Shown here: piece by piece, positions 1-39,793 of the stretch
Numbering within the stretch: the first letter of the stretch is position 1
How the letters are laid out: the number at the start of each line of letters is the position of its first letter
Sequence record: NC_048136.1
Reading direction: 5' to 3' (one strand)
From: Escherichia phage Ro45lw
Length of the DNA stretch: 39,793 bases
Position numbers and translations under genes: made by a program
Notes under the pieces: model-generated
What the model saw: only the letters and a program-made list of their open reading frames with translations
Databases searched by the model: none
What the model was told of the DNA's origin: nothing

Positions 1-190
1 TCTCACAGTTCAAGAACCTCAAGTCTCCCCATAGGCCCTCTTTCAGTCCAGACTCAAGGCCCTACCCCTAGACCTTCGGTCTAAACCTCAAGTCTTTGAC
101 CCAAGGTTGACCCGAAGTCTGGACCGATATGGCCTATATCTAGTGGCTGGGACGATGGGTCGGGACTATATGTTGTGTCTCCGAGTCTCT
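1..190. repeat. Left direct terminal repeat (190 bp)
   Basis: Bases 1-190 recur exactly at 39604-39793 (read by eye); terminal redundancy is typical of T7-like genomes. Confidence 0.9.
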
Positions 191-201
191 ATCTGTATCA
201 G

Positions 202-299
202 CCTAGAGTCAATCCTAAAGTCATCACCCACAGTCAACCAGCCTACAGTCAATCCCTAAGTGATGGGACAACCTACAGTCACCAAACCTACAGTCATCA
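202..299 (+). repeat. Array of about 7 short direct repeats CCTA(N)AGTCA immediately inside the left terminal repeat
   Basis: cctagagtca, cctaaagtca, cctacagtca (x3) and variants between 202 and 299; T7 has short repeat arrays flanking its terminal repeat. Confidence 0.6.
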
Positions 300-522
300 G
301 ACACCATGTCGACCTTCAGTTTATCAGAGTCCTAAGGTCTAGACTCACAGGTTATCACATCCGGTCCGTTTAGCAGTCAGAGACCATAGCTGACTAGGGT
401 TATTAGTTAGTGTCTTGCTAACTGGACTCTCATTATCCACAGTCCAGACTTAAAGTCAATCATCTGTAGTCATTCTTATATAGTCATTGGACTACTGTAT
501 AAATTACCATGATAAATAGTTG

Positions 523-551
523 TTGACAGTAGGTCTAACTTTTGGTTTAAT
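523..551 (+). promoter_or_regulatory. Host sigma70-type early promoter (A1-like)
   Basis: TTGACA (523-528), 17-bp spacer, TTTAAT (546-551), AT-rich upstream region. Confidence 0.6.
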
Positions 552-678
552 AGCTTCCGTCAACACGACACGGCAACAACCGGATAGTGAAGACGCCGGG
601 TCGGTCCGGTTAAGTAGTCAGCCTGTAAGACATACGAACAACAGGCAACCGACAGCTAGGAGACTAGCGACAAAGTAG

Positions 679-708
679 TTGACAAGCAGTAACGACTTAA
701 AGTAGTAT
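679..708 (+). promoter_or_regulatory. Host sigma70-type early promoter (A2/A3-like)
   Basis: TTGACA (679-684), about 18-bp spacer, TAGTAT, followed by GTACCACATCGAAACGACAGTGA which closely resembles the T7 A3 start region. Confidence 0.65.
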
Positions 709-932
709 GTACCACATCGAAACGACAGTGAAGCCTAACACTGAAACAGGCTAGCGAGGCGACGACAGCTAAGCGAATGTTCTTTAACAATCTGGATAAC
801 TCTTAATGTGCGCCGATAGCAAGCGACTAACTACAGGGTCTTTGAGTCTACCGCGAGACGGGCTTGACTTGAGCGACTGAAGGCCCTGACTGATAGTCAC
901 TAACACACAATTAACTTTGAGAGGATATAACT

Positions 933-1433
933 ATGGAACGTAACGCTAACGCATACTATGACCTGCTGGCTGCAACCGTTGAGCTGTTCAACGAGCGTAT
1001 TCAGTACGACGAAATAGCTGAAGGCGATGATTATCACGATGCGCTGCATGAAGTCGTAGACGGTCAGGTTCCACACTATTACCACGAGATTTTCACGGTG
1101 ATGGCTGCTGATGGTATCGACAACGAGTTTGAAGACTCTGGGTACATCCCTGAGACCAAGGACGTGACGCGCATACTGCAAGCTCGCATCTATGAGGCAT
1201 TGTATAATGATGTGCCGAACCACTCGGATGTGGTCTGGTTTGAGGCTGAAGAGGAAGACGAAGAGGATGAATACTGGGTAGTTGACGCTAAAACGGGCGT
1301 ATTCATTGAGCAAGCTGTATCTCTTGAGGTCGCTACTACATGCGCTAAAGACCACTATGCGCTAGGTCGCCACCTGAAAGTCGAAGACATCAACGACACC
1401 GTAGTGTTTGACCCTGAGGAGGACTGCGAGTGA
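933..1433 (+). CDS. 0.3: Ocr-like anti-restriction protein (DNA mimic), 166 aa with C-terminal extension
   Basis: Residues ~20-115 align with T7 Ocr (VPHYYxxIFxVMAxxGIDxEFEDSGxxPxTKDVxRILQARIYE, acidic tail); RBS GAGGA upstream; about 50 extra C-terminal residues relative to T7. Confidence 0.85.
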   Translation: MERNANAYYDLLAATVELFNERIQYDEIAEGDDYHDALHEVVDGQVPHYYHEIFTVMAADGIDNEFEDSGYIPETKDVTRILQARIYEALYNDVPNHSDVVWFEAEEEDEEDEYWVVDAKTGVFIEQAVSLEVATTCAKDHYALGRHLKVEDINDTVVFDPEEDCE

Positions 1434-1588
1434 TGGTAACTTATGGTCTCTGCCAGCACCACGTCATCAACGCCCGGATTATGGTCAAGACCGGGCAGTT
1501 AAACCACGATGCGGCTATGCGTCGCCTGAAAGCGGTCTATGAGGGCCGCAAGCGCATACACGACAGTTTGCATGCTGAGGACAAGTAA
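1433..1588 (+). CDS. Small early protein, 51 aa (T7 gp0.4-like)
   Basis: ATG overlaps the Ocr stop (TGATG); same length as T7 gp0.4 and shares YGL and LKxxYE motifs from memory. Confidence 0.5.
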   Translation: MVTYGLCQHHVINARIMVKTGQLNHDAAMRRLKAVYEGRKRIHDSLHAEDK

Positions 1589-1589
1589 C

Positions 1590-1715
1590 ATGTACCAGAT
1601 AACTTATAGCAGTGAACAGGCGTTCTACGATGGGTGCTACGAGATGATGAAGCGCGGGGCTTGCTACATGGCTAATCACCATAGCTTGACCATAACACTG
1701 ACTGGCGGGTATTGA
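1590..1715 (+). CDS. Small early ORF, 41 aa
   Basis: ATG two bases after the preceding stop, same strand, position of T7 gene 0.5; no recognisable domain. Confidence 0.35.
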   Translation: MYQITYSSEQAFYDGCYEMMKRGACYMANHHSLTITLTGGY

Positions 1716-1873
1716 GTGATAGGCGAGAGGCCACTACATCTAGTGGTCTCAAAGATTATTACTCACAACATATAGAGGTGAACTATGAACATTGGTTACT
1801 GGGTGTGCTTATCTCCGGTCATCTTCCTAATAGCTTTAGGCCTACTGGACGCAATCAAGCGAGGGTCTCTGTA

Positions 1874-2068
1874 ATGGTCTGGGCGCTTCTGGTCATCGGC
1901 TACGGGTTAATACTCGCAGTCATCACGAAAGACATCGCCAAGGCACGTAAAGTCTACCGCTTCCAGTATGTATCACTGGGCCGCTGGACTGTAAGACAAC
2001 CGAACGGACGCTTTATGCGCAACCTCGCAAACGTCTGGGACATCTCAACCTTAGGGAGTAAACTGTAA
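1874..2068 (+). CDS. Small hydrophobic early protein, 64 aa (putative membrane protein)
   Basis: ATG 1874 preceded by GAGGG; product MVWALLVIGYGLILAVITKD... has one predicted transmembrane helix; the longer ORF 1712-2068 needs a TTG start. Confidence 0.4.
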   Translation: MVWALLVIGYGLILAVITKDIAKARKVYRFQYVSLGRWTVRQPNGRFMRNLANVWDISTLGSKL

Positions 2069-2394
2069 TGAGTAAATCTTATGGCATCAACTTGGCCCAT
2101 GCACTTGACGCAGACCTTAATCTGCTTTCAGCACTAGCTACGGGCTACCGTCACGGGACCTCAAGTCACACCGTTCGTCAACAGCAGGAGCGAGACCGGG
2201 TGCTGCAAGCAAGACTCCGGGCCGAGGGCCATAAGGCCGAGCTGATGTGTCTGGCGTATGGTGGTCGACCACGCACTGACGATGGTAAACTTCTGGTCTC
2301 CGGCTGGCGGGCAATGGACCAGCGGGCAGACATCAAGCACACGACACGCGGTGACTTCAGTCATCTGCACGCTAACCCACTGATATGCAAGTAG
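2068..2394 (+). CDS. Hypothetical early protein, 108 aa, at the gene 0.7 position
   Basis: ATGA overlap with the upstream stop, RBS GGGAG; far shorter than the T7 gp0.7 kinase, no kinase motifs seen. Confidence 0.5.
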   Translation: MSKSYGINLAHALDADLNLLSALATGYRHGTSSHTVRQQQERDRVLQARLRAEGHKAELMCLAYGGRPRTDDGKLLVSGWRAMDQRADIKHTTRGDFSHLHANPLICK

Positions 2395-2399
2395 TTTGG

Positions 2400-2422
2400 A
2401 CTAAACTATCACTAAAGGACTC
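2400..2422 (+). promoter_or_regulatory. Phage-RNAP promoter-like element (variant CACTAAAGG) upstream of the RNA polymerase gene
   Basis: CTAAACTATCACTAAAGGAC differs from the genome consensus at one position (-2 T to A); overlaps the inverted repeat 2408-2417 / 2461-2470. Confidence 0.45.
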
Positions 2423-2497
2423 AAGGTCGAAAGACTCTAAGTCAGGACTGAAGTGAAAGACTTTAGTGATAAGACAATAGTTATAAGGACTTTAAGT

Positions 2498-5179
2498 ATG
2501 GGCGTCATATCAATTGACAAACACGACTTCTCTGATGTGTCGAATGCAATCGAACCTTTCAACGTACTGGCGGACCACTACGGGCAAGACCTCGCAGTCA
2601 AGCAGCTACAGCTAGAGCATGAGGCATACACTGAAGGTGAGCGACGTTTCATTAAGAACCTTGAGCGTCAGACCGAGCGCGGGGAACTAGCAGACAATCA
2701 GGTCGCTAAGCCTCTGATGCAAACGCTGGTCCCGACCATCGCTAAGGCTGTGCGTGAGTGGCATGAAGGCCCGGACGGTAAGTCATCGACCTCGCGTCCA
2801 AGCGTAGCGTTTACCATGTTGAGCACTGACGAGAAGGCTGTAAAAGACCGCTCTCTGCTAATCTCTGCGGAGTCTGCTGCGGTCATCATACTGAAAGTCA
2901 TCCTCAGCAAGCTGGTCAAGCCTGAAGGCATTCCGATAACTCCTATGGCATCCGCGATAGGTCGCACACTGGAAGACGAAATCCGCTTTGGCCGCATCCG
3001 TGAGCAGGAGCAGGAGCACTTCAAGAAGACCATAGCGGAGAACCTGAAGAAACGCGCTGGTGCAAGCTACAAGAAAGCCTACATGCAGGCAGTCGAGGCG
3101 TCTATGCTTGAGCAGGGGCAACTGGCTGACGCGTGGGGGACTTGGAGTCCGACCGAGGCTGTCCACGTAGGCATCAAGATGCTAGAGCTGGTCATCCAGT
3201 CGTCGCAACTGGTCGAGCTGAAGCGCTACGGTGCGGGAAACGCTGCGGCAGACGTCGAGATGGTCCACCTGTCAGACTTCTGGGTCAAGAAGATGGCACA
3301 ACGTGGATTCAGCCTTGCAGGTATCGCGCCAGTCTACCAGCCATGCGTCGTCCCACCTAAGCCGTGGACCGGGGTGGTGGGCGGTGGGTACTGGGCTAAA
3401 GGTCGCAGGCCTCTCCCGCTGATTCGCTTGGGGTCAAAGGCTGCGGTCCAGCGCTACGAAGACGTGTACATGCCTGAAGTGTACGAGGCGGTGAACATCA
3501 TTCAGCAAACTCCTTGGAAGGTGAACAAGAAGGTGCTGGAAGTGGTGAACATGGTCGAGAAGCTGAATAACACGCCTATCGCTGACATCCCTCAGATGGA
3601 GCCACTAAAGCCTGAAGACTATGCGGGTGAGACCGAGGAGGAACTTAAGGCTTGGAAGAAGTCTGCGGCTGGTATCTACCGGCGCGAGAAGGCCAGACAG
3701 TCTCGCCGTTTGTCCCTGAGCTTCATCGTCTCACAGGCTAACAAGTTCTCTCAGTTTAAGGCCATCTGGTTCCCATACAACATGGACTGGCGGGGCCGAG
3801 TGTACGCTGTCCCGATGTTCAACCCTCAAGGCAACGATATGCAGAAGGGCCTGCTGACTCTGGCGGTAGGTAAGCCAATCGGTGCCGATGGTTTCAAATG
3901 GCTGAAGGTCCACGGTGCAAACTGTGCGGGTGTCGATAAAGTCACCTTCGAGGAGCGCATCAAGTGGGTGGAAGACAACCACGACAACATCATGGCTGCT
4001 GCTAAGGCACCGATGGACAGCATTGAGTGGTGGGGCAAGTTAGACTCTCCGTTCTGCTTCCTAGCGTTCTGCTTCGAGTATGCTGGCGTAATGCACCACG
4101 GATTGTCTTACTCCTGCTCGCTGCCAATAGCGTTCGATGGGTCCTGCTCTGGGATTCAGCACTTTAGCGCGATGCTTCGTGACCACATCGGTGGACATGC
4201 GGTAAACCTGACGCCTTCCGGTAAGGTCCAAGACATCTACCGCATTGTGTCCGACCGGGTGGAAGAACAGCTCAAGGAACTGCTGGTCAGCGGCAGTGAC
4301 AACGAGGTGAAGACCTTCGAGGACAAGAAGACTGGCGAGATTACTGAACGTCTGGTCCTTGGGACCCGTGAGCTGGCTCGACAGTGGCTGACCTACGGGA
4401 TGTCGCGCTCGGTCACTAAACGCTCGGTAATGACTCTGGCCTACGGGTCGAAGGAATACGGGTTCGCGGACCAAGTGTTTGAGGATACCGTGATGCCCGC
4501 GATTGATAGTGGCAAGGGCGCAATGTTCACAGACCCAAGCCAAGCATCGCGCTTCATGGCTAAGATGATATGGGACGCTGTGAGTGTGACCGTAGTTGCT
4601 GCGGTTGACGCGATGAAGTGGCTTCAAGGTGCTGCAAAGCTGCTGGCTGCTGAAGTGAAGGACAAGAAGACTGGCGAAATCCTGAAGCCCTGCCTTCCGG
4701 TACACTGGGTAACACCCGATGGGTTCCCGGTCTGGCAGGAATACCGCAAGAAGGATACCACCCGCCTGAACCTCCTGTTCCTTGGGTCGTTCAACCTGCA
4801 ACCAACAGTCAACAAAGGGTCGAAGAAAGAGCTGGACAAGCACAAGCAGGAGTCCGGTATCAGCCCTAACTTTGTACACTCACAGGACGGCAGTCACCTG
4901 AGGAAGACTGTGGTCCACACCCACCGCAAGTATGGCGTGATGTCCTTCGCGGTTATTCACGACAGCTTTGGGACCATCCCAGCAGACGCTGAGTTCCTGT
5001 TCAAGGGTGTCCGTGAGACGATGGTCGAGACCTACCGCGACAACGATGTGCTGCAAGACTTCTACGAGCAGTTCGCGGACCAGCTTCACGAGAGCCAGCG
5101 CGACAAGTTGCCTGAGCTTCCGAAGAAAGGTAAACTGAATATCGAGGACATCTTGTCTTCAGACTTTGCATTCGCTTAA
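2498..5179 (+). CDS. 1: DNA-directed RNA polymerase, single-subunit T7-type
   Basis: Collinear with T7 RNAP along its full length (e.g. FPYNMDWRGRVYAV, DGSCSGIQHFSAMLRD, HDSFGT, C-terminal FAFA); ATG 2498 matches the T7 N-terminus, the upstream GTG 2453 start is less likely. Confidence 0.95.
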   Translation: MGVISIDKHDFSDVSNAIEPFNVLADHYGQDLAVKQLQLEHEAYTEGERRFIKNLERQTERGELADNQVAKPLMQTLVPTIAKAVREWHEGPDGKSSTSRPSVAFTMLSTDEKAVKDRSLLISAESAAVIILKVILSKLVKPEGIPITPMASAIGRTLEDEIRFGRIREQEQEHFKKTIAENLKKRAGASYKKAYMQAVEASMLEQGQLADAWGTWSPTEAVHVGIKMLELVIQSSQLVELKRYGAGNAAADVEMVHLSDFWVKKMAQRGFSLAGIAPVYQPCVVPPKPWTGVVGGGYWAKGRRPLPLIRLGSKAAVQRYEDVYMPEVYEAVNIIQQTPWKVNKKVLEVVNMVEKLNNTPIADIPQMEPLKPEDYAGETEEELKAWKKSAAGIYRREKARQSRRLSLSFIVSQANKFSQFKAIWFPYNMDWRGRVYAVPMFNPQGNDMQKGLLTLAVGKPIGADGFKWLKVHGANCAGVDKVTFEERIKWVEDNHDNIMAAAKAPMDSIEWWGKLDSPFCFLAFCFEYAGVMHHGLSYSCSLPIAFDGSCSGIQHFSAMLRDHIGGHAVNLTPSGKVQDIYRIVSDRVEEQLKELLVSGSDNEVKTFEDKKTGEITERLVLGTRELARQWLTYGMSRSVTKRSVMTLAYGSKEYGFADQVFEDTVMPAIDSGKGAMFTDPSQASRFMAKMIWDAVSVTVVAAVDAMKWLQGAAKLLAAEVKDKKTGEILKPCLPVHWVTPDGFPVWQEYRKKDTTRLNLLFLGSFNLQPTVNKGSKKELDKHKQESGISPNFVHSQDGSHLRKTVVHTHRKYGVMSFAVIHDSFGTIPADAEFLFKGVRETMVETYRDNDVLQDFYEQFADQLHESQRDKLPELPKKGKLNIEDILSSDFAFA

Positions 5180-5191
5180 CAGGAGAGAGTT

Positions 5192-5407
5192 ATGAAATTC
5201 GCACACAAGCAGACGGGCGTTAATGGTGGGACTCAAATCGTGACCGTGACTGAACACAACGGCAAGGGGCTGGTTAAAACAACAGTCATCCCGACCGAGA
5301 TGTCCAAGCAGCTTAACATTCCGTTCAAGACTCTTGTATATCTGGTCGAGTCCAGCCACGAGAAGTACCTGAAGGACGCAGTGTCCAAGCTGGGGCAGAC
5401 CAAATGA
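5192..5407 (+). CDS. Hypothetical protein, 71 aa
   Basis: Strong RBS AGGAGAG 7 nt upstream of ATG; intergenic position between genes 1 and 1.1. Confidence 0.5.
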   Translation: MKFAHKQTGVNGGTQIVTVTEHNGKGLVKTTVIPTEMSKQLNIPFKTLVYLVESSHEKYLKDAVSKLGQTK

Positions 5408-5482
5408 CAGACCTACAGTTACTGGCCTTGTGGCTAGGAGCGCTCGCAGTATTCACCTTAATCCAACGCAGAAGAGGTTAAC

Positions 5483-5505
5483 CCTAAACTATCACTATAG
5501 GATTA
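5483..5505 (+). promoter_or_regulatory. Phage-RNAP promoter (phi1.1-like)
   Basis: CCTAAACTATCACTATAGGATTAG, consensus match. Confidence 0.75.
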
Positions 5506-5546
5506 GACTCAAGGTCATGACTCAAAGTCGTGGCCTTCATGATTAA
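5504..5546 (+). promoter_or_regulatory. RNase III-type processing hairpin (R1.1-like)
   Basis: TAGACTCAAGGTCATGA...TGGCCTTCATGATTAA; AAGGTCA pairs with TGGCCTT with one G-U; the motif recurs at 12465 and 36121. Confidence 0.5.
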
Positions 5547-5577
5547 CCCTAAATAAACACTACTGGAGATTTAACCG

Positions 5578-5757
5578 TATGTATCAGAACACTATCAACT
5601 TCGAGCGCATCCGTGAACGTCAGCAGACTGAAGGTTACATTCCTAAAGGCCGCAAGCTGAACAAGACTAAACGTGGCGGTGGCATCAAAGGTGCTTTCCG
5701 TAACGCTGAAGGTAAAGACTCTCTGGTCAACCAAGAGAAATACTTCGTAGGAGCATA
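5578..5757 (+). CDS. 1.1: gp1.1-like small basic protein, 59 aa
   Basis: KGRKLNKTKR motif as in T7 gp1.1; RBS GGAG upstream. Confidence 0.6.
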
Positions 5758-5762
5758 ACGAT

Positions 5763-6026
5763 ATGGGACGACTTTATAGTGGCAACCTCAACGCTTTCAA
5801 AGCGGCGTGTAACAGACTTTATCAGTTAGACTTCGCTGTTATATCTCAGGAGTTTCAAGACACTGCGTTTCGCCAAGAGTGCATGAAACTCAGGGTAGAG
5901 GACCGAGCTGGTAACATCTTCGCGCTTGAGACATTCGCACACCACGATGAAGACGTACTGTACAACACTGCAACCGACTTCCTTAACGGGCTCGCTGATC
6001 AACTCGACACATGGAGCAAATCATAA
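5763..6026 (+). CDS. 1.2: gp1.2-like host dGTPase inhibitor
   Basis: MGRLYSGNLNAFKAA...HHDEDVLYN aligns with T7 gp1.2. Confidence 0.85.
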   Translation: MGRLYSGNLNAFKAACNRLYQLDFAVISQEFQDTAFRQECMKLRVEDRAGNIFALETFAHHDEDVLYNTATDFLNGLADQLDTWSKS

Positions 6027-7093
6027 TGACTACGACTATCAAAACCAACCCTCACCGCGCTGTAGATTACTCTGAGTCTGGCGTTAAGAAAGCACTGGCT
6101 GCTGCTGGGTCTCTCGAAGCTGAAGTGAAGTACGATGGTGTCCGGTTGAATCTTCCGGTCTACCCTGATGGTCGTACTGAATGGTTAAGTCGTGAGTCAA
6201 AACCACTGCCAGCCTTAGACCACTTATCAACAGTTGGTCAGGACATCGGTGCTTGTCGCGCGTCAGACTGGCGTTGGTTCCTGAAGCAAGCAGGGCATGA
6301 GGTATCTGGCTTGATGATTGATGGCGAGGTGATGGTCAAAGGCGTAGACTTCAACACGTCCTCAGGTCTTATCCGCACCATGTGGTCTGACCGCAAGAAC
6401 TACGAGTGGAACATGAACCCTAAGGCCGATATGGAGACCAAGAAGTCTAACAAGGTTCCATTCCAGATTAGCCCTGAGTTCCTACAAGTGGTCGTCTACG
6501 GGGTCATCGACCTTAACGTCATCCTCGACCCTAAAGCCGAAGGTCCTATCCATAGCGTCACACGCCTGAAGGCCGAAGCTATCGTCCCTCTCCTCCAGAA
6601 ATACTTCCCTGAAATCGACTGGGTTCTGTCTGAGTCACACACGGTCTATGACCTTGAGTCGCTCAACTCCCTGTACGAAGAGAAGCGTCTGGAAGGACAC
6701 GAGGGTCTGGTAGTCAAGGACCCTCTGGGTAAATACAAGCGCGGCAAGAAGTCAGGCATGTGGAAGATGAAGCCTGAGGAGACCATCGACGGGACAGTGT
6801 GTGGCCTCGTGTGGGGGACTCCGGGTAAGGCCAACGAAGGTAAGGTGATTGGCTTCGAGGTGCTGCTTGAAGACGGCATGGTGGTTAATGCTTGCGGTCT
6901 GACTGAAGAACAGAAGGACGAGTTCACTGCTGCGGTATGTGACCATGAGTCTGGCGTAGCTGGAATGGAGTTCGCTTACCAAGGCTGGCAGTGTGAAGTC
7001 CTCTTCATGGAGCGGTTCCCGGATGGCTCCCTTCGTCATCCCAGCTTCAAGTGCTGGCGTGGAACGGAAGACAATCCAACAGTTAAGAGTTAA
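6026..7093 (+). CDS. 1.3: ATP-dependent DNA ligase
   Basis: IKTNP...KYDGVR (adenylation lysine motif), EGLVVKDP, KRGKKSGMWKMKPE, SLRHPSF align with T7 ligase; ATG 6026 overlaps the 1.2 stop; the ORF track start at 6011 is the alternative. Confidence 0.9.
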   Translation: MTTTIKTNPHRAVDYSESGVKKALAAAGSLEAEVKYDGVRLNLPVYPDGRTEWLSRESKPLPALDHLSTVGQDIGACRASDWRWFLKQAGHEVSGLMIDGEVMVKGVDFNTSSGLIRTMWSDRKNYEWNMNPKADMETKKSNKVPFQISPEFLQVVVYGVIDLNVILDPKAEGPIHSVTRLKAEAIVPLLQKYFPEIDWVLSESHTVYDLESLNSLYEEKRLEGHEGLVVKDPLGKYKRGKKSGMWKMKPEETIDGTVCGLVWGTPGKANEGKVIGFEVLLEDGMVVNACGLTEEQKDEFTAAVCDHESGVAGMEFAYQGWQCEVLFMERFPDGSLRHPSFKCWRGTEDNPTVKS

Positions 7094-7102
7094 CTAAACG
7101 CC

Positions 7103-7138
7103 AACCCAGTGGTCTTCGCGGACTGCTGGGTTTCTTTG
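7103..7138 (+). terminator. Putative early intrinsic terminator (TE-like)
   Basis: AACCCAG...CTGGGTT stem followed by TTTCTTTG, directly after the ligase gene as in T7. Confidence 0.5.
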
Positions 7139-7177
7139 CTTGTGCTAGCAAGCTATCGTCTGGGCCACCAGCTAGAC

Positions 7178-7200
7178 CCTAAGCTATCACTATAGGACAA
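7178..7200 (+). promoter_or_regulatory. Phage-RNAP promoter
   Basis: CCTAAGCTATCACTATAGGACAA, one mismatch to consensus. Confidence 0.7.
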
Positions 7201-7224
7201 CCATCAACAACCTAAGGAGACTCT

Positions 7225-7485
7225 ATGTCTAAGAACTTAATGTTCAATCGTTATACCGATACCTTCCACCTGTCCAACAACCCGTTATCTTGCACTAAGC
7301 GAAACGAGAAGCTGGGCTACTTCGGGAAGGCTGTTAAGTTATCACCTACAGTCTTCGCGCTGATTACTCCGGGAAAAGCTGAAGAGGCTCGCCAGAAGCG
7401 TGAGACCAGCGTACCTGTGGTCTACACCAAGTGGCCTCGCGTTCGTCTGTTCGTTGAGTTTGTGAAGGAGGTGGTCAATGACTAA
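7225..7485 (+). CDS. Hypothetical protein, 86 aa (gene 1.5/1.6 region)
   Basis: RBS AAGGAG upstream, same strand, follows a phage promoter. Confidence 0.55.
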   Translation: MSKNLMFNRYTDTFHLSNNPLSCTKRNEKLGYFGKAVKLSPTVFALITPGKAEEARQKRETSVPVVYTKWPRVRLFVEFVKEVVND

Positions 7486-7786
7486 AAATGAACAGCCTAT
7501 CTACACTGGCGGTTCTGCTGACTACTATCAGGTCCACATAAAGAGCACCACTACCACCGGTCGACCTGAGTACATCGCTGAATGCAACGACATCATCGAA
7601 GCTCTGGGTATGAACTTTGCGGAAGGCAATGCGTTCAAGGCAATATGGCGTCGAGCCGCCCAACGGACCTTGGGTCTGCGTAAAGCTGGCGCTAAAGATG
7701 ATGGTCTTTACGATGCAGAGAAAGTCGAGTTCTTCGGTGCTCGTATGGTAGCTCAGAGTAAGGCGGGTAGTCATGACTCCAAGTAG
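7478..7786 (+). CDS. gp1.7-like protein (possible nucleotide kinase C-terminal domain homolog)
   Basis: RBS GGAGG; weak similarity to the C-terminal region of T7 gp1.7 (IIEAxxMxFxxGNxxKxxxRxA); positionally consistent. Confidence 0.5.
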   Translation: MTKNEQPIYTGGSADYYQVHIKSTTTTGRPEYIAECNDIIEALGMNFAEGNAFKAIWRRAAQRTLGLRKAGAKDDGLYDAEKVEFFGARMVAQSKAGSHDSK

Positions 7787-7863
7787 CTGGTGCTTAGACA
7801 GTGGGTCTCAACCGGGAATGTGGACTACCTGTCCATGTACCATATGTGGAAGGAGAAAGGGCT

Positions 7864-8022
7864 ATGAGCCTTGAAGAAAAGAAGTACATCGTGGAGCTTG
7901 AGGGTCGCGTTCAGTCCTTTGAGGTCCCGGTATACGCCAAGTCTCTTGAAGAGGCTACCCTGAAGTCCCAAGAGTATGAGGACGCTGGGTTTGTGGTCGG
8001 ACGGATTCGTCCTGAGACCTAA
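7864..8022 (+). CDS. 2: gp2-like inhibitor of host RNA polymerase, 52 aa
   Basis: [14 protein letters not shown]...[10 protein letters not shown] aligns with T7 gp2 (SFEVPIYAETLDEA...AGFEVTRVRP); RBS GGAAGGAG; the ORF track start 7801 is a longer alternative. Confidence 0.8.
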
Positions 8023-8030
8023 ACTATCAC
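8008..8030 (+). promoter_or_regulatory. Phage-RNAP promoter (phi2.5-like), variant CACTGTAGG
   Basis: CCTAAACTATCACTGTAGGACAG, overlaps the gene 2 stop. Confidence 0.65.
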
Positions 8031-8079
8031 TGTAGGACAGACGTCCAGTTCGTAACTTTAAATTAGGAGATTTACACCG

Positions 8080-8778
8080 ATGGCTAAAGAGCAACTGAAG
8101 ACTTTCACCACTCCGGTAGCTGGTATCGTTGAGCCTTACGCATGGCTGAACAAAGCAGACACCAAGTTTAACGAGCGTGGTGAGCACAAGGTTAACCTGA
8201 CTTTCAGTCTGGATGACCCGAAGGTCCGTAAGATGATTGACGTCTTACAGAAGATTCACGACGATGCGTATGCGAAAGCACTCGCAGACCACGAGAAGAA
8301 CCCACCTCAGGTTCAGCGTGGCAAGAAGCCTATCGAACCGCGCGAAGGCGACATGCCGTGGATTGAGAACGGTGATGGCACTGTCACCCTGAAGTTTAAA
8401 TGCTTTGCGTCTTACCTGAAAGACGGCAAGTCCGAGCCTATCGTATTACGGTTCTACGACACCGATGCTAAACTCATCCGTGACGTCCCAAATATTGGCA
8501 CCGGGTCTAAGCTGAAAGTCAAGTTCAAAGTCCTGCCCTTCAAGTGGAACGCTGCGACTGGTGCGAGCGTTAAACTGCAACTCGAATCTGTGCTGCTGGT
8601 CGAACTCAAAGAGTGGTCCGGCGACGGCACTGGTGGTGATGGTGGCTGGGGTGATGACGAAGACATCGGGTCTGGTGGCTACAAGGCTTCGACCGATGGC
8701 GACTTCGGGTCTGACGACTTCGGCGGTGATGCTGATGGTCAGGACTCTGCGTCCGATGCTGGTGACTACGACTTCTAA
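8080..8778 (+). CDS. 2.5: Single-stranded DNA-binding protein
   Basis: Aligns with T7 gp2.5 (EPYAW, RGKKP, GDMPW, SVKLQLESVLLVEL) and has the acidic C-terminal tail ending in F. Confidence 0.9.
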   Translation: MAKEQLKTFTTPVAGIVEPYAWLNKADTKFNERGEHKVNLTFSLDDPKVRKMIDVLQKIHDDAYAKALADHEKNPPQVQRGKKPIEPREGDMPWIENGDGTVTLKFKCFASYLKDGKSEPIVLRFYDTDAKLIRDVPNIGTGSKLKVKFKVLPFKWNAATGASVKLQLESVLLVELKEWSGDGTGGDGGWGDDEDIGSGGYKASTDGDFGSDDFGGDADGQDSASDAGDYDF

Positions 8779-8780
8779 TC

Positions 8781-9233
8781 GTGGCTGCATGGACACCAAA
8801 ACGGGGGCACTCTGTGGGTGCCTACCGCTCTGGACTTGAGGCCAAGAACCAGCAGTGGCTGGAGCAGAACGGCGTCAAAGCGGAGTACGAAAGCCATTAT
8901 ATCAACTATGTGATTCCGGCTTCCGACCACAAGTACACACCAGACTTCATCCTTCCGAACGGAATCATCGTCGAGACCAAAGGTATCTTCGACAGTGAGG
9001 ACCGCAAGAAGCATATGCTGGTACGCGAGCAGCACCCTGAGCTGGACATCCGGTTCGTGTTCTCGTCCTCCCGCTCCAAGCTGTACAAAGGGTCCCCGAC
9101 CACGTATGGCGCATGGTGCGAAAAGAACGGCTTTAAGTTTGCCGACAAGTTTATCCCGGTTGAGTGGCTGAAAGAGGCGACTGTGCGTCTGCCTTCTGGT
9201 ATCCTCATCCCGAAGAAAGGAGTTAAGAAATGA
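8781..9233 (+). CDS. 3: Endonuclease I (Holliday junction resolvase)
   Basis: YVIPASDHKYTPDF, VETKG, DRKKHMLVREQHPELDIRFVFSSSRSKLYKGSP match T7 gp3; GTG start coupled to the SSB stop. Confidence 0.9.
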   Translation: MAAWTPKRGHSVGAYRSGLEAKNQQWLEQNGVKAEYESHYINYVIPASDHKYTPDFILPNGIIVETKGIFDSEDRKKHMLVREQHPELDIRFVFSSSRSKLYKGSPTTYGAWCEKNGFKFADKFIPVEWLKEATVRLPSGILIPKKGVKK

Positions 9234-9460
9234 CCGCATTCAAAGAAGTTCAGATTGTGCGAGAGCGTCTGACTATCGACAAGATTCCGGTGGGCTATGC
9301 GTTCATCGTGCATGGTCGCCCGGACGAAGTGTATGTGAAGATTAGCAACTCGCACGTCTTCAACCATAAGCGACTCCAGATGCACACGACCGTGAGCGAG
9401 CGCTTTAAGTCTCACCTGAACCTCGTCATCGTCGAGCTGGTGGTGTACAATGGCAAGTAA
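9230..9460 (+). CDS. Hypothetical protein, 76 aa
   Basis: ATGA overlap with the gene 3 stop; not present at this position in T7. Confidence 0.5.
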   Translation: MTAFKEVQIVRERLTIDKIPVGYAFIVHGRPDEVYVKISNSHVFNHKRLQMHTTVSERFKSHLNLVIVELVVYNGK

Positions 9461-9908
9461 GGTACAGTTTAAACCACGCAGTCGAACAGACGCAATCTTC
9501 GTACACTGTTCAGCGACCCAACCGTCTCAGGACATCGGCGTAGACACGATTCGCATGTGGCACAAGCAGCAGGGCTGGCTTGACGTTGGCTACCACTTCG
9601 TCATCACGCGTGATGGCACCGTGGAGTCTGGACGTCCGGTCGATGTAGTAGGGTCACACGTTAAGGATTGGAACTCCCGGTCCGTAGGCGTCTGCCTTGT
9701 AGGTGGAATTGACGCTAAGGGCAAGTTTGAAGCTAACTTCACTCCTGCTCAGATGAACGCCCTACGCAACAAGCTGGATGAGCTGAAGGCTCTGTATCCC
9801 AATGCAGACATCAAGGCTCACCACGATGTAGCACCGAAGGCTTGCCCCAGCTTTGACTTGCAGCGCTGGCTGAAAACTAACGAAATGGTCACTTCCGACC
9901 GAGGCTAA
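9450..9908 (+). CDS. 3.5: N-acetylmuramoyl-L-alanine amidase (T7 lysozyme-type)
   Basis: Near-identical stretches to T7 gp3.5 (DAIFVHCSAT, QGWLDVGYHF, GVCLVGGID, HHDVAPKACPSFDL, TSDRG). Confidence 0.95.
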   Translation: MASKVQFKPRSRTDAIFVHCSATQPSQDIGVDTIRMWHKQQGWLDVGYHFVITRDGTVESGRPVDVVGSHVKDWNSRSVGVCLVGGIDAKGKFEANFTPAQMNALRNKLDELKALYPNADIKAHHDVAPKACPSFDLQRWLKTNEMVTSDRG

Positions 9909-9921
9909 CAAGGAGTAAATC

Positions 9922-10134
9922 ATGATTAAGTTTATCGAATTTCTGGGTCGTCTGGTTGTGCGTGGCTATTCTCGTGCTGCGAGTGTGGAACGAGCAGTCT
10001 CTACCAAAGCGGCGAAAGGTTCTGCGGAAGCTCAGGAGCTGGCTGACCGCCTGATGGTAACTAGCTTTGATGCGGCCCAACGCGCCAACGGTCTGGACAA
10101 GAAGGCCGAGCAGCTTAAAGGCTTCTTCAACTAA
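9922..10134 (+). CDS. Hypothetical protein, 70 aa
   Basis: RBS AAGGAG 8 nt upstream of ATG. Confidence 0.5.
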   Translation: MIKFIEFLGRLVVRGYSRAASVERAVSTKAAKGSAEAQELADRLMVTSFDAAQRANGLDKKAEQLKGFFN

Positions 10135-10154
10135 ACTATCACCTAAGGGATGAG
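10132..10154 (+). promoter_or_regulatory. Degenerate phage-promoter-like element (CACCTAAGGG)
   Basis: CTAAACTATCACCTAAGGGA matches the upstream half of the consensus, core altered; followed by hairpin GGGATGAGAC/GTCTTGTCCC at 10147-10171. Confidence 0.35.
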
Positions 10155-10199
10155 ACCATGAGTCTTGTCCCTTTGTTCGCATTATTGACTAAGGAGTGA

Positions 10200-11903
<1,704 letters not shown>

Positions 11904-11919
11904 TCTGTAAGGAGAAGCA

Positions 11920-12450
11920 ATGCGTAATCTCATAAGCGGCAAGACCCTCATTGAGTTCCAGAATCAGCTTGGCCCTAAGGAGGGCCTTAGCGTCTTCACT
12001 ACCCGTTGCACCGGGAGAACTAAGGGCCGCGCACTACTGGTCATCTCCACGGTCATGGCCCAAGGTTCTATGGACATCGGGCCTCTGCGTGGTAATCTAG
12101 GTGACGATGAGGTCAATCAGACCAAGGTGGAAATCATCAAGTCCCTTGACCAGATGCAGCTCGTGGGCTTCTCGTGGTCTGGTGACGTCCTGTCTTACTA
12201 TCCATTTGAGGAGTATCAAGATGTTAAAGAAGTGGTCCGAGAAGTTGAGGTCCAAGTATCACCTTTCGCTGGCGAAGTGGTATCACCACGAAGCTACCGT
12301 GTTGTCGAACATTCTGAAGGACCAGCGCTTCCAGTCGATAGCTTGGAACAAAGCTACCCAGAAGTGCGCGTATCATCTGGCGAGAGTCCTGTAGTCCCGA
12401 TGGAGGTCATCGAACCTCTGGTCCCGGACATGACGCCTCCGAACGCTTAA
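11920..12450 (+). CDS. Hypothetical protein, 176 aa (gene 4.3-4.7 region)
   Basis: Strong RBS AAGGAG before ATG; acidic and proline-rich C-terminus; no recognisable domain. Confidence 0.5.
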   Translation: MRNLISGKTLIEFQNQLGPKEGLSVFTTRCTGRTKGRALLVISTVMAQGSMDIGPLRGNLGDDEVNQTKVEIIKSLDQMQLVGFSWSGDVLSYYPFEEYQDVKEVVREVEVQVSPFAGEVVSPRSYRVVEHSEGPALPVDSLEQSYPEVRVSSGESPVVPMEVIEPLVPDMTPPNA

Positions 12451-12467
12451 CTATCACTGTAGGATAG
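12445..12467 (+). promoter_or_regulatory. Phage-RNAP promoter upstream of DNA polymerase, variant CACTGTAGG
   Basis: GCTTAACTATCACTGTAGGATAG. Confidence 0.65.
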
Positions 12468-12504
12468 ACTCAAGGTCATTCACATCGAGTGGCCTTTATG
12501 ATTA
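12465..12504 (+). promoter_or_regulatory. RNase III-type processing hairpin
   Basis: TAGACTCAAGGTCATTC...TGGCCTTTATGATTA, same motif as 5504 and 36121. Confidence 0.5.
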
Positions 12505-12522
12505 GACTATAGGAGATTAACC

Positions 12523-14538
12523 ATGATTGACTTACAGAACATCTGGGGTTCGGACATCGAGACCAACGGTCTCCTTGACACCGTGTCCCAGTTCCACTGT
12601 GGGGTCCTGATTAACGCCGAGTCGAACGAGACCCTGAAGTATGGGGTGGTGCCGATGGTCGGTATCGTCGGTGGCTTTAAAGAGTATGTGGAGAAGGTCG
12701 AGCAGATTGCAGCGACTCCGCATGGACTGCTGGTCTTCCACAACGGTATTAACTATGACGTTCCAGCGATTGACATCCTGAAGCGTAAATACTTTGGGAA
12801 GCGTTTCAACTTTCCGAAGCAGAAGATGATAGACACGCTGGTCATGGGACGCCTGATGTATCCGAACATTAAGTTCTCGGACATTGGGGCTGTGAAAGCT
12901 GGTCGTCTTCCTCCGAAGATGATGGGCCGACAGTCGCTTGAAGCGTGGGGATACCGTCTCGGTGAGATGAAGGGCGAGTACAAGACCGATTACATTGCCA
13001 AGTGCAAGGCCGAGGGTATCGAATATAAAGCTGGGGACGAATGGTTGTTCCCTAGCCAAGAGATGCTGGACTATAACGTCCAAGACGTTGTGGTCACTCT
13101 GGCCTTGTTCAAGAGGTTCCTGACCGACAAGTTCTACTTCGGGACACCTGAAGCCGGACTTGAGGCTGTGTACGCGTTGCGTCTTGAACACGATGCTGCA
13201 TGGGCCTGTGCGAAGATGGAGCGCAACGGCTACCCGATGAACTCGGAGATAGTCGAAGGCTTGTATCGTGAGCTGTCTATTAAACGAGCTGAGCTGCTGG
13301 ACAAGCTGCGTTCGACCTTTGGTAGCTGGTATGCGCCGAAGGGTGGCAAGGAGTTCTTCAGACATCCGAGGACTGGAGTTGACCTGCCGAAGTACCCGCG
13401 AGTCGTGTACCCGAAGGTCGGGGCCATCTTCAAGAAGCCGAAGAACAAAGCACAGCGCTTAGGTCTTGAGCCTTGTGAGCGAGACTCCCGTGATACTATG
13501 GAAGGCGCACCGTTCACACCGATTACATTCGTTGAGTTTAATCCGGGTTCCGGGGACCACTTAGCGAGGGTGCTGATGGAACGCGGATGGGAGCCTGTGG
13601 ACTTCACGGAGACCGGGAAACCTGTAGTCGATGACGAGGCGCTGGAGAACGTCCATCTGGCAGACCCAGACGCTCAGGCTTGCGTAGAGCTGGTCCGAGA
13701 GTATCTGGTAGTCCAGAAGCGTATCGGTCAGGCGGCTGAAGGCAAGAACGCATGGCTGAAGCTCGTGGGTCCTGACGGAAGGATGCACGGGTCGATTAAT
13801 CCTTGTGGTGCTGTGACTGGACGTGCGACCCATAGTTCACCAAACATGGCTCAGGTCCCAGCTAACGGTGCCCCATACGGTGAGACTTGCCGTGGTGCTT
13901 TCGGTGCAGCGTGGAACAAGACTGACGGTAAGCCAGACCCTTGGATTCAAGTTGGTGTGGATGCTTCGGGTCTTGAGCTTCGTTGTCTGGGGAACCGTGC
14001 GTCCCCGTTCGATGGTGGTGAATATGCGAAGACTGTGGTCGAGGGAGACATCCACTGGGCTAATGCGGTCAACGCCGGGTTAGCACCTAACGTCCCACGC
14101 GACAAGTCCAGCCACGACCACGATGCTTTCCGTAACAACGCCAAGACGTTCATCTATGCGTTCCTGTATGGTGCAGGGGCCTCGAAGATTGGACTGATAG
14201 TCGGCGGTGGTAAGAAGGAAGGTTCGGCCCTGATGAAGAAATTCATTGAGGGTACGCCAGCTATCAAGGACCTGCGAGAGGCTGTGCAGAACACGCTAAT
14301 CTCCGAGTCCAAGTGGGTAGACGGTGAGAACATTGTGAAGTGGAAACGTCGCTGGCTGAAAGGTCTGGACGGTCGACGCATTCACATCCGGTCGCCACAC
14401 TCAGCACTTAACGCCTTGCTTCAGGGTGATGGTGCGGTTGTCTGTAAGCACTGGATTGTCGAGACCGAGCGTATGCTCGAAGAGGCCGGGTATGTCCACG
14501 GCTGGGATGGAGACTTTGCGTACATGGCATGGGTGCAT
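12523..14538 (+). CDS. 5: DNA polymerase, exon 1 (codons 1-672)
   Basis: Collinear with T7 gp5 (IETNGL, exonuclease motifs, thioredoxin-binding region, KTFIYAFLYGAG, HGWDGDFAYMAWVH); the reading frame hits TAA right after WVH although T7 continues. Confidence 0.9.
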
Positions 14539-15136
14539 TAACATCATGGTGCACATTAAATCTGGTGAACTCGGTGAACTCCTAATGGGACAATACCGAG
14601 CCAAGCCATAGGGAGGATGTATGAGAGGCAAGAAGTTAATTCTTGAGGCCACTGAGACTGGCTGCATAATCCCTACGTCACATAAATTGAATCAGGATGG
14701 ATACTTCCGAAAGAGGACTAACGGTGTCCTTGAGATGTATCATAGAACTGTATGGATTAAAGCTAATGGTCCAATACCTGACGGTTTCGAAGTAGACCAC
14801 AAGTGTCGTAATAGAGCTTGTTGCAACGTCGAACATCTACAAGTATTAGACCGGGACTCACACTTAGTCAAGACCAACCAAGAGCGATACGCTGCTAGGA
14901 AGCTAGAAGCACGAGACTACTGGGTAGAGACTGGGTGTACTGGAACGAAGTTAGCCGAAGTATTCAATGTGTCGTTCTCAGCCGCCTGTGGGTGGATTAG
15001 AGAGTGGAAGGCGTAGAGACTATCCGAAAGGAGTAGGGCCGTGGGTGAGATTCCCACGTAACCCGAAGCGCCAGACAGTCACCTCAAAGACTGATGATAT
15101 AGTCCGACACTTCCAGTAATGGGAGAATACAGAAAG
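14539..15136 (+). mobile_element. Putative group I intron (598 nt) carrying an HNH homing endonuclease gene
   Basis: Separates two segments that together encode an intact T7-like DNA polymerase; 5' exon ends in T, insert ends in G; P1 candidate 14533-14538/14549-14554; R-like AGAGACTA (15013-15020) and S-like GATATAGTCCGAC (15097-15109). Confidence 0.75.
14621..15016 (+). CDS. Intron-encoded HNH homing endonuclease, 131 aa
   Basis: RBS GGGAGG; HNH-type motif GPIPDGFEVDHKCRNRACCNVEHL; AGA/AGG/ATA-rich codon usage unlike neighbouring genes. Confidence 0.8.
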   Translation: MRGKKLILEATETGCIIPTSHKLNQDGYFRKRTNGVLEMYHRTVWIKANGPIPDGFEVDHKCRNRACCNVEHLQVLDRDSHLVKTNQERYAARKLEARDYWVETGCTGTKLAEVFNVSFSAACGWIREWKA

Positions 15137-15292
15137 GATGAGTTACAGATTGCTTGTCGTACTCAAGAAATAGCAGAACGTACAGTAGAAATTGCTCAAC
15201 TTGCTATGCGTAAGGTTGGTGAGTTCTATAACTTTAAATGTGTCCTTGATACCGAAGGTAAGATTGGACCAACTTGGAAGGAGTGTCACTAA
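15137..15292 (+). CDS. 5: DNA polymerase, exon 2 (C-terminal 51 aa)
   Basis: DELQIACRTQEIA...FKCVLDTEGKIGPTWKECH aligns with the T7 gp5 C-terminus DEIQVGCRTEEIA...FRCLLDTEGKMGPNWAICH. Confidence 0.8.
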   Translation, partial: DELQIACRTQEIAERTVEIAQLAMRKVGEFYNFKCVLDTEGKIGPTWKECH

Positions 15293-15582
15293 TGGCTATG
15301 ACCAAACGTATGCGAGTTTCATTCTCGCTGGGTGCTGTACTGTCTACTGAAGACGTTGAGCACTTCAAGAAGTCTCTCTGTGATTTGAGCCGTAAGGTTC
15401 TCAATGGTGAGAAGACCACTGGCTTCGAGCGTAAGATGGTCGAGGTAGGCGCTACAGAGGGTCTGGAAGCTGTAGTCGAGCTGGTCTTCAAGAAAGGTAT
15501 CGTCGATGGTCTGAAAGAGGACCTGAGCCACTACGCCGACCAACCGTCCTTCGGTGACTTCCGAGTGGAGTTCAAACGATGA
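15292..15582 (+). CDS. 5.5: gp5.5-like protein (H-NS-binding in T7)
   Basis: MAMTK... start and overall similarity to T7 gp5.5; ATG overlaps the polymerase stop. Confidence 0.75.
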   Translation: MAMTKRMRVSFSLGAVLSTEDVEHFKKSLCDLSRKVLNGEKTTGFERKMVEVGATEGLEAVVELVFKKGIVDGLKEDLSHYADQPSFGDFRVEFKR

Positions 15583-15788
15583 GCGAATACTTACGGGTCC
15601 TTGCGGCCCTCAAGTCCTGCCCGAAGACCTTTCAGTCAAACTATGTGCGCAACAACGCTGCACTGGTGGCTGAGGCTGCGAGTCGTGGACATCTGAGCTG
15701 TCTGTCTATGGATGGGCGTAACAACGGTGCGTGGGAGATTACCGCTGCTGGCACCAAGTTCCTGAACCAACATGGAGGCTGTCTATGA
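15579..15788 (+). CDS. 5.7: gp5.7-like protein
   Basis: LKSCPKTFQSNYVRNNAALVAEAASRGHLSCL...GGAWEITAAG is nearly identical to T7 gp5.7. Confidence 0.85.
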   Translation: MSEYLRVLAALKSCPKTFQSNYVRNNAALVAEAASRGHLSCLSMDGRNNGAWEITAAGTKFLNQHGGCL

Positions 15789-16651
15789 GTGAGAAGAAGA
15801 TTGCTCTGGTGCTGGATGGTGATTACCTAGTGTTCTCATCTATGGCTGCGGCTGAGGATGAGACCGATTGGGGTGATGATATTTATACTCTGATTTGTGA
15901 CCACGCCAAGGCCCGGCGCATCCTTGAGAGCACCATCGCCGAAATCGTTAAGAAGCGTAAGGCGTGGAAAGACGCTAAGATTGTGATGTGCTTCACCGAT
16001 GACGCCAACTGGCGCAAGGACGTCCTGCCTACCTATAAGGCCAACCGTAAAGGTTCTCGCAAGCCTGTAGGGTACAAGAAGTTCGTAGCCGAAGTGATGT
16101 CTGACCCACGGTTCAACAGCTTCCTTCGTCCTACGCTTGAGGGTGATGACTGTATGGGTATCATCGGGACCCGACCTCAGATTGTAGGATGTGACCATGC
16201 GGTGCTGGTGTCCTGTGACAAGGACTTCAAGACTATCCCGAACTGTGAGTTCTTCTGGTTAACCACTGGTGAAATCCTGAGTCATACGACTGCCGAGGCA
16301 GACTACTGGCACATGGAGCAAACCATCAAGGGTGACACTACAGATGGCTACGGTGGCATTCCGGGGATGGGTGAGGATACCACGCGTGCGTTCCTTGACG
16401 AGCCGTACTACTTCGTGCAGGAGAGCCGTGAGCTTAAGACTGGTAAGAACAAAGGCCAGATTAAGACTGAGTGGAAGAAGTATCCTAAGCGTGAAGACAT
16501 GACGCTGTGGGACTGCATGGTGACTCTGGCTGCTAAAGCCGGGATGACCGAACAGGAACTACTGGTCCAAGCTCAGGTCGCTCGCATCTGCCGGGCATCT
16601 GACTACGACCCCAAGTCCAAGGAGGTCATTCTGTGGACACCCTCCATGTAG
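15785..16651 (+). CDS. 6: 5'-3' exonuclease
   Basis: CDHAKAR, NWRKDVLPTYKANRK, CDKDFKTIPNCEFFW, TIKGDTTDGY, TLWDC, AKAGMTE match T7 gp6; ATG 15785 with RBS GGAGG. Confidence 0.9.
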   Translation: MSEKKIALVLDGDYLVFSSMAAAEDETDWGDDIYTLICDHAKARRILESTIAEIVKKRKAWKDAKIVMCFTDDANWRKDVLPTYKANRKGSRKPVGYKKFVAEVMSDPRFNSFLRPTLEGDDCMGIIGTRPQIVGCDHAVLVSCDKDFKTIPNCEFFWLTTGEILSHTTAEADYWHMEQTIKGDTTDGYGGIPGMGEDTTRAFLDEPYYFVQESRELKTGKNKGQIKTEWKKYPKREDMTLWDCMVTLAAKAGMTEQELLVQAQVARICRASDYDPKSKEVILWTPSM

Positions 16652-16774
16652 TGTATTGGGCCGGACTTCTGGCCCTTTACTTGCTGTACACGTTCAGCGG
16701 GACAAACCGTCCTAAGCATTGAGTCTAACCGATAGTCATAACCTATCGTTCTGCTGGCCATCTATAGGTGAAAC

Positions 16775-16797
16775 ACTAAACTATCACTATAGGGACT
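16775..16797 (+). promoter_or_regulatory. Phage-RNAP promoter (phi6.5-like)
   Basis: CACTAAACTATCACTATAGGGACT, consensus. Confidence 0.8.
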
Positions 16798-16859
16798 TTA
16801 GGACCTAAGTTATGACTATAAGATAAACTTAAGTTAATACTTTAAGAGGAGACTTTAAG

Positions 16860-17132
16860 ATGGGCCTGAAAGCCATTGATGATATTGTTAATCAGCAACT
16901 CGACGAGAGACTTAAGGTCCCTGCGTTCTCCGAGTCCGCTATCCAATTCCTTCACGTTCTGTTCAATGAGCGGTATGTATCCCGTTGTGGGACAATCCGT
17001 GACCTGAAGGCTGCTGGCTACAGTGATGCCTATATTGCTGGGTTCATCGCTGGTCTGGGCTATGCCTCGGAGTCTGTGGACTCTGCGCTGGCTAAGCGTC
17101 AGAACCTGAAGGACAACATTCAGTTCGACTAA
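16860..17132 (+). CDS. Hypothetical protein, 90 aa (gene 6.5 position)
   Basis: RBS AAGAGGAG; first gene after the phi6.5-like promoter. Confidence 0.6.
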   Translation: MGLKAIDDIVNQQLDERLKVPAFSESAIQFLHVLFNERYVSRCGTIRDLKAAGYSDAYIAGFIAGLGYASESVDSALAKRQNLKDNIQFD

Positions 17133-17141
17133 GGAGGGACT

Positions 17142-17366
17142 ATGTGTTTCAGCCCGAAGATTAGCACTCCGAAGCCATCGACTGCTGCACCTGAGCCTGC
17201 ACCTCTGAGCGAGGAAGTAGCCAGTGTCGACATCGGGGCTGAGGCTGACGCAGACACCAAGGAGACCAAAGGTATTTCAGACCTGAAAGTCAAGAAGGAG
17301 TCTGCACCGAAAGATAAATCGTCCGTGAGCCGTGCTATGCGAGCTTCCGGCGTGAACATGGGGTAA
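17142..17366 (+). CDS. 6.7: gp6.7-like virion protein
   Basis: N-terminus MCFSPKI and EPAPL as in T7 gp6.7; RBS AAGGAGG. Confidence 0.8.
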   Translation: MCFSPKISTPKPSTAAPEPAPLSEEVASVDIGAEADADTKETKGISDLKVKKESAPKDKSSVSRAMRASGVNMG

Positions 17367-17370
17367 GACT

Positions 17371-17772
17371 ATGCTCCACTACCGAAACTCAAGCGATGGT
17401 CGCCTAATGGCTGCTTATCGCCTCTGGGAAGACGGACAGTCTGACTTCGCCTCCTTCTCCGAGTTCAAGCAGCATACCTTCCGTATGGCTGATGAGCTTG
17501 AGGGCGAGGAGTACACAATCTACGATGATGAGTGTAAGCCTGTGGCCTACCTCTACATGCTGGCTTCATCGTCTTGGCACCGAAAGACTCCCGGTCTTGA
17601 CCTTTCCATTCTCGCTATCCGTAGTGACTCGCAGTCCTCCCGCAAGGTTCTTGAGACTGTCAGACACATTATTGACGGAGAGTGCAGACGATGGGGTCTG
17701 AACTGGTGGTCCCGTGTCAAGCACAATGGGCCAGTAGACATCGTTACAACCAAGGAGATTAACCGTGGGTAA
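17371..17772 (+). CDS. 7: gp7-like protein (host range / virion assembly)
   Basis: 133 aa; VAYLYMLA...WxSRxKHxG pattern similar to T7 gp7. Confidence 0.65.
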   Translation: MLHYRNSSDGRLMAAYRLWEDGQSDFASFSEFKQHTFRMADELEGEEYTIYDDECKPVAYLYMLASSSWHRKTPGLDLSILAIRSDSQSSRKVLETVRHIIDGECRRWGLNWWSRVKHNGPVDIVTTKEINRG

Positions 17773-18016
17773 ATCCATTAGTAAAGCCTTTAAGAAAGTA
17801 GTAGGTGGTGCTCTGAACACCGTAGGTCTGGGACAATCAGCCCCTCAGCCTAAAGCTCAGGACGCTCAGGTAGCTGCTGCTCCGGTAGAAGTGCCTCAGG
17901 ACCAAGTGACTGACGTTGAGACTGATGTGACCGAGACCGATAAGAAGAAGGTCAAGTCAACTGGTAAGCGTGGACTTCAAGTCTCTCGTACCTCTGGTGG
18001 AGGCATCTCTATATGA
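17765..18016 (+). CDS. 7.3: gp7.3-like tail/host-range protein
   Basis: C-terminus GKRGLQVSRTSGGGISI matches T7 gp7.3 (SLSVARSSGGGINI); GTG start with RBS AAGGAG 8 nt upstream. Confidence 0.8.
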   Translation: MGKSISKAFKKVVGGALNTVGLGQSAPQPKAQDAQVAAAPVEVPQDQVTDVETDVTETDKKKVKSTGKRGLQVSRTSGGGISI

Positions 18017-18423
18017 CAGACTGCATACTACATAAGGGCTGCGTTAATAATTCTGGGTATGGCCTGAAGTGGTATGCCGGTAAGCTGCGGGGAGCACACG
18101 TAGTGTCATATCTCAAGAACAAGGGACCTATACCAGAAGGGCTAGTTGTGATGCACTCTTGTGACAACAGATTGTGCGTAAATCCAGAACACCTTAGTGT
18201 TGGGACCTACAGTGAGAACATGATAGACTGTGTTTCCAAGGGACGGAAGAACGCTCCGCATAGTGACAGCCACTACAACTCCAAGCTGAGCGCTGAAGAA
18301 GTTAAGTCCATACGCAAGTCAGGACTAACTGCTACAGAGCTTACAGCCATGTATCCTGGAGTGTCTAGGAGAACGCTGTCTGACGTATTAACAGGTAAAA
18401 CATGGAGGCACGTAGATGGCTGA
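18013..18423 (+). CDS. HNH endonuclease (free-standing, putative homing endonuclease), 136 aa
   Basis: SGYG...GPIPEGLVVMHSCDNRLCVNPEHL motif; paralogous to the ORF at 29244; AGG/AGA/ATA codons. Confidence 0.85.
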   Translation: MTDCILHKGCVNNSGYGLKWYAGKLRGAHVVSYLKNKGPIPEGLVVMHSCDNRLCVNPEHLSVGTYSENMIDCVSKGRKNAPHSDSHYNSKLSAEEVKSIRKSGLTATELTAMYPGVSRRTLSDVLTGKTWRHVDG

Positions 18424-19984
18424 ACGTGAAGGATTTGCTGCTGAAGGCGCGAAGTCAGTTTATAATAGATTGAAGAACGGACGACAGCCTTACGAGACCC
18501 GCGCACAGAACTGCGCTGCCGTGACCATCCCCTCGCTATTTCCTAAGGAGTCTGACAACTCGTCTACGGAATATTCAACCCCGTGGCAAGCTGTGGGCGC
18601 TCGCTGCCTGAATAACCTTGCAGCCAAGCTGATGCTGGCTCTGTTCCCACAAGCGCCGTGGATGCGGCTTACCGTCTCTGAATACGAGGCAAAGGCTCTA
18701 AGTCAAGACTCTGAGGCTGCTGCCCGTGTTGACGAGGGGCTGGCTATGGTCGAACGTGTCCTGATGGCCTACATGGAGACTAACAGTTTCCGTGTCCCGC
18801 TATTCGAGGCCCTTAAGCAACTTATCGTCGCAGGCAACTGTCTGCTGTACGTTCCTGAACCTGAGCAAGGGACCTATAGTCCTATGCGCATGTATCGTCT
18901 GGTATCATATGTGGTCCAGCGTGATGCGTTCGGTAACGTGCTCCAGATTGTCACCCTCGACAAGGTGGCATATAGCGCACTACCTGAAGACGTTAAGTCC
19001 CAGCTAAACGCTGACGACTACGAGCCGGACACCGAGCTGGAAGTCTACACGCACATCTATCGTCAGGACGACGAGTACCTGCGCTATGAGGAAGTGGAAG
19101 GCATAGAGGTTAAGGGGACCGATGGTTCCTACCCGCTGAATGCCTGTCCTTACATCCCGGTACGAATGGTTCGACTGGATGGTGAAGACTATGGTCGTTC
19201 TTACTGCGAGGAGTATCTTGGAGACCTAAACTCGCTGGAGACGATTACAGAAGCTATCACCAAAATGGCTAAGGTAGCCTCCAAAGTGGTGGGCCTCGTT
19301 AACCCGAACGGTATCACGCAACCTCGACGTCTGAACAAGGCGGCTACAGGTGAGTTCGTGGCTGGTCGAGTAGAGGACGTCAACTTCCTGCAACTTACGA
19401 AAGGTCAGGACTTTACGATTGCTAAGTCGGTGGCTGACGCTATCGAGCAACGTTTAGGCTGGGCCTTCCTTCTTAATAGTGCTGTTCAGCGTAATGCCGA
19501 GCGAGTCACTGCCGCAGAGATTCGTTATGTTGCTGGCGAACTGGAGGCGACCTTAGGTGGCGTGTACTCTGTGCAGTCTCAGGAGATGCAGTTACCTCTG
19601 GTCCGTGTGTTGCTGAACCAGCTTCAGTCTGCTGGCATGATTCCTGACCTTCCGAAGGAAGCGGTAGAGCCTACGGTCTCCACTGGTCTGGAAGCGCTGG
19701 GCCGTGGTCAGGACTTGGAGAAGCTGACTCAGGCGGTTAACATGATGACTGGACTTCAGCCTCTGGCTCAGGACCCTGACATCAACTTGCCGACCCTGAA
19801 GCTGCGACTGCTGAATGCCTTAGGAATTGACACCGCTGGCCTACTCCTGACGCAAGACGAGAAGATTCAGCGCATGGCTGAGCAGTCATCTCAACAGGCA
19901 GTTGTCCAAGGTGCTGGTGCTGCTGGTGCTAACATGGGAGCTGCTGTAGGTCAGGGAGCTGGTGAGGACATGGCTCAAGCCTAA
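18416..19984 (+). CDS. 8: Portal (head-tail connector) protein
   Basis: Long identical stretches to T7 gp8 (PYETRAQNCA, TPWQAVGAR, YVVQRDAFGNVLQ, GLVNPNGITQPRRL, QLPLVRVLL). Confidence 0.95.
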   Translation: MAEREGFAAEGAKSVYNRLKNGRQPYETRAQNCAAVTIPSLFPKESDNSSTEYSTPWQAVGARCLNNLAAKLMLALFPQAPWMRLTVSEYEAKALSQDSEAAARVDEGLAMVERVLMAYMETNSFRVPLFEALKQLIVAGNCLLYVPEPEQGTYSPMRMYRLVSYVVQRDAFGNVLQIVTLDKVAYSALPEDVKSQLNADDYEPDTELEVYTHIYRQDDEYLRYEEVEGIEVKGTDGSYPLNACPYIPVRMVRLDGEDYGRSYCEEYLGDLNSLETITEAITKMAKVASKVVGLVNPNGITQPRRLNKAATGEFVAGRVEDVNFLQLTKGQDFTIAKSVADAIEQRLGWAFLLNSAVQRNAERVTAAEIRYVAGELEATLGGVYSVQSQEMQLPLVRVLLNQLQSAGMIPDLPKEAVEPTVSTGLEALGRGQDLEKLTQAVNMMTGLQPLAQDPDINLPTLKLRLLNALGIDTAGLLLTQDEKIQRMAEQSSQQAVVQGAGAAGANMGAAVGQGAGEDMAQA

Positions 19985-20002
19985 ACTATCACTATAGGAA
20001 CT
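19980..20002 (+). promoter_or_regulatory. Phage-RNAP promoter (phi9-like)
   Basis: CCTAAACTATCACTATAGGAACT; followed by hairpin CCGGGTGAGACTCCCGG at 20030-20046. Confidence 0.8.
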
Positions 20003-20080
20003 TAGACAAGATTCACAAAGCATTAGGCCGGGTGAGACTCCCGGTCGGTTCCTATCATCAACTTAAAGGAGAATGACTCA

Positions 20081-20962
20081 ATGTCTCAATCAGTTTATGC
20101 CGAGTTCGGCGTTAGCCCTAATGCAATCACTGGTTCCGTTGAGGACCTGAACGAACACCAGCGGTCTATGCTTGAGCAGGACGTAGCAGTTCGCGATGGC
20201 GATGACGCTATTACCTTCAAGCAACTGGAAGCCGAGAACGAAGAGGCTACCGAAGAAGACGAAAACGTCGAAGAGACTGAAGGTGACGATACTGAAGGTA
20301 ACGACGATGAGTCTGATACCGAAGGTGAGGACCAAGAGTTTGTCGAACTGGGTGAAACTCCTAAAGAGCTGACCGAAAGTGTCACCGCTCTTAACGAGAA
20401 CGAAGCTGCCTTCGACGACATGGTGTCTGCTGCTGTAGAGGCTGGCAAGGTCACTGCCGATGACATCGCCGCTATTAAGGCCGAATATACCTCTAAAGGT
20501 GAGCTGTCCGAGGCATCCTATGCTAAGCTGGCTGAAGCTGGTTACACAAAGCGCTTCGTCGATTCATTCGTCCGTGGTCAGGAAGCTCTGGCTGAGCAGT
20601 ATGCTGCTGGTGTGGTTCGCTACGCTGGTGGTGCTGAGCAGTTTAACCGCATCCTGTCACACCTTGAGTCCAACGACCCGTCAACTCGTGAAGCACTGGA
20701 AGCTGCTATCGTTCGTAAGGACATTGCGACTACCAAAGCTCTGCTGAATCTGGCTGGCAAGACTCTGGGTAAAGCTGTAGGCGTTAAACCTCAGCGTACC
20801 ATCACCACTCAGGCCAAACCTGTGGTCGCACCTAAGGCTCCTCAGACCGAAGCATTCAGCTCTAAGGCTGACATGATTAAGGCTATGAGTGACCCGCGCT
20901 ACCTGCGTGACGCTAAGTACACGATGGAAGTTCGCGCTAAGGTTGCAGCGTCTAGTCTGTAA
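20081..20962 (+). CDS. 9: Capsid assembly (scaffolding) protein
   Basis: Acidic N-terminal half and conserved C-terminal region typical of T7 gp9; RBS AAGGAG. Confidence 0.85.
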   Translation: MSQSVYAEFGVSPNAITGSVEDLNEHQRSMLEQDVAVRDGDDAITFKQLEAENEEATEEDENVEETEGDDTEGNDDESDTEGEDQEFVELGETPKELTESVTALNENEAAFDDMVSAAVEAGKVTADDIAAIKAEYTSKGELSEASYAKLAEAGYTKRFVDSFVRGQEALAEQYAAGVVRYAGGAEQFNRILSHLESNDPSTREALEAAIVRKDIATTKALLNLAGKTLGKAVGVKPQRTITTQAKPVVAPKAPQTEAFSSKADMIKAMSDPRYLRDAKYTMEVRAKVAASSL

Positions 20963-20966
20963 GAGG

Positions 20967-20989
20967 ACTAAACTATCACTATAGGGAGA
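20967..20989 (+). promoter_or_regulatory. Phage-RNAP promoter (phi10-like), full consensus with GGGAGA start
   Basis: CTAAACTATCACTATAGGGAGACC; leader can form a GGGAGACC/GGTTTCCC 5' stem as in the T7 phi10 leader. Confidence 0.85.
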
Positions 20990-21092
20990 CCAAGGGTATG
21001 ACTCAAGGTTTCCCTGTAACTTCAGTCCATACGGATTGGGCATAGCGAAGTAACTAAATTTATTTCTTTCATTCGAATAGGAGAATTATCAT

Positions 21093-22142
21093 ATGGCAAA
21101 CGTTCCGGGTCAGAAAATTGGTGCAGACCAAGGTAAGGGCAAATCTAGTGCAGACCAGCTCGCACTGTTCCTTAAGGTCTTCGCTGGTGAAGTCCTGACA
21201 GCTTTCACTCGCCGCTCTGTTACCGCTGACAAACATATTGTCCGCACCATTCAGAACGGTAAGTCCGCACAGTTCCCGGTAATGGGTCGCACCTCCGGTG
21301 TGTATCTTGCTCCCGGTGAGCGCCTGAGCGATAAGCGCAAGGGTATTAAACACACTGAGAAGGTTATCACCATTGATGGTCTGCTGACCGCTGACGTGAT
21401 GATTTTCGACATCGAAGACGCTATGAACCACTATGACGTGGCTGGCGAGTATTCCAACCAGCTAGGTGAGGCTCTGGCTATCGCTGCGGATGGCGCGGTA
21501 CTGGCTGAGATGGCGATTCTGTGTAACCTCCCGGCTGCATCCGACGAGAACATCGCGGGTCTGGGCAAGGCGTCCGTTCTGGAAGTTGGTACTAAAGCCG
21601 ACCTGAACACTCCAGCCAAGCTGGGTGAAGCGATCATTGGTCAACTGACCATCGCACGTGCTAAGCTGACTGCCAACTACGTTCCTGCTGGCGACCGCTA
21701 CTTCTATACTACGCCTGACAACTACTCCGCGATTCTGGCGGCCCTGATGCCTAACGCTGCTAACTACGCTGCGCTGATTGACCCTGAGACGGGCAACATC
21801 CGTAACGTAATGGGCTTCGTTGTGGTAGAAGTTCCTCACCTGACTCAGGGTGGTGCTGGCGAGACCCGTGGTGACGATGGTATCTCCATTGCTTCCGGTC
21901 AGAAACACGCATTCCCGGCTACCTCCAGCTCTACCGTTAAGGTTGCTCTGGACAACGTTGTGGGTCTGTTCTCTCACCGTTCTGCTGTCGGTACTGTTAA
22001 GCTGCGTGACTTGGCGCTGGAACGTGACCGCGACGTCGATGCTCAGGGCGACCTGATTGTCGGTAAGTACGCTATGGGTCACGGCGGTCTGCGTCCAGAA
22101 GCGGCAGGCGCACTGGTTTTCACAGCAGCGTCAGCGGGCTAA
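21093..22142 (+). CDS. 10A: Major capsid protein (10A form)
   Basis: Strong identity to T7 gp10A (LALFLKVF, KSAQFPV, KHTEKVITIDGLLTADV, AAVGTVKLRDLALER, KYAMGHGGLRPEAAG). Confidence 0.95.
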   Translation: MANVPGQKIGADQGKGKSSADQLALFLKVFAGEVLTAFTRRSVTADKHIVRTIQNGKSAQFPVMGRTSGVYLAPGERLSDKRKGIKHTEKVITIDGLLTADVMIFDIEDAMNHYDVAGEYSNQLGEALAIAADGAVLAEMAILCNLPAASDENIAGLGKASVLEVGTKADLNTPAKLGEAIIGQLTIARAKLTANYVPAGDRYFYTTPDNYSAILAALMPNAANYAALIDPETGNIRNVMGFVVVEVPHLTQGGAGETRGDDGISIASGQKHAFPATSSSTVKVALDNVVGLFSHRSAVGTVKLRDLALERDRDVDAQGDLIVGKYAMGHGGLRPEAAGALVFTAASAG

Positions 22143-22405
22143 CGACCTTTAAGGCCCTCTCTACAGAGGGTCCTACCTTAGAGACATACAGTTCTACGGT
22201 GGGGACCAGCCTGAAGGTTGACTTCCCTGAGCTTTCAGATGTGACCGATTGGTCGCTGCTTGACGTGATTACGCCTGATGGTGTTAGTTACTCCCGTAGA
22301 ACCAACAGTCTCTACTTCAAGGCCACCTCTGGCGTGGAAGGTCTGGTGATTGTTGGGTATGACGGTTCGCCTGTGCGTTCCTTCAACGTATCTTTCACAA
22401 ACTAA
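22115..22405 (+). other. 10B: Predicted -1 frameshift site G GTT TTC and about 94-codon extension giving a minor capsid 10B form
   Basis: Heptamer GGTTTTC at 22115-22121, 7 codons before the 10A stop; the -1 frame is open from there to TAA 22403-22405, immediately before the terminator. Confidence 0.55.
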
Positions 22406-22409
22406 TTGA

Positions 22410-22450
22410 AACCCCTTGGGTGCCTTCGGGTGCTTGAGGGGTTTTTTTTC
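22410..22450 (+). terminator. Late transcription terminator (T-phi-like)
   Basis: AACCCCTTGGGTGCC TTCG GGTGCTTGAGGGGTT hairpin with G-U pairs followed by TTTTTTTT. Confidence 0.8.
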
Positions 22451-22463
22451 TTAAGGAGGGCTT

Positions 22464-23030
22464 ATGGCTCAGTACATTCCGCTCAACGCTAATGACGACT
22501 TGGATGCTGTTAACGATATGCTGGCTGCTATCGGTGAACCAGCAGTCCTACAGCTTGACGAAGGTAACGCAGACGTATCGAACGCTCAGCGCATCCTGCA
22601 TCGAGTAAATCGTCAGGTCCAAGCTAAAGGCTGGAACTTTAACATCAATGAGGCCGCTGTGCTAACACCAGATGTCCAAGACCAAAGGATTCGATTCCTG
22701 CCGTCTTACCTCCGGGTCATGACTGCGGGTGCGACCAGTTACTACAGCAACATGGGTGGCTATCTCTATGACCTCAGCACTCAGTCCACGACCTTCACGT
22801 CTGCGATTACCGTCGAGCTGGTGGAGATGAAACCGTTCGCTGAGATGCCTGTGGTATTCCGTGACTACATCGTTACCAAGGCAAGCCGAGAGTTCAACGC
22901 TAAGTTCTTCGGAAGCCCGGAGTCTGAAGCCTATCTGAGGGAGCAGGAAGCAGAACTGTATCAGCAGGTGATGGAGTACGAGATGGATACCGGGCGCTAC
23001 AACATGATGTCTGACATCGGTCGAGACTAA
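22464..23030 (+). CDS. 11: Tail tubular protein A
   Basis: AVNDMLAAIGEP, ANAxRIL, GWNFNI, MEYEMD, GRYNM similar to T7 gp11; RBS AAGGAGG. Confidence 0.9.
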   Translation: MAQYIPLNANDDLDAVNDMLAAIGEPAVLQLDEGNADVSNAQRILHRVNRQVQAKGWNFNINEAAVLTPDVQDQRIRFLPSYLRVMTAGATSYYSNMGGYLYDLSTQSTTFTSAITVELVEMKPFAEMPVVFRDYIVTKASREFNAKFFGSPESEAYLREQEAELYQQVMEYEMDTGRYNMMSDIGRD

Positions 23031-23041
23031 TAGGAGGTTAT

Positions 23042-25411
23042 ATGCCGTTATACACACAAAGCATAAAAAATCTTAAGGGGGGCATTAGCCAACAGCCGGA
23101 CATCCTGAGGTTCTCAGACCAAGGTGAGCAGCAGATTAACGGCTGGTCATCCGAGAGTGACGGGCTACAGAAGCGACCACCTACCGTCTGGAAGAAGAGG
23201 CTGGCGGCGGTGAACGAGACCATCCCGAACAACGCTAAGTTCCATCTGATTAACAGGGACGAGAACGAGCAGTATTATATCGTCTTCACAGGAAAGGAAA
23301 TCATGGTCTTTGACCTTGAGGGGAACCAGTACACTGTTTCAGGTGTAACGGACTACGTGAACACTTCCAAGCCGCGTGACGACATCCGGGTCATTACAGT
23401 AGCTGACTACACGTTCGTAGTGAATCGCCGAACTGTGGTGGCTCAGGGGACAACTAAGGCAAACCCTACCTACAATATGAAGAACCGAGCTTTGATTAAC
23501 CTTCGTGGTGGTCAGTATGGTAGATTGCTGAAGGTAGGAATTAATGGCGGGACAAAGGTTGAGCACCAGCTTCCTCCGGGAGATAACGCCAAAGATGACC
23601 CACCTAAAGTCGACGCTCAGGCTATCGGCAAGGCGTTGGTGGACCTGCTTGTGGTGGCCTATCCAAACTACACGTTCACCCTTGGGTCTGGCTACATCGA
23701 GATTAAAGCCCCAGCAGGGACCGACATCAACTCGGTGGAGACTGAGGATGGCTATGCCAACCAGCTCATCAATGCGGTACTTGATACTGTGCAGACTATC
23801 AGTAAGCTCCCTCTGGCAGCGCCTGAAGGATACATCATCCGCATTCAGGGTGAGACTAACAGCTCAGCAGATGAGTATTTCGTGAAGTATGACTCTGCGA
23901 AGAAGACTTGGCGCGAGACTGTTGAGCCTGGGACTGTAACGGGATTCGACGCATCAACCATGCCACACGCTCTGGTCAGACAGGCAGACGGGAACTTTAC
24001 GTTCCAGACCCTAGACTGGACTGAGCGTGGCGCTGGTAACGATGAGACCAACCCGATGCCTAGCTTCGTGAACTCTACGATTAACGATGTGTTCTTCTAT
24101 CGTAACCGCTTAGGGTTCCTCTCCGGCGAGAACGTCATTATGTCCCGGTCTGCTGGATACTTTGCATTCTTCCCTAAGAGCGTGGCGACCCTCAGTGATG
24201 ATGACCCGATTGACGTAGCTGTGAGTCATCCTCGAATCTCCATCCTGAAGTATGCTGTACCGTTCGCAGAACAGCTACTACTGTGGTCTGATGAGGTGCA
24301 GTTCGTGATGACCAGCTCCGGGGTTCTGACCGCCAAGTCCATCCAACTTGATGTAGGCTCTGAGTTCGCTGTTAGTGATAATGCTCGACCGTTTGCCATT
24401 GGACGTTCAGTCTTCTTCGCTGCTCCTCGCGGCTCGTTCACCAGCATTAACCGTTACTTTGCGGTGGCTGATGTCACAGACGTGAAGGACGCGGACGATA
24501 CGACCGGGCATGTGCTGTCTTACATTCCTAACGGAGTATTCGACATCCAAGGGTCCTCTACTGAGAACTTCATCACCGTGTCTACTGAAGGCGCTCCGAA
24601 CAAGCTGTTCATCTACAAGTTCCTCTTCAAGGATGGCGTACAGCTTCAAGCCTCGTGGTCGCACTGGGAGTTGGAGCAAGGGGAGCAGATTATGGCCTCA
24701 GCCTGTATAGGGTCCGCTATGTACATAGTACGTAAGCATGGCTACGGAGTTGACTTGGAAAAGCTGGAGTTCATCAAGGAGGCTGTTGACATCGGAGGGG
24801 AACCATACCGCCTCCATCTTGACGGTAAAACCACTATGGTCATCCCGACTGACGCGTTCAACCCTGACACGTACACCTCTTCCTTCGACGTTGGTGCGGC
24901 CTATGGTGGTGTTTTCCCTCCAGCAGGTAAGTATGTCATGGTCGACTCCAGTGGGCGCTTCGTGCAGCTGCCGGATACCGTATGGTCCAGCACTCGGTGG
25001 GTGACTGTTAAGGGAGACTGGTCAGGTAAGACCGTGTTCCTCGGTCGCGTCTATAAGTTCACCTACGCCTTCTCTCGGTTCCTCATTAAGTATGAAGACC
25101 AGAACGGGACGGTGACTGAAGACTCAGGTCGACTACAGCTTCGCCGCGCTTGGGTGAATTATCAGCACACTGGCGCGATGGTGATGCGTGTAGTCAACCA
25201 TCACCGTGAGTTCCTGAACACGCTGAACGGCTACAAGCTGGGCCTACAGGACATCGGTCGGGTCGACATCGGTGACGGTCAGTTTAGGTTTCCAATGAAC
25301 GGAGATGCTCTGCACACTCGGCTAATCCTTGAGTCAGACTATCCGACCCCATTGTCCATCGTCGGTTGCGGCTGGGAGGCTTCATACGCCCGTAAAGCCA
25401 AAGCTATCTAA
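23042..25411 (+). CDS. 12: Tail tubular protein B
   Basis: QSIKNLKGGISQQPDILR, VTVADYTF, DGYADQLIN, LQLRRAWVNY, GCGWE match T7 gp12. Confidence 0.95.
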   Translation: MPLYTQSIKNLKGGISQQPDILRFSDQGEQQINGWSSESDGLQKRPPTVWKKRLAAVNETIPNNAKFHLINRDENEQYYIVFTGKEIMVFDLEGNQYTVSGVTDYVNTSKPRDDIRVITVADYTFVVNRRTVVAQGTTKANPTYNMKNRALINLRGGQYGRLLKVGINGGTKVEHQLPPGDNAKDDPPKVDAQAIGKALVDLLVVAYPNYTFTLGSGYIEIKAPAGTDINSVETEDGYANQLINAVLDTVQTISKLPLAAPEGYIIRIQGETNSSADEYFVKYDSAKKTWRETVEPGTVTGFDASTMPHALVRQADGNFTFQTLDWTERGAGNDETNPMPSFVNSTINDVFFYRNRLGFLSGENVIMSRSAGYFAFFPKSVATLSDDDPIDVAVSHPRISILKYAVPFAEQLLLWSDEVQFVMTSSGVLTAKSIQLDVGSEFAVSDNARPFAIGRSVFFAAPRGSFTSINRYFAVADVTDVKDADDTTGHVLSYIPNGVFDIQGSSTENFITVSTEGAPNKLFIYKFLFKDGVQLQASWSHWELEQGEQIMASACIGSAMYIVRKHGYGVDLEKLEFIKEAVDIGGEPYRLHLDGKTTMVIPTDAFNPDTYTSSFDVGAAYGGVFPPAGKYVMVDSSGRFVQLPDTVWSSTRWVTVKGDWSGKTVFLGRVYKFTYAFSRFLIKYEDQNGTVTEDSGRLQLRRAWVNYQHTGAMVMRVVNHHREFLNTLNGYKLGLQDIGRVDIGDGQFRFPMNGDALHTRLILESDYPTPLSIVGCGWEASYARKAKAI

Positions 25412-25435
25412 CTAATTGAATGGCCTATAGTTTCA

Positions 25436-25458
25436 ACTTAACTATCACTATAGGGACT
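25436..25458 (+). promoter_or_regulatory. Phage-RNAP promoter (phi13-like)
   Basis: AACTTAACTATCACTATAGGGACT. Confidence 0.8.
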
Positions 25459-25497
25459 ATAGGCCCTTTAAGTTATAATACTTTAAGAGGAGACTTT

Positions 25498-25980
25498 ATG
25501 TATATTCGTAAAGCTACTGAACAGGATGTATTGTCCTTCGAAATTGCTATAGATGACGTTAATGAGCTGATGGCGAATGACCCACGGAGAGACCTTGAGT
25601 CTGTCCTACTATCTCACCTCACTCCGTCATCTGTGGTTTTGGTCGATGCGCTGGGGACAGTATACGCCTATGGTGGAAACCAAGGTGATAACGTCTGGTT
25701 CGTTACCTCCCGTCTTGTCTCAAGGCTTACCAGAGCAGAGAGACGTGAGTTCGTCCAGAGAATCGCTGAGTACAGAGACTTAAGGTTAGACCAGTATCCG
25801 GTCCTTTGGAATTACGTTTGGGAAGGGAACAGCAGTCACATTAGGTTCCTAAAGATTCTTGGGGCAGTGTTCCACGAAGAGTGGACCGAGAGTCCTGTTA
25901 CGGGAGAGAGGTTCCGGCTATTTACCATGTCAAGGAGTAATAATGAAAGTATGCGTAAGGTGCGGGGAGCTGAAGGATAG
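25498..25980 (+). CDS. gp13-like internal virion / assembly protein, 160 aa
   Basis: Position equivalent to T7 gene 13; ATG with RBS AGAGGAG; similarity to T7 gp13 is from memory only (LWNYVWEGN..HIRFLK..GAVFHEE). Confidence 0.6.
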   Translation: MYIRKATEQDVLSFEIAIDDVNELMANDPRRDLESVLLSHLTPSSVVLVDALGTVYAYGGNQGDNVWFVTSRLVSRLTRAERREFVQRIAEYRDLRLDQYPVLWNYVWEGNSSHIRFLKILGAVFHEEWTESPVTGERFRLFTMSRSNNESMRKVRGAEG

Positions 25981-26353
25981 TTCCCTGTTTTATAGGTGTA
26001 AAGCTCGAAAGGACGGGCTGGGGTCATACTGCAAGGCTTGTCACGACGCTAAGTCTGCTGGCACCAAGTATAACTATGAGCTTAAAAGGAGAGATGTTCT
26101 CCGTAAGAAGTATGGAATGACACTAGAGTCTTACGAAGCACTTCTTGCGAAACAAGACTCTGAATGTGCCATATGCGGACTTGATGTTAAAAACCACAGA
26201 AGGGCGCTTAATGTAGACCACTGCCACAACACTGGGCAGGTAAGAGGGCTACTCTGCGACGACTGTAACATTGCCCTAGGTAAGTTCAAGGATAACATCC
26301 AGTCTATACTTAAGGCTGCTGAGTATCTGGCTAGAAGCCGGAAGGAGGATTAG
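25943..26353 (+). CDS. Endonuclease VII-like nuclease (putative homing endonuclease), 136 aa
   Basis: CxxC...CxxC N-terminus and ECAICG...LNVDHCHNTGQVRGLLCDDCNIALG, typical of the endonuclease VII family; RBS AAGGAG; overlaps the gene 13 3' end by 38 nt. Confidence 0.75.
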   Translation: MKVCVRCGELKDSSLFYRCKARKDGLGSYCKACHDAKSAGTKYNYELKRRDVLRKKYGMTLESYEALLAKQDSECAICGLDVKNHRRALNVDHCHNTGQVRGLLCDDCNIALGKFKDNIQSILKAAEYLARSRKED

Positions 26354-26380
26354 AAAATTTGCGAACCAATTTCTATCGGC

Positions 26381-26944
26381 ATGGGTATTATGGCTGTAGC
26401 CGGGGCCGCTATGTCCGCTTCAAGTCAGGCCAAAGCCGAAGGTGCAGCGATTGACGCTCAGAACCGACAGGCTCAGGAAATGATTAAGCAGATGAACTAC
26501 TCTGACGCCAACCTGAAGATGCAGGAGCGAGACCTTAAGGAACAGCAGGTCGCTGAGCTGACCGAGACGACTCTGAATGGTATCCGCAATCAGGGAATGG
26601 TCCGTGCAGCAGTGGCTGAGTCCGGTCTGGAAGGAAACTCCATTAACCGCATTGAGCGCTCAGTGGAAGGCGACACCGTGAAAGAACGTGCTGGCATCAC
26701 CGAAAGTTACAACCGAGATTATGCGGCTATCTTCGGGAACCGTATTGCCAACATTGAGAACACCAAGTCTGTCATCAAGGGTCAGGCCAAAATCATCAAG
26801 ACCAGCCCTCTGGCTCACGCACTTAACGTCACCTCTGCTGGTGTGCAGGGTTACGCTATGGGTAGCTCTATCTCTGGCGCTAAGCCGTCTGGCGGTGCTG
26901 CCCCAATCAGTGCTGCTAAAGGCACACCTACAGGTCATAGCTAA
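26381..26944 (+). CDS. 14: Internal virion protein gp14-like
   Basis: Ala/Gln-rich N-terminus, NYxDANLxxQER, SxNRIxR, C-terminal AAKGTPTG resemble T7 gp14. Confidence 0.8.
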   Translation: MGIMAVAGAAMSASSQAKAEGAAIDAQNRQAQEMIKQMNYSDANLKMQERDLKEQQVAELTETTLNGIRNQGMVRAAVAESGLEGNSINRIERSVEGDTVKERAGITESYNRDYAAIFGNRIANIENTKSVIKGQAKIIKTSPLAHALNVTSAGVQGYAMGSSISGAKPSGGAAPISAAKGTPTGHS

Positions 26945-26955
26945 CAGGAGGACCA

Positions 26956-29238
26956 ATGGCTAGTAATATCGAATCAGCTTTAGCTAACCGGACTATGGGC
27001 CGTGGTCGCGCTCCGGGTAAAGCTATCAGTGTCGACTACCAGGCGGCTAGCGTTCAGGGGCAGACTGGGGACTCCGGTCTTGCCCGTGCGCTCACTAACT
27101 TCGTTGAGTCGGGTACAGGTCTGTACAAGCAGTTCCAAGAGAAGGCCAAGAACCTTGGGGATGAGAGGTCTAACGAGATTATTCGTAAGCTGACTCCCCA
27201 GCAAAGGCGTGAGGCCATCCAGAACGGCACTCTGCTGTATCAGGACGACCCATACGCAATGGAGGCACTGAAGGTCAAGACTGGACGAAACGCTGCCTAT
27301 GCGGTAGACGATGAGATTAACGTCAAGATTCAGAACGGTGAGTTCCGCACCCGTCAGGATATGGAGGAGTATCGCCACCAGCGACTTCAGGATGCCGCTA
27401 AGTCCTACGCTGATGAGGCTGGTATTAATCCTAACGATGAGCACTTCCAGCGTGGATTTAACGCAGACATCACGGACCGTAACGTAGCCATCTATGGGTC
27501 GTTCAATAAGTATTTCTCTAAGCAGTCCGAGAATACTGCTATGCTGAACACCCGTGTAGAGCTGAACTCGTTCCTGAATGATGGGGACCTGATGCGCTCA
27601 CCTGAGGCAGGCAAGTCTTTCATGGCGTACCTTCGCGATGGGCTGACCACTGCCGCCATTCCGTCTGACCAGAGAGCGACTGAAGTTATCTCTCAGACGG
27701 TACGGGACGCAATCCAGAAGTCTGGTGGGGCTAACTTCCTACAGCAGATTCGACAAGAGCGCATCACCCTTAACGGAGTGGACGCCACAGTCGAGGAGCT
27801 TGTCGGGCCGGAGGTCTTCAACGCCGCTCTGATTGAGGCCCAAGGAACCGAGTACAAGCTGGTGGCTAAGTATCAGGAAGACCTAGCGTTGGGAGTTCAG
27901 TCTGCCCTGCTTCAGGATGACCCGACTATTGGTCTGGCTCAAATCCAGAAACTCAAGGCTCAGAACAACCAGCTCCAGCCGGGTGAGGAGATGACACCAC
28001 AGCGTCAGATGCTCATCAATGCTGAGGCCAGTCTCTTAGAGACCGTGAAGCGCAAGTCCGCTGAGCAGGCCAAGGAGAACGTTAAGCTCATCCAGACGCA
28101 GAACAAGCAACTGGTCATCGACCAAGTGTATCAGAGACGACTGGCTGGGGACAACGTGTCCACCAACTATGAGGACCTTCCGGTATCTGAGGCTACTGGT
28201 GAGTTTAAGCGTTCGGACATGAACAACTACGCTATGGGTAAACTACAGCAGATTGACCAGATGGACATCCCGCAAGCTGCGAAGGATGCACAGAAAGTCG
28301 CCCTGCTGCGAGCTGATACCAATAACGGTCCATTCCGTAACGCCTACCAGACGTTGACTCAGGACGCTGCTGGTGAGTGGCAAGCTGCGGTCATCCGTGG
28401 TCAGTACGACCCAGACAAGATGCAACGCTTTGAGTCCCTGCGCCGGGCGTACACTCAGGACCCTTCCAGCTTTGCGGCCCTCTACCCTGACCAAGCCCAA
28501 CTGTTCACCACGTTCGACCAGATGGACAAGATGGGTCTGGACCCTCAGACGATGATTGACGCTGACAAACAGGCTGCTAGTCAGTCCCGTGAGATGCGCA
28601 TTGAGTCCGACAAGGCGTGGCAGGAGCTGAAGAACGACTCGAAGAACAAGGACCTCTCGCGTCTGCCGACGAGTCTGGACGCCAGTGCTCGTAAGGTCTG
28701 GGACTCTTGGTACTACCGCACAGGTAACGCTGATGCAGCTACCCAGAACACCCAGAAGTGGTTGAACGAGAACACCGTGACTTTCAGTGATGAGGGTCAG
28801 GACGGGAAGTCCATTGGCATGGTCTCCAAGCATCAACTGATGGTCGGGGACAACCCTGAGTCATGGCAGGTGGGTCGAGACATTATCGACACCGCTCGTC
28901 AGCAGCTCATCAAGACTAACCCTTGGGTCGTGAACTCTCAGCTCTCCGTGGTTGAGCAGAACGGCTCGGTCTTCCTCCAAGACGCTACCGGGACTATACG
29001 AATCAAGTATGATAAGGAAGTCGTTGGTAAACTGTACCGTGAACAGCAGAAGAAAGCTGAGGATAAAGCCTACGCTGAGGCCGAACGTAAAGCCAACACC
29101 CGCGCTCGTATTGTCGAGACTAAAGCGGCTGGTGATAAGCGGCGGAATGAGCGAGAAGCTAATGTCCGTGACCGGGGCGGTATGTACAAAGACGTCTCAC
29201 TGGAGGGTATCGCAAACGTACTAATCGGTAAGGAGTAA
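26956..29238 (+). CDS. 15: Internal virion protein gp15-like
   Basis: LGDERSNEIIRKLTPQQRREAIQNGTLLYQDDPYAMEALKVKTGRNAAY is nearly identical to T7 gp15; collinear throughout. Confidence 0.9.
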   Translation: MASNIESALANRTMGRGRAPGKAISVDYQAASVQGQTGDSGLARALTNFVESGTGLYKQFQEKAKNLGDERSNEIIRKLTPQQRREAIQNGTLLYQDDPYAMEALKVKTGRNAAYAVDDEINVKIQNGEFRTRQDMEEYRHQRLQDAAKSYADEAGINPNDEHFQRGFNADITDRNVAIYGSFNKYFSKQSENTAMLNTRVELNSFLNDGDLMRSPEAGKSFMAYLRDGLTTAAIPSDQRATEVISQTVRDAIQKSGGANFLQQIRQERITLNGVDATVEELVGPEVFNAALIEAQGTEYKLVAKYQEDLALGVQSALLQDDPTIGLAQIQKLKAQNNQLQPGEEMTPQRQMLINAEASLLETVKRKSAEQAKENVKLIQTQNKQLVIDQVYQRRLAGDNVSTNYEDLPVSEATGEFKRSDMNNYAMGKLQQIDQMDIPQAAKDAQKVALLRADTNNGPFRNAYQTLTQDAAGEWQAAVIRGQYDPDKMQRFESLRRAYTQDPSSFAALYPDQAQLFTTFDQMDKMGLDPQTMIDADKQAASQSREMRIESDKAWQELKNDSKNKDLSRLPTSLDASARKVWDSWYYRTGNADAATQNTQKWLNENTVTFSDEGQDGKSIGMVSKHQLMVGDNPESWQVGRDIIDTARQQLIKTNPWVVNSQLSVVEQNGSVFLQDATGTIRIKYDKEVVGKLYREQQKKAEDKAYAEAERKANTRARIVETKAAGDKRRNEREANVRDRGGMYKDVSLEGIANVLIGKE

Positions 29239-29243
29239 TAACA

Positions 29244-29693
29244 ATGAAGAACGGAACAGCCAGTGAGAGACTGGCACGTCTTTCGACTGTAGAAGTAACT
29301 GGCTGTGTCCGATTCACTGGAGGACTCAACAGTAGTGGTTATGGAAACCTATGGGTCGATGGTAAGACAGTTGGAGCGCATCGTGTTGCCTATGAGTTAG
29401 CGAACGGTCCGATACCTAAGGGTAGCGTACTTCGTCACACTTGTGACAACAGGTACTGCGTGAATCCTGAACATTTAGTCTTGGGAACACATCGTGAAAA
29501 CATGGAGGATATGACCAAGCGAGGCCGTCAGGCGAGAGGCTCTAAGATCAGCACGTGTGTGCTGTCCGAGGAGGACGTAAGGTCTATACGCTCAAGTGAT
29601 AAAAGTGGTGTGGAACTGGCACAGATTTTCGGAATCTCACCAGTAACTATTAGTCGAATCAAGAGGAGATTAACATGGCAGCACGTGGAGTGA
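29244..29693 (+). CDS. HNH endonuclease (free-standing, putative homing endonuclease), 149 aa
   Basis: SGYG...GPIPKGSVLRHTCDNRYCVNPEHL; paralog of the 18013 ORF; RBS AAGGAG; sits between genes 15 and 16, where T7 has no gene. Confidence 0.85.
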   Translation: MKNGTASERLARLSTVEVTGCVRFTGGLNSSGYGNLWVDGKTVGAHRVAYELANGPIPKGSVLRHTCDNRYCVNPEHLVLGTHRENMEDMTKRGRQARGSKISTCVLSEEDVRSIRSSDKSGVELAQIFGISPVTISRIKRRLTWQHVE

Positions 29694-32600
29694 GAAATAA
29701 TAACATAGGAAATATCCGCATCTCTAAAGACCAGTGGGAAGGTGCTACCGGGGACGATGGTGCTTTCGTAACCTTCGATAGTCCTGACTCCGGTGTCCGC
29801 GCTCTGGCGAAGAACCTGATGTCTTATGGTAGGCAGGGCTACGACTCTATCGAGAAGATTATCAACCGTTGGGCACCCCCGAACGAGAACGACACAAAGT
29901 CCTACATCGACTCGGTGGTATCCGCTACTGGCATCCCTGCGACCCAAAGTCTCGACCTGTCCAACCCTGATGTCTTGGCCTCTCTGTCTGAGGCTATCGG
30001 CTACCATGAGACTGGCTCCCGGTATGATCCTGAAGTCTATAAGACTGGAGTCTCTCGCGCCTTAAGCGGTGCGGGAGGAATCACCCCAAAGACTCCACCA
30101 GTAAGCGCTAACGTCTTCGACGCACTGACGGAGGGACTGAAAGCTAAGCCTAAAGTCTCCCTCGGTGAGAACCTTCCGGGCGTTACTGGTATGAACATTG
30201 AAGGTCAAGCGCCGGAGGCACCCAATGAGTCCTTCGGTGAGATGTTCTATAAGTCCACTGGCGAAACGCTGGACCAACGAGAGGACCGCTCTACTTGGTT
30301 CGGCTTTGGAGGAGCTGCTGAGGCCGAGGTGAAGAACTCACTGTTAGGCGTGGCTGTCCGCGCTGGTCAGACCGAGGACTCGCTGGATGTGATTGGCGAT
30401 GTGTTTAACCCTACCCGCTGGAATGACCACAAGTGGTCCCGCGAGGAGTTAGACCAGATTCGTAACGCTGGGGTATTACCTCAGTATTACGGAGTCATCA
30501 CAGGCGGTTCACCTCAGAACCTGACCGAGCTTATTAACTTGGCGCTGGAGAACCAGAAGTTAGACGCTGAGAAGGCTAAGGCCGGGACTGGCGCTCAACT
30601 GGCGGCTGGTGTGATTGGAGCTGGTGTAGACCCTCTGACTTACGTCCCGGTAGCAGGTCAGGTAGGTAAAGGAGGCAAGCTGGTAAACAAGATGTTCACG
30701 GTGGCTGCACAATCTGGCGCTCTTGCTGGTGGGTCTGAACTGCTGCGTACCTCGGTCGCGGGCGGCGATGCTCACGTTGCTGAAGCTGTAATGGGTGGCG
30801 CTCTGTTCGCTGGTGGGATGACTGCCATAGCTGATGGCATCGGCAAGGCCTTAGGTCGCTCCACCAATGAGTTCGCCGGACCTGCTACTCGACTGGAAGC
30901 CCGTGAGACTGCCCGTAATGTTGACGGTCAGGACCTTTCCCGTCTGCCAATCCGCGAGGGCGAGGAGACCTTCAGTCACCAAGGCGTTAAGTTCGCTGAC
31001 GTACCGAACGAGCCGGGAAGTGTTCGACTGGAAGATGGTTCAATCCTGATTGGCGAGAACCCACTGAACCCTAAGACACGTCAAGTCTTTGACGAGGTGA
31101 TTGAGCCTGAACGTGCTGCTGCTGGTATCAACCTTGGTGGACTCACTGAGATTGGCCTGAAGCTCCTGAGGTCTGAGAACCCTGAGATTCGCGGACTTGC
31201 CGCTGACTTGGTGCGCTCACCTACAGGTATGCAGTCCGGTGCCTCCGGTAAGATTGGTACTACGGCTTCAGACGTATTCGAGAGACTTCGTGCAGTGGAT
31301 CATCGGTTCTACAACGACATCGACGATGCGGTGACTGAGGCCCTGAAGGACCCATACTTCCAGACCAACTTCAACCGTGACACTGGTGCTTTCCGTCAGG
31401 ACATCTACCAGCGTGTGGCTCTGGCTATCGAGGACGGAAGCGGGAACCTGAAGTCTGAGCTGACTCCGGGCGAACTGAAGGTATATGACCTGCTGAAGAA
31501 CCAGTTTGACGCTAAGCGTGAGATGATGGAGAACCCTGCGATGTTTGGTCGGGTGGACGCTAAGTCTATCTTCCCCGGTAGCCGATTCAAGGGTACTTAC
31601 GTACCTCACGTTTATAGCAACCAGATGAAGCAACTGTTTATCAAGGAGCTGGGAAGTCCTGAGGCGCTACAGGAGGCAATCAAGAAGTCGTGGCTCACCA
31701 GCTATGCGTCAAGACCTGAGGTCAAAGCGCGGGTGGATGAGGCCCTGATGGAAGCAGACCCTAACCTTACTCCAGAAGGACTTTCTGCTGCGGTGGATAA
31801 GTACGCCAATGATAAGGCTTACGGTATCTCTCACACCGACCTCTTCGAGCGCTCATCTGTCATGGAAGAGAACATCAACGGTCTGGTGGGTCTGGAGAAC
31901 AACAACTTCCTTGAGGCCCGTAACCTGTTCGATAGCGATATGTCTATAATCCTGCCAAACGGTCAGCCGTTCAGTGTGAACAGCCTCCGCGAGTGGGACA
32001 TGGATAAGATTGTTCCGGCGTACAACCGTCGAGTCAATGGGGACATTGCTATCATGGCTGGGACCGGGAAGACTACGAAGGAGATGAAGGACGCAGTAGA
32101 GACCCTGATGAACCGTGCGGGTGATGACGGTAAGCTGAAGGGTGAAGTCTCTACATTGCGTGACACCCTGAAGATTCTGACTGGTCGTGCTCGACGTGAT
32201 GGTGCGGACGATGCTGCTTGGAACACTGTGTTGAGGACCATGACGGACTTATCGTTCTTCGCTAAGAATGCCTACATGGGTGTACAGAACCTTACTGAGA
32301 TTGGCGGGATGCTGGCTCGTGGTAACGTCCGTGCGCTGCTGCATGGAGTCCCGATGTTCCGTGACCTAGCCTTCCGTAACAAGAAGGTAGGGGCCTCAGA
32401 GATTAAGGACCTGCACAATGTCATCTTCGGTAAGGAACTGGACGACTCAATCCGTCCGTCCAAACAGGATGTCATCGACCGTCTGCGAGCTTATAGTGAC
32501 CTGAGTAAACCTGTGGCTACTGCTTTAGGTTCCGCCAAGTATTACACTGGCGAGCTTGCAGTCCGCTCCCCGTTTACGAAAGTCCTGAACGGGACGACGA

Positions 32601-33571
32601 ACTATCTGCTGGATGCTGGGCGTCAGGGCTTCTTGTCTGACATCGTGGAACACAGCCTGACCGGAAGTAAGCGTAAGTTTGATGACCGCTGGTTGAAGAC
32701 CGCTGGTATCTCAGACGAACAGTGGAAGGGCATTAAGTCCCTCATCCGTGAGTCCGTGACTCGTGGTCCAGACGGGAAGTACACCATCAAGGACAAGAAG
32801 GCGTTTAGTCAGGACCCAAGGTCTATGGACCTCTGGCGTATGGGTGACACCATCGCTGACGAGACACTTCTCCGTCCGCACAAGCTGAGCAACATGGATG
32901 CCAAGGCGTATGGACCTCTGGCGAAGACTGTCTTGCAGTTTAAGAACTTCGTCATCAAGTCCATCAACGGTCGAACCATGCGTACCTTCTACAACGCCAC
33001 CAAGAACAACCGAGCGATGGACGCTGCACTGTCAACGGTTATGTCTATGGGTCTGGCTGGAATGTACTACATGGCTCAGGCGCACATCAAGGCTTACTCT
33101 ATGCAGGACGGTCGTGACCGCGAGTACCTCAAGCAGGCCTTGAACCCGACTATGATTGGCTATGCGGCCCTGTCCCGTAGCTCCCACCTCGGTGGACCTC
33201 TTGGGGTAGCCAACATTCTGGGTGGCATCGCTGGGTATGAGGACACTAAGATGCTCCGCTCGTCTATCCTTCCGCGCTCACCTACCGAGAAGCCTGAACG
33301 TGCCATTACTTATGGTGCTGCCAAGAGCGACCCGGTGATGGGACTGGTGGGTAACTTCCTTGAGCAGGTTCCAGCTTTCGGCTACGCTGCTAACGTTGGC
33401 GCTTCGGCTTACAACTTGGCTGGCTACCTCAAGGCTGACACCCGTGTGAACGAACGAGACTACATGACCGGGATGTATAACACCTTCCGTGAACTGGTTC
33501 CGAACGACCCAATAACTCAGAAGCTCCTACTGGGAACATTTGAGGAACAGGGCATTCACATTAAGGACTAA
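29675..33571 (+). CDS. 16: Internal virion protein gp16-like (ejectosome core protein) with non-T7 N-terminal domain
   Basis: From about aa 133 (GGITPK...STWFGFGGAAEAEV...RLEARETARN...GTYVPHVY...RPEVKARVDE) collinear with T7 gp16; the first ~130 aa lack the T7 transglycosylase motifs. Confidence 0.9.
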   Translation: MAARGVRNNNIGNIRISKDQWEGATGDDGAFVTFDSPDSGVRALAKNLMSYGRQGYDSIEKIINRWAPPNENDTKSYIDSVVSATGIPATQSLDLSNPDVLASLSEAIGYHETGSRYDPEVYKTGVSRALSGAGGITPKTPPVSANVFDALTEGLKAKPKVSLGENLPGVTGMNIEGQAPEAPNESFGEMFYKSTGETLDQREDRSTWFGFGGAAEAEVKNSLLGVAVRAGQTEDSLDVIGDVFNPTRWNDHKWSREELDQIRNAGVLPQYYGVITGGSPQNLTELINLALENQKLDAEKAKAGTGAQLAAGVIGAGVDPLTYVPVAGQVGKGGKLVNKMFTVAAQSGALAGGSELLRTSVAGGDAHVAEAVMGGALFAGGMTAIADGIGKALGRSTNEFAGPATRLEARETARNVDGQDLSRLPIREGEETFSHQGVKFADVPNEPGSVRLEDGSILIGENPLNPKTRQVFDEVIEPERAAAGINLGGLTEIGLKLLRSENPEIRGLAADLVRSPTGMQSGASGKIGTTASDVFERLRAVDHRFYNDIDDAVTEALKDPYFQTNFNRDTGAFRQDIYQRVALAIEDGSGNLKSELTPGELKVYDLLKNQFDAKREMMENPAMFGRVDAKSIFPGSRFKGTYVPHVYSNQMKQLFIKELGSPEALQEAIKKSWLTSYASRPEVKARVDEALMEADPNLTPEGLSAAVDKYANDKAYGISHTDLFERSSVMEENINGLVGLENNNFLEARNLFDSDMSIILPNGQPFSVNSLREWDMDKIVPAYNRRVNGDIAIMAGTGKTTKEMKDAVETLMNRAGDDGKLKGEVSTLRDTLKILTGRARRDGADDAAWNTVLRTMTDLSFFAKNAYMGVQNLTEIGGMLARGNVRALLHGVPMFRDLAFRNKKVGASEIKDLHNVIFGKELDDSIRPSKQDVIDRLRAYSDLSKPVATALGSAKYYTGELAVRSPFTKVLNGTTNYLLDAGRQGFLSDIVEHSLTGSKRKFDDRWLKTAGISDEQWKGIKSLIRESVTRGPDGKYTIKDKKAFSQDPRSMDLWRMGDTIADETLLRPHKLSNMDAKAYGPLAKTVLQFKNFVIKSINGRTMRTFYNATKNNRAMDAALSTVMSMGLAGMYYMAQAHIKAYSMQDGRDREYLKQALNPTMIGYAALSRSSHLGGPLGVANILGGIAGYEDTKMLRSSILPRSPTEKPERAITYGAAKSDPVMGLVGNFLEQVPAFGYAANVGASAYNLAGYLKADTRVNERDYMTGMYNTFRELVPNDPITQKLLLGTFEEQGIHIKD

Positions 33572-33589
33572 ACTATCACTATAGGAAAC
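33567..33589 (+). promoter_or_regulatory. Phage-RNAP promoter (phi17-like)
   Basis: GGACTAAACTATCACTATAGGAAACG. Confidence 0.8.
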
Positions 33590-33636
33590 GGGACGCTACC
33601 ACAGGTCCCATTTATTTCAACACTTAAGGAGGCATA

Positions 33637-35646
33637 ATGGCTAACTCTACGCTGACTAAGTTCCCGTCTGGTCGGGTTCAATATAAGATTAACTTCCCGT
33701 ACCTAGCCCGTGCGTTCGTTGTGGTCACGCTTGTGGTCTCTACGGACCCGACGAAAGACAAGGTGCTGGTCGTAGGGAATGACTATCGGTTCCTCAACGA
33801 GACAACCCTTGAGATTCTGGCAGACCAGACCGGATTCGATATCATCCAGATTCACCGATTCACTTCGACAGAGCTGGTGGTAGACTTCCGTGATGGCTCG
33901 GTGCTGACTGCAAGCGACCTGTCCACAGCGGAGATTCAGGCCATCCATATTGCCGAAGAGGGTCGTGACCAGTCCATCAACCTAGCGTCCGGCTACACTG
34001 AGGAGGCCAAGAAGTACGCCGATGAAGCCAGTGATGCTCTGGAAGGCATTAAGGACATCGTTCAGGATGGGAACTTTGATACTACCTTGCGTCAGGACCT
34101 TCGTAGCGATACAGGCCTTTCCATGATTCACCGCAAGCTGCCGGACATTGGGGCTGTTAACGTTGGGATGGACGCCCTGTTCGGCAATATGCTCAACCCA
34201 GTAGACTTCGGGGCGGACCCGACTGGCAGTGTTGACTCTTACGCAGCTCTCCAGAAGTGGGCCGATGCATGTACTTCGCGTCCTTGGGCCTATGCGTTCA
34301 TCTCAGGCATCTTCAAGGTCAGCCAGCCAGTTACCTTCAGGAACATTAGAGGCATGACAATTTACGGACATTGCTACATCTACCCAACCTTTGACCAAGG
34401 GGACTACGTTGTGGGATTCTGCAACGGAGCAGGGCTACGTATTCACGGTCGGTTCGAGGTGTCTGGACAGAACAAGGTTAGCATTAAGACTGGTGTTAAG
34501 ATTTGGTCGGACATGAATCCTAACGGTTTCTCCTTCAGTTACTTCTATGGAATGTGTGTGTCCGATGCTAATCCGGGTATTACCCTTGGTGATACTCGAT
34601 ATGCTAACGCACTTCTCTCTGAGCTGTCCTTCATTGGTGGATATACCGTAGGAACCCCATGCTCAATTAAAGCTATCGGCACTCAATGCTACTTCAACGT
34701 GATTGGATTCGATGCGGTGACTGGGGGTGCTGGCGATTTAGCACAGGTAACGCCGTATACCTACCACCTTAAGGGTGCTCAGATGAAAGTCATTGGCGGA
34801 GAGATTCAGCATAATGATTCAATCGTGGGTGCTGCAATACTGTTGGAGCCTATCGTCGACCCTGTGCATGGCAACACCTATGGTAACGTTACAGTGGATC
34901 AGAGCCACTTTGAGGTTGCTAGTACGTGGGTTATGGTGGCAAACCTTGACGGAGTTCCTAACCCAATCAGCCACCGTTCGTCTGTGACGTTAATCGGACT
35001 TCACGGTTACCACAATCAGGATAATGGACCTGTGGTCTTGGTCCATGAGTCAGCTGATGATTATCGTGGCACAATCGTGACCCGTGACATCTCAATGTAC
35101 CGTGGAGACGATTCACCGGACCGTGTGAACATGAACATTCAGGCCCGCAACGCTTACGTCGATTATGACCGCAAGGGATTCGGTAAAGGCTTCGTGAGAG
35201 GACTTCAGGCTGTTCAGGGTGGAGTACTTAAGTTCGAGAAGTCCACTATATGCATCGCTCAGAACTCAGTAGGTCAGACTCATACGACTGCACCTAACAA
35301 CGTTCTGTACACCCAGTTCATCGCCAATGGGGACACTGACCGCTGGTCTTCCAACTACAATCCTGCGACTGGTGAGTTTACTGTTCCGGCTGGTGGGCTA
35401 AAGGATGTTCATGTGGAGGCAACTGTGGAGGTCGCTAGTTCAAGTCAGGTGACTATGGCTGTCTACGTGGACAACGACCGTAAGAACCTCGTTCAGACCC
35501 TGCCTGTAGCTGGTAACACTTCTGCATATCTGGGTCACCTCCCAGCAGGGGCTAAGATTAGCGTTAAGTGTCAGCTAGGTACTGGCTCAGGTGCATCTAC
35601 TGGCGCAGGTCTTGACCGAATGGTCATCACCGCTTCAAACTATTAA
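33637..35646 (+). CDS. 17: Tail fibre / tailspike with T7-like N-terminal anchor and beta-helix (pectate-lyase-like) C-terminal region
   Basis: N-terminal ~150 aa align with T7 gp17 ([33 protein letters not shown]); downstream [24 protein letters not shown] resembles pectate-lyase-type depolymerase domains. Confidence 0.85.
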
Positions 35647-35661
35647 GGGAGAGAGAGAGAG

Positions 35662-35856
35662 ATGATTGAATTAGATTTTAAGAACGAGGCATTAAAGGCA
35701 TCGCCTATCGTCGGGACCGCAGCGGCTGATGGTGCCAGTCGGTTCTTCTTTGGGCTTACACTCAACGAGTGGTTTTACGTAGCCGCTATCGCGTACACCG
35801 TGGCGCAGATTGGCGTCCTCATCTACAAGACGATTAAGAGTGGAGGTAAGACATGA
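35662..35856 (+). CDS. 17.5: Holin (class II, T7 gp17.5-like)
   Basis: FFGLTLNEWFYVAAIAYTVAQIG nearly identical to T7 holin; preceded by a (GA)n purine tract acting as RBS. Confidence 0.85.
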   Translation: MIELDFKNEALKASPIVGTAAADGASRFFFGLTLNEWFYVAAIAYTVAQIGVLIYKTIKSGGKT

Positions 35857-36116
35857 CGCAGATGGACTTAGAGAAGTTCCTCTTAATGCTGGACACTGAA
35901 CGTGCTCGACTCATGCTGCAAGACCTGCGGGATGACTCCAAGCGTTCACCTCAGCTTTATAACTCCATCGAGAAGCTTCTGGCCCGTCACAACTTTGTGT
36001 TGAGCAAGGTGTCTGTGGACGAGAAGCAGTTGGCAGACATGGAGGCGCTGAACAGGGAGTACGATAAGGTGCTCTCAGCTACTGAGGATAATGACACCGG
36101 GTATGGTGTACAGTAA
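35853..36116 (+). CDS. 18: Terminase small subunit
   Basis: FLLMLDTERARLMLQDL...RSPQLYNSIEKLLARH aligns with T7 gp18. Confidence 0.85.
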   Translation: MTQMDLEKFLLMLDTERARLMLQDLRDDSKRSPQLYNSIEKLLARHNFVLSKVSVDEKQLADMEALNREYDKVLSATEDNDTGYGVQ

Positions 36117-36120
36117 GTGT

Positions 36121-36167
36121 TAGACTCAAGGTCATCTACTACATATAGTGGGTGGCCTTTATGATTA
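36121..36167 (+). promoter_or_regulatory. RNase III-type processing hairpin
   Basis: TAGACTCAAGGTCATCT...GGTGGCCTTTATGATTAA, third copy of the motif. Confidence 0.5.
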
Positions 36168-36218
36168 ACACTATGCGAGATGCGCTCTCGTGAAATCTGA
36201 GAAACAAGGAGGGCAACT

Positions 36219-36656
36219 ATGCTCAAACTTTTACGACAGGCCGTCCCTTGGCTGGTGGCAGGACTCCTGTTCTGTTCTGGCTACTGGGTGGCAGACAATA
36301 AGTGGGAGGCGAAGGTAAACAATGAGTACATCACGAAACTTGAGGCACGAGAGAATCAACGGGCTGCTGTCCAAGGTGAAATCGACAAAGTGTCAGCAGA
36401 GTGGCAAGACAAGATGTCCGCGCTGGAAGGCTCTACTGATAGGATTATTGCTGACCTTAACCGCGATAACAAGCGGTTGCGCGTCAAAGTCAACACCTCA
36501 GGTCTCACCGAGCGAGATATCAGTCGATGCTTCCCTAATGGTAGAGTCGAACTACACCCAGAAACTTCTAAAAGTCTTATCCGAATAGCTCAGGAGGCAG
36601 ACCTTAAGGAGAAGGCGCTTCAAGACACAATAAGGAGGCTCCAAGGTGTTAAGTGA
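36219..36656 (+). CDS. 18.5: Rz-like i-spanin
   Basis: N-terminal transmembrane segment ([16 protein letters not shown]) then a charged coiled-coil region; RBS AAGGAGGG. Confidence 0.8.
36322..36588 (+). CDS. 18.7: Rz1-like o-spanin, embedded in Rz in a +1 frame
   Basis: Hydrophobic stretch [16 protein letters not shown] followed by Cys (lipobox-like) and a Pro/Ser-rich segment; start uncertain (ATG 36322 or GTG 36376). Confidence 0.5.
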   Translation: MSTSRNLRHERINGLLSKVKSTKCQQSGKTRCPRWKALLIGLLLTLTAITSGCASKSTPQVSPSEISVDASLMVESNYTQKLLKVLSE

Positions 36657-36709
36657 TTACTACATTAGAGGAGGCTATCTCTGTCCGGGACCTAATGCTG
36701 GAGGGCTCT

Positions 36710-38476
36710 ATGTCTAAGAAAACACCTGCTGAAAGACAGGCTGAAATGACCCAAAGGATGCGGGATGACTTCGTGTTCTTCATCTTCGTTCTCTGGAAAG
36801 CGCTGAGCCTTCCGGTTCCAACCAGATGTCAGATAGATATGTGTAAGAAGCTGGCTGCTGGCGATAACCGACGCTTCATCCTTCAGGCGTTCCGTGGTAT
36901 TGGCAAATCGTTTCTGACCTGTGGTTTCGTGGTCTGGAAGCTATGGAACAACCCAGACTTGAAGTTCATGATTGTGTCAGCCTCAAAGGAACGTGCTGAC
37001 GCGAACTCCATCTTCATCAAGCGAATCATTGACCTGATGCCTCAGCTCCAAGAGTTGAAGCCTAAGCAGGGGCAGCGAGATGCTGTTATCAGCTTCGACG
37101 TTGGGCCAGCCAAACCAGACCACTCACCCTCGGTTAAGTCCGTTGGTATCACTGGTCAGTTGACTGGTAGTCGTGCTGACATCCTGATTGCCGATGACGT
37201 GGAGGTTCCAAACAACTCAGCGACTCAGGCTGCACGAGACCGTCTGTCAGAGCTTGTAAAAGAGTTCGATGCTATCCTGAAGCCGGGAGGTACAATCATC
37301 TATCTGGGCACTCCTCAGAACGAGATGACCCTGTATCGTGAGCTAGAAGGACGTGGGTACTCCACTACTATCTGGCCAGCTCGTTATCCGCGCGACAGGA
37401 AGGACTGGCAGTCTTACGGCGACCGTCTGGCTCCTATGCTTCAGGCAGAGCTTGAAGAGGACCCTGAGTCCTTCTACTGGCGTCCGACCGATGAGGTACG
37501 CTTCGATGATACGGACCTGAAGGAACGTGAGCTGTCATACGGTAAGGCTGGCTTCGCTCTACAGTTCATGCTTAACCCTAACCTGAGTGATGCAGAGAAG
37601 TACCCACTGAAGCTCCGTGACCTTATCGTAGCAGACTTGGACCCAGCGTCTAGCCCAATGGTCTACCAATGGTTGCCGAACCCTCAGAACAAGCGTGAGG
37701 ACGTTCCTAACGTTGGACTCATGGGTGACTCGTACCACACGTATCAGACTGTAGGTTCTGCCTTCAGTTCGTACACCCAGAAGATTCTGGTCATTGACCC
37801 TAGTGGTCGTGGTAAGGATGAAACTGGTTATGCGGTACTATACCAGCTCAACGGCTACATCTTCGCTATGGAAGTTGGTGGTATGCGTGGTGGGTATGAA
37901 GACTCTACGCTGGAAGCATTGGCTAAGATTGGTCGTAAGTGGAAGGTCAACGAATACGTCATTGAGGGTAACTTCGGTGATGGTATGTACCTTGAGCTAT
38001 TCAAGCCTGTAGCGGCCCGTATCCATCCTGCGGCTGTAACTGAAGTGAAGAGTAAGGGTCAGAAAGAACTCCGCATCTGTGACGTTCTGGAGCCTATCAT
38101 GGGGTCTCACAGACTTATCGTTAACGCTGCTGCTATCGTCCAAGATTACCAGTCAGCCTCTGATAAGGACGGTGTTCGTAACCCTATCTACTCTCTCTTC
38201 TACCAGATGACCCGTATCAGCCGTGAACGTGGGGCCTTGGCTCACGATGACCGACTTGATGCTCTGGCTATCGGTGTACAGTTCTTCGTAGAGTCTATGG
38301 CGAAGGATGCCGTAAAGGGACAGCGTGAAGTCACTGAGGAGTGGCTGGAGGAGCAGATGGAGGACCCACGGAAAGGCTTCAAGTCCATCGAGACTGACTA
38401 CTGGGACAATGGGGTCAGGGTCCAGTTCAATACAGATGATGACTTAGGCTTGGGGTCCTACGTACAATTTCATTAA
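36710..38476 (+). CDS. 19: Terminase large subunit
   Basis: [37 protein letters not shown] (Walker A), [55 protein letters not shown] match T7 gp19; ATG 36710 gives a T7-like N-terminal length, GTG 36653 is the alternative. Confidence 0.9.
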
Positions 38477-38485
38477 GGAGGTATA

Positions 38486-39028
38486 ATGGCAAAGGCGAAG
38501 GACATCGACAGGGTGTCCCTCTTTGACCACTACGCATACGTTGACGGACAGTTGGTGTGCAGGAAGCCTTATGGCAGCTCGAAGAAGACTCCGGGTGAGC
38601 CTATGGGCTTCTCTGTACACCCTTCCGGCTATGCGATAGTGAAAGTGCTCGGAAGTCGTTACAGGCGCTCTCGCATCATCTACAGTCTAGCTGTGGGTCG
38701 AATCCCGAATGGTATGCTGGTTGACCACATCAACGGTGACAGACTGGATGACAGGCCAGAGAACTACAGGCTGGTCACTGAGTTGGAGAACCGATGGAAC
38801 TCCGCAGGTGGCGAGTCTAATGGTCTCCCTAAGGGTATCAGCTTCTTCAAGCCAACCGGGAAGTATCGCGCTCAGTTGCGACTTCAGGGTAAGTGCTTCA
38901 CTAAGACTTCGGACTCCATAGAGGAGCTTGAGGTCTGGCTGGAGGACTTAAGGTCAGAGAAGCACAAAGAATACTCAGTAAGCCTACGGTCCCCTAAGCG
39001 TGATAGGACCCGTAGAAACCACAAGTAA
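38486..39028 (+). CDS. HNH endonuclease with AP2-like DNA-binding region (putative homing endonuclease), 180 aa
   Basis: GYAIVKV...RRSRIIYSLAVGRIPNGMLVDHINGDRLDDRPENYRLVTELEN is an HNH core; RBS AAGGAGG; AGG/AGA/ATA codons. Confidence 0.8.
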   Translation: MAKAKDIDRVSLFDHYAYVDGQLVCRKPYGSSKKTPGEPMGFSVHPSGYAIVKVLGSRYRRSRIIYSLAVGRIPNGMLVDHINGDRLDDRPENYRLVTELENRWNSAGGESNGLPKGISFFKPTGKYRAQLRLQGKCFTKTSDSIEELEVWLEDLRSEKHKEYSVSLRSPKRDRTRRNHK

Positions 39029-39041
39029 AATCAGGCAGTTA

Positions 39042-39064
39042 ACTTAACTATCACTATAGGGATG
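39042..39064 (+). promoter_or_regulatory. Phage-RNAP promoter near the right end (phiOR-like)
   Basis: AACTTAACTATCACTATAGGGATG. Confidence 0.75.
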
Positions 39065-39207
39065 GGGGACTACAGGGGGGGACCTACTATATGCCGACCA
39101 AAAGTTAGCAATAGAGTAGACTCTAAGTTCTCCTCTCAGTCGTGAGGGTAGTGATGATAATCACCCTCATAACTTAAGTAGACCCTAAGCGACAGGAGGT
39201 ATGTAGC

Positions 39208-39366
39208 ATGGGTAAGACCAAAGCTGTTCTCAAAGCTCTGGCGACCAATCGAGCTACATACAGGTTTCTTGCTGCTGTTCTACTTGCTGCTGGCGTTACT
39301 GCTGGAAGTCAGTGGGTCGGGTGGGTCGAGACTCTCGTATGTACTCTGGTGTCTGAGTGTCATTAA
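39208..39366 (+). CDS. Small hydrophobic ORF, 52 aa (gene 19.5 position)
   Basis: RBS CAGGAGG 7 nt upstream; predicted membrane-like segment FLAAVLLAAGVTAG. Confidence 0.4.
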   Translation: MGKTKAVLKALATNRATYRFLAAVLLAAGVTAGSQWVGWVETLVCTLVSECH

Positions 39367-39526
39367 CGCCATCATGGTAACAATCAACGAAAGACGGACC
39401 TAAGGTCAGTTCATAGCTGACGCTACTCTACTGACCTTAGCTACTGTAGTCAAGGACTTTAGGTAACACCTTAAGAGAAGCTCACTTAGGGTCATCCTAC
39501 TTACTGGTCTACCCTAGTGTCGCCTG

Positions 39527-39567
39527 ACCTACGGTCCTTGACCTACAGTGGCTGTGGCCTACAGTAG
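39527..39567 (+). repeat. Short direct repeats CCTAC(A/G)GT (3 copies) immediately inside the right terminal repeat
   Basis: cctacggtcc, cctacagtgg, cctacagtag; related to the CCTACAGTCA array at the left end. Confidence 0.5.
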
Positions 39568-39603
39568 GGACGATGAGTTTTGGACCAAAAGTTTGAGACC
39601 ACA

Positions 39604-39793
39604 TCTCACAGTTCAAGAACCTCAAGTCTCCCCATAGGCCCTCTTTCAGTCCAGACTCAAGGCCCTACCCCTAGACCTTCGGTCTAAACCTCAAGTCTTT
39701 GACCCAAGGTTGACCCGAAGTCTGGACCGATATGGCCTATATCTAGTGGCTGGGACGATGGGTCGGGACTATATGTTGTGTCTCCGAGTCTCT
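39604..39793. repeat. Right direct terminal repeat (190 bp)
   Basis: Exact copy of bases 1-190. Confidence 0.9.

What the first reader, a model, noticed from the sequence alone, without database searches (positions are those of the whole stretch)
933..1433. Ocr-like anti-restriction protein with an extra ~50-residue C-terminal extension
The first ~117 residues match T7 Ocr closely, including the acidic tail, but the ORF continues (WVVDAKTGVFIEQAVSLEVATTCAKDHYALGRHLKVEDINDTVVFDPEEDCE) before its stop. This could be a fused second module, possibly extending anti-defence activity beyond type I restriction-modification. The next ORF starts on the stop (TGATG).
Basis: partly seen in the sequence, partly recalled or inferred. 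Interest (0 to 1): 0.55.

Follow-up and report, generated by a model that had tools for sequence, protein, structure and literature searches.

The report
K1F-type Ocr with extra C-terminal domain
The first gene of this T7-like (K1F-group) phage genome encodes the DNA-mimic anti-restriction protein Ocr joined by an acidic linker to a small folded domain of unknown function; this long form is real and common in related phages but is often deleted, and I found no study of it.

Summary
The ORF (933-1433, +, 166 aa) is exactly as described. It is not a frameshift artefact. The same long gene 0.3 occurs in about 70 deposited phage genomes, including K1F itself, and in at least 120 protein clusters.

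Homology to T7 Ocr ends at about residue 94. Residues 105-113 are an acidic linker of variable length (3-17 aa in relatives), not T7's tail. Residues 114-161 form an autonomous beta-beta-alpha-beta-beta module (AlphaFold pLDDT 92), followed by a conserved acidic EEDCE tail.

The module is under purifying selection (dN/dS 0.37, against 0.17 for the core). I found it only fused to Ocr. This holds in Kayfunavirus and, in a diverged form, in Ebrios, IME15 and Aeromonas phages. It has no significant sequence or fold relative of known function.

Within Kayfunavirus, long and short alleles are interleaved. The short alleles are precise in-frame deletions between acidic-codon direct repeats.

The "fused second module" reading is supported structurally. 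No function is known. My best guess is an accessory, host-specific binding domain coupled to Ocr. Interest is modest.

The parts
679..708 (+). Sigma-70-like promoter consensus match (TTGACA-18 nt-TAGTAT) upstream of gene 0.3. It is a candidate early host-RNAP promoter, analogous to T7 A1-A3.
   Evidence: Consensus scan, 10 of 12 matches. T7 has host promoters A1-A3 in the equivalent position. This is a pattern match only.
919..925 (+). Shine-Dalgarno-like GAGAGGA, 7 nt upstream of the ATG.
   Evidence: Read directly from the sequence.
933..1433 (+). Gene 0.3, long K1F-type allele (166 aa plus stop).
   Evidence: ORF list. It is 81.7% identical over its full length to K1F gene 0.3 and 95% identical to the best public cluster.
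933..1226 (+). Ocr DNA-mimic core, residues 1-98.
   Evidence: Pfam PF08684 covers residues 7-94, E 1.5e-30. PDB 1S7Z (T7 Ocr) matches at E 2.5e-27. Identity to T7 Ocr is 62% over residues 17-94. AF2 predicts helices 7-26, 35-59 and 75-93. Net charge is -17. dN/dS is 0.165.
1227..1244 (+). Conserved DVVWFE motif, residues 99-104. It is shared by long and short alleles of the K1F/K1E-type clade and replaces the distal part of T7 helix D.
   Evidence: V101, W102, F103 and E104 are nearly invariant in 120 sequences. The motif is present in short forms. There is no alignment to T7 beyond residue 94.
1245..1271 (+). Acidic linker AEEEDEEDE, residues 105-113. Its GA-rich codons act as one arm of the direct repeats at which the module is deleted in relatives.
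   Evidence: Length varies from 3 to 17 aa among homologues. It has the highest column entropy, 0.97 bits. Deletion junctions are shown.
1272..1415 (+). C-terminal module, residues 114-161, fold beta-beta-alpha-beta-beta. Conserved signature: YWVVD-x2-TG ... A134 ... G145-x-H147 ... VEDINDxVVFDP.
   Evidence: AF2 on the module alone gives pLDDT 92 and pTM 0.73. Within the full-length model pLDDT is 85-91. dN/dS is 0.369. It is found only at the 3' end of Ocr genes.
1416..1430 (+). Acidic Cys-containing tail EEDCE, residues 162-166. It is also the C-terminus of the short alleles and forms the second arm of the deletion repeats.
   Evidence: Cys is present in 105 of 120 sequences.
1433..1588 (+). 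Gene 0.4 homologue (51 aa). Its ATG overlaps the gene 0.3 stop by one base.
   Evidence: Identity to T7 gp0.4 is 41%, E 5e-8. phrog_5058 matches at E 8.7e-27. Homologues carry PF26807 Phage_T7_GP04.

Best explanation
This is gene 0.3 of a complete K1F-like (Kayfunavirus) T7-type phage genome, in its long allele.

**Architecture.** An Ocr DNA-mimic core (residues 1 to about 98) is followed by the DVVWFE motif and a flexible acidic linker. Next comes a roughly 48-residue autonomous alpha/beta module, then an acidic EEDCE tail.

**Shown**
- The architecture is real and widespread.
- The module folds on its own in prediction and is under purifying selection.
- The module occurs only fused to Ocr, in at least two diverged phage lineages.
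- It is an accessory part. It is repeatedly removed in-frame by recombination between the acidic-codon repeats that flank it.

**Inferred**
- As in T7, the protein is made first after DNA entry, from host promoters.
- It dimerises through the conserved core.
- It blocks type I R-M, and probably BREX, by DNA mimicry.
- The module hangs from each monomer, which I place at the outer end by analogy with the T7 structure. It acts as an Ocr-coupled accessory protein-binding domain that adjusts what the mimic engages in particular hosts. It could add a second contact to a defence complex, or mask Ocr from a system that senses it.
- It is not part of the DNA-mimic surface itself.
For: **Identity and context**
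- Pfam ocr matches at E 1.5e-30.
- T7 Ocr structures match at E 2.5e-27, and identity is 62% over residues 17-94.
- The window is a Kayfunavirus-type genome with 190-bp terminal repeats.
- Gene order 0.3/0.4 and the 1-nt overlap are as in T7.

**Real and common**
- 74 phage records cover at least 80% of the protein.
- The 52-aa extension alone hits 70 records. In all 60 records listed the hit lies under the gene 0.3 CDS.
- The 120 best clusters range from 162 to 179 aa.

**Autonomous domain**
- pLDDT is 92 for the module alone.
- The linker varies from 3 to 17 aa.
- Full-length pTM is only 0.55.

**Selection**
- omega is 0.37 (CI 0.19-0.63; 0 of 500 bootstraps reach 1), against 0.165 for the core.

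**Ocr-exclusive and old**
- The Ebrios/IME15/Aeromonas/Kc166A modules are homologous. hhalign gives probability 87%, E 3.9e-6.
- They sit in the same position behind an acidic linker.
- There is no hit in plasmids or complete E. coli genomes.
- There is no real hit among 1.84 billion representative proteins.

**Accessory**
- Long and short alleles interleave in the core tree.
- Short alleles end FEAEEDCE or FEAEESDEEDCE, with junctions inside the repeats GCTGAAGAGGA and GAGGAGGAC.

**Core sufficiency**
- T7 Ocr99, which lacks residues 99-116, still blocks EcoKI (PMC3439906).
Against: - No binding partner, activity or functional homologue was found.
- The module is itself mildly acidic (net -4), so a contribution to mimicry is not excluded.
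- The frequent short alleles, a frameshifted split allele and a deletion-fusion allele (P0083) show that phages can do without it.
- The placement of the module at the dimer tips rests on the T7 structure, not on a model of this dimer.
- The exhaustive-search negative is weakened because it did not even recover the long Ocr family. That family is presumably hidden under other 50%-identity representatives.
Confidence: 0.5

Rival explanations
1. Independent second effector. The module is a self-sufficient inhibitor of another host defence or host process. It is fused to Ocr only to be made first and in equal amounts, and its action does not depend on Ocr.
For: - It folds autonomously and is joined by a flexible linker of variable length.
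- Small uncharacterised stand-alone phage proteins give the best BFVD fold matches (E 0.02-0.1).
- The presence/absence polymorphism is typical of anti-defence accessory genes.
Against: - Detectable homologues are never stand-alone genes or fused to other partners. Hits in two diverged lineages all lie behind an Ocr core.
- The only short ORFs carrying it are broken Ocr genes.
- Fold matches are not significant by Foldseek.
Confidence: 0.2
2. Part of the mimic or a structural helper. The module lengthens, caps or stabilises a core whose helix D is shorter than in T7. It serves the same anti-restriction function and has no target of its own.
For: - Predicted helix D ends at residue 93, and homology to T7 stops at 94.
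- The linker, module and tail are all acidic: -10, -4 and -4.
- The module always travels with Ocr.
Against: - Short alleles with the same truncated core and no module are common in the same clade and in K1E/Klebsiella-type phages.
- Linker length varies five-fold and can be as short as 3 residues, which argues against a fixed geometric extension.
- T7 Ocr99 is active without its distal C-terminal part.
Confidence: 0.2
3. Functionless remnant of an old fusion or insertion, drifting and on its way to being lost.
For: - Repeated deletions.
- A frameshift allele.
- A deletion fusing the module to gp0.4.
- The amino-acid substitution rate is about twice that of the core.
Against: - dN/dS is 0.37 with an upper CI of 0.63.
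- The following positions are invariant or nearly invariant across 120 sequences: Y114, W115, T121, G122, A134, G145, H147, V150 to D152, and V157 to P161.
- Homologous modules are retained at about 31% identity in distant lineages.
- AF2 predicts a confident fold.
Confidence: 0.07
4. Sequencing or assembly frameshift near position 1280 that artificially joins Ocr to a downstream ORF.
For: One Logan assembly family has an extra G in the TGGG run at W115, which splits the gene. Errors or mutations therefore do occur at this spot.
Against: - The window has the same continuous frame as 70 independent phage genomes and 120 clusters.
- The downstream gene 0.4 is separately present.
- Indels in the linker and tail of the intact long-form sequences aligned here keep the reading frame.
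Confidence: 0.01

Closest known systems
T7 Ocr (gp0.3; Pfam PF08684; PDB 1S7Z)
   Same: - Homologous core: 62% identity over residues 17-94.
- Extreme acidity.
- Predicted helical core.
- First gene at the left genome end.
- Followed by gene 0.4 with the same 1-nt stop/start overlap.
   Different: - Homology ends at residue 94.
- The distal helix D and EYEEDEE tail of T7 are replaced by DVVWFE, an acidic linker, a 48-aa alpha/beta module and EEDCE.
- The protein is 166 aa, against 117 aa in T7.
K1F gene 0.3 and other long Kayfunavirus Ocr alleles (SH3, CLB_P1, LM33_P1, RDN8.1, SAKp10309)
   Same: Same architecture end to end, at 82-91% identity over the full length. This window is one more member of the group.
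   Different: - Only allelic differences. Here the tail is short (DPEEDCE, without the AAA insert) and residues 135-136 are T-T.
- None of these proteins has a described function for the module in the literature searched.
Short K1E/Kayfunavirus/Klebsiella-phage Ocr alleles (108-119 aa)
   Same: Same core, same DVVWFE-type motif and the same acidic Cys-containing tail.
   Different: They lack residues 114-161. The Kayfunavirus ones are precise deletions between repeats that flank the module.
Long Ocr of Ebrios, IME15, Aeromonas phages and Kosakonia phage Kc166A (172-183 aa)
   Same: Ocr core, acidic linker and a homologous module in the same place. hhalign gives probability 87%, E 3.9e-6. The shared motifs are W-x-V, G and VED, plus an aromatic residue two positions before a conserved Pro.
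   Different: - The modules are only about 31% identical.
- The tail is different.
- Ebrios carries a CDS annotated as SAM-dependent methyltransferase, and IME15 one annotated as SAM hydrolase, just upstream of the long Ocr gene.
Small alpha/beta folds: ClpS / L7-L12 C-terminal domain, T4 Dmd antitoxin, AcrIF9
   Different: - Sequence identity is only 10-23%.
- The matches are not significant by Foldseek or by a sequence profile.
- ClpS matches over only half of its own length.
- No functional residues can be mapped.

Membership tests
Ocr DNA mimic (Pfam PF08684, T7 gp0.3) | Significant sequence match to the Ocr domain | tested here: met
   PF08684 scores E 1.5e-30 (106 bits against a cut-off of 25), covering residues 7-94. 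PDB 1S7Z matches at E 2.5e-27. BLASTP to T7 gives 62% identity, E 1e-33.
Ocr DNA mimic (Pfam PF08684, T7 gp0.3) | Very high net negative charge that mimics the DNA backbone | tested here: met
   Net charge is -17 over core residues 1-98 and -35 over the whole protein.
Ocr DNA mimic (Pfam PF08684, T7 gp0.3) | All-helical core fold | tested here: met
   AF2 predicts helices 7-26, 35-59, 63-66 and 75-93. Helix D is shorter than the stretch that aligns in T7, and the region 51-80 has low confidence in the monomer model.
Ocr DNA mimic (Pfam PF08684, T7 gp0.3) | Homodimer shaped like bent B-DNA | not testable with these tools
   Only monomer prediction was available. The segment PHYYHEIFTVMAADGID is conserved with T7 PHYYADIFSVMASEGID, which is compatible with dimerisation.
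Ocr DNA mimic (Pfam PF08684, T7 gp0.3) | Inhibition of type I R-M (and BREX) by occupying the DNA-binding site | not testable with these tools
   Needs an experiment. It is inferred from homology only.
Ocr DNA mimic (Pfam PF08684, T7 gp0.3) | First early gene at the genome left end, upstream of gene 0.4 | tested here: met
   The gene starts at 933 in a genome with 190-bp terminal repeats. T7 gene 0.3 is at 925-1278. The downstream ORF is a gp0.4 homologue.
K1F-type long gene 0.3 allele | Ocr core, acidic linker, the YWVVD...VEDINDxVVFDP module and an EEDCE tail in one ORF | tested here: met
   Full-length identity is 81.7% to K1F and 90.5% to SAKp10309.
T7 gp0.4 (PF26807), as a possible source of the extension | Sequence similarity of the extension to gp0.4 | tested here: not met
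   gp0.4 is encoded separately at 1433-1588. The extension gave no Pfam, PHROG or NCBIfam hit of its own.
ClpS / ribosomal L7-L12 C-terminal domain fold | Significant structural match over the whole domain | tested here: inconclusive
T4 Dmd antitoxin | Significant structural or sequence match | tested here: inconclusive

The most novel reading that the evidence does not exclude
The C-terminal module is a new anti-defence determinant that works together with Ocr. For example, it could stop Ocr-sensing abortive systems (PARIS, Ronin, the EcoR22I type) from recognising the mimic. Alternatively, it could extend inhibition to a defence complex that the bare mimic does not block. Under this reading, its frequent loss and regain across Kayfunavirus reflects host-by-host selection. 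The natural long and short allele pairs would then be a ready-made experiment.
Probability: 0.25. Interest if true: 0.65.

Novelty: new variant of a known kind. Interest (0 to 1): 0.35.

Why it matters
Ocr is the textbook DNA mimic. It is now known to inhibit BREX and to be the trigger sensed by PARIS and other backup systems. All mechanistic work uses the 117-aa T7 protein.

A sizeable group of therapeutic-candidate coliphages carries an Ocr with an extra conserved domain of unknown function. This group includes K1F, CLB_P1, LM33_P1 and many sewage isolates. The domain is polymorphic between otherwise near-identical phages.

If the domain changes which defences are blocked or triggered, it would help explain host-range differences among K1F-like phages. 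It would also be a compact, easily tested anti-defence add-on. If it does nothing measurable, the finding is only an annotation refinement.

Tried and rejected
- **Frameshift or assembly artefact.** Rejected.
- **Extension is a fused gp0.4.** Rejected, because gp0.4 is separately encoded. One public variant, P0083, does fuse the module to the gp0.4 C-terminus by deletion.
- **Internal translation start for the module.** The only ATG in the linker (1267-1269) is out of frame and stops after 4 codons (sequence).
- **Sequence families.** Pfam, PHROGs and NCBIfam give nothing for the module alone.
- **PDB sequence profile.** Only noise.
- **Exhaustive profile search of 1.84 billion representatives.** It returned 3 hits, all long repetitive proteins; the two I read match only a short repeated motif. 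The search did not recover the long Ocr family itself, so its negative is weak.
- **Word-indexed search with a module alignment.** It returned only two short ORFs. P0124 comes from a frameshift-broken Ocr gene. P0125 (41 aa) is an N-terminally truncated module whose context I did not examine.
- **A compensating gene in phages with short alleles.** None was seen in 17 early regions. This is a small sample.
- **Literature.** Six full-text searches and several papers read gave no mention of the extension. The K1F genome paper is not held.
- **Plasmids and complete E. coli genomes.** The module is absent from both.

Full report
**1. Observation**

The ORF is there exactly as reported. An ATG at 933 is preceded by GAGAGGA seven bases upstream. 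The stop TGA lies at 1431-1433, giving 166 codons, and the C-terminal sequence is WVVDAKTG...VVFDPEEDCE. The stop shares its last base with the ATG of the next ORF (TGATG).

That next ORF (1433-1588) is a homologue of T7 gene 0.4:
- It is 41% identical to T7 gp0.4, E 5e-8.
- It matches phrog_5058 at E 8.7e-27.
- Its relatives carry PF26807 Phage_T7_GP04.
- T7 genes 0.3 and 0.4 have the same one-base overlap.

**2. Context**

The window is a complete T7-like genome. Its first 190 bases recur as its last 190 bases, and a single-subunit RNA polymerase gene starts at 2453. The left 6 kb is about 90-91% identical to Shigella phage ESh23 and Klebsiella phage SAKp10309, and 85-87% identical to many phages classified as Kayfunavirus, the K1F group. 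Gene 0.3 sits where it does in T7 (T7: 925-1278). It lies downstream of a sigma-70-like consensus match at 679-708, which is a pattern match only.

**3. How far the Ocr homology goes**

- Pfam ocr (PF08684) matches residues 7-94 at E 1.5e-30.
- T7 Ocr structures (1S7Z and others) match at E 2.5e-27.
- BLASTP against T7 gp0.3 taken from a T7 record gives 62% identity over residues 17-94 and nothing after that.

After residue 94 the protein has a motif absent from T7: NDVPNHSDVVWFE, with W102 and F103 nearly invariant. The acidic run 105-113 follows. In 103 distinct relatives this run varies in composition and in length, from 3 to 17 residues. It behaves as a linker.

**4. The extension is a domain**

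AlphaFold2 on the full-length alignment predicts the Ocr helices 7-26, 35-59 and 75-93. After a non-regular stretch it predicts strands 114-118 and 124-129, helix 131-143, and strands 148-151 and 157-159. pLDDT in this part is 85-91, but pTM is only 0.55 overall.

Predicted on its own, the module gives pLDDT 92 and pTM 0.73 with the same beta-beta-alpha-beta-beta order.

Across 120 sequences the following positions are invariant or nearly so: Y114, W115, T121, G122, L131, A134, Y142, G145, H147, V150 to D155, and V157 to P161. Variation concentrates in the second strand, the helix and the loop after it. Net charge is -17 for the core, -10 for residues 99-113, -4 for the module and -4 for the tail.

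**5. It is real, common and selected**

- tblastn of the whole protein finds 74 phage records that cover at least 80% of it. These include K1F (81.7% identity), Citrobacter phage SH3, Hafnia phage yong1 and Klebsiella phage SAKp10309.
- The 52-residue extension alone finds 70 records. In every record listed the hit lies at the 3' end of the gene 0.3 CDS.
- In the large protein collection, the best 120 clusters are all 162-179 aa.
- On 12 long-form coding sequences, Nei-Gojobori dN/dS is 0.165 for the core (bootstrap 95% CI 0.10-0.26). It is 0.369 for the module (CI 0.19-0.63, with none of 500 bootstraps reaching 1). dS is similar for both, at about 0.4.

A frameshift or assembly error is excluded.

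**6. It is an accessory part that is repeatedly lost**

Many close relatives have short alleles of 110 or 114 aa, ending ...VVWFEAEEDCE or ...VVWFEAEESDEEDCE. These consist of the core, the start of the linker and the same Cys-containing tail.

At nucleotide level the two junction classes fall inside direct repeats that flank the module in long alleles:
- GCTGAAGAGGA(C) lies at the start of the linker and before TGCGAG in the tail.
- GAGGAGGAC lies at the end of the linker and again in the tail.

In a neighbour-joining tree of the first 300 nt, long and short alleles are interleaved within the Kayfunavirus clade. This indicates several independent deletions, or exchange by recombination.

Two further natural variants point the same way:
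- A Logan assembly family has an extra G at the W115 codon. This splits the gene into a 117-aa Ocr and a 59-aa ORF.
- Cluster P0083 (7 contigs, up to 38.9 kb) has a deletion joining ...GRHLK of the module to AVYEG... of gp0.4.

In T7, Ocr99 lacks residues 99-116 and still blocks EcoKI (PMC3439906). The core is therefore expected to be a competent mimic by itself.

**7. It travels only with Ocr, and is old**

A diverged module of about 31% identity sits behind an acidic linker in the 172-183-aa Ocr proteins of Escherichia phage Ebrios, Stenotrophomonas phage IME15, several Aeromonas phages and Kosakonia phage Kc166A. Profile-profile comparison of the two groups gives probability 87%, E 3.9e-6 over 48 columns.

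No homologue was found in any other context:
- Nothing in 72,556 plasmids.
- Nothing in 5,426 complete E. coli genomes.
- A profile search of 1.84 billion representative proteins returned only three long repetitive proteins; the two I read match only a short repeated motif. That search also failed to return the long Ocr family itself, presumably because the family is represented by other sequences at the 50% clustering level. Its negative is therefore weak.

**8. What the module resembles**

- Pfam, PHROGs and NCBIfam give nothing for the module alone.
- A profile search of PDB sequences gives only noise.
- Foldseek against PDB has no hit better than E 1.7.
- Foldseek against BFVD gives only small uncharacterised phage proteins at E 0.02-1.

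I read these as a generic small alpha/beta unit, not as evidence of function. In the literature I could search, I found no paper that mentions the extension.

**9. Mechanism**

Shown:
- The architecture.
- The autonomy of the fold in prediction.
- Purifying selection on the module.
- Exclusive linkage of the module to Ocr.
- Recurrent in-frame loss.

Inferred:
- Early expression, dimerisation and DNA mimicry against type I R-M and BREX, by homology with T7 Ocr.
- Location of the module towards the outer end of each monomer, because helix D runs away from the dimer interface in the T7 structure. This rests on my knowledge of 1S7Z and was not computed here.

The module is always found with Ocr across diverged lineages, yet it hangs on a linker of very variable length and can be dropped. 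I therefore favour an Ocr-coupled accessory binding domain with host-specific value. It could add an extra contact to a defence complex or mask Ocr from an Ocr-sensing system.

Rivals are an independent effector fused for co-expression, a structural extension or stabiliser of the mimic, and a decaying remnant. A search of 17 early regions found no gene that co-varies with the long or short allele.

**10. Verdict**

The extension is the ordinary K1F-type allele, deposited since the K1F genome and present in dozens of phages. The window's copy is therefore one more member of that group.

Relative to the characterised T7 protein, it is an architectural variant whose extra domain remains undescribed and is easily testable. 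Interest is modest (0.35). It would rise if the module turned out to alter which defences Ocr blocks or triggers.

Noticed in passing
window 1-190 and 39604-39793: The first 190 bases are repeated exactly at the very end. The window is therefore a complete T7-like genome with direct terminal repeats.
   Followed up: partly
window 1433-2453: No gp0.7-type protein kinase lies between gene 0.4 and the RNA polymerase gene, and no ORF there exceeds about 120 aa. Two near relatives, SAKp10309 (long Ocr) and vB_VIPECLMC06 (short Ocr), carry a kinase gene at this position. The early region is a mosaic of small ORFs, and none co-varies with the Ocr allele.
   Followed up: partly
protein P0083 (7 contigs, longest 38,886 bp); corresponds to window ~1380 joined to ~1530: A public variant has a deletion that fuses the module after ...GRHLK to the C-terminal half of gp0.4 (AVYEGHKRIHDSLHAEDK). 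The join is apparently at the short similarity RHLK/RRLK. It destroys the last two strands of the module and the N-terminal half of gp0.4.
   Followed up: partly
L034 2667-3180 (Logan SRR33193083; also L035, L036): An extra G in the TGGG run at the W115 codon splits gene 0.3 into a 117-aa Ocr and an overlapping 59-aa ORF that encodes the module. It is seen in three runs of one project. It may be a real mutation or a shared error.
   Followed up: partly
window 1416-1430 (tail EEDCE) and short alleles in L002, L006-L013, L016-L021: A single Cys embedded in the acidic C-terminal tail is conserved in both long and short alleles, and in more distant short Ocr proteins (EDCDD, DGCND). No explanation was found.
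   Followed up: no
GenBank records OM355495 (ZH4), OM937123 (CY1), LT594300 (LM33_P1), MZ398247 (IME177), OR594182/OR594184 (SHAK phages), PV611674: The long gene 0.3 is annotated in these records as 'protein kinase', 'similar to N4-like RNA polymerase', 'NinH protein' or 'hypothetical protein'. These are annotation errors for an Ocr homologue.
   Followed up: no
L001 802-2025 (Ebrios) and L051 1-877 (IME15): These phages carry, just upstream of their long-form Ocr gene, a CDS annotated as SAM-dependent methyltransferase (Ebrios) or S-adenosyl-L-methionine hydrolase, gene 0.3 (IME15). If these are T3-type SAM hydrolases, the phages hold two different anti-restriction genes in tandem. I did not check the annotations.
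   Followed up: no
window 1871-2068: The 3' part of the 1712-2068 ORF encodes a small protein with a hydrophobic, probably membrane-spanning segment (VWALLVIGYGLILAVI). It belongs to a family present in nearly all the related early regions examined (family F2).
   Followed up: no

What the first reader, a model, noticed from the sequence alone, without database searches (positions are those of the whole stretch)
2400..2470. Phage-promoter-like element embedded in an inverted repeat directly upstream of the RNA polymerase gene
CTAAACTATCACTAAAGGAC differs from this genome's promoter consensus at one position. If active it would let the phage polymerase transcribe its own gene (positive feedback), which T7 does not do. 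It also overlaps a 10-bp inverted repeat (ATCACTAAAG 2408-2417 / CTTTAGTGAT 2461-2470), so it could instead be an RNA processing site or a decoy binding site.
Basis: inference. Interest (0 to 1): 0.5.

Follow-up and report, generated by a model that had tools for sequence, protein, structure and literature searches.

The report
Phage promoter overlapping a hairpin before gene 1
This is the phage-polymerase promoter that K1F-like (Kayfunavirus) T7 relatives carry just upstream of their own RNA polymerase gene, here in a weaker-looking variant whose one odd base also completes an RNA hairpin; the arrangement is typical of T7-group phages, not a new kind of element.

Summary
ACTAAACTATCACTAAAGGACTC (2400-2422, +1 = G2417) matches the genome's ten consensus promoters except for A2415 at -2. 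The inverted repeat is real and is 11 bp long (2407-2417 / 2461-2471).

The element is the local copy of a promoter found at this spot across Kayfunavirus. K1F, EcoDS1, CR44b and many others have a perfect TATAGG version there, and EcoDS1's GenBank record already labels it 'phi'. In Cronobacter phage GW1 the polymerase specificity loop and all promoters have shifted to a T3-like form, and the gene-1 site has shifted with them, so it is kept as a cognate promoter.

A at -2 is compatible with activity: five annotated T7 promoters have CACTAAAG.

The repeat closes a predicted 65-nt hairpin that only read-through early transcripts can form. It lies where T7 has its R1 RNase III site. Analogous hairpins are predicted in most relatives, but support is modest (z about -2.4, little covariation, no T7-type 3' motif).

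The self-transcription idea is plausible but not new: it is annotated in relatives, mapped in LUZ100, and T7's phiOL also lies upstream of gene 1. Activity and cleavage are untested. I classify it as a new member of a known kind, of low to moderate interest.

The parts
2400..2422 (+). Phage-RNAP promoter, positions -17 to +6 (ACTAAACTATCACTAAAGGACTC). Predicted start is G2417. The single off-consensus base is A2415 at -2. It is the leftmost phage promoter in the genome.
   Evidence: Weight-matrix score 29.4 bits, against 24.4-35.1 bits for the ten consensus promoters scored leave-one-out; no other hit above 10 bits lies to its left. The homologous site is a perfect promoter in K1F, EcoDS1, CR44b and GW1, and EcoDS1 annotates it 'phi'.
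2407..2417 (+). 5' arm of the 11-bp inverted repeat (stem P1), equal to promoter positions -10 to +1. It is present only in RNA that starts upstream of the promoter.
   Evidence: One search shows the exact repeat. Pairing probability is at least 0.97 in the fold of 2405-2475.
2461..2471 (+). 3' arm of the inverted repeat (CTTTAGTGATA).
   Evidence: The AGTGA core is kept in the class A, class B, class C and Kc166A versions of this region.
2418..2443 (+). Inner part of the long hairpin: GACU 2418-2421 pairs with AGUC 2440-2443, and GGUC 2425-2428 pairs with GACU 2433-2436, capped by a GAAA loop (2429-2432). It begins with the ACTCAAGGTC motif that also follows the promoters starting at 5500 and 12462.
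   Evidence: Minimum-energy structure; motif comparison.
2447..2467 (+). Alternative local hairpin H2 (ACUGAAGU 2447-2454 / ACUUUAGU 2460-2467). It competes with P1 and is predicted to form in transcripts that start at 2417.
   Evidence: in the fold of 2417-2475 H2 is in the minimum-energy structure, whereas in 2405-2475 its pairing probability is at most 0.02; with T at -2 the minimum-energy structure switches to H2.
2485..2489 (+). Shine-Dalgarno sequence AAGGA of gene 1.
   Evidence: Sequence; conserved in all relatives.
2498..5179 (+). Gene 1, single-subunit RNA polymerase (893 aa). The residues aligning with T7 N748 and R756 are N and N.
   Evidence: ORF; annotations of the hits; alignment with the T7, EcoDS1 and GW1 polymerases.
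2068..2394 (+). Last small early ORF before gene 1 (108 aa). Its stop codon lies 5 nt upstream of promoter position -17.
   Evidence: The homologous ORF is annotated as a hypothetical protein, or gp0.38, in relatives.

Best explanation
The element is the Kayfunavirus gene-1 promoter. It is recognised by the phage's own RNA polymerase and starts transcription at G2417, 81 nt before the gene 1 ATG. Gene 1 is first transcribed by host polymerase from the left-end early promoters. Once phage polymerase exists, this promoter lets it keep making (and amplify) its own mRNA after the host polymerase is shut off. It is also the first entry point for phage polymerase on the genome.

In this sub-lineage (32 database phages) position -2 is A instead of T, the same deviation seen in T7's weaker class II promoters. 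So the promoter is probably active but attenuated.

The promoter core also forms the 5' arm of an RNA hairpin (2407-2471) that only host-polymerase read-through transcripts can form. The hairpin sits where T7 has its R1 RNase III site. It most likely serves as a processing or 3'-end-stabilising signal that separates gene 1 mRNA from the upstream early genes.

A at -2 completes this stem, turning a U.U mismatch into an A-U pair.

Shown here: the sequence match, conservation across relatives, co-variation with polymerase specificity, and the predicted folds. Inferred: promoter activity, promoter strength and RNase III cleavage.
For: PROMOTER
- It has one mismatch to the consensus and scores 29.4 bits, within the leave-one-out range of the ten consensus promoters. 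The next best site scores 19.9 bits.
- The homologous site is a perfect TATAGG promoter in K1F, EcoDS1, CR44b, PE3-1 and about 180 other records.
- EcoDS1's GenBank record annotates it 'phi', and CR44b's 'predicted promoter'.
- GW1's twelve promoters read TTAAACCCTCACTATAGG, and its gene-1 site reads ATTAAACCCTCACTATAGGA. GW1's polymerase has D and R at the residues aligning with T7 748 and 756, whereas the window and EcoDS1 have N and N. Residues 748 and 756 contact -10/-11 and -9 (PMC5937735). The site therefore follows polymerase specificity.
- A at -2 is found in the annotated T7 promoters phi1.5, 1.6, 3.8, 4c and 4.3 and in GW1's promoter with +1 at 21520.
- EcoDS1 places the early terminator TE after gene 1.3, so gene 1 also lies in the host-transcribed early unit.

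HAIRPIN
- P1 pairs with probability at least 0.97 in the fold of 2405-2475.
- The fold of 2405-2473 gives -19.2 kcal/mol, z = -2.49, matched by 4 of 200 shuffles. EcoDS1's version gives z = -2.30.
- In 17 of 18 sequence variants the promoter bases UCACU pair with a downstream AGUGA or GGUGA at probability above 0.9, even though the interiors differ.
- The only natural -2 variants are A (this lineage) and G (SFP20). These are the two bases that stabilise the long hairpin, by 1.5-2.3 kcal/mol; C does not.
- With T at -2 the window's minimum-energy structure switches away from P1.

PRECEDENTS
- In T7 the 5' arm of the hairpin at phi3.8 starts at -3, so its -2 A is paired. T7 phi6.5 lies inside a hairpin.
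- In this genome the phi13-like promoter lies in the loop of a 13-bp stem with z = -4.83.
Against: - There is no transcript or cleavage evidence for any Kayfunavirus; I found no transcriptome paper.
- The clade carrying the -2 A is shallow (98-100% identical across 2426-2480 in 32 records), so conservation within it says little.
- In class B and C relatives the longest perfect complement to the promoter core is only 5 nt, no better than for other promoters.
- Some variants weaken the predicted pairing (NS1 -12.3 kcal/mol), and EcpYZU01 folds differently.
- The hairpin lacks the GUGGCCUUYAUGAUU 3' motif of the two canonical T7-like RNase III hairpins in this genome, downstream of the promoters with +1 at 5500 and 12462.
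- Fold predictions depend on context: the 2390-2500 fold does not contain P1, and its z-score is only -1.24.
Confidence: 0.6

Rival explanations
1. Promoter only. The element is an active gene-1 promoter, the 11-bp inverted repeat is a chance by-product of the repetitive GACTNNAAGT-rich leader, and it has no function as RNA or DNA.
For: About two 10-bp inverted-repeat hits are expected per shuffled genome. The leader is made of similar GACTyyAAGT units that readily pair with one another. Class B and C relatives have only a 5-nt perfect complement, no better than other promoters. Hairpin z-scores are modest.
Against: Two of the three perfect inverted repeats of at least 10 bp in the genome involve phage promoters. 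UCACU/AGUGA closure is predicted in 17 of 18 variants despite different interiors. Both natural -2 variants are the bases that strengthen the stem. LET1 has about six changes in the interior and none in either arm.
Confidence: 0.22
2. RNA element only. In this sub-lineage the T-to-A change at -2 has inactivated the promoter, and the sequence is kept only as the 5' arm of a processing or stability hairpin for early mRNA.
For: This is the only one of eleven promoter-like sites in the genome with A at -2. The change is exactly what makes the stem perfect and shifts the predicted fold to P1.
Against: Five annotated T7 promoters have CACTAAAG, and so does a conserved-position promoter in GW1. Promoter positions -17 to -11 lie outside the stem yet remain consensus in every class A variant; the only change is the A/T alternation at -13 that is also seen among the genome's consensus promoters.
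Confidence: 0.13
3. Some other DNA-level role: a polymerase decoy or sink, a convergent antisense promoter on the minus strand, or a host sigma-70 promoter (as PE3-1's record labels the homologous site).
For: The minus strand reads TATCACTAAAG at 2471-2461. PE3-1 annotates the homologous site as 'host RNAP promoter'. T7 has a minor E. coli promoter, C, at 3113 just before gene 1.
Against: No minus-strand site scores above 10 bits, because positions -12 to -17 do not match. The sigma-70 scan finds nothing between 709 and 5757. The same sequence is annotated as a phage promoter in EcoDS1 and CR44b.
Confidence: 0.03

Closest known systems
Annotated 'phi' promoter upstream of gene 1 in Kayfunavirus EcoDS1 (EU734172, 2244-2266); the homologous site in CR44b is labelled 'predicted promoter'
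   Same: Homologous position: it starts at or just after the stop codon of the last early ORF, about 80-90 nt before the gene 1 ATG. The core ACTATCACT is the same, and so is the downstream GGACTCAAGGTC.
   Different: Those sites have T at -2 and a different leader interior, so their stem is interrupted (5+3+3+5 bp) rather than 11 bp continuous. None of the 32 records that share the window's version annotates anything at this site.
T7 class II promoters overlapping or adjoining RNase III hairpins (phi3.8/R3.8, phi6.5/R6.5, phi1.1A/R1.1, phi1.3/R1.3)
   Same: phi3.8 reads CACTAAAGGG, and its -2 A is paired within the hairpin that follows it. phi6.5 lies inside a hairpin that only read-through RNA can form. 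phi1.1A is followed by ACTCAAGGTC. These show the same logic: promoter and RNA signal share sequence.
   Different: T7 has no phage promoter immediately before gene 1. There it has the R1 hairpin and the minor E. coli promoter C. The RNase III cleavage coordinates for T7 are recalled from Dunn and Studier 1983; the records I could read do not list them.
LUZ100 phi1, a phage-specific promoter directly upstream of the RNAP gene (PMC10134795)
   Same: A cognate promoter sits directly ahead of the polymerase gene, and a positive feedback loop was explicitly proposed. The start site was mapped by ONT-cappable-seq.
   Different: LUZ100 is a distant Pseudomonas phage with an integrase and a MarR-type regulator thought to repress that promoter. 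There is no sequence homology to the window, and no hairpin overlap was reported.
T7 phiOL (position 405)
   Same: It is the leftmost phage promoter, lies upstream of gene 1 and points the same way, so T7 polymerase can in principle transcribe its own gene.
   Different: phiOL lies about 2.8 kb upstream of gene 1, before the whole early region. The window has no phiOL-like site left of 2417.

Membership tests
Cognate promoter of a T7-group single-subunit RNA polymerase (Kayfunavirus type) | Match to the genome's own roughly 23-bp consensus from -17 to +6, with G at +1 | tested here: met
   One mismatch (at -2). Score 29.4 bits, against 24.4-35.1 bits for the ten consensus promoters scored leave-one-out; the next best site scores 19.9 bits.
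Cognate promoter of a T7-group single-subunit RNA polymerase (Kayfunavirus type) | The specificity bases (-8 to -12) fit the phage's own polymerase and change together with its specificity loop in other lineages | tested here: met
   The window and EcoDS1 have CTAT at -11 to -8 and N/N at the residues aligning with T7 748 and 756. GW1 has CCCT with D/R. In each case the gene-1 site follows its own genome's consensus (contacts from PMC5937735).
Cognate promoter of a T7-group single-subunit RNA polymerase (Kayfunavirus type) | Consensus TATA at -4 to -1 | tested here: not met
   The site reads TAAA (A2415). The same deviation occurs in five annotated T7 promoters and one GW1 promoter, so it does not exclude activity.
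Cognate promoter of a T7-group single-subunit RNA polymerase (Kayfunavirus type) | Intergenic, pointing the same way as the genes, and at a position conserved in relatives | tested here: met
   It lies between ORF 2068-2394 and gene 1. The homologous site is present in all 23 distinct Kayfunavirus-like sequence variants collected.
Cognate promoter of a T7-group single-subunit RNA polymerase (Kayfunavirus type) | Transcription by the cognate polymerase starts at +1 | not testable with these tools
   This needs in vitro transcription or 5'-end mapping.
T7-type RNase III processing site (R1 equivalent) | Intergenic irregular hairpin of about two helical turns, formed in polycistronic RNA | tested here: met
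   Hairpin 2407-2471 with 11+4+4 bp, -19.2 kcal/mol, z = -2.49.
T7-type RNase III processing site (R1 equivalent) | Location equivalent to T7 R1, between the last early gene and gene 1 | tested here: met
   By gene order. T7 folds a hairpin at 3114-3135, between gene 0.7 and gene 1. The R1 cleavage coordinate itself is from memory.
T7-type RNase III processing site (R1 equivalent) | Pairing kept across relatives, with compensatory changes | tested here: inconclusive
   The closing helix is predicted in 17 of 18 variants, and the -2 A and -2 G variants strengthen it. But the 5' arm is fixed by the promoter, independent changes are few, some variants weaken pairing, and the class B/C complement is only 5 nt.
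T7-type RNase III processing site (R1 equivalent) | Sequence signature of this genome's canonical T7-like sites (ACUCAAGGUCAU ... GUGGCCUUYAUGAUU) | tested here: not met
   The 5' part, ACUCAAGGUC, is present at 2419-2428. The 3' GUGGCCUUYAUGAUU motif is absent, unlike downstream of the promoters with +1 at 5500 and 12462.
T7-type RNase III processing site (R1 equivalent) | Cleavage by host RNase III | not testable with these tools
   This needs an in vitro cleavage assay or a comparison of rnc and wild-type hosts.
Self-transcribing polymerase gene (LUZ100 phi1 type) | Phage-specific promoter directly upstream of the polymerase gene | tested here: met
   The predicted start site lies 81 nt before the gene 1 ATG.
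Self-transcribing polymerase gene (LUZ100 phi1 type) | A repressor (MarR-like) and lysogeny module controlling that promoter | not tested
   I did not search the early ORFs for domains. The window has the T7-like lytic gene layout, and none of the annotated relatives I listed shows an integrase.

The most novel reading that the evidence does not exclude
Because promoter and hairpin share sequence, gene 1 mRNA might behave differently depending on which polymerase made it. Host-polymerase read-through RNA contains the 5' arm and folds into the long hairpin, where it could be processed or stabilised. RNA started by the phage polymerase at G2417 lacks that arm and refolds: hairpin H2 forms, and the 5' ACUCAAGGUC can pair with the region around the gene 1 ribosome-binding site. 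This could damp the positive feedback. Under this reading, the -2 A in this lineage would tune both promoter strength and the choice of fold. My accessibility calculation gave only 1-2.5 kcal/mol differences, and the direction was inconsistent among class B relatives, so this is not excluded but is weakly supported.
Probability: 0.1. Interest if true: 0.55.

Novelty: new member of a known kind. Interest (0 to 1): 0.25.

Why it matters
The finding matters mainly for annotation and for understanding how gene 1 is regulated in K1F-like phages, which are used in phage therapy and as sources of orthogonal polymerase-promoter pairs.

- Kayfunaviruses differ from T7 in having a cognate promoter directly before their polymerase gene. 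This implies self-sustained polymerase expression after host shut-off.
- None of the 32 database genomes that share this window's version annotates the site.
- The -2 A variant is a natural example of one base serving both a promoter and an overlapping RNA stem. It is a clean, small system for testing how T7-group phages trade promoter strength against RNA processing signals.
- It does not reveal a new type of element.

Tried and rejected
- Rfam: no family reached its gathering score anywhere in the window. In 2300-2600 there was only a chance snoRNA hit with E = 5.
- Host sigma-70 promoter or intrinsic terminator at the site: the scan found nothing near it.
- Minus-strand promoter or decoy: nothing scores above 10 bits on the minus strand.
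- Differential accessibility of the ribosome-binding site in read-through versus phage-initiated RNA: the differences were small and inconsistent.
- MAFFT alignment for a formal covariation count: the 3' arms were put out of register by indels. I therefore folded each variant separately and did not use the count of structure pairs.
- Metagenome scan for divergent versions of this lineage's leader: only three near-identical copies were found.
- IMG/VR scans: these gave 23 distinct variants, but most belong to three shallow classes.
- Literature: the K1F genome paper and Chen and Schneider 2005 are not held. I found no quantitative value for a -2 T-to-A change. I found no Kayfunavirus transcriptome.
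- RNase III site annotations in the T7 records: not listed in the copies available.

Full report
WHAT THE WINDOW IS
The 39,793-bp window is a complete T7-like genome of the K1F group (Kayfunavirus, Studiervirinae). The closest database records are about 93% identical over 2000-5200; the best is Enterobacter phage EP1. Gene 1, the single-subunit RNA polymerase, runs from ATG 2498 to 5179. The finding lies in the 103-nt gap between the last small early ORF (2068-2394) and gene 1.

CHECK OF THE OBSERVATION
The quoted sequences and coordinates are correct.
- Ten sites elsewhere on the + strand share the consensus CTWAACTATCACTRTAGGR.
- The candidate, ACTAAACTATCACTAAAGGACTC at 2400-2422 with +1 = G2417, differs only at -2 (A2415 instead of T).
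- A weight matrix built from the ten promoters scores it 29.4 bits. The ten score 24.4-35.1 bits when each is left out in turn, and the next best site in the genome scores 19.9 bits. The '+1' coordinates printed are one base too high through my indexing slip; one search gives the correct ones.
- The inverted repeat is exact and is 11 bp long: 2407-2417 / 2461-2471.
- Such a repeat is not improbable on its own. The genome has three perfect inverted repeats of at least 10 bp (5 overlapping hits), against about 2 hits in shuffles.
- It is nevertheless much the longest complement between any promoter core and its downstream sequence: 11 nt here, at most 6 nt for the others.

IS IT A PROMOTER?
Relatives give the clearest answer. 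The homologous position was recovered from 23 distinct sequence variants.

Most relatives carry a perfect consensus site.
- K1F, EcoDS1, CR44b, PE3-1, SH4 and the other 'class B' phages carry a perfect CTTAACTATCACTATAGGACTCAAGGTC.
- This class accounts for about 180 of the 220 records that match the region.
- EcoDS1's GenBank record labels the site 'phi', like its other phage promoters. CR44b's record calls it 'predicted promoter'. PE3-1's record calls it 'host RNAP promoter', which the sigma-70 scan does not support.

The site follows polymerase specificity.
- In Cronobacter phage GW1 every promoter has the T3-like form TTAAACCCTCACTATAGG, and the site before gene 1 reads ATTAAACCCTCACTATAGGACTCAAGGTC.
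- GW1's polymerase has D and R at the positions aligning with T7 N748 and R756. The window and EcoDS1 have N and N.
- These residues contact -10/-11 and -9 respectively (PMC5937735).
- A site that changes together with the polymerase's specificity is being maintained as a cognate promoter.
- K1F polymerase and its promoter are also used experimentally as an orthogonal expression pair (PMC12218169).

DOES THE A AT -2 KILL IT?
Probably not.
- Five annotated T7 promoters read CACTAAAG: phi1.5, phi1.6, phi3.8, phi4c and phi4.3.
- GW1 has a TAAAGG promoter before gene 4.
- From general knowledge, T3's consensus also has A at -2, and T7's class II promoters are weaker and shut off earlier than class III.
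- I therefore read this site as an active but probably attenuated, class II-like promoter.
- Promoter positions -17 to -11 lie outside the stem and stay consensus in all variants of this lineage. The only change is the A/T alternation at -13 that is also seen among the genome's own promoters.

WHAT IS THE INVERTED REPEAT?
As RNA, the segment 2405-2473 folds with the repeat as an 11-bp closing stem, P1.
- P1 continues into GACU/AGUC and GGUC-GAAA-GACU. The fold has -19.2 kcal/mol and z = -2.49; 4 of 200 shuffles fold as well. P1 pairing probability is at least 0.97.
- The 5' arm is promoter positions -10 to +1. Only RNA that starts upstream, that is host-polymerase early transcripts, can form this hairpin.
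- RNA that starts at 2417 is predicted to form a local hairpin instead, at 2447-2467.
- Predictions depend on how much flanking sequence is included: the 2390-2500 fold lacks P1.

Relatives show a similar closing helix.
- Class B and class C relatives fold into an analogous but interrupted hairpin: UCACU/AGUGA, AGG/CUU, CUC/GAG and GGUCU/AGACC. EcoDS1's version has z = -2.30.
- In 17 of 18 variants the promoter's UCACU pairs with a downstream AGUGA (GGUGA in CtuP_B1) at probability above 0.9, although the interiors differ between classes.
- EcpYZU01 is the exception.

Position -2 links the promoter and the stem.
- The only natural variants at -2 are A (this lineage, 32 records) and G (SFP20).
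- In both the window and EcoDS1 backgrounds, A or G at -2 stabilises the long hairpin by 1.5-2.3 kcal/mol, and C does not.
- With T at -2 the window's predicted fold switches away from P1.
- This suggests selection on the stem, but it rests on only two events.

Evidence against a functional hairpin:
- The perfect complement in classes B and C is only 5 nt, which is at background level.
- NS1 weakens the predicted stem.
- This lineage is too shallow for its conservation to be informative.

WHAT WOULD THE HAIRPIN DO?
By gene order it occupies the place of T7's R1 RNase III site; T7 also folds a hairpin between gene 0.7 and gene 1. T7's polycistronic RNAs are cut by host RNase III at such sites (PMC6938266).

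Promoters that share sequence with these hairpins are normal in this phage group.
- In T7 the phi3.8 hairpin's 5' arm starts at -3, so its -2 A is paired. T7 phi6.5 sits inside a hairpin.
- In this window the phi13-like promoter (+1 = 25453) lies in the loop of a 13-bp stem with z = -4.83.
- The promoters with +1 at 5500 and 12462 are followed by canonical ACUCAAGGUCAU...GUGGCCUUYAUGAUU hairpins.

The gene-1 hairpin shares the ACUCAAGGUC start of those hairpins but lacks their 3' motif. I therefore hold 'RNase III site' as likely rather than shown.

COMPARISON WITH WHAT IS KNOWN
- The promoter is annotated in EcoDS1 and CR44b.
- A phage promoter directly ahead of the polymerase gene was mapped in LUZ100, with feedback proposed (PMC10134795).
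- T7's phiOL at 405 also lies upstream of gene 1 on the same strand.
- Unlike T7, the window has no phiOL-like site, so the 2417 promoter is its leftmost phage promoter.

VERDICT
- The element is a conserved, probably active gene-1 promoter in a -2 A variant. It overlaps a predicted R1-type hairpin.
- My confidence in that composite reading is about 0.6. Most of the remainder goes to 'promoter only, repeat incidental' and to 'hairpin only, promoter dead'.
- It is a new member of a known kind, and interest is low to moderate.

Noticed in passing
window 25422-25465: GGCCTATAGT (25422-25431) and ACTATAGGCC (25456-25465) form a perfect 10-bp inverted repeat, which extends to a 13-bp stem in the fold (z = -4.83, matched by 0 of 200 shuffles). 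Its loop contains the whole phi13-like promoter (+1 = 25453). This is a second, much stronger case of a promoter inside a hairpin that only read-through RNA can form.
   Followed up: partly
window about 10128-10155: CAACTAAACTATCACCTAAGGGATGAGA is an off-consensus promoter-like site scoring 19.9 bits. It may be the counterpart of the 'phi' site that EcoDS1 annotates before gene 4 (11107-11129), of GW1's TAAAGG promoter (+1 = 21520) and of T7 phi3.8. I did not align these sites to confirm it.
   Followed up: no
window 5500-5580 and 12462-12530: The promoters with +1 at 5500 and 12462 are each followed by a canonical T7 R1.1-like hairpin (GACTCAAGGTCAT...GTGGCCTTYATGATTA). These are probably RNase III sites.
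   Followed up: partly
window 39400-39440: CTAAGGTCAGT (39400-39410) has a perfect 11-bp inverted partner at 39430-39440 near the right end, downstream of the last promoter (+1 = 39059). Its function was not examined.
   Followed up: no
window 2395-2497 compared with L089 (SH4) and L117 (Dev2): The gene-1 leader looks like a mosaic junction. SH4's polymerase N-terminus is 99% identical to the window's, yet SH4 carries the class B leader. Dev2 carries the window-type leader behind a different upstream gene.
   Followed up: partly
window 2498-5179 (residues aligning with T7 748 and 756): The window and EcoDS1 polymerases have N and N where T7 has N748 and R756. GW1 has D and R, matching its T3-like CCC at -11 to -9. 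This is a clear natural example of polymerase and promoter changing together within one genus.
   Followed up: yes
L003 (PE3-1, NC_024379, 2874-2896): The homologous phage promoter is annotated as 'host RNAP promoter' in the PE3-1 RefSeq record. This is probably a mislabel, because the sequence is a perfect phage consensus and has no sigma-70 match.
   Followed up: partly
and one search hit lists: Near-identical Kayfunavirus sequences are deposited as 'Staphylococcus phage MBBL139' and 'Enterococcus phage IME_EF3'. These host labels are implausible for this enterobacterial phage group and are probably contamination or mislabelling.
   Followed up: no

What the first reader, a model, noticed from the sequence alone, without database searches (positions are those of the whole stretch)
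5504..5546. Three copies of a conserved hairpin motif (AGACTCAAGGTCAT...TGGCCTTTATGATTA), likely RNase III sites
Near-identical elements occur at 5504-5546, 12465-12504 and 36121-36167, each just upstream of a gene start. AAGGTCA pairs with TGGCCTT with a G-U wobble, resembling T7 RNase III sites. The shared flanks (TAGACTC, ATGATTA) are more conserved than pairing alone needs, so a protein-recognition role is possible. The 9-mer GACTCAAGG also recurs at 49, 2419, 21006 and in the right terminal repeat.
Basis: seen in the sequence. Interest (0 to 1): 0.45.

Follow-up and report, generated by a model that had tools for sequence, protein, structure and literature searches.

The report
T7-type RNase III processing hairpins

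Summary
Three near-identical elements lie at 5504-5545, 12465-12504 and 36121-36167 on the + strand, where fewer than 1.5 approximate matches are expected by chance.

The window is a complete T7-like (Kayfunavirus-like) phage genome. Each element folds on the sense strand into lower stem, 4-nt/5-nt internal loop and upper stem.

The core ACUCAAGGUC...GUGGCCUUUAUGAUUA is the same as in T7 sites R0.5 and R1.1. Stem and loop of the copy at 12465 equal those of T7 R1.1, the standard RNase III test substrate.

The three copies sit where T7 and T3 have R1.1, R4.7 and R18.5: after gene 1 before genes 1.1/1.2, before gene 5, and between genes 18 and 18.5. A covariance model built from T7 and the window recovered 8 of the 10 RNase III stem-loops annotated in T3.

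Across 123 distinct homologues, 96% of cells pair and all 17 pairs covary.

The "over-conserved flanks" are the internal loop and lower stem of the signal. Most other copies of the 9-mer are unrelated.

Verdict: already known, low interest. Cleavage in this phage has not been tested.

The parts
5498..5552 (+). RNase III processing hairpin, orthologue of T7/T3 R1.1. The core motif is 5504-5545. The predicted scissile bond is between 5540 and 5541, in the 3' side of the internal loop.
   Evidence: Exact motif. Fold -20.2 kcal/mol, z -4.38. Covariance model 62.8 bits. Collinear with promoter-R1.1-gene 1.1 in Dev2, K1F, T7 and T3. Lies downstream of the RNA polymerase gene and upstream of the gene 1.1-like ORF and gene 1.2 (dGTPase inhibitor).
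12459..12511 (+). RNase III processing hairpin at the T3 R4.7 position, immediately upstream of gene 5 (DNA polymerase). The core is 12465-12504. The predicted cut is between 12499 and 12500.
   Evidence: Exact motif. Fold -15.5 kcal/mol, z -3.50. 63.6 bits. The 10-bp upper stem and the internal loop are identical to T7 R1.1. T3 annotates R4.7 at 12970-13018, just before gene 5 at 13043.
36115..36174 (+). RNase III processing hairpin, orthologue of T7/T3 R18.5, between gene 18 (small terminase) and gene 18.5 (Rz-like spanin). The core is 36121-36167. The predicted cut is between 36162 and 36163.
   Evidence: Exact motif. Fold -26.0 kcal/mol, z -6.37. 63.8 bits. Gene identities. The T7 sequence at the same position is homologous. 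T3 annotates R18.5 at 35038-35088.
1714..1765 (+). Diverged hairpin of the same architecture in the early region. It is a candidate early RNase III site at an R0.5-like position.
   Evidence: 32.4 bits, E 1.3e-7. Fold -26.5 kcal/mol, z -5.67. Orthologous hits in K1F at 1767-1820 and in Dev2 at 1808-1859.
821..903 (+). Weak candidate RNase III site upstream of the first gene (ocr-like gene 0.3), an R0.3-like position. It has a long branched upper part.
   Evidence: 19.1 bits, E 0.0028. Fold -31 kcal/mol, z -3.78. K1F has a hit at 1031-1084 before its gene 0.3.
5487..5501 (+). Phage RNA polymerase promoter core (AACTATCACTATAGG). Its initiating region forms part of the 5' lower stem of the R1.1-like hairpin.
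   Evidence: One of 12 promoter matches, against 0.65 expected. The arrangement is the same as T7 phi1.1A/R1.1 and T3 phi1.1/R1.1.
12449..12463 (+). Phage promoter core (AACTATCACTGTAGG) immediately upstream of the R4.7-like hairpin.
   Evidence: 1 mismatch to the consensus; sequence.

Best explanation
The three elements are intercistronic processing signals for the host double-strand-specific endoribonuclease RNase III, in the polycistronic sense transcripts of a T7-like phage. They are orthologues of T7/T3 sites R1.1, R4.7 and R18.5.

Shown here: each element folds into an upper stem of 10-14 bp that starts with the invariant AAGG/CCUU block and a U.G wobble. Below it is an asymmetric 4-nt/5-nt internal loop (ACUC / UAUGA), then a covarying lower stem.

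Inferred from the T7 literature: RNase III binds the helix, and because of the internal loop it cuts only one strand, in the 3' side of the loop. By register with T7 the predicted bond is UAU^GA, i.e. after 5540, 12499 and 36162.

The upstream RNA then keeps the hairpin at its 3' end, which protects it from 3'-5' exonucleases. The downstream RNA (genes 1.1/1.2, gene 5, genes 18.5/19) gains a new monophosphate 5' end close to its ribosome-binding site. This can change its translation and decay.
For: Sequence identity to T7 sites:
- R0.5 has the same TAGACTCAAGGTC...GTGGCCTTTATGATTA.
- R1.1 has the same upper stem and internal loop as the copy at 12465.
- Alignment A1 shows 13 invariant core columns across 3 window and 6 T7 sites.

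Structure:
- The consensus structure has 17 pairs, 10 of them with compensatory changes, and a 4/5 internal loop. This matches the '4 nt/5 nt asymmetric internal loop' described for R1.1 (PMC6121014).
- Fold z-scores are -3.5 to -6.4.

Independent validation of the model:
- The model was built without T3. Its T3 hits coincide with the annotated 'RNase III recognition site' stem-loops R0.3, R0.5, R1.1, R1.3, R4.7, R6.5 and R18.5, and weakly R1. It gave no strong off-target hit.

Synteny:
- K1F and Dev2 have the same three sites at the same gene junctions.
- The R1.1 region is collinear among the window, Dev2, K1F, T7 and T3.

Family-wide covariation:
- In 123 distinct sequences, 96.4% of cells are paired (77% in shuffles, 29-51% with slid partners). 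All 17 pairs show double changes.

Strand specificity:
- The hits above the model's noise level (19-64 bits) are all on the + strand. The only reverse-strand match to a hairpin is 9.5 bits at 1713-1764, and the other minus-strand matches have E >= 3.2.
- The antisense strand folds worse: -17.0, -8.4 and -13.2 against -20.2, -15.5 and -26.0 kcal/mol.
- U.G is the commonest pair at two positions. So the structure belongs to the sense RNA.

Mechanism from the literature:
- Internal loops limit cleavage to one phosphodiester, and the resulting 3' hairpin protects against 3'-5' exonucleases.
- The proximal box prefers GC, AU, AU, and a UA/UG distal box is preferred (PMC1540722).
- T7 has ten RNase III sites that process its polycistronic transcripts (PMC6938266).
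Against: No experiment exists for this phage. The host is unknown, so cleavage is inferred by homology only.

The exact scissile bond rests on T7 cleavage coordinates that I recalled from Dunn & Studier 1983. I did not retrieve them here. They do all fall on the same model position in seven T7 sites, which is a consistency check.

In copies 1 and 3, the ninth pair above the internal loop is G-C or C-G, where R1.1 and copy 2 have U-A. If that pair belongs to the distal box, such changes weaken binding in a minimal substrate (PMC1540722). Natural T7 sites also vary at that pair.

T7 grows without RNase III (PMC6938266), so the biological benefit of the cuts is modest or conditional.

Transcripts that start at the adjacent promoters lack the outermost part of the lower stem. 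They may therefore be processed differently from read-through transcripts.
Confidence: 0.92

Rival explanations
1. The elements act as DNA: palindromes that extrude as hairpins or cruciforms during replication. They could be an origin component, a recombination signal, or a trigger or decoy for host defence such as Lamassu/DdmABC. On this view they do not act as RNA signals.
For: In T7 the R1.1 hairpin lies inside the fragment known as the primary replication origin. A plasmid fragment carrying that T7 RNase III site, and similar palindromes from a vibriophage, trigger DdmABC-dependent death in either orientation (PMC11707656). T3 annotates its primary origin next to phi1.05/R1.1.
Against: The structure is strand-asymmetric. 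U.G or G.U is the commonest or a very frequent pair at several positions, and these become C.A mismatches on the other strand. The antisense folds are much weaker; copy 2 has z -0.76. The covariance model gives at most 9.5 bits on the reverse strand of any hairpin. The sites lie at intercistronic junctions that match experimentally mapped RNA cleavage sites in T7. A DNA-level side effect, such as being sensed by a defence system, is compatible with the RNA function and does not replace it.
Confidence: 0.04
2. The hairpins are transcription terminators or pause sites for the host or the phage RNA polymerase.
For: They are stable G+C-containing hairpins in intergenic regions. One related phage record labels the homologous R18.5 region 'terminator' (H46).
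Against: No U-run follows any of them, and the terminator scan finds none in the three regions. Two of them lie directly downstream of a promoter and directly upstream of essential genes, so termination there would be counter-productive. The conserved internal loop and lower stem are not features of terminators.
Confidence: 0.02
3. The conserved loop and flank bases are the operator of a phage-encoded or other RNA-binding protein, acting as a translational regulator of the downstream gene, independent of RNase III.
For: ACUC and UAUGA are more conserved than the neighbouring helix pairs, even in distant low-GC T7-like contigs where AAGG/CCUU has changed to AAAG/CUUU or AGAG/CUCU. [quoted passage not shown]
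Against: No candidate protein is known. The same motif precedes unrelated genes of all three temporal classes. The hairpins end 18-52 nt before the start codons and do not sequester the Shine-Dalgarno sequences. The conservation is equally explained by selection for single-strand cleavage and its precise position in vivo.
Confidence: 0.02

Closest known systems
[quoted passage not shown]
   Same: The core sequence is the same: ACUCAAGGUCAUUC...GAGUGGCCUUUAUGAUU. The 10-bp upper stem and 4/5 internal loop of the copy at 12465 are identical to R1.1. The copy at 5504 occupies the same position: promoter, then hairpin, then genes 1.1/1.2.
   Different: The apical loops and the tops of the upper stems differ, with compensatory changes. 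The lower-stem sequences also differ. T7 has a second functional promoter (phi1.1B) and an AT-rich origin region after R1.1, where the window has only a degenerate promoter-like sequence.
T7 R0.5, R4.7 and R18.5, and the T3 stem-loops annotated 'RNase III recognition site' R4.7 and R18.5
   Same: T7 R0.5 has the same 13-nt 5' block and 16-nt 3' block. T3 R4.7 lies directly before gene 5, and R18.5 lies between genes 18 and 18.5, like the window's copies 2 and 3. All are recovered by one covariance model.
   Different: In T7, R4.7 precedes promoter phi4.7 and gene 4.7. In the window a promoter precedes the hairpin and gene 4.7 is absent. The window's R18.5 copy has a longer upper stem of about 14 bp.
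Sites in Kayfunavirus genomes (K1F, Dev2, IMM-002 and others)
   Same: The three sites are nearly identical and sit at identical gene junctions. At the R18.5 locus IMM-002 is 96% identical to the window.
   Different: There are only point differences in apical stems and loops. These records do not annotate the hairpins.
Double-cleavage RNase III substrates (rRNA 30S precursor stems, lambda sib, fully paired dsRNA)
   Same: The same enzyme acts, with the same requirement for about two helical turns.
   Different: Those substrates are cut on both strands with a 2-nt 3' overhang. The T7-type internal loop restricts cutting to one strand (PMC1540722).

Membership tests
T7-group single-cleavage RNase III processing signals (R1.1 type) | Irregular hairpin made of an upper stem of about 10 bp, an asymmetric 4-nt/5-nt internal loop and a lower stem | tested here: met
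   Single-sequence folds and the consensus structure give 4 unpaired nt (ACUC) opposite 5 (UAUGA or CAUGA) in all three copies. The 4/5 loop is described for R1.1 in PMC6121014.
T7-group single-cleavage RNase III processing signals (R1.1 type) | Conserved core sequence shared with experimentally mapped T7 sites: CUCAAGG ... GUGGCCUU(U/C)AUGA | tested here: met
   Alignment A1 with T7 R0.3, R0.5, R1.1, R1.3, R4.7 and R18.5 has 13 invariant columns, and the copies are identical to R0.5 and R1.1 over the core.
T7-group single-cleavage RNase III processing signals (R1.1 type) | Helix base pairs compatible with the E. coli RNase III proximal and distal box preferences (GC, AU, AU next to the cut; UA/UG wobble higher up) | tested here: met
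   Reading up from the loop, the pairs are A-U, A-U, G-C, G-C, U.G, C-G, A-U, U.G in all three copies. The preferences are taken from PMC1540722. The ninth pair up is U-A only in copy 2 (G-C in copy 1, C-G in copy 3); natural T7 sites vary there too.
T7-group single-cleavage RNase III processing signals (R1.1 type) | Sense-strand, intercistronic location at junctions syntenic with known sites (R1.1, R4.7, R18.5) | tested here: met
   Gene identities, T3 annotation, K1F and Dev2 hits and the collinear alignment. Strand asymmetry.
T7-group single-cleavage RNase III processing signals (R1.1 type) | Structure maintained by compensatory substitutions across homologues | tested here: met
   In 123 distinct homologues, 96.4% of cells are paired, 17 of 17 pairs show double changes, and no shuffle of 500 reaches the observed score. 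Caveats: the alignment was fitted to the model, and part of the set was collected with a core-sequence pattern.
T7-group single-cleavage RNase III processing signals (R1.1 type) | Actual rnc-dependent cleavage at one bond in the 3' side of the internal loop | not testable with these tools
   This needs RNA end mapping in wild-type and rnc-mutant hosts, or in-vitro cleavage. The positions 5540/5541, 12499/12500 and 36162/36163 are predicted by register with T7 coordinates recalled from Dunn & Studier 1983.
Rfam-curated RNA family | Match to any Rfam 15 covariance model at the gathering threshold | tested here: not met
   There were 0 matches in the whole window. None of Rfam's 4227 models reached its gathering score at these hairpins, so Rfam offers no family to place them in. 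This is not evidence against the interpretation.
Intrinsic (rho-independent) terminators | G+C-rich hairpin followed directly by a U-run | tested here: not met
   No terminator-like site was found in any of the three regions. The hairpins are followed by AUGAUUA...

The most novel reading that the evidence does not exclude
The unpaired loop bases ACUC/UAUGA stay almost invariant across distant T7-like phages, while the adjacent 'recognition' base pairs drift with compensation. This is more conservation than RNase III is reported to need in vitro. It could reflect a second, undescribed constraint. One possibility is recognition by another host or phage factor. Another is a DNA-level role of the palindrome in replication or in interplay with hairpin-sensing defence systems such as Lamassu/DdmABC, which a T7 RNase III-site fragment is known to trigger.
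Probability: 0.08. Interest if true: 0.45.

Novelty: already known. Interest (0 to 1): 0.1.

Why it matters
It matters mainly for annotation. These hairpins are unannotated in the related phage records examined here (K1F, Dev2 and most of those listed), and one record labels the equivalent hairpin a terminator. Marking them gives the likely mRNA boundaries for genes 1.1/1.2, 5 and 18.5/19 in this phage.

The covariance model built here recovers annotated T3 sites cleanly. It could be used to annotate such sites across T7-like phages, since no Rfam model matched them.

Nothing here changes the current understanding of RNase III or of T7 biology.

Tried and rejected
- **Rfam scan of the whole window:** no family matched, so Rfam gave no help.
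- **Extra 9-mer copies as further sites:** rejected. The copies in the terminal repeats (51, 39654) and in the phi10 leader (21000) are not conserved in K1F. The folds at 2418 and 21000 are not significant. The model gives only 8.3 bits (E = 9) at the phi10 leader and nothing at the others.
- **Minus-strand 9-mers:** the four copies lie inside genes, all in the frame C-CTT-GAG-TC, and share no extended context. I treat them as coding or compositional coincidence, though four in one frame is more than I would expect.
- **T7 GenBank records:** NC_001604 and V01146, as served here, do not list the RNase III features. I used the T3 record's stem_loop annotation instead.
- **Papers not held:** Chelladurai et al. 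1991 (PMC328101) and the Court et al. 2013 review (PMC6311387) could not be read. A search for R18.5 with R1.1 found nothing.
- **Terminator, DNA-palindrome and separate-operator readings:** considered and rejected; see the rival explanations.

Full report
**What the window is.** It is a complete T7-like phage genome with direct terminal repeats: the first ~188 bases recur at 39606-39793. The gene order is the T7 order: ocr-like 0.3, RNA polymerase, 1.1/1.2, ligase ... DNA polymerase ... small terminase, Rz-like spanin, large terminase. Its nearest relatives in the phage collection are Kayfunavirus members (Dev2, SFPH2, SH4, GA2A, K1F) at about 86-91% identity. At the R18.5 locus, phage IMM-002 is 96% identical. 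Twelve copies of a phage-polymerase promoter core AACTATCACTATAGG are present, against 0.65 expected.

**Check of the observation.** The 15-mer TAGACTCAAGGTCAT occurs exactly three times, at 5504, 12465 and 36121. Its partner TGGCCTTTATGATTA occurs at 12490 and 36153, and with one change at 5531. Chance expectation for approximate matches is about 1.4 and 0.5, and for exact 15-mers it is effectively zero. The elements end 18-52 nt before the starts of a gene 1.1-like ORF (5579), DNA polymerase (12523) and the Rz-like spanin (36219).

**Structure.** On the sense strand each element folds as lower stem, internal loop and upper stem. The energies are -20.2, -15.5 and -26.0 kcal/mol, with z-scores -4.4, -3.5 and -6.4 and no shuffle folding as well. 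The reverse complements fold markedly worse (-17.0, -8.4 and -13.2). This is because several pairs are U.G wobbles, so the structure belongs to the sense RNA. No U-run follows any element, and a terminator scan finds nothing.

**Identity with T7 sites.**
- T7 site R0.5 reads TAGACTCAAGGTCGCTCCTAGCGAGTGGCCTTTATGATTA. It has the same 13-nt and 16-nt blocks as the window elements.
- T7 R1.1 reads ACTCAAGGTCATTCGCAAGAGTGGCCTTTATGATTG. Its whole 10-bp upper stem and internal loop are identical to the window copy at 12465.
- R0.3, R1.3, R4.7 and R18.5 share the same core.
- In the nine-sequence alignment, 13 core columns are invariant.
- The consensus fold has 17 pairs with a 4-nt/5-nt internal loop, and 10 pairs show compensatory changes. 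R1.1 is described in the literature as a hairpin with "an asymmetric (4 nt/5 nt) internal loop" and a primary cleavage site used in vivo and in vitro (PMC6121014).

**Position.** The T3 record annotates ten stem-loops as "RNase III recognition site":
- R1.1 directly follows promoter phi1.1 and precedes gene 1.1.
- R4.7 lies directly before gene 5.
- R18.5 lies between genes 18 and 18.5.

The window's three copies sit at exactly these junctions. The R1.1 region aligns collinearly among the window, Dev2, K1F, T7 and T3.

**Model-based test.** I built a covariance model from the three window copies and six T7 sites. It was then run on T3, which was not used for training. Its hits coincide with the annotated stem-loops:

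| T3 site | Score (bits) |
|---|---|
| R0.5 | 66.7 |
| R4.7 | 61.5 |
| R0.3 | 55.1 |
| R1.1 | 52.0 |
| R6.5 | 46.0 |
| R18.5 | 44.4 |
| R1.3 | 33.5 |
| R1 | 16.2 (weak) |

There were no strong off-target hits. R3.8 and R13, which are of a different shape, were missed.

K1F and Dev2 each show the same three sites at the same junctions, plus one or two early-region sites.

In the window the model finds the three copies at 63-64 bits. It also finds two diverged early-region hairpins: 1714-1765 (32.4 bits, z -5.7) and 821-903 (19.1 bits, z -3.8). These are plausible equivalents of R0.5 and R0.3. Every other match, on either strand, is at noise level (at most 9.7 bits, E of 3.2 or more).

**Wider family.** A pattern scan of viral contigs returned 120 loci, mostly from contigs of 38-41 kb. 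Model hits in 100 sources gave 149 sites, of which 123 are distinct:
- 96.4% of cells are paired, against 76.7% in shuffles and 29-51% with slid partners.
- All 17 pairs show double changes.
- Caveats: the alignment is fitted to the model, and the collection was seeded with the core pattern.

In genomes not selected by the pattern, and in secondary sites of distant low-GC contigs, the loop bases ACUC/UAUGA remain nearly invariant. This holds even where AAGG/CCUU has drifted to AAAG/CUUU or AGAG/CUCU. [quoted passage not shown]

**Mechanism.** This part is inferred from the literature, not shown for this phage.
- E. coli RNase III recognises about two helical turns, with proximal-box and distal-box base-pair preferences: GC, AU, AU next to the cut, and UA/UG above.
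[quoted passage not shown] - T7 has ten such sites that cut its polycistronic transcripts. T7 can nevertheless grow without RNase III (PMC6938266).
- The T7 cleavage coordinates that I recall from Dunn & Studier 1983 (890, 1468, 5887, 13892, 18563, 36856) all lie 12 nt from the 3' end of the model hits. That corresponds to UAU^GA. The seventh recalled coordinate, 6450 for R1.3, lies 10 nt from the end of its hit in an R1.3 loop that differs in sequence.
- This register predicts cuts after 5540, 12499 and 36162 in the window. That step rests on memory plus the register and is marked as such.

**Rivals.** A DNA-palindrome role is suggested by the report that a T7 RNase III-site fragment triggers DdmABC/Lamassu (PMC11707656). 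It cannot explain the strand asymmetry and could only be an additional effect. The terminator and separate-operator readings lack support (geometry).

**The other 9-mers.**
- The copies in the terminal repeats (51, 39654) and in the phi10 leader (21000) are not conserved in K1F.
- The four minus-strand copies lie within coding sequence.
- The copy at 2418 follows a promoter-like sequence. It resembles the promoter plus the 5' arm of the R1.1 cassette, without a 3' arm, and is conserved in K1F and Dev2.

**Verdict.** The feature is the well-known T7-type RNase III processing signal. Novelty: already known. Interest: low.

Noticed in passing
window 14529-15126: The DNA polymerase gene (gene 5) appears to be interrupted by a group I intron that carries an HNH homing-endonuclease ORF (14621-15016, Pfam HNH_3, E 9e-16). 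Rfam Intron_gpI scores 35.8 bits (below the gathering score of 50, E 3e-7) over 14529-15126. K1F annotates its gene 5 as joined from two pieces with an internal HNH endonuclease.
   Followed up: partly
window 2404-2430: A phage-promoter-like sequence (AACTATCACTAAAGG, 1 mismatch) lies just upstream of the RNA polymerase gene. It is followed at once by GACTCAAGGTC, the 5' arm of the RNase III motif, with no 3' arm. The arrangement is conserved in Dev2, and in K1F where the promoter is canonical TATAGG. It looks like a half-copy of the promoter-R1.1 cassette. The local fold is not significant (z -1.15).
   Followed up: partly
window 5543-5572: Directly after the R1.1-like hairpin comes TTAACCCTAAATAAACACTACTGGAGA. 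This resembles the promoter upstream of the hairpin (TTAACCCTAAACTATCACTATAGGA) and aligns with T7 promoter phi1.1B. It is probably a degenerate second promoter, and it is conserved in K1F and Dev2.
   Followed up: partly
window 1714-1765 and 821-903: These are two diverged hairpins of the same lower stem/loop/upper stem design in the early region. They are probably the equivalents of T7 R0.5 and R0.3 (32.4 and 19.1 bits; z -5.7 and -3.8), with orthologues in K1F and Dev2.
   Followed up: partly
window 6652-6660, 20662-20670, 25327-25335, 25593-25601 (minus strand): Four antisense copies of GACTCAAGG lie inside genes (ligase, scaffold, tail tube B, gene 13). All read C-CTT-GAG-TC in the same codon phase on the coding strand. 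They share no extended context and are only partly conserved in relatives. This looks like more than chance, but I found no function.
   Followed up: partly
window 36121-36149: A sigma-70-like match (TAGACT-17-TATAGT, 9/12) overlaps the R18.5-like hairpin. T7 annotates a minor 'E. coli promoter E' at the equivalent place, 36836.
   Followed up: no
window 12504-12522: Between the R4.7-like hairpin and the gene 5 start lies GACTATAGGAGATTAACCATG. This matches the 3' half of a phage promoter (ACTATAGGAGA) and recalls T7, where phi4.7 follows R4.7. It may be a promoter remnant now serving as the ribosome-binding region.
   Followed up: no
L089 (IMGVR_UViG_3300032274_000058) 456-2417: A low-GC viral contig carries eight model hits within about 2 kb. 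All keep ACUC/UAUGA, but with AAAG/CUUU-type stems. This is an unusually dense cluster of RNase III-type hairpins.
   Followed up: no

What the first reader, a model, noticed from the sequence alone, without database searches (positions are those of the whole stretch)
14539..15136. DNA polymerase gene split by a putative self-splicing group I intron carrying an HNH homing endonuclease
The T7-like polymerase ORF stops at 14539-14541 right after ...DGDFAYMAWVH. The conserved C-terminal 51 residues (DELQIACRTQEIA...FKCVLDTEGKIGPTWKECH) are encoded 598 bp downstream (15137-15292) in another frame. The insert has group I hallmarks: 5' exon ends in T (14538), insert ends in G (15136), a 6-bp P1 candidate (exon 14533-14538 GTGCAT with insert 14549-14554 GTGCAC, U-G at the splice site), and R-like AGAGACTA (15013-15020) and S-like GATATAGTCCGAC (15097-15109) elements able to form P7. 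It carries an HNH ORF with AGA/AGG/ATA-rich codons. Group I introns with HNH endonucleases are known in polymerase genes of some T7-like phages; the alternative is a polymerase expressed as two polypeptides.
Basis: partly seen in the sequence, partly recalled or inferred. Interest (0 to 1): 0.8.

Follow-up and report, generated by a model that had tools for sequence, protein, structure and literature searches.

The report
Known self-splicing intron in phage polymerase
The DNA polymerase gene of this K1F-like coliphage is interrupted by a 598-base self-splicing group I intron that carries its own HNH homing endonuclease; the same element is already annotated in phage K1F and was shown to splice in the T7 relatives PhiI and W31, so it is real but ordinary.

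Summary
Window 14539-15136 (598 nt) interrupts gene 5, a T7-type family-A DNA polymerase. Removing it gives a 723-aa protein colinear with intron-less relatives (…AWVH|DELQ…). The break lies between His653 and Asp654 in T7 numbering, inside catalytic motif C.

The insert is a subgroup IA2 group I intron. It has P1 with a U•G at the splice site, P10, P3-P9, P7.1/P7.2 joined by GUA, a terminal G and no P2. A 131-aa HNH endonuclease ORF (14621-15016) sits in the P6a loop.

Rfam Intron_gpI matches the full model but below its gathering score (35.8 vs 50 bits; the only hit in the window, E 1e-5). Two aligned homologs pass it (61 and 58.9 bits). On 13 diverged homologs my structure is 97% paired, against 36-48% for slid controls. 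Compensatory changes occur in 31 of 59 pairs.

The intron is 99.5% identical to K1F's, while 2 kb of flanking exon 1 is only 85.7% identical, which suggests recent spread by homing. GenBank K1F (2005) and CLB_P1 already annotate the polymerase as a two-piece join.

The split-polymerase alternative is weak: 6 of 13 homologs have no in-frame start codon ahead of exon 2.

The parts
12523..14538 (+). Exon 1 of gene 5 (family-A DNA polymerase), 672 codons, ending …AWVH (His = T7 His653)
   Evidence: ORF list; Pfam DNA_pol_A E 3.7e-27; colinear with Pisces and T7 polymerases
14539..15136 (+). Group I intron, subgroup IA2, 598 nt
   Evidence: Exact boundaries from alignment to intron-less phage Pisces; RF00028 full-model match 14529-15126, 35.8 bits; covariation
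14533..14538 (+). P1 5' strand (last 6 nt of exon 1, GUGCAU); U14538 forms the U•G wobble at the 5' splice site
   Evidence: Pairs with 14549-14554; 96% of cells paired, 3 of 6 pairs with compensatory change, U•G invariant in 13/13
14542..14545 (+). P10 guide (CAUC) in the P1 loop; pairs with the first 4 nt of exon 2 (GAUG, 15137-15140)
   Evidence: Sequence. The C-G pairs are conserved in 11-12 of 13; the weakest helix, 74-100% paired
14549..14554 (+). Internal guide sequence (GUGCAC), P1 3' strand
14561..14567 (+). P3 5' strand (UCUGGUG); pairs with 15069-15075
   Evidence: 7 bp, 100% paired in 13 homologs, 5 of 7 pairs with compensatory change
14570..14600 (+). P4 (14570-75 / 14595-600) enclosing P5 (14580-82 / 14588-90)
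   Evidence: MFE fold z = -3.98; 100% paired, compensatory changes in both helices
14601..14609 (+). P6 5' strand (CC 14601-02) and P6a 5' strand (CCAU 14606-09); partners are GG 15010-11 and GUGG 15004-07
   Evidence: Compensatory changes CC/GG to CU/AG or CG/CG, and CCAU/GUGG to ACUG/CAGU or CCUU/AAGG
14611..14617 (+). Shine-Dalgarno-like GGGAGGA for the intron ORF
   Evidence: Sequence, 3 nt upstream of ATG 14621
14621..15016 (+). HNH homing endonuclease gene (131 aa + TAG) in the P6a loop. Its last codons (E W K A stop) are also P6a', P6' and J6/7 of the ribozyme
   Evidence: Pfam HNH_3 57.6 bits; phrog_6254 E 2.5e-46; 74-76% identical to the ORF of 13a-type introns, 49.5% to free-standing T3 gene 5.3
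15018..15023 (+). P7 5' strand (GACUAU), part of the 'R' element; pairs with 15099-15104
   Evidence: 100% paired, 2 compensatory pairs (GGUCAU/AUGAUC in Arash); recovered by MFE fold
15024..15064 (+). P7.1 (CC-GAAA-GG, 15024-31), GUA linker (15033-35), P7.2 (15036-64): the subgroup IA2 signature
   Evidence: MFE fold; covariation in P7.2; GUA invariant in 13/13; criterion quoted in PMC3428280
15069..15075 (+). P3 3' strand (CGCCAGA)
15076..15093 (+). P8 hairpin (CAGUC…GACUG)
   Evidence: 4 of 5 pairs compensatory; MFE fold
15099..15104 (+). P7 3' strand (AUAGUC), part of the 'S' element GAUAUAGUCCGAC at 15096-15108
15110..15125 (+). P9 hairpin (CUUCC…GGGAG); contains the incidental in-frame ATG 15119
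   Evidence: Covariation; MFE fold; ATG replaced by ATA in 13a, Bas102 and BUCT788
15136..15136 (+). Terminal guanosine (omega-G) at the 3' splice site
   Evidence: G in all 13 homologs
15137..15292 (+). Exon 2 of gene 5: 51 codons DELQ…KECH plus TAA; begins with the catalytic Asp-Glu of motif C (T7 Asp654/Glu655)
   Evidence: Aligns to T7 gp5 residues 654-704; phrog_15971 DNA polymerase I

Best explanation
Window 14539-15136 is a mobile group I intron of subgroup IA2 in gene 5 (DNA polymerase) of a Kayfunavirus (K1F-like) phage.

Inferred from the family's established chemistry: in the gene-5 transcript the intron folds into the P1-P10 ribozyme. An external guanosine attacks after U14538, which is held in P1 by the guide GUGCAC. 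The freed exon 1 then attacks after G15136, with P10 aligning exon 2. This joins CAU|GAU and restores codons His653-Asp654 (T7 numbering) in catalytic motif C, giving a 723-aa polymerase.

Inferred by homology to I-TslI: the loop of P6a holds an independently translated 131-aa HNH endonuclease with its own Shine-Dalgarno sequence. It nicks or cuts intron-less polymerase alleles of co-infecting relatives, so recombinational repair copies the intron and nearby exon bases into them (homing).

Shown here: the exact boundaries, the restored reading frame, the fold supported by covariation, the intact HNH motif, and the mobility signature. Inferred: actual splicing and cleavage in this particular phage.
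For: (1) Precise 598-nt insertion relative to intron-less Pisces; the spliced product is 723 aa and colinear. The junction maps to T7 His653|Asp654.
(2) RF00028 matches the full model 1-253, E 2e-7 locally and 1e-5 window-wide, and is the only hit. Aligned homologs MQM1 and Arash exceed the gathering score (61 and 58.9 bits).
(3) Covariation on 13 diverged homologs: 97.0% of cells paired against 36-48% for slid controls; 31 of 59 pairs and 100 cells carry double changes; 0 of 500 shuffles reach this.
(4) MFE folding independently recovers P4/P5, P7, P7.1, P7.2, P8 and P9.
(5) HNH_3 domain and phrog_6254.
(6) The intron is 99.5% identical to K1F's while exon 1 is 85.7-89.7% identical. All intron-containing Studiervirinae share GGCATGGGTGCAT|GATGA, whereas intron-less alleles vary at wobble positions.
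(7) K1F DQ111067, CLB_P1, 13a and Bas102 annotate the polymerase as a two-piece join.
(8) Literature: PhiI/W31 introns are IA2, carry the HNH ORF in P6a, lie at Pol I site 881, and splice in vivo and in vitro (PMC3428280 citing Bonocora & Shub 2004). They are 601 nt with the 131-aa I-TslI (PMC1995217), the same dimensions as the 13a-type homologs here. A 'putative group I intron' of K1F is noted in PMC4925675.
Against: The window's own Rfam score (35.8 bits) is below the gathering score of 50, and nothing is reported at the default threshold. There are no RNA data for this phage. An in-frame ATG (15119) precedes exon 2, and some GenBank records annotate it as a separate 'gp5.4'. P10 is only 4 bp and is the least conserved helix. 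I could not obtain the PhiI/W31 sequences or the primary papers to compare directly.
Confidence: 0.95

Rival explanations
1. Split polymerase. The insert is a free-standing HNH endonuclease gene that has fractured gene 5. The enzyme is assembled from a 672-aa fragment and a 57-aa fragment translated from ATG 15119, without RNA splicing.
For: ATG 15119 is in frame with exon 2. K1F AM084414 and CLB_P1 list a 'gp5.4' CDS. Genes split by homing endonucleases are known in other phages (own knowledge; cf. PMC2677866, listed).
Against: No Shine-Dalgarno sequence lies upstream of ATG 15119, which sits inside the P9 hairpin. Six of 13 homologs (13a, Bas102, BUCT788, CHRF, RCIP0053, Vp_R1) have no in-frame ATG, GTG or TTG before exon 2. 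The cut would separate His653 from the catalytic Asp654. About 200 nt of non-coding flanks keep a ribozyme fold through compensatory changes, which is unexplained if no splicing occurs.
Confidence: 0.02
2. Decayed intron. The ribozyme fold is recognisable but this copy no longer splices efficiently on its own and depends on a host or phage factor, or the endonuclease is inactive and the element is no longer mobile.
For: Below-threshold Rfam score. No P2. No experimental data for K1F-type copies were retrievable; PMC4925675 still calls it 'putative'.
Against: All helices are intact in the window copy (every pair of my structure is a standard pair). The polymerase is essential. The HNH motif (DH…N…H) is intact and the ORF is full length. 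Near-identity (99.5-99.7%) of the intron across diverged backbones argues for recent mobility. The low Rfam score is explained by the 394-nt ORF insertion and the P7.1/P7.2 inserts: the ORF-poor relative Arash scores 58.9 bits.
Confidence: 0.03
3. Intein or programmed frameshift/bypass. The insert is removed at the protein level or skipped by the ribosome.
For: Inteins also target catalytic motifs of DNA polymerases (own knowledge).
Against: The insert opens with an in-frame TAA at 14539-14541, and its length is not a multiple of three (598 nt). The only protein domain found is a short HNH_3, with no intein splicing domain.
Confidence: 0

Closest known systems
Group I intron in gene 5 of coliphage K1F (GenBank DQ111067 / AM084414; Scholl & Merril 2005)
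   Same: Same site, same length (598 nt), 595/598 identical, same 131-aa HNH ORF. The polymerase CDS is annotated as a two-piece join.
   Different: Three substitutions in the intron. The surrounding polymerase exon 1 is only 85.7-89.7% identical, so the host phage is a different Kayfunavirus.
PhiI / W31 DNA polymerase introns encoding I-TslI (Bonocora & Shub 2004, 2009)
   Same: T7-like host, subgroup IA2, HNH ORF in P6a, site 881 (E. coli Pol I numbering) = His|Asp of motif C, 131-aa ORF. The 601-nt 13a-type introns, which match those dimensions, are about 80% identical to the window's intron and align helix for helix.
   Different: 598 vs 601 nt (3 nt shorter P1 loop). P5, P7.2 and P9 differ by compensatory pairs. 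Protein about 74-76% identical to 13a-type ORFs. No direct comparison with AY769989/AY769990 was possible, and splicing was shown for PhiI/W31 only.
Phage T3 gene 5.3, a free-standing HNH homing endonuclease next to an intron-less polymerase gene
   Same: Homologous HNH protein, 49.5% identity over residues 6-94, E 1e-23. From my own recollection of Bonocora & Shub 2009, it cuts the polymerase gene at the same position as I-TslI.
   Different: Not inside an intron; shorter C-terminus; lies downstream of gene 5.
IA2 introns with HNH nicking endonucleases in DNA polymerase genes of SPO1, SP82, Bastille and Pf-WMP3 (I-HmuI, I-HmuII, I-BasI, I-PfoP3I)
   Same: Same intron subgroup, same host gene family, HNH endonuclease in the intron.
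   Different: Different insertion sites (674/676 vs 881) and a different HNH subfamily. No PDB sequence match to I-HmuI at E ≤ 1.

Membership tests
Group I intron (Rfam RF00028) | Score at or above the family's curated gathering score (50 bits) | tested here: not met
   35.8 bits over the full model 1-253, E 2.2e-7 local and 1.1e-5 window-wide. The aligned homologs MQM1 (61 bits) and Arash (58.9 bits) do pass. The shortfall is explained by the 394-nt ORF in P6a, the missing P2 and the P7.1/P7.2 inserts.
Group I intron | P1 formed by the 5' exon end and an internal guide, with U•G at the 5' splice site; terminal G at the 3' splice site | tested here: met
   GUGCAU 14533-38 pairs with GUGCAC 14549-54. 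U•G occurs in 13/13 homologs and omega-G in 13/13.
Group I intron | Conserved core P3-P8 with the P3/P7 pseudoknot, supported by covariation | tested here: met
   P3, P4, P5, P6 and P7 are 100% paired and P8 is 96.9% paired. Compensatory changes occur in every one of these helices. Overall 97% paired against 36-48% for slid controls.
Group I intron | GTP-dependent self-splicing of the transcript | not testable with these tools
   Reported for the PhiI/W31 homologs only (PMC3428280 citing Bonocora & Shub 2004).
Subgroup IA2 | Extra helices P7.1 and P7.2 between P7 and P3', linked by G-U-A | tested here: met
   P7.1 at 15024-31, GUA at 15033-35 (invariant in 13/13), P7.2 at 15036-64. The criterion is as stated in PMC3428280.
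Mobile intron with HNH homing endonuclease (I-TslI-like) | Intact HNH nuclease domain encoded within a peripheral loop of the ribozyme | tested here: met
   Pfam HNH_3 57.6 bits against a cutoff of 24.8. The ORF 14621-15016 lies between P6a 5' (14606-09) and P6a 3' (15004-07).
Mobile intron with HNH homing endonuclease (I-TslI-like) | Sequence homology to I-TslI itself (AAV53690 / AAV53693) | not tested
   Those partial records are not in the searchable collections. The indirect link is the same ORF length (131 aa) and 74-76% identity to the ORFs of 601-nt 13a-type introns.
Mobile intron with HNH homing endonuclease (I-TslI-like) | Site-specific cleavage of intron-less alleles, and homing in mixed infection | not testable with these tools
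   Only a population signature is available. The intron is 99.5% identical to K1F's while flanking exon 1 is 85.7% identical, and the exon bases next to the site are uniform in intron-containing alleles.
Intein | In-frame insertion with an uninterrupted reading frame and intein splicing domains | tested here: not met
   TAA at the first intron codon; 598 nt is not a multiple of 3; no intein domain found.

The most novel reading that the evidence does not exclude
The most novel reading not strictly excluded is that, in this phage, part of the polymerase is made without splicing. A 672-aa N-terminal fragment and a 57-aa fragment started at ATG 15119 (created by a P9 base-pair variant specific to the K1F-type intron) would assemble across catalytic motif C. 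Alternatively, the 57-aa product from unspliced RNA could have a regulatory role of its own.
Probability: 0.02. Interest if true: 0.6.

Novelty: already known. Interest (0 to 1): 0.1.

Why it matters
For annotation: gene 5 of this genome must be written as join(12523..14538,15137..15292). The small 'gp5.4' and 50-aa ORFs inside or after the intron should not be called as genes. Several GenBank relatives (BUCT788, CHRF_10037, PT2, PE006, ECBP2, DT115P1, RCIP0053) still list a truncated polymerase plus a stray fragment.

For biology it adds one more natural copy of a well-understood mobile element. The near-identity of the intron across diverged Kayfunavirus backbones, and its presence at the same His|Asp-Glu site in polymerases of very different phage groups, illustrate ongoing homing. 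They do not open a new question.

Tried and rejected
- The Rfam gathering-threshold scan of the window found nothing. A permissive scan was needed.
- A PDB sequence search with the HNH protein found no meaningful relative (best hit E 0.17, an acyl-CoA thioesterase), so no structural link to I-HmuI could be made by sequence.
- The primary papers were not held: Bonocora & Shub 2004 PMC529087, Scholl & Merril 2005 PMC1317022, Bonocora & Shub 2009 PMC2856452. I relied on secondary citations and marked my own recollection as such. Two literature searches for the 2009 paper's content gave nothing usable.
- Rfam's own placement of the J6/7-P7 consensus at 14642-14652 was rejected in favour of 15015-15023. 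The latter pairs with 15099-15104 and covaries.
- An alternative P5 register (C14582-G14587 and so on) was rejected because BUCT788 breaks it.
- The intein and frameshift readings were rejected from the sequence.
- I did not use the large protein searches, structure prediction or the metagenome scans, because the phage collection already answered the question.

Full report
**What the window is.** The region is gene 5 of a K1F-like podovirus (Kayfunavirus). Window 14000-15700 is about 93-94% identical to K1F and CHX131. The window is a complete genome with an exact 190-bp direct terminal repeat.

**Checking the observation.**
- ORF 12523-14541 (672 aa, Pfam DNA_pol_A, E 3.7e-27) stops at TAA 14539-14541 straight after …DGDFAYMAWVH.
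- The missing C-terminus DELQIACRT…GPTWKECH is encoded at 15137-15289, in another frame.
- Alignment to the intron-less phage Pisces places the insertion exactly at 14539-15136 (598 nt). Deleting it gives a 723-aa protein colinear with the 723-aa Pisces polymerase.
- Against T7 gp5 structures the junction falls between His653 and Asp654. Exon 2 corresponds to residues 654-704. This is the His-Asp-Glu of motif C. From general knowledge, Asp654 is one of the two metal-binding carboxylates. It is also the site called 881 in E. coli Pol I numbering for the PhiI/W31 introns.
Its R and S elements are off by 2 and 1 nt (true positions 15015-22 and 15096-15108). Its 'ATG 15095' is really an in-frame TGA at 15095-97.
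- The codon-usage remark holds: AGA/AGG make up 6 of 11 Arg codons in the ORF against 5 of 36 in the polymerase, and GC is 46% against 55%.

**Is it a group I intron?**
- At Rfam's gathering score the window gives nothing.
- With permissive filters, Intron_gpI (RF00028) matches 14529-15126 over the whole model (1-253) at 35.8 bits. E is 2.2e-7 locally and 1.1e-5 for the whole window, where it is the only hit.
- I drew the structure by hand. P1 is 14533-38 / 14549-54. P10 is 14542-45 / 15137-40. P3 is 14561-67 / 15069-75. P4 is 14570-75 / 14595-600. P5 is 14580-82 / 14588-90.
- P6 is 14601-02 / 15010-11, and P6a is 14606-09 / 15004-07 with the ORF in its loop. P7 is 15018-23 / 15099-104.
- P7.1 is 15024-31, the GUA linker is 15033-35 and P7.2 is 15036-64. 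P8 is 15076-93, P9 is 15110-25 and omega-G is 15136 (coordinates). There is no P2.
- P7.1 and P7.2 joined by G-U-A is the stated hallmark of subgroup IA2 (PMC3428280).
- MFE folding of the pieces independently returns P4/P5, P7, P7.1, P7.2, P8 and P9.

**Covariation test.**
- A distant blastn of the intron found 61 phage records, with identities from 99.7% down to about 66%. I fetched twelve diverged copies.
- Eleven sit at the same CAT|GAY-GAR (His|Asp-Glu) site of family-A polymerases in very different phages: Teseptimavirus 13a and relatives, Aeromonas PT2 and MQM1, Vibrio Vp_R1 (Grimontviridae), ECBP2/PE006 (Gordonclarkvirinae), Edwardsiella DT115P1 and Klebsiella RCIP0053.
- The twelfth, in Salmonella phage Arash, is a 271-nt ORF-poor relative at a different site, motif B (…KSVTF|GLLYG…).
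- On the ORF-deleted core alignment A1 my structure is 97.0% paired, against 36-48% when partners are slid by 1-3 columns.
- Changes on both sides occur in 31 of 59 pairs (100 cells), and 0 of 500 shuffles reach any of the five measures.
- Every core helix (P1, P3-P9, P6a, P7.2) has compensatory pairs, including P6 (CC/GG to CU/AG or CG/CG) and P7 (GACUAU/AUAGUC to GGUCAU/AUGAUC).
- Two members of this alignment pass Rfam's gathering score on their own: MQM1 at 61 bits and Arash at 58.9 bits. The window's shortfall therefore reflects the 394-nt ORF insertion, the missing P2 and the P7.1/P7.2 inserts, not absence of the fold.

**The ORF.**
- 14621-15016 encodes 131 aa with an intact HNH_3 domain (57.6 bits; …EVDHKCRNRACCNVEHL…). 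It matches phrog_6254 'HNH endonuclease' at E 2.5e-46.
- GGGAGGA lies 3 nt upstream of its ATG.
- Its last codons, GAG UGG AAG GCG UAG, double as P6a', P6' and J6/7.
- It is 74-76% identical to the ORFs of the 601-nt 13a-type introns, and 49.5% identical to the free-standing T3 gene 5.3.
- PhiI and W31 introns are listed as 601 nt with the 131-aa I-TslI (PMC1995217). I-TslI is cited as a homing nicking enzyme (PMC8845596).

**Mobility signature.**
- The intron is 595/598 identical to K1F's. In contrast, the 2 kb of exon 1 is 85.7% identical, the last 300 nt 89.7%, the last 100 nt 94%, exon 2 96.8%, and the next 244 nt 86%.
- This gradient is what homing with co-conversion predicts.
- All intron-containing Studiervirinae alleles read GGCATGGGTGCAT|GATGA. 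Six intron-less alleles vary at the wobble positions: GTC CAC, GTT CAT, GTT CAC, GTA CAT, GTG CAT.

**Rival: two polypeptides.**
- ATG 15119 is in frame with exon 2, but it lies in the 3' strand of P9 and has no Shine-Dalgarno sequence upstream.
- In 13a, Bas102 and BUCT788 the same position reads ATA. In CHRF and RCIP0053 an in-frame TAG abuts exon 2, and in Vp_R1 an in-frame stop leaves only one non-start codon before it.
- In all, 6 of 13 homologs have no in-frame start after the last stop.
- A split here would separate His653 from the catalytic Asp654.
- Together with the selection evident on the ribozyme helices, I give this rival about 2%.
- Intein or frameshift readings are excluded by the immediate TAA and the length of 598 nt.

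**Comparison with what is known.**
- The K1F record DQ111067 (2005) already gives the polymerase as a two-piece join around a 'homing endonuclease'. So do CLB_P1, 13a and Bas102.
- According to PMC3428280, Bonocora & Shub 2004 described the PhiI and W31 introns in DNA polymerase genes: site 881, HNH endonuclease in P6a, used there as IA2 models. That paper's title calls the intron self-splicing. [quoted passage not shown] - Novelty: already known. Interest: low.

**Limits.**
- No RNA or protein data exist for this phage.
- I could not read the three primary papers.
- I could not align directly to AY769989/AY769990.

Noticed in passing
window 1-190 and 39604-39793: The first and last 190 bases are identical. 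The window is therefore a complete linear Kayfunavirus genome with a 190-bp direct terminal repeat.
   Followed up: partly
L005 (Citrobacter phage NS1, MN715150.2) 814-1479; polymerase site in L022: NS1 carries 51 nt of its own polymerase exon 1 plus the whole intron in the early region at the left end. This copy is 95.5% identical to the window. Its HNH ORF is 99% intact, but P7, P7.1 and P7.2 carry disruptive changes and indels, and it ends exactly at the 3' splice site. NS1's polymerase gene is intron-less, yet its flanks are of the intron-containing type (GTGCAC|GATGAGTTACAG). This is either precise intron loss with relocation into a free-standing endonuclease gene, or a misassembly. Unresolved.
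   Followed up: partly
L016 (Salmonella phage Arash, OQ632216.1) about 849-1120: A 271-nt relative of the same ribozyme, with a P2 and only a 16-codon ORF remnant in P6a. It sits at a different site (motif B, …KSVTF|GLLYG…) of a family-A polymerase that is annotated as two separate genes ('DNA polymerase nu' and 'theta'). It passes Rfam's gathering score (58.9 bits).
   Followed up: partly
window 14967-15119 (+) and 15119-15292 (+): The 50-aa ORF overlapping P7-P9 is annotated 'unknown' in K1F DQ111067. The 57-aa 'gp5.4' is annotated in K1F AM084414 and CLB_P1. The first has no family match and the second is just exon 2 plus six intron codons. They should not be annotated as genes.
   Followed up: yes
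L004, L007, L010, L012, L013, L014, L015: In many GenBank relatives (BUCT788, PT2, CHRF_10037, PE006, ECBP2, DT115P1, RCIP0053) the intron is not annotated. The polymerase is listed as truncated, often with a small separate 'DNA polymerase' or 'hypothetical' CDS for exon 2.
   Followed up: partly
window 15004-15016: Dual coding: the last four codons and the stop of the HNH gene (GAG UGG AAG GCG UAG) are also the 3' strands of P6a and P6 plus J6/7. The C-terminal …EWK motif and these helices are conserved together across homologs.
   Followed up: partly

What the first reader, a model, noticed from the sequence alone, without database searches (positions are those of the whole stretch)
16658..16676. 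GC-rich hairpin immediately after the exonuclease gene
GGGCC GGACTTCT GGCCC followed by TTTAC lies between the gene 6 stop and the phi6.5-like promoter. It is a possible transcript-stabilising 3' hairpin or weak terminator separating middle and late transcription.
Basis: seen in the sequence. Interest (0 to 1): 0.2.

Follow-up and report, generated by a model that had tools for sequence, protein, structure and literature searches.

The report
Conserved hairpin inside a tiny overlooked gene
The GC-rich hairpin after the exonuclease gene of this T7-like phage is real and conserved, but it lies inside a 29-codon gene for a small membrane peptide rather than in spacer DNA, and nothing indicates that it is a transcription terminator.

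Summary
The window is a Kayfunavirus, a K1F-like relative of T7.

**The hairpin.** GGGCCGG-ACTT-CTGGCCC at 16658-16675 is real. It has 7 pairs including one G·U, a 4-nt loop, about -13 kcal/mol, and pair probability near 1. It is not in non-coding DNA.

**The gene around it.**
- A 29-codon ORF runs from GTG 16633 to TGA 16722, behind the Shine-Dalgarno AAGGAGGT at 16619-16626.
- It overlaps the end of gene 6 and encodes MDTLHVVYWAGLLALYLLYTFSGTNRPKH.
- The ORF is intact in 35 of the 36 other Kayfunavirus copies examined. It matches PHROG 28149 (E=8.5e-15) and is an annotated CDS in some relatives.
- It sits where T7 has gene 6.3. The hairpin is codons W-A-G-L-L-A-L.

**How much is chance.**
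- One hairpin this stable is expected by chance per genome (1.08 in shuffles).
- The peptide alone predisposes to it: about 20% of synonymous recodings reach -10 kcal/mol or lower.

**Signs of an extra constraint.**
- Synonymous sites of codons 9-16 are almost frozen (diversity 0.05 against 0.32 in gene 6).
- The native codons are in the top 1.3-1.7% for stability.
- Citrobacter phage CR8 and the T3-like phages carry different hairpins at the same place.
- Covariation, however, is not significant.

**The known separator of middle and late RNA.** This is downstream: a long hairpin (16715-16835) of the T7 R6.5 RNase III type that encloses the promoter.

**Verdict.** A coding-embedded hairpin, possibly an mRNA-stability element. 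A terminator role is unsupported.

The parts
16658..16675 (+). Hairpin H1: GGGCCGG / ACUU / CUGGCCC. It has 7 pairs, one of them G·U, and corresponds to codons 9-15 (W-A-G-L-L-A-L) of the small ORF.
   Evidence: pair probability 0.99-1.0. It is conserved in relatives.
16657..16680 (+). Island of suppressed synonymous variation: codons 9-16 (TGG GCC GGA CTT CTG GCC CTT TAC), i.e. the hairpin plus CUUUAC.
   Evidence: Third-position diversity is 0-0.16 here, against 0.74 and 0.36 in codons 7-8, 0.64 in codon 17 and 0.11-0.53 in the C-terminal codons. None of 87 runs of six 4-fold sites in gene 6 is as conserved.
16633..16722 (+). 29-codon ORF (GTG start, TGA stop) encoding MDTLHVVYWAGLLALYLLYTFSGTNRPKH, a small hydrophobic peptide at the position of T7 gene 6.3. 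Its first 19 nt overlap gene 6 in the -1 frame.
   Evidence: - It matches PHROG 28149 at E=8.5e-15 over its full length.
- It is an annotated CDS in Bas105, Penshu1 and vB_Ecl_MII_002.
- It is intact in 35 of the 36 other Kayfunavirus copies, with a GTG/ATG start switch, a frame-keeping 3-nt indel and synonymous variation in its C-terminal codons. L205, a probable assembly error, is the exception.
- tblastn finds it in 72 phage records.
- Its hydrophobic core is residues 6-22.
16619..16626 (+). Shine-Dalgarno sequence AAGGAGGT for the small ORF, 6 nt before the GTG. It lies in gene 6 codons K-E-V.
   Evidence: It is conserved in all relatives. The same arrangement occurs in T7 (AAGGAG, then 8 nt, then GTG) and across Studiervirinae.
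15785..16651 (+). Gene 6, the 5'-3' exonuclease.
   Evidence: Pfam PF02739. It is annotated as exonuclease in all relatives.
16715..16835 (+). Long imperfect hairpin that encloses the promoter, analogous to the T7 R6.5 RNase III site. Its core stem pairs 16732-16742 with 16809-19, and its lower stem pairs 16715-16729 with 16822-16835.
   Evidence: The stems appear in the MFE fold with pair probabilities near 1. Compensatory changes occur at 5 pairs, e.g. U-A to A-U in 6 sequences and A-U to U-A or C-G in 3. T7 R6.5 has the same architecture around phi6.5.
16775..16797 (+). Phage RNA polymerase promoter of the phi6.5 type, ACTAAACTATCACTATAGGGAC, with +1 at G16792.
   Evidence: There are 9 copies of the consensus in the window against 0 expected. 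It is annotated as a promoter at the equivalent place in CR44b and CR8.
16860..17132 (+). Gene 6.5.
   Evidence: Pfam PF10911, T7-like gene 6.5, E=1.2e-17.

Best explanation
**What it is (shown).** The inverted repeat is first of all coding sequence. It spells W-A-G-L-L-A-L, the core of the hydrophobic segment of a 29-residue peptide.
- The gene runs from 16633 to 16722. It starts at a GTG inside the last codons of gene 6, behind a strong Shine-Dalgarno sequence.
- It is the positional counterpart of T7 gene 6.3, the last 'middle' gene.
- Ala (GCC), Gly (GGN) and Leu (CUN) codons are mutually complementary, so this peptide tends to encode a hairpin.

**What is added to that (inferred, about 50% likely).** The hairpin is also kept as an RNA structure in the middle-gene transcripts.
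- T7-type polymerases outrun ribosomes, so the hairpin can form. This rests on established knowledge, not on a test here.
- It sits 7 nt behind the gene 6 stop and about 40 nt ahead of the RNase III-type processing hairpin.
- Its most likely job is to block 3'-to-5' exonucleases, or to act as a local folding insulator, protecting the gene 6 message after processing or cleavage downstream.

**What it is not.** It is not an efficient terminator. Separation of middle and late RNA is done, as in T7, by the R6.5-type hairpin that encloses the late promoter.
For: **The hairpin is inside a gene.**
- The ORF has a Shine-Dalgarno sequence and start, and is intact in 35 of the 36 other Kayfunavirus copies and in CR8. 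L205, a probable assembly error, is the exception.
- The start codon switches between GTG and ATG, a 3-nt indel keeps the frame, and the conserved C-terminus N-R-P-K-H varies synonymously (CGT/CGA/AGG, CCT/CCG, AAG/AAA, CAT/CAC).
- It matches PHROG 28149 at E=8.5e-15 and is an annotated CDS in three relatives.
- The same overlap architecture and a hydrophobic peptide are found in T7, the T3-like phages and other genera.

**The peptide predisposes to a hairpin.** Synonymous recodings of YWAGLLALY average -7.5 kcal/mol, and 20% reach -10 or lower.

**There is an extra RNA-level constraint.**
- The native sequence is in the top 1.3-1.7% of recodings.
- 4-fold-site diversity is 0.054 in the hairpin codons against 0.32 in gene 6, and none of 87 comparable runs is as low. 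The island is sharply bounded.
- Eight of nine natural variants keep the fold, mostly through C-to-U changes that give G·U on the + strand only. One double change turns C-G into A-U.
- CR8, of a different genus, has a different 7-8 bp hairpin at the same place, in the top 0.5% of its recodings. The T3-like phages have another, in the top 2.7%.

**The downstream R6.5-type site is real.**
Against: - Covariation in the stem is not significant: 97 of 500 shuffles do as well.
- The coding constraint itself favours C-to-T changes that keep pairing.
- One natural variant (L004) weakens the stem to -5.2 kcal/mol.
- T7 and five other lineages show no excess hairpin stability in gene 6.3.
- One hairpin this stable is expected by chance per genome, and the finding was picked because it is a hairpin, so the recoding p-value for this lineage is biased.
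- The recoding controls for other genera used this window's codon usage.
- No experimental data exist on the peptide or on transcript ends in Kayfunavirus.
- The proposed stabiliser role is inference only.
Confidence: 0.55

Rival explanations
1. Pure by-product. The hairpin is only the consequence of encoding W-A-G-L-L-A-L and of shared ancestry. It may fold, but it does nothing.
For: - The peptide alone gives strongly structured RNA: recodings average -7.5 kcal/mol. My own calculation from the codon-usage table, not a direct tool output, puts the chance that all 7 pairs can form at about one third.
- The genome-wide count equals the chance expectation.
- Covariation is not significant.
- T7 and five other lineages show no excess.
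- L004 carries a weakened stem.
Against: - The hairpin codons form a sharply bounded island of frozen synonymous sites, while flanking and C-terminal codons of the same ORF vary freely.
- Rare codons (GCC twice, GGA) are kept in place of the preferred GCT and GGT.
- Independent hairpins occur at the same position in CR8 and in the T3-like phages.
Confidence: 0.32
2. Weak terminator or pause site for the phage RNA polymerase. It would attenuate middle-promoter transcripts before the late region.
For: - It is a stable GC-rich hairpin followed by UUUAC. CR8's hairpin is followed by UUUUAG.
- The tail is conserved within the island.
- The position at the middle/late boundary makes regulatory sense.
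Against: - Only three U follow the stem. Known T7-type class I terminators, and this window's own one at 22408-22445, have long stems plus U6-8 (established knowledge of T-phi).
- The U's are the Leu-Tyr codons, and they are lost in SFP20, which has CCUGUAC.
- The T3-like hairpin has no U-run.
- Termination here would truncate the small ORF at codon 16 of 29.
- T7 itself has no terminator at this boundary and uses RNase III site R6.5, whose analogue is present.
- There is no class II signal ATCTGTT anywhere in the window.
Confidence: 0.08
3. Recoding stimulator. The hairpin 7 nt after the gene 6 stop would drive stop-codon read-through or a -1 frameshift, giving an extended exonuclease.
For: - The spacing of 6 nt between stop and stem is typical of such signals.
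- The gene 6 frame stays open for 28 codons in most relatives.
- T7-like phages use frameshifting elsewhere, e.g. genes 10A/10B and 5.5-5.7 (established knowledge; one search lists a 5.5-5.7 fusion).
Against: - The stop codon varies among TAG, TAA and TGA.
- There is no slippery heptamer before the stop.
- The read-through frame is closed by TAG in L010, and after two codons in CR8.
- The downstream part of that frame is poorly conserved compared with the small-ORF frame.
Confidence: 0.02
4. DNA-level palindrome. GGGCC-N8-GGCCC would be bound by a dimeric protein or used in replication or recombination.
For: It is an inverted repeat, and loop bases are conserved in most relatives.
Against: - The stem contains a G·T pair, and natural variants add more. 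These are mismatches on the other strand and break the DNA palindrome, while keeping the + strand RNA fold. The minus-strand fold is weaker, at -10.8 with only 5 pairs.
- The loop differs in SFP20.
- There is no second copy in the genome.
- No site-specific DNA-binding protein of this kind is known in T7-like phages (own knowledge).
Confidence: 0.03

Closest known systems
T7 gene 6.3 (37-residue peptide, Pfam DUF5516, PHROG 11345), the last class II gene
   Same: - Same place: between gene 6 and the phi6.5 promoter/R6.5 site.
- Same start architecture: a GTG or ATG 13-28 nt before the gene 6 stop, in the conserved '...KE(V/I)xLW' codons, which double as the Shine-Dalgarno sequence.
- Similar size (27-41 residues), with a hydrophobic core followed by a polar or basic tail.
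   Different: - No detectable sequence similarity. Pfam DUF5516 does not match, and hhalign between the two small families gives 1.4% probability.
- T7's gene 6.3 shows no excess hairpin stability.
- The function of T7 gp6.3 is itself unknown. One missense change shortened lysis time in an evolved T7 (PMC2680503).
PHROG 28149 (30-residue phage protein family of unknown function)
   Same: The window's peptide matches the whole profile at E=8.5e-15, and the K1F-type version matches at E=1.5e-27.
   Different: Nothing differs, so it is a member. The family has no assigned function, and the ORF is left unannotated in most GenBank records of the genus.
T7 RNase III processing site R6.5
   Same: The downstream hairpin 16715-16835 is a long imperfect duplex that encloses the phi6.5-type promoter, like R6.5 in T7. 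Compensatory changes support it.
   Different: It is a different element from the finding. H1 has only 7 bp and is far too short for RNase III. Cleavage was not tested.
T-phi type (class I) terminator of T7 RNA polymerase
   Same: A GC-rich hairpin followed by U residues on the transcribed strand.
   Different: The stem has 7 bp against 17 bp, and three U against eight, compared with this window's own T-phi-like element at 22408-22445. H1 lies inside an ORF.
3' stabilising hairpins of bacterial and phage mRNAs (exonuclease barriers, e.g. RNase III-processed T7 mRNA ends, REP elements)
   Same: A short, stable stem-loop just behind the stop codon of a highly expressed gene, upstream of a processing site.
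   Different: It overlaps a translated ORF, so ribosomes translating the small gene would melt it. No 3' ends have been mapped. The resemblance is functional inference from established knowledge, not a test.

Membership tests
Class I (T-phi type) terminator of T7-like RNA polymerase | Stable GC-rich stem-loop in the transcript | tested here: met
   7 bp, -12.7 to -13.9 kcal/mol, pair probability about 1.
Class I (T-phi type) terminator of T7-like RNA polymerase | Run of about 6 or more U directly after the stem | tested here: not met
   The tail is UUUACUUG. SFP20 has CCUGUAC. The window's T-phi-like element has U8.
Class I (T-phi type) terminator of T7-like RNA polymerase | Transcript 3' ends at the site | not testable with these tools
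   No transcript-end data for Kayfunavirus were found in the paper library.
Gene 6.3-type small peptide gene of Studiervirinae (by position and architecture) | Start codon with a Shine-Dalgarno sequence inside the last codons of gene 6, in another frame | tested here: met
   AAGGAGGT, 6 nt, then GTG 16633. This is conserved in the relatives, T7, the T3-like phages and others.
Gene 6.3-type small peptide gene of Studiervirinae (by position and architecture) | Short (about 27-41 residues) hydrophobic peptide with a polar or basic C-terminus | tested here: met
   29 residues, with mean Kyte-Doolittle hydropathy of 1.59 over residues 6-22 and the tail SGTNRPKH.
Pfam DUF5516 (T7 gp6.3 family, by sequence) | Significant match to the family profile | tested here: not met
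   No DUF5516 hit for the window's peptide, whereas T7 gp6.3 scores 2e-15. hhalign probability is 1.4%.
PHROG 28149 | Significant full-length match to the family profile | tested here: met
   E=8.5e-15, residues 1-29 on profile positions 1-30.
Protein-coding gene (signature of selection on the reading frame) | Frame kept across relatives, with synonymous variation at conserved residues | tested here: met
   35 of 35 distinct sequences are intact, with a GTG/ATG switch, a 3-nt indel and synonymous variation in the N-R-P-K-H codons.
Protein-coding gene (signature of selection on the reading frame) | Detected translation product | not testable with these tools
   No proteomic or ribosome-profiling data are available.
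Conserved functional RNA hairpin | Compensatory (both-sided) changes beyond chance | tested here: inconclusive
   96.8% of cells are paired and one pair changes on both sides, but 97 of 500 shuffles do as well.
Conserved functional RNA hairpin | Constraint on synonymous sites, and stability beyond what the protein requires | tested here: met
   Diversity is 0.054 against 0.32, and none of 87 runs is as low. The sequence is in the top 1.3-1.7% of recodings.
RNase III processing site | About two helical turns of imperfect duplex | tested here: not met
   H1 has 7 bp. The feature is met instead by the separate element at 16715-16835.

The most novel reading that the evidence does not exclude
The hairpin would be a functional cis-acting RNA element written into the coding sequence of a membrane-peptide gene. 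It would act as an exonuclease barrier, a polymerase pause, or a device that couples termination of gene 6 translation to the small ORF.

Equivalent hairpins would have arisen independently, 7-10 nt behind the gene 6 stop, in at least three genera: Kayfunavirus, Caroctavirus and the T3-like phages.
Probability: 0.35. Interest if true: 0.35.

Novelty: new member of a known kind. Interest (0 to 1): 0.22.

Why it matters
**Annotation.** Most GenBank records of this genus leave the 29-30 codon gene unannotated and treat the stretch as intergenic. Regulatory readings of 'spacer' hairpins there are therefore misleading.

**If the synonymous-site constraint reflects an RNA function.** This would be a compact case of a structured RNA element overlapping a protein-coding sequence in a T7-like phage. 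It would bear on how these phages set the stability of the exonuclease message, and on how gene 6.3-type peptides are expressed. The function of those peptides is still unknown.

**Phage engineering.** Recoding or deleting this 'intergenic' region would hit a gene, and perhaps an RNA element as well.

Tried and rejected
**Searches that gave nothing.**
- Rfam scan of the whole window: no family at gathering score.
- Metagenome pattern scan with GAGGTNATNNTRTGGACAC: the pattern was too loose. 
- Papers: nothing on transcript ends or terminators in Kayfunavirus. The K1F genome paper is not held. One search failed on a term that was too short.

**Tests that came out negative or weak.**
- Homology of the peptide to T7 gp6.3: none by Pfam or hhalign. 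The weak DltX hit (E=0.0016, below its cut-off) was ignored as hydrophobic noise.
- Covariation test of the stem: not significant.
- Smaller hairpins H2 and H3 (16683-16698, 16699-16713): not consistent between the two length classes of the ORF, so dropped.

**Readings rejected.**
- Read-through or frameshift extension of gene 6: rejected.
- Antisense ORF 16603-16761, called 'S26-RNase' in IMM-002: several frames are open here, and all genes and promoters are on the + strand. It was treated as spurious.

**Data set aside.**
- Enterobacter phage 02_vB_Eclo_IJM has 1-nt indels in the hairpin, but its exonuclease CDS is split as well. It was set aside as a likely assembly error.
- A search for relatives of CR8, to repeat the conservation test in a second lineage, found only CR8 itself.

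Full report
**What the window is.** The 600 bases around the finding match Kayfunavirus genomes at 94-95.5% identity. These are K1F-like members of Autographiviridae, subfamily Studiervirinae. Examples are Enterobacter phage EP1, Shigella phages SFP21A and SFPH2, Cronobacter phage Dev2 and Citrobacter phage SH4.
- The gene ending at 16651 is the 5'-3' exonuclease, gene 6 (Pfam PF02739).
- The gene starting at 16860 is gene 6.5 (PF10911), followed by gene 6.7.
ACTAAACTATCACTATAGGGA occurs 9 times on the + strand against none expected. One copy is at 16775-16795, with +1 at G16792.

**The observation.** GGGCCGGACTTCTGGCCC lies at 16658-16675 and is followed by TTTAC.
- It folds as 7 pairs (six G-C, one G·U) around the loop ACUU. 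The energy is -12.7 kcal/mol alone and -13.9 with flanks.
- Pair probabilities are 0.99-1.0 in contexts of up to 450 nt.
- It is the most stable 22-nt hairpin on the + strand. However, 25 dinucleotide shuffles of the window gave on average 1.08 hairpins at least as stable.
- Terminator-like pattern hits in the region are at chance level: 8 found against 10.5 expected.
- So the hairpin exists as described, but its mere existence is not beyond chance.

**It is not in non-coding DNA.** The ORF list at 30 residues or more missed a 29-codon frame.
- The frame runs GTG 16633 ... TGA 16722. It is preceded at the right spacing by AAGGAGGT (16619-16626).
- It encodes MDTLHVVYWAGLLALYLLYTFSGTNRPKH.
- It begins 19 nt before the gene 6 stop, in the -1 frame.
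- In 35 distinct Kayfunavirus sequences the frame is always intact. The start is GTG in 27 and ATG in 8. A 3-nt indel keeps the frame. The conserved C-terminus N-R-P-K-H varies synonymously (CGT/CGC/CGA/CGG/AGG, CCT/CCG, AAG/AAA, CAT/CAC).
- The peptide matches PHROG 28149 over its whole length at E=8.5e-15.
- It is an annotated CDS in Bas105, Penshu1 and vB_Ecl_MII_002.
- tblastn finds it in 72 phage records, most of which annotate only 'exonuclease' there.
- The hairpin is codons 9-15, TGG GCC GGA CTT CTG GCC C, i.e. W-A-G-L-L-A-L. This is the core of a hydrophobic stretch (residues 6-22, mean hydropathy 1.59).

**Relation to T7 gene 6.3.** T7 has gene 6.3 at this place. It is a 37-residue hydrophobic peptide that starts at a GTG 13 nt before the gene 6 stop, behind AAGGAG.
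- The same overlap architecture, with small hydrophobic peptides, recurs in the T3-like phages and several other lineages.
- Sequence similarity is not detectable. Pfam DUF5516 matches T7 gp6.3 at 2e-15 but not this peptide. hhalign gives 1.4% probability.
- So this is a positional and architectural counterpart, not a demonstrated homologue.
- Little is known of T7 gene 6.3. It is called the last class II gene and is poorly conserved. One missense change shortened lysis time in an evolved T7 (PMC2680503).
- A genome-reduction screen failed to delete it, although it had been listed as non-essential (PMC9825161).

**How much of the hairpin does the coding explain?**
- All 55,296 synonymous recodings of YWAGLLALY were enumerated and weighted by the phage's codon usage. 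They average -7.5 ± 2.7 kcal/mol, and 20% reach -10 or lower.
- The native sequence (-13.9) is matched by only 1.3%.
- Taking the best 27-nt hairpin anywhere in the free part of the ORF gives 1.3-1.7%.
- So the peptide predisposes strongly to a hairpin. The actual codons (GCC twice and GGA, all minority codons) make nearly the most stable version.
- This p-value is inflated by ascertainment, because the site was chosen for being a hairpin.

**Independent evidence for a nucleotide-level constraint.**
- Across 24 genomes, 4-fold degenerate sites of gene 6 have a mean pairwise diversity of 0.32, and only 12% are invariant.
- The six 4-fold sites of the hairpin codons have 0.054. No run of six consecutive 4-fold sites in gene 6 is as low (0 of 87).
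- Within the small ORF the island is sharp. Third-position diversity is 0.74 and 0.36 in codons 7-8, 0-0.16 in codons 9-16, 0.64 in codon 17 and 0.11-0.53 in the C-terminal codons.
- Nine natural variants of the 18-mer exist, and eight keep the fold. Most do so through C-to-U changes that give G·U on the + strand. One (L010) carries a double change from C-G to A-U, and its likely intermediate (L004) is weakened to -5.2 kcal/mol.
- Formally the covariation is not significant, since 97 of 500 shuffles do as well. The coding constraint itself favours C-to-T changes.
- Citrobacter phage CR8 (genus Caroctavirus) has a different peptide (MDTFQMIYIGALAVLLLVSTTWPTPKI). It also has a different hairpin, GGGGCAC-UAGCU-GUGCUCC, then UUUUAG, at the same distance from the gene 6 stop. 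That hairpin is in the top 0.5% of its recodings.
- The T3-like phages have a 10-bp hairpin at +8, in the top 2.7%.
- T7 and five other lineages show no excess.
- Taken together, an RNA-level role is plausible but not proven.

**What separates middle from late RNA.** Downstream, 16715-16835 folds into a long imperfect hairpin whose apical part contains the promoter.
- The core stem pairs 16732-16742 with 16809-16819, with probability about 1. The lower stem pairs 16715-16729 with 16822-16835.
- Five pairs show compensatory changes among relatives, e.g. U-A to A-U in six sequences and A-U to U-A or C-G in three.
- T7's region folds the same way around phi6.5. That is where the RNase III site R6.5 is placed in T7, according to established knowledge from Dunn and Studier's map.
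- Read-through transcripts from middle promoters would contain the whole hairpin. Transcripts started at 16792 would contain only its 3' arm.
- This element, not H1, is the expected processing point and 3'-end former for the gene 6/6.3 message.

**The terminator reading.**
- H1 has 7 bp and three U. The U's are the Leu-Tyr codons CTT TAC, and they are absent in SFP20.
- The window's own T-phi-like terminator has 17 pairs and U8.
- A terminator at codon 16 of a 29-codon gene would leave that gene's message without a stop codon.
- No class II signal (ATCTGTT) exists in the window.
- The curated records of CR44b and CR8 annotate the promoter but no terminator here.
- Without transcript-end data a weak pause cannot be excluded. 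I give it under 10%.

**Other readings rejected.**
- Read-through or frameshift: the stop codon varies among TAG, TAA and TGA, there is no slippery site, and the read-through frame is closed in L010 and CR8.
- DNA palindrome: G·T pairs break the symmetry on the other strand, and there is no second copy.
- Rfam: no family matches.

**Verdict.** The finding is a real, conserved hairpin, but it is part of a small, mostly unannotated gene.
- Its sequence is explained mainly by the peptide it encodes.
- A secondary RNA role is suggested by frozen synonymous sites and by convergent hairpins in two other genera. The most likely such role is an exonuclease barrier protecting the exonuclease message upstream of the RNase III-type site.
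- Interest is modest: a useful correction of annotation, and a possible small case of overlapping RNA and protein codes.

Noticed in passing
window 16715-16835: A long imperfect hairpin encloses the phi6.5-type promoter and carries compensatory base changes among relatives. It has the same architecture as T7's RNase III site R6.5. It is not annotated in any relative inspected.
   Followed up: yes
window 14621-15016 and 18013-18423: Two ORFs carry the HNH_3 endonuclease domain (Pfam E=9e-16 and 2e-12), which suggests homing-endonuclease-type genes. Dev2 has no gene between 7.3 and 8, so the second is an insertion relative to that close relative.
   Followed up: partly
window 20026-20046: This is the second most stable short hairpin of the + strand (GGCCGGG-TGAGACT-CCCGGTC, -13.6 kcal/mol). 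It lies about 30 nt downstream of the promoter copy at 19980-20000, just after gene 8. It may be a 5' hairpin of that transcript or part of a processing site.
   Followed up: no
window 22408-22445: A T-phi-like terminator with a 17-pair stem followed by eight T. It is the only convincing terminator-like element found between 10 and 25 kb.
   Followed up: no
window 2400, 5483, 10130, 16775, 19980, 20967, 25436, 33567, 39042 (starts): Nine copies of the phage promoter consensus ACTAAACTATCACTATAGGGA with 0-3 mismatches, all on the + strand.
   Followed up: partly
L205 (Enterobacter phage 02_vB_Eclo_IJM, OP272491.1 22457-22940): It has 1-nt indels inside the hairpin and a split exonuclease CDS. 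Taken at face value the small peptide would be frame-shifted over 9 residues, but this is probably an assembly error.
   Followed up: partly
L024, L025, L027 (IMG/VR T7-like contigs), just after gene 6: At the gene 6.3 position, with the same overlapping start, these lineages encode an 83-96 residue cysteine-rich protein (METVKACQDCKHF...) rather than a small hydrophobic peptide.
   Followed up: no
window 17371-17772: A 133-residue ORF at the gene 7 position has no Pfam match. Its counterparts in relatives are annotated 'host range and adsorption protein'.
   Followed up: no

What the first reader, a model, noticed from the sequence alone, without database searches (positions are those of the whole stretch)
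18013..18423. Free-standing HNH endonuclease between genes 7.3 and 8, paralogous to the one at 29244
The 18013 and 29244 ORFs share the same architecture (SGYG...GAH.V.Y...GPIP.G.V..H.CDNR.CVNPEHL..GT..ENM.D..K.GR ... EV.SIR) and roughly 40-50% identity by eye, and both use AGA/AGG/ATA codons that are rare in the core genes. Two paralogous homing-type endonucleases in a 40-kb genome, plus the intron HNH, suggest repeated intron-less homing or marker exclusion.
Basis: partly seen in the sequence, partly recalled or inferred. Interest (0 to 1): 0.55.

Follow-up and report, generated by a model that had tools for sequence, protein, structure and literature searches.

The report
Mobile HNH endonuclease gene before portal
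A small selfish nuclease gene, a relative of phage T7 gene 7.7, sits between the virion gene 7.3 and the portal gene of this K1F-like phage; comparison with relatives shows it arrived recently by horizontal transfer. This is an ordinary, already annotated kind of element, though an unusually clear example.

Summary
ORF 18013-18423 encodes a 136-aa HNH_3 protein. It is 45% identical to the 29244 ORF, about 45% identical over 65 aa to the 14621 ORF, and rich in AGA/AGG/ATA codons.

The window is a Kayfunavirus (K1F-like T7 relative), and the ORF occupies the slot of T7 gene 7.7 (44% identical to T7 gp7.7). An identical protein is already annotated as an HNH endonuclease in phage Pipis.

Evidence that it is mobile:
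- The closest backbone relatives (EP1, Dev2) have an empty slot.
- More distant phages carry the same gene at 97.5-99% nucleotide identity, while the flanking genes are only 69-83% identical (HNH dS about 0.05, adjacent portal gene 0.52-0.63).
- A patch of about 600 bp (about 17990-18600) is foreign to the surrounding backbone.
- Across Kayfunaviruses the slot is empty, holds one of three HNH lineages, or holds deletion remnants.
- Intact copies are under strong purifying selection (omega about 0.04).

The predicted fold is closest to I-HmuI: an HNH core plus a C-terminal helix-turn-helix.

Best reading: a free-standing homing endonuclease gene spreading by break-stimulated recombination. Cleavage and target site are untested. 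The two HNH genes are family-level paralogues, not a duplication within this genome. The window also has a fourth HNH_3 gene at 38486. Interest is low to moderate.

The parts
16779..16795 (+). Phage-RNA-polymerase promoter (phi6.5-like); the nearest promoter upstream of the HNH gene
   Evidence: Perfect match to the K1F/CR44b-type promoter core AACTATCACTATAGGGA. There are 12 matches in the window against 0.05 expected. The CR44b record annotates the homologous site as a promoter. No promoter or terminator lies between it and the HNH gene.
17765..18016 (+). Gene 7.3 (virion/tail assembly protein), the upstream flank; its stop TGA overlaps the HNH ATG
   Evidence: Pfam VirionAssem_T7, E 3.5e-8. 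Annotated as 7.3 in Dev2, CR44b and Pipis. It is 92-94% nucleotide-identical to EP1/Dev2 but only 68-71% to the HNH-carrying phages.
17990..18012 (+). Left co-converted tract: the last 20-30 nt of gene 7.3 are donor-type (identical to GA2A); it includes an SD-like GGAGG at 17999-18003, 9 nt before the HNH ATG
   Evidence: Alignment: the window equals EP1/Dev2 up to 17979, differs from them at 5 positions between 17989 and 18010, and is identical to GA2A from 17990. Informative-site map.
18013..18423 (+). Free-standing HNH endonuclease gene (136 aa), in the slot of T7 gene 7.7
   Evidence: PF13392, 46.9 bits. PHROG HNH families, E 4e-28. 44% identity to T7 gp7.7, E 8e-36. 100% amino-acid identity to the Pipis 'HNH endonuclease'. 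Omega about 0.04.
18091..18222 (+). HNH (beta-beta-alpha-metal) catalytic core, residues 27-70; invariant H48, C50, C55, H60, N69 and near-invariant N57, D51
18292..18393 (+). C-terminal three-helix (helix-turn-helix) putative DNA-binding domain, residues about 94-127
18404..18408 (+). GGAGG Shine-Dalgarno for portal gene 8, embedded in the HNH codons TGG-AGG (W-R)
   Evidence: Read from the sequence. It takes the place of the intergenic GGAGG of empty-slot phages. The last 12 nt of the HNH gene, which include it, survive as the scar in deletion alleles.
18416..19984 (+). Gene 8 (portal / head-tail connector), the downstream flank; its ATG lies 8 nt inside the HNH ORF
   Evidence: Pfam Head-tail_con, E 4e-99. 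Annotated relatives.
18424..18600 (+). Right foreign (co-converted) tract: the first 180-200 nt of gene 8 are not of the EP1/Dev2 backbone type
   Evidence: Against backbone relative L013: 32 mismatches in 177 nt here, versus 32 in 615 nt downstream (Fisher p 4e-7). The pattern is reversed for L016, L021 and L028. Per-30-nt mismatch map. Best database match is RDN8.1 at 94.9%, against about 82% for the EP1 type.
19984..20000 (+). Next phage promoter (phi9-like), marking the end of the transcription unit that contains the HNH gene
   Evidence: One mismatch to the promoter core. CR44b annotates a promoter at the homologous place.
29244..29693 (+). Second gp7.7-family HNH gene (149 aa) in the slot between genes 15 and 16; family-level paralogue
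   Evidence: 45% identity to the 18013 ORF and 50% to T7 gp7.7. PF13392, 59.6 bits. Absent from EP1 and Dev2; present in GA2A, Pipis and TM1 at 87-89% nucleotide identity. Inserted exactly before the gene 16 ATG, and it carries a new SD (AGGAGA) for gene 16.
14621..15016 (+). [quoted passage not shown]
   Evidence: PF13392, 57.6 bits. RF00028 hit over 14529-15126 at 35.8 bits, below the gathering score of 50, E 2.9e-7 in a 1-kb search.
38486..39028 (+).
   Evidence: PF13392, 53.7 bits, E 1.6e-14. 33% identity over 61 aa to the 18013 ORF.

Best explanation
ORF 18013-18423 is a free-standing homing endonuclease gene of the T7 gp7.7 family: an HNH_3 (His-Me finger) nuclease with a C-terminal helix-turn-helix.

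Shown here:
- It sits as a compact cassette of about 400 bp between gene 7.3 and portal gene 8.
- It has no promoter of its own. It lies within the late transcription unit that starts at the promoter at 16779.
- Its ATG overlaps the 7.3 stop, which suggests translational coupling.
- Its own 3' codons carry the ribosome-binding site for gene 8, so portal expression should be preserved.

Inferred mechanism: in a cell co-infected with a relative whose 7.3|8 junction is empty, the enzyme nicks or cuts that DNA at or near the junction or the first tens of bases of gene 8. Repair copied from the HNH-carrying genome then transfers the cassette along with short stretches of flanking 7.3 and gene 8 sequence (co-conversion, which appears in crosses as marker exclusion).

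Over time, copies that no longer spread are deleted, producing remnants, scars and empty slots that can be invaded again. The window phage is an EP1/Dev2-type backbone that acquired the cassette recently.

For: Mobility:
- The closest backbones (EP1, Dev2, SFP21A and others at 92-95%) lack exactly this segment.
- Of 22 IMG/VR Kayfunavirus loci, 15 are empty, 3 carry this lineage, 3 a second lineage and 1 a third.
- The HNH gene is 97.5-99% nucleotide-identical in Pipis, GA2A and Penshu1, while gene 7.3 is 69-71% and the 5' end of gene 8 is 80-83%.
- HNH dS is 0.044-0.056, against 0.52-0.63 for the adjacent gene 8.
- ST31 and GA2A show the reverse: HNH dS 0.81 against gene 8 dS 0.24, so the gene's history is decoupled from the backbone.
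- Foreign tracts flank the cassette: 20-30 nt on the left and about 180 nt on the right.
- Composition is foreign.

Function is retained: omega is about 0.04-0.06 across dS of about 0.85.

Decay series at the same slot: two independent internal deletions (Seyj3-1, Monomax), and a 12-nt scar allele in L020 and at least 22 INPHARED records.

Dispensability of the T7 homologue: gene 7.7 deletions are viable (PMC12153263; bioRxiv 10.1101/2025.09.07.674715).

The general mechanism of free-standing phage homing endonuclease genes is established for T4 (PMC2790892, PMC2988022).
Against: - No nuclease activity, target site or gene conversion has been demonstrated here for this protein. My literature searches found no biochemical characterisation of any gp7.7-family member.
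- General homologous recombination between co-infecting T7-like phages could by itself move a 600-bp patch.
- The right-hand foreign tract is only about 90-95% identical to any sampled phage, and its best match is a carrier of a different HNH lineage (RDN8.1). It may therefore not have arrived in the same event as the 99%-identical HNH.
- Penshu1 carries the HNH together with the 'empty-type' gene 8 5' sequence, and many empty-slot phages carry the 'occupied-type' sequence. No immunity haplotype or target site can be inferred from the association.
- Strong purifying selection is also what a gene beneficial to the phage would show.
Confidence: 0.75

Rival explanations
1. The gene is kept mainly because it benefits the phage. 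It could act as an anti-defence factor (DNA-end or DNA binding that blunts a host system such as GAPS4) or as a weapon against co-infecting relatives. In that case its patchy distribution reflects variable selection rather than selfish homing.
For: - Strong purifying selection, omega about 0.04.
- bioRxiv 10.1101/2025.09.07.674715 reports that T7 lacking its endonuclease genes 2.8, 3.8 and 7.7 is outcompeted by wild type in the presence of GAPS4, and that the effect of homing endonucleases on GAPS4 does not require the catalytic histidine.
- Four HNH_3 genes are retained in a 39.8-kb genome.
Against: - Most sampled relatives lack the gene, and several show independent deletions of it, so any benefit is conditional.
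- The reported anti-defence effect was tested with T7 3.8 and a siphovirus enzyme, not with 7.7 alone.
- This reading is not exclusive with homing and does not explain the sharp identity discordance confined to the cassette.
Confidence: 0.15
2. The gene is an old, vertically inherited resident of the 7.7 slot that has been lost many times. Its presence on this backbone reflects ordinary homologous recombination between co-infecting phages, with no contribution from its own nuclease, which may be inactive.
For: - The slot is occupied in T7 itself and in many Studiervirinae, with a continuum of divergence at the same site (66%, 58%, 50%, 43%).
- Multiple independent deletions exist.
- Mosaicism is general in these phages: identity to any one relative varies from segment to segment along the genome.
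- The right-hand tract does not match any sampled carrier of this HNH lineage closely.
Against: - HNH dS is ten times lower than in the adjacent portal gene, across three different backbones.
- The recombinant patch is centred tightly on the cassette.
- Catalytic residues are invariant, and omega is about 0.04.
Confidence: 0.08
3. It is a morphogenesis or packaging accessory, like the HNH proteins that assist terminases in HK97-like phages, placed next to the portal gene for that reason.
For: It is adjacent to the portal gene and co-transcribed with late genes. The Hafnia phage Ca paper raised this idea for another Kayfunavirus HNH gene located next to the terminase (PMC8861465).
Against: - It is absent from 15 of 22 relatives, and from the closest ones, all of which are viable phages.
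- T7 deletions of 7.7 are viable (PMC12153263).
- It is not adjacent to the terminase gene (36653-38476).
- It belongs to the HNH_3 / I-HmuI-like family with an HTH, not to the terminase-associated type.
Confidence: 0.02

Closest known systems
Phage T7 gene 7.7 product (gp7.7, UniProt P03796); also T7 gene 2.8, which the Pipis and Penshu1 records cite as a BLAST relative
   Same: Same genomic slot between 7.3 and 8. Full-length homology: 44% identity, E 8e-36. Same size and the same conserved motifs, including the C-terminal TWRH motif. Non-essential in T7 (PMC12153263).
   Different: Only 44% identical. In T7 the gene has its own short intergenic spacer before it (L081: 7.3 ends at 687, 7.7 starts at 701), whereas here the start overlaps the 7.3 stop. 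The window's other HNH (29244) is closer to T7 gp7.7 (50%) than this one is.
Identical or near-identical annotated genes: Escherichia phage Pipis CPT_Pipis033 'HNH endonuclease' (100% aa), GA2A gp37 (97.8%), Penshu1 gp032 (96.3%), ST31 gp28 (93.4%)
   Same: Same gene, same slot, same overlaps with 7.3 and gene 8.
   Different: The surrounding backbone differs: those phages are only 68-83% identical in 7.3 and the 5' end of gene 8. The window's backbone relatives have an empty slot.
I-HmuI (phage SPO1 intron-encoded HNH homing endonuclease, PDB 1U3E)
   Different: About 20-23% sequence identity. I-HmuI is intron-encoded, whereas this gene is free-standing. This protein has conserved Cys/His residues (C4, C50, C55, H60) that suggest a structural zinc site, with a weak, sub-threshold match to the I-PpoI-type zinc loop. 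That is inference, not shown.
Free-standing homing endonuclease genes of T4-like phages (MobE HNH; SegA-G GIY-YIG)
   Same: Intergenic cassettes next to conserved essential genes, sporadic among relatives, mobilised together with flanking DNA by gene conversion (PMC2790892, PMC2988022). The comparative footprints here match.
   Different: A different phage group and a different HNH subfamily. Homing of MobE and the Seg enzymes is experimentally shown; here it is only inferred.
Other Kayfunavirus HNH cassettes, e.g. the 397-bp HNH gene between 18.5 and 19 of Hafnia phage Ca, and CR44b genes 7.7 and 7.7C
   Same: Same genus, same cassette size, and overlaps with both neighbouring genes. Presence/absence polymorphism was even seen within one lysate (PMC8861465). 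CR44b annotates 7.7 and 7.7C as predicted homing endonucleases with an HTH.
   Different: Different slots or different lineages. CR44b 7.7 is only about 42% identical, although it shares the last ~24 nt of the gene and the gene 8 5' sequence.

Membership tests
HNH_3 / His-Me finger nucleases (Pfam PF13392) | Profile score above the curated gathering threshold | tested here: met
   46.9 bits against a cutoff of 24.8, E 2e-12, residues 27-70. PHROG HNH families down to E 4e-28.
HNH_3 / His-Me finger nucleases (Pfam PF13392) | Conserved catalytic His (general base) and Asn residues of the H-N-H/N motif | tested here: met
   H48 and N69 are invariant and N57 and D51 at least 90% conserved in a 60-sequence alignment. 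The assignment of roles to residues is by analogy.
HNH_3 / His-Me finger nucleases (Pfam PF13392) | Beta-beta-alpha-metal fold | tested here: met
   AF2 model with pLDDT 90: strands 45-48 and 61-64 followed by helix 66-75. Top structural neighbours are I-HmuI and I-PpoI. This rests on a predicted structure only.
HNH_3 / His-Me finger nucleases (Pfam PF13392) | Metal-dependent DNA cleavage | not testable with these tools
   Needs purified protein and a cleavage assay.
T7 gp7.7 family | Full-length sequence homology to T7 gp7.7 | tested here: met
   44% identity over 134 of 136 aa, E 8e-36.
T7 gp7.7 family | Location between gene 7.3 and gene 8 | tested here: met
   T7 record: 7.3, 7.7, 8 in that order. 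Window: VirionAssem_T7 ORF, HNH, portal.
Free-standing homing endonuclease gene (intron-less homing) | Stand-alone ORF, not inside an intron or intein | tested here: met
   The ORF lies between two complete genes. No Rfam family was found at this locus.
Free-standing homing endonuclease gene (intron-less homing) | Sporadic presence or absence at one fixed site among close relatives | tested here: met
   15 empty and 7 occupied among 22 IMG/VR loci. The closest relatives are empty.
Free-standing homing endonuclease gene (intron-less homing) | Gene history discordant with the flanking genes (horizontal spread) | tested here: met
   HNH dS 0.044-0.056 against gene 8 dS 0.52-0.63 for the same phage pairs. 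The reverse discordance holds for ST31 and GA2A.
Free-standing homing endonuclease gene (intron-less homing) | Co-conversion of flanking sequence | tested here: inconclusive
   Foreign tracts on both sides are statistically clear (p 4e-7). Only the first ~55 nt of gene 8 closely match carriers of this HNH; the rest is nearest to carriers of other lineages.
Free-standing homing endonuclease gene (intron-less homing) | Site-specific cleavage of the endonuclease-lacking allele and nuclease-dependent gene conversion in crosses | not testable with these tools
   Requires biochemistry and phage crosses.
I-HmuI-like intron-encoded nicking endonucleases | HNH core followed by a C-terminal helix-turn-helix DNA-binding domain | tested here: met
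I-HmuI-like intron-encoded nicking endonucleases | Encoded within a group I intron | tested here: not met
   Free-standing; there is no intron signal at 17700-18700. It therefore resembles I-HmuI in fold and architecture but is not an intron endonuclease.
Terminase-associated HNH proteins (HK97 gp74 type) | Adjacent to the terminase genes and conserved in all relatives because it is required for packaging | tested here: not met
   The terminase gene is at 36653-38476, 18 kb away. The HNH gene is absent from most relatives. T7 deletions of 7.7 are viable (PMC12153263).

The most novel reading that the evidence does not exclude
The 7.3|8 slot is contested by at least three HNH lineages that share the same 3' end and the same gene 8 5' haplotype. 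The clustered, mostly synonymous differences in gene 8 nt 31-57 (10 differences in 30 nt between the 'occupied' and 'empty' types) would then be a cleavage-resistance allele in the portal gene, as in the I-HmuI/I-HmuII competition in SPO1/SP82. Alternatively, or in addition, the intact copies are kept because their DNA binding blunts a host defence system.
Probability: 0.2. Interest if true: 0.5.

Novelty: already known. Interest (0 to 1): 0.3.

Why it matters
For annotation, this is simply a T7 gene 7.7-type HNH homing endonuclease gene, and an identical protein is already deposited.

Its value is as a clean natural example. One small slot in a well-sampled phage genus shows every stage of the homing-endonuclease life cycle:
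- a pristine empty site,
- a recent invasion with flanking conversion tracts,
- three competing lineages,
- internal deletions,
- a 12-nt scar.

That makes the gp7.7 family, for which my searches found no biochemistry, an easy system to test experimentally, since the candidate target DNA (the 7.3|8 junction of EP1- and Dev2-type phages) is already in hand.

It also matters in practice. Such cassettes create local recombination hot spots next to the portal gene. The 7.7 slot is also used as an insertion site in engineered T7 phages.

Tried and rejected
1. Immunity-haplotype idea. In the 22 IMG/VR loci, the gene 8 nt 18-57 haplotype tracked slot occupancy almost perfectly. This suggested a target or resistance site inside the portal gene. 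The wider INPHARED set broke the pattern: Penshu1 is occupied with the empty-type haplotype, LM33_P1-type phages are pristine-empty with the occupied-type haplotype, and at least 22 scar alleles exist. I treat the association as linkage rather than proof of a target site, and keep the idea only as the novel case.

2. Single-event transfer of the whole 600-bp patch from a Pipis- or GA2A-like donor. The tract beyond gene 8 nt ~55 matches RDN8.1, L016 and L021 better than it matches carriers of this HNH lineage. Either the donor is unsampled or there was more than one event.

3. Recent duplication within the genome as the origin of the two HNH genes. Rejected, because each is closer to same-slot genes in other phages than the two are to each other.

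4. PDB sequence search found nothing useful: one HTH hit at E 0.42. NCBIfam gave no hits.

5. Rfam at gathering threshold found nothing in the window. The DNA polymerase intron appears only in a permissive search of a 1-kb region.

6. Packaging-accessory role. Rejected on distribution.
Full report
**What is there**

The window is a complete or nearly complete genome of a K1F-like T7 relative (genus Kayfunavirus). Its best matches in the phage collection are ESh23, Dev2, SH4 and EP1, at about 90-95% identity.

ORF 18013-18423 on the + strand encodes 136 aa. Upstream is ORF 17765-18016, which matches the T7 gp7.3 family. Downstream is ORF 18416-19984, the portal protein gp8. The HNH ATG overlaps the 7.3 stop (ATGA). 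Its TGA lies 8 nt inside gene 8 (ATGGCTGA).

The nearest phage-polymerase promoters are at 16779-16795 and 19984-20000. No promoter or terminator lies in between. The gene is therefore read from the late 6.5-to-8 transcript. An SD-like GGAGG (17999-18003) lies inside the end of 7.3. The SD for gene 8 (GGAGG, 18404-18408) is encoded by the HNH codons TGG-AGG.

**Check of the observation**

The protein matches Pfam HNH_3 at 46.9 bits against a cutoff of 24.8, and PHROG HNH families.
- It is 45% identical to the 29244 ORF over 135 aa, E 7e-38.
- It is 45% identical to the 14621 ORF over the 65-aa core, E 7e-14.

AGA/AGG/ATA make up 8 of its 11 Arg+Ile codons, against 8.5% in 13 core genes (p 5e-7). 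Its GC content is 47.9% against 53.7%.

The one correction is that a fourth HNH_3 ORF exists at 38486-39028.

**What kind of protein**

An AlphaFold2 model built from a 60-sequence alignment has a mean pLDDT of 90. It shows a small N-terminal sheet, a beta-beta-alpha core (strands 45-48 and 61-64, helix 66-75), a lower-confidence linker, and three C-terminal helices (94-127).

H48, C50, C55, H60 and N69 are invariant, and N57, D51, C4 and H29 nearly so. By analogy, H48 would be the general base and N69 a metal ligand. The Cys/His set may bind structural zinc; that is inference.

No solved structure is detectably similar by sequence.

**It is the T7 gene 7.7 slot and family**

T7 gp7.7 lies between 7.3 and 8 and is 44% identical over its full length. 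The 29244 ORF is 50% identical to T7 gp7.7.

After the near-identical group, the best matches to the 18013 protein are genes at the same slot in other phages: VAC1 at 66%, ESh6 and pO111 at 57-58%, and the Yersinia fPS phages at 50%. The best matches to the 29244 protein are genes at the 15|16 slot of other Kayfunaviruses, at 53-58%.

The two window genes are therefore members of one family but belong to separate slot-specific lineages. They are not a duplication within this genome.

An identical protein is already annotated as 'HNH endonuclease' in phage Pipis, and near-identical ones in GA2A, Penshu1 and ST31.

**Evidence for mobility**

1. The closest backbone relatives (EP1, SFP21A, SFPH2, Dev2, SH4/5 and others) align over 87% of a 3.2-kb query in two pieces. 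They lack exactly this segment.

2. In 22 Kayfunavirus loci from IMG/VR, the slot is empty in 15. It holds this lineage (A) in 3, a second lineage (B, CR44b-type, about 42% identical) in 3, and a third (C, 36%) in 1.

3. Identity to Pipis, GA2A and Penshu1 is 97.5-99% within the HNH gene, but 69-71% in gene 7.3 and 80-83% in the first 500 nt of gene 8. As synonymous divergence, the HNH dS is 0.044-0.056, against 0.52-0.63 for gene 8 beyond nt 201 in the same pairs. Conversely, GA2A and ST31 have HNH dS 0.81 but gene 8 dS 0.24. The gene's history is decoupled from the backbone in both directions.

4. The window's backbone is EP1/Dev2-type up to about 17979 and again from about 18600. Between those points it is not.
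   - The last 20-30 nt of 7.3 are identical to GA2A.
   - The first ~55 nt of gene 8 match HNH carriers (0-3 mismatches per 30 nt, against 10 for EP1 in nt 31-60).
   - Nt 61-150 are closest to L016 and L021.
   - Against backbone relative L013 there are 32 mismatches in 177 nt in the tract, compared with 32 in 615 nt downstream (p 4e-7).

**Anatomy of the insertion**

The empty allele reads ...ATCTCAATT TAA GCAGGAGGTGACAA ATGGCTGAA...

The occupied allele reads ...ATCTCTATATGACAG...ACATGGAGGCACGTAGATGGCTGAA....

The cassette replaces the 7.3 stop codon and the 14-nt spacer, and supplies a new ribosome-binding site for the portal gene.

The 29244 cassette is built the same way. It is inserted exactly before the gene 16 ATG, uses the old SD for itself, and carries AGGAGA for gene 16. 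Its last codons overlap the first 19 nt of gene 16.

**Life cycle at the slot**

Intact copies are under strong purifying selection: omega is 0.04-0.06 across dS of about 0.85.

Decayed copies also exist:
- Seyj3-1 has an in-frame internal deletion that leaves a 30-codon remnant, between two ACAGA repeats.
- Monomax has a different, frameshifting internal deletion.
- L020 and at least 22 INPHARED records (the PRF-SP, STP-SP and CRW-SP Salmonella phages, PH1061, SD6) retain only the last 12 nt (GGAGGCACGTAG) as a scar.

LM33_P1-type phages have the pristine spacer joined to the occupied-type gene 8 sequence. Penshu1 has the HNH joined to the empty-type gene 8 sequence from nt 18.

The near-perfect association between slot state and gene 8 haplotype seen in IMG/VR is therefore linkage that recombination erodes. 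It is not proof of a resistance allele.

**Mechanism**

Best reading, with confidence of about 0.75: this is a free-standing homing endonuclease gene that spreads during co-infection by a nick or break at or near the empty 7.3|8 junction. Recombinational repair from the carrier genome then drags along short flanks.

The shown steps are the family assignment, the predicted fold, the slot polymorphism, the horizontal-transfer signature, the flanking foreign tracts, the selection on the protein, and the decay series. The inferred steps are the cleavage itself, the position of the target, nick versus double-strand cut, and translational coupling.

This is the behaviour established for the free-standing endonuclease genes of T4-type phages (PMC2790892, PMC2988022). 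It fits the general finding that such genes sit beside essential genes and at the boundaries of genetic exchange (PMC10448857).

**Rivals**

- A benefit to the phage. A preprint reports that T7 lacking genes 2.8, 3.8 and 7.7 loses to wild type in the presence of the GAPS4 defence system, and that homing endonucleases blunt GAPS4 without needing their catalytic histidine (bioRxiv 10.1101/2025.09.07.674715). This could help explain the purifying selection. It is compatible with homing, and it does not explain the cassette-centred discordance or the frequent losses.
- Pure vertical descent with losses plus ordinary recombination. This is hard to square with the tenfold dS contrast.
- A packaging role. 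This is excluded by the distribution and by the viability of T7 7.7 deletions (PMC12153263).

**Novelty and verdict**

This is a known gene in a known slot of a known family, already annotated in several deposited genomes. Comparable Kayfunavirus cassettes have been described, including a 397-bp HNH gene that is polymorphic within one lysate (PMC8861465). The variability of homing endonuclease genes among T7-like phages has also been noted before (PMC4925675).

What this analysis adds is a quantified case for recent transfer and a complete decay series at one slot. Interest is 0.3.

Noticed in passing
window 38486-39028 (+): A fourth HNH_3 ORF (180 aa; PF13392, 53.7 bits) lies directly downstream of the large terminase gene 19.
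   Followed up: partly
window 14529-15126 (+): A full-length match to the Rfam group I intron model RF00028 encloses the 14621 HNH ORF inside the DNA polymerase gene. It scores 35.8 bits, below the gathering score of 50, so the whole-window scan missed it; E is 2.9e-7 in a 1-kb search. Exon 1 appears to end near 14541, and the small ORF 15119-15292 may be the 3' exon.
   Followed up: partly
window 29244-29693 and the gene 16 start at 29675: The second HNH cassette is inserted exactly before the gene 16 ATG. Its last 19 nt are also the first 19 nt of gene 16, and it carries a new SD (AGGAGA) for gene 16. EP1 and Dev2 have the pristine junction TAATAACA|ATGGCG. Unlike the 18013 gene, its identity to GA2A, Pipis and TM1 (87-89%) is only slightly above that of its flanks (81-85%).
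   Followed up: partly
L083 (Salmonella phage Seyj3-1) and L085 (Dickeya phage Monomax), just upstream of gene 8: Two independent internal deletions of this HNH lineage leave remnants of about 70-90 nt. Seyj3-1's is in frame (30 codons, between ACAGA repeats). Monomax's is frameshifted.
   Followed up: yes
L020 positions 1985-2000; L084 (PRF-SP2); at least 22 INPHARED records: These are empty 7.7 slots that still carry the last 12 nt of the HNH gene (GGAGGCACGTAG) as the spacer before gene 8. That is a deletion scar, showing that many 'empty' phages once carried the gene.
   Followed up: yes
L007 (CR44b), L021, L022, L028 versus window 18392-18475: The lineage B HNH gene is only about 42% identical in protein. 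Yet it shares the last ~24 nt of the gene and the first ~60 nt of gene 8 almost exactly with this lineage. This suggests exchange of HNH lineages by recombination within the shared ends.
   Followed up: partly
window, 12 sites (e.g. 16779, 20971, 25440, 39046): There are twelve copies of the phage-polymerase promoter core AACTATCACTATAGGGA with up to 3 mismatches, all on the + strand. Five are perfect matches, four of them in the late region.
   Followed up: no
window 18566-18595 (gene 8 nt 151-180): This 30-nt stretch has 5-7 mismatches to every relative examined, both backbone and donor types. It sits at the right edge of the foreign tract, and its origin is unexplained.
   Followed up: no
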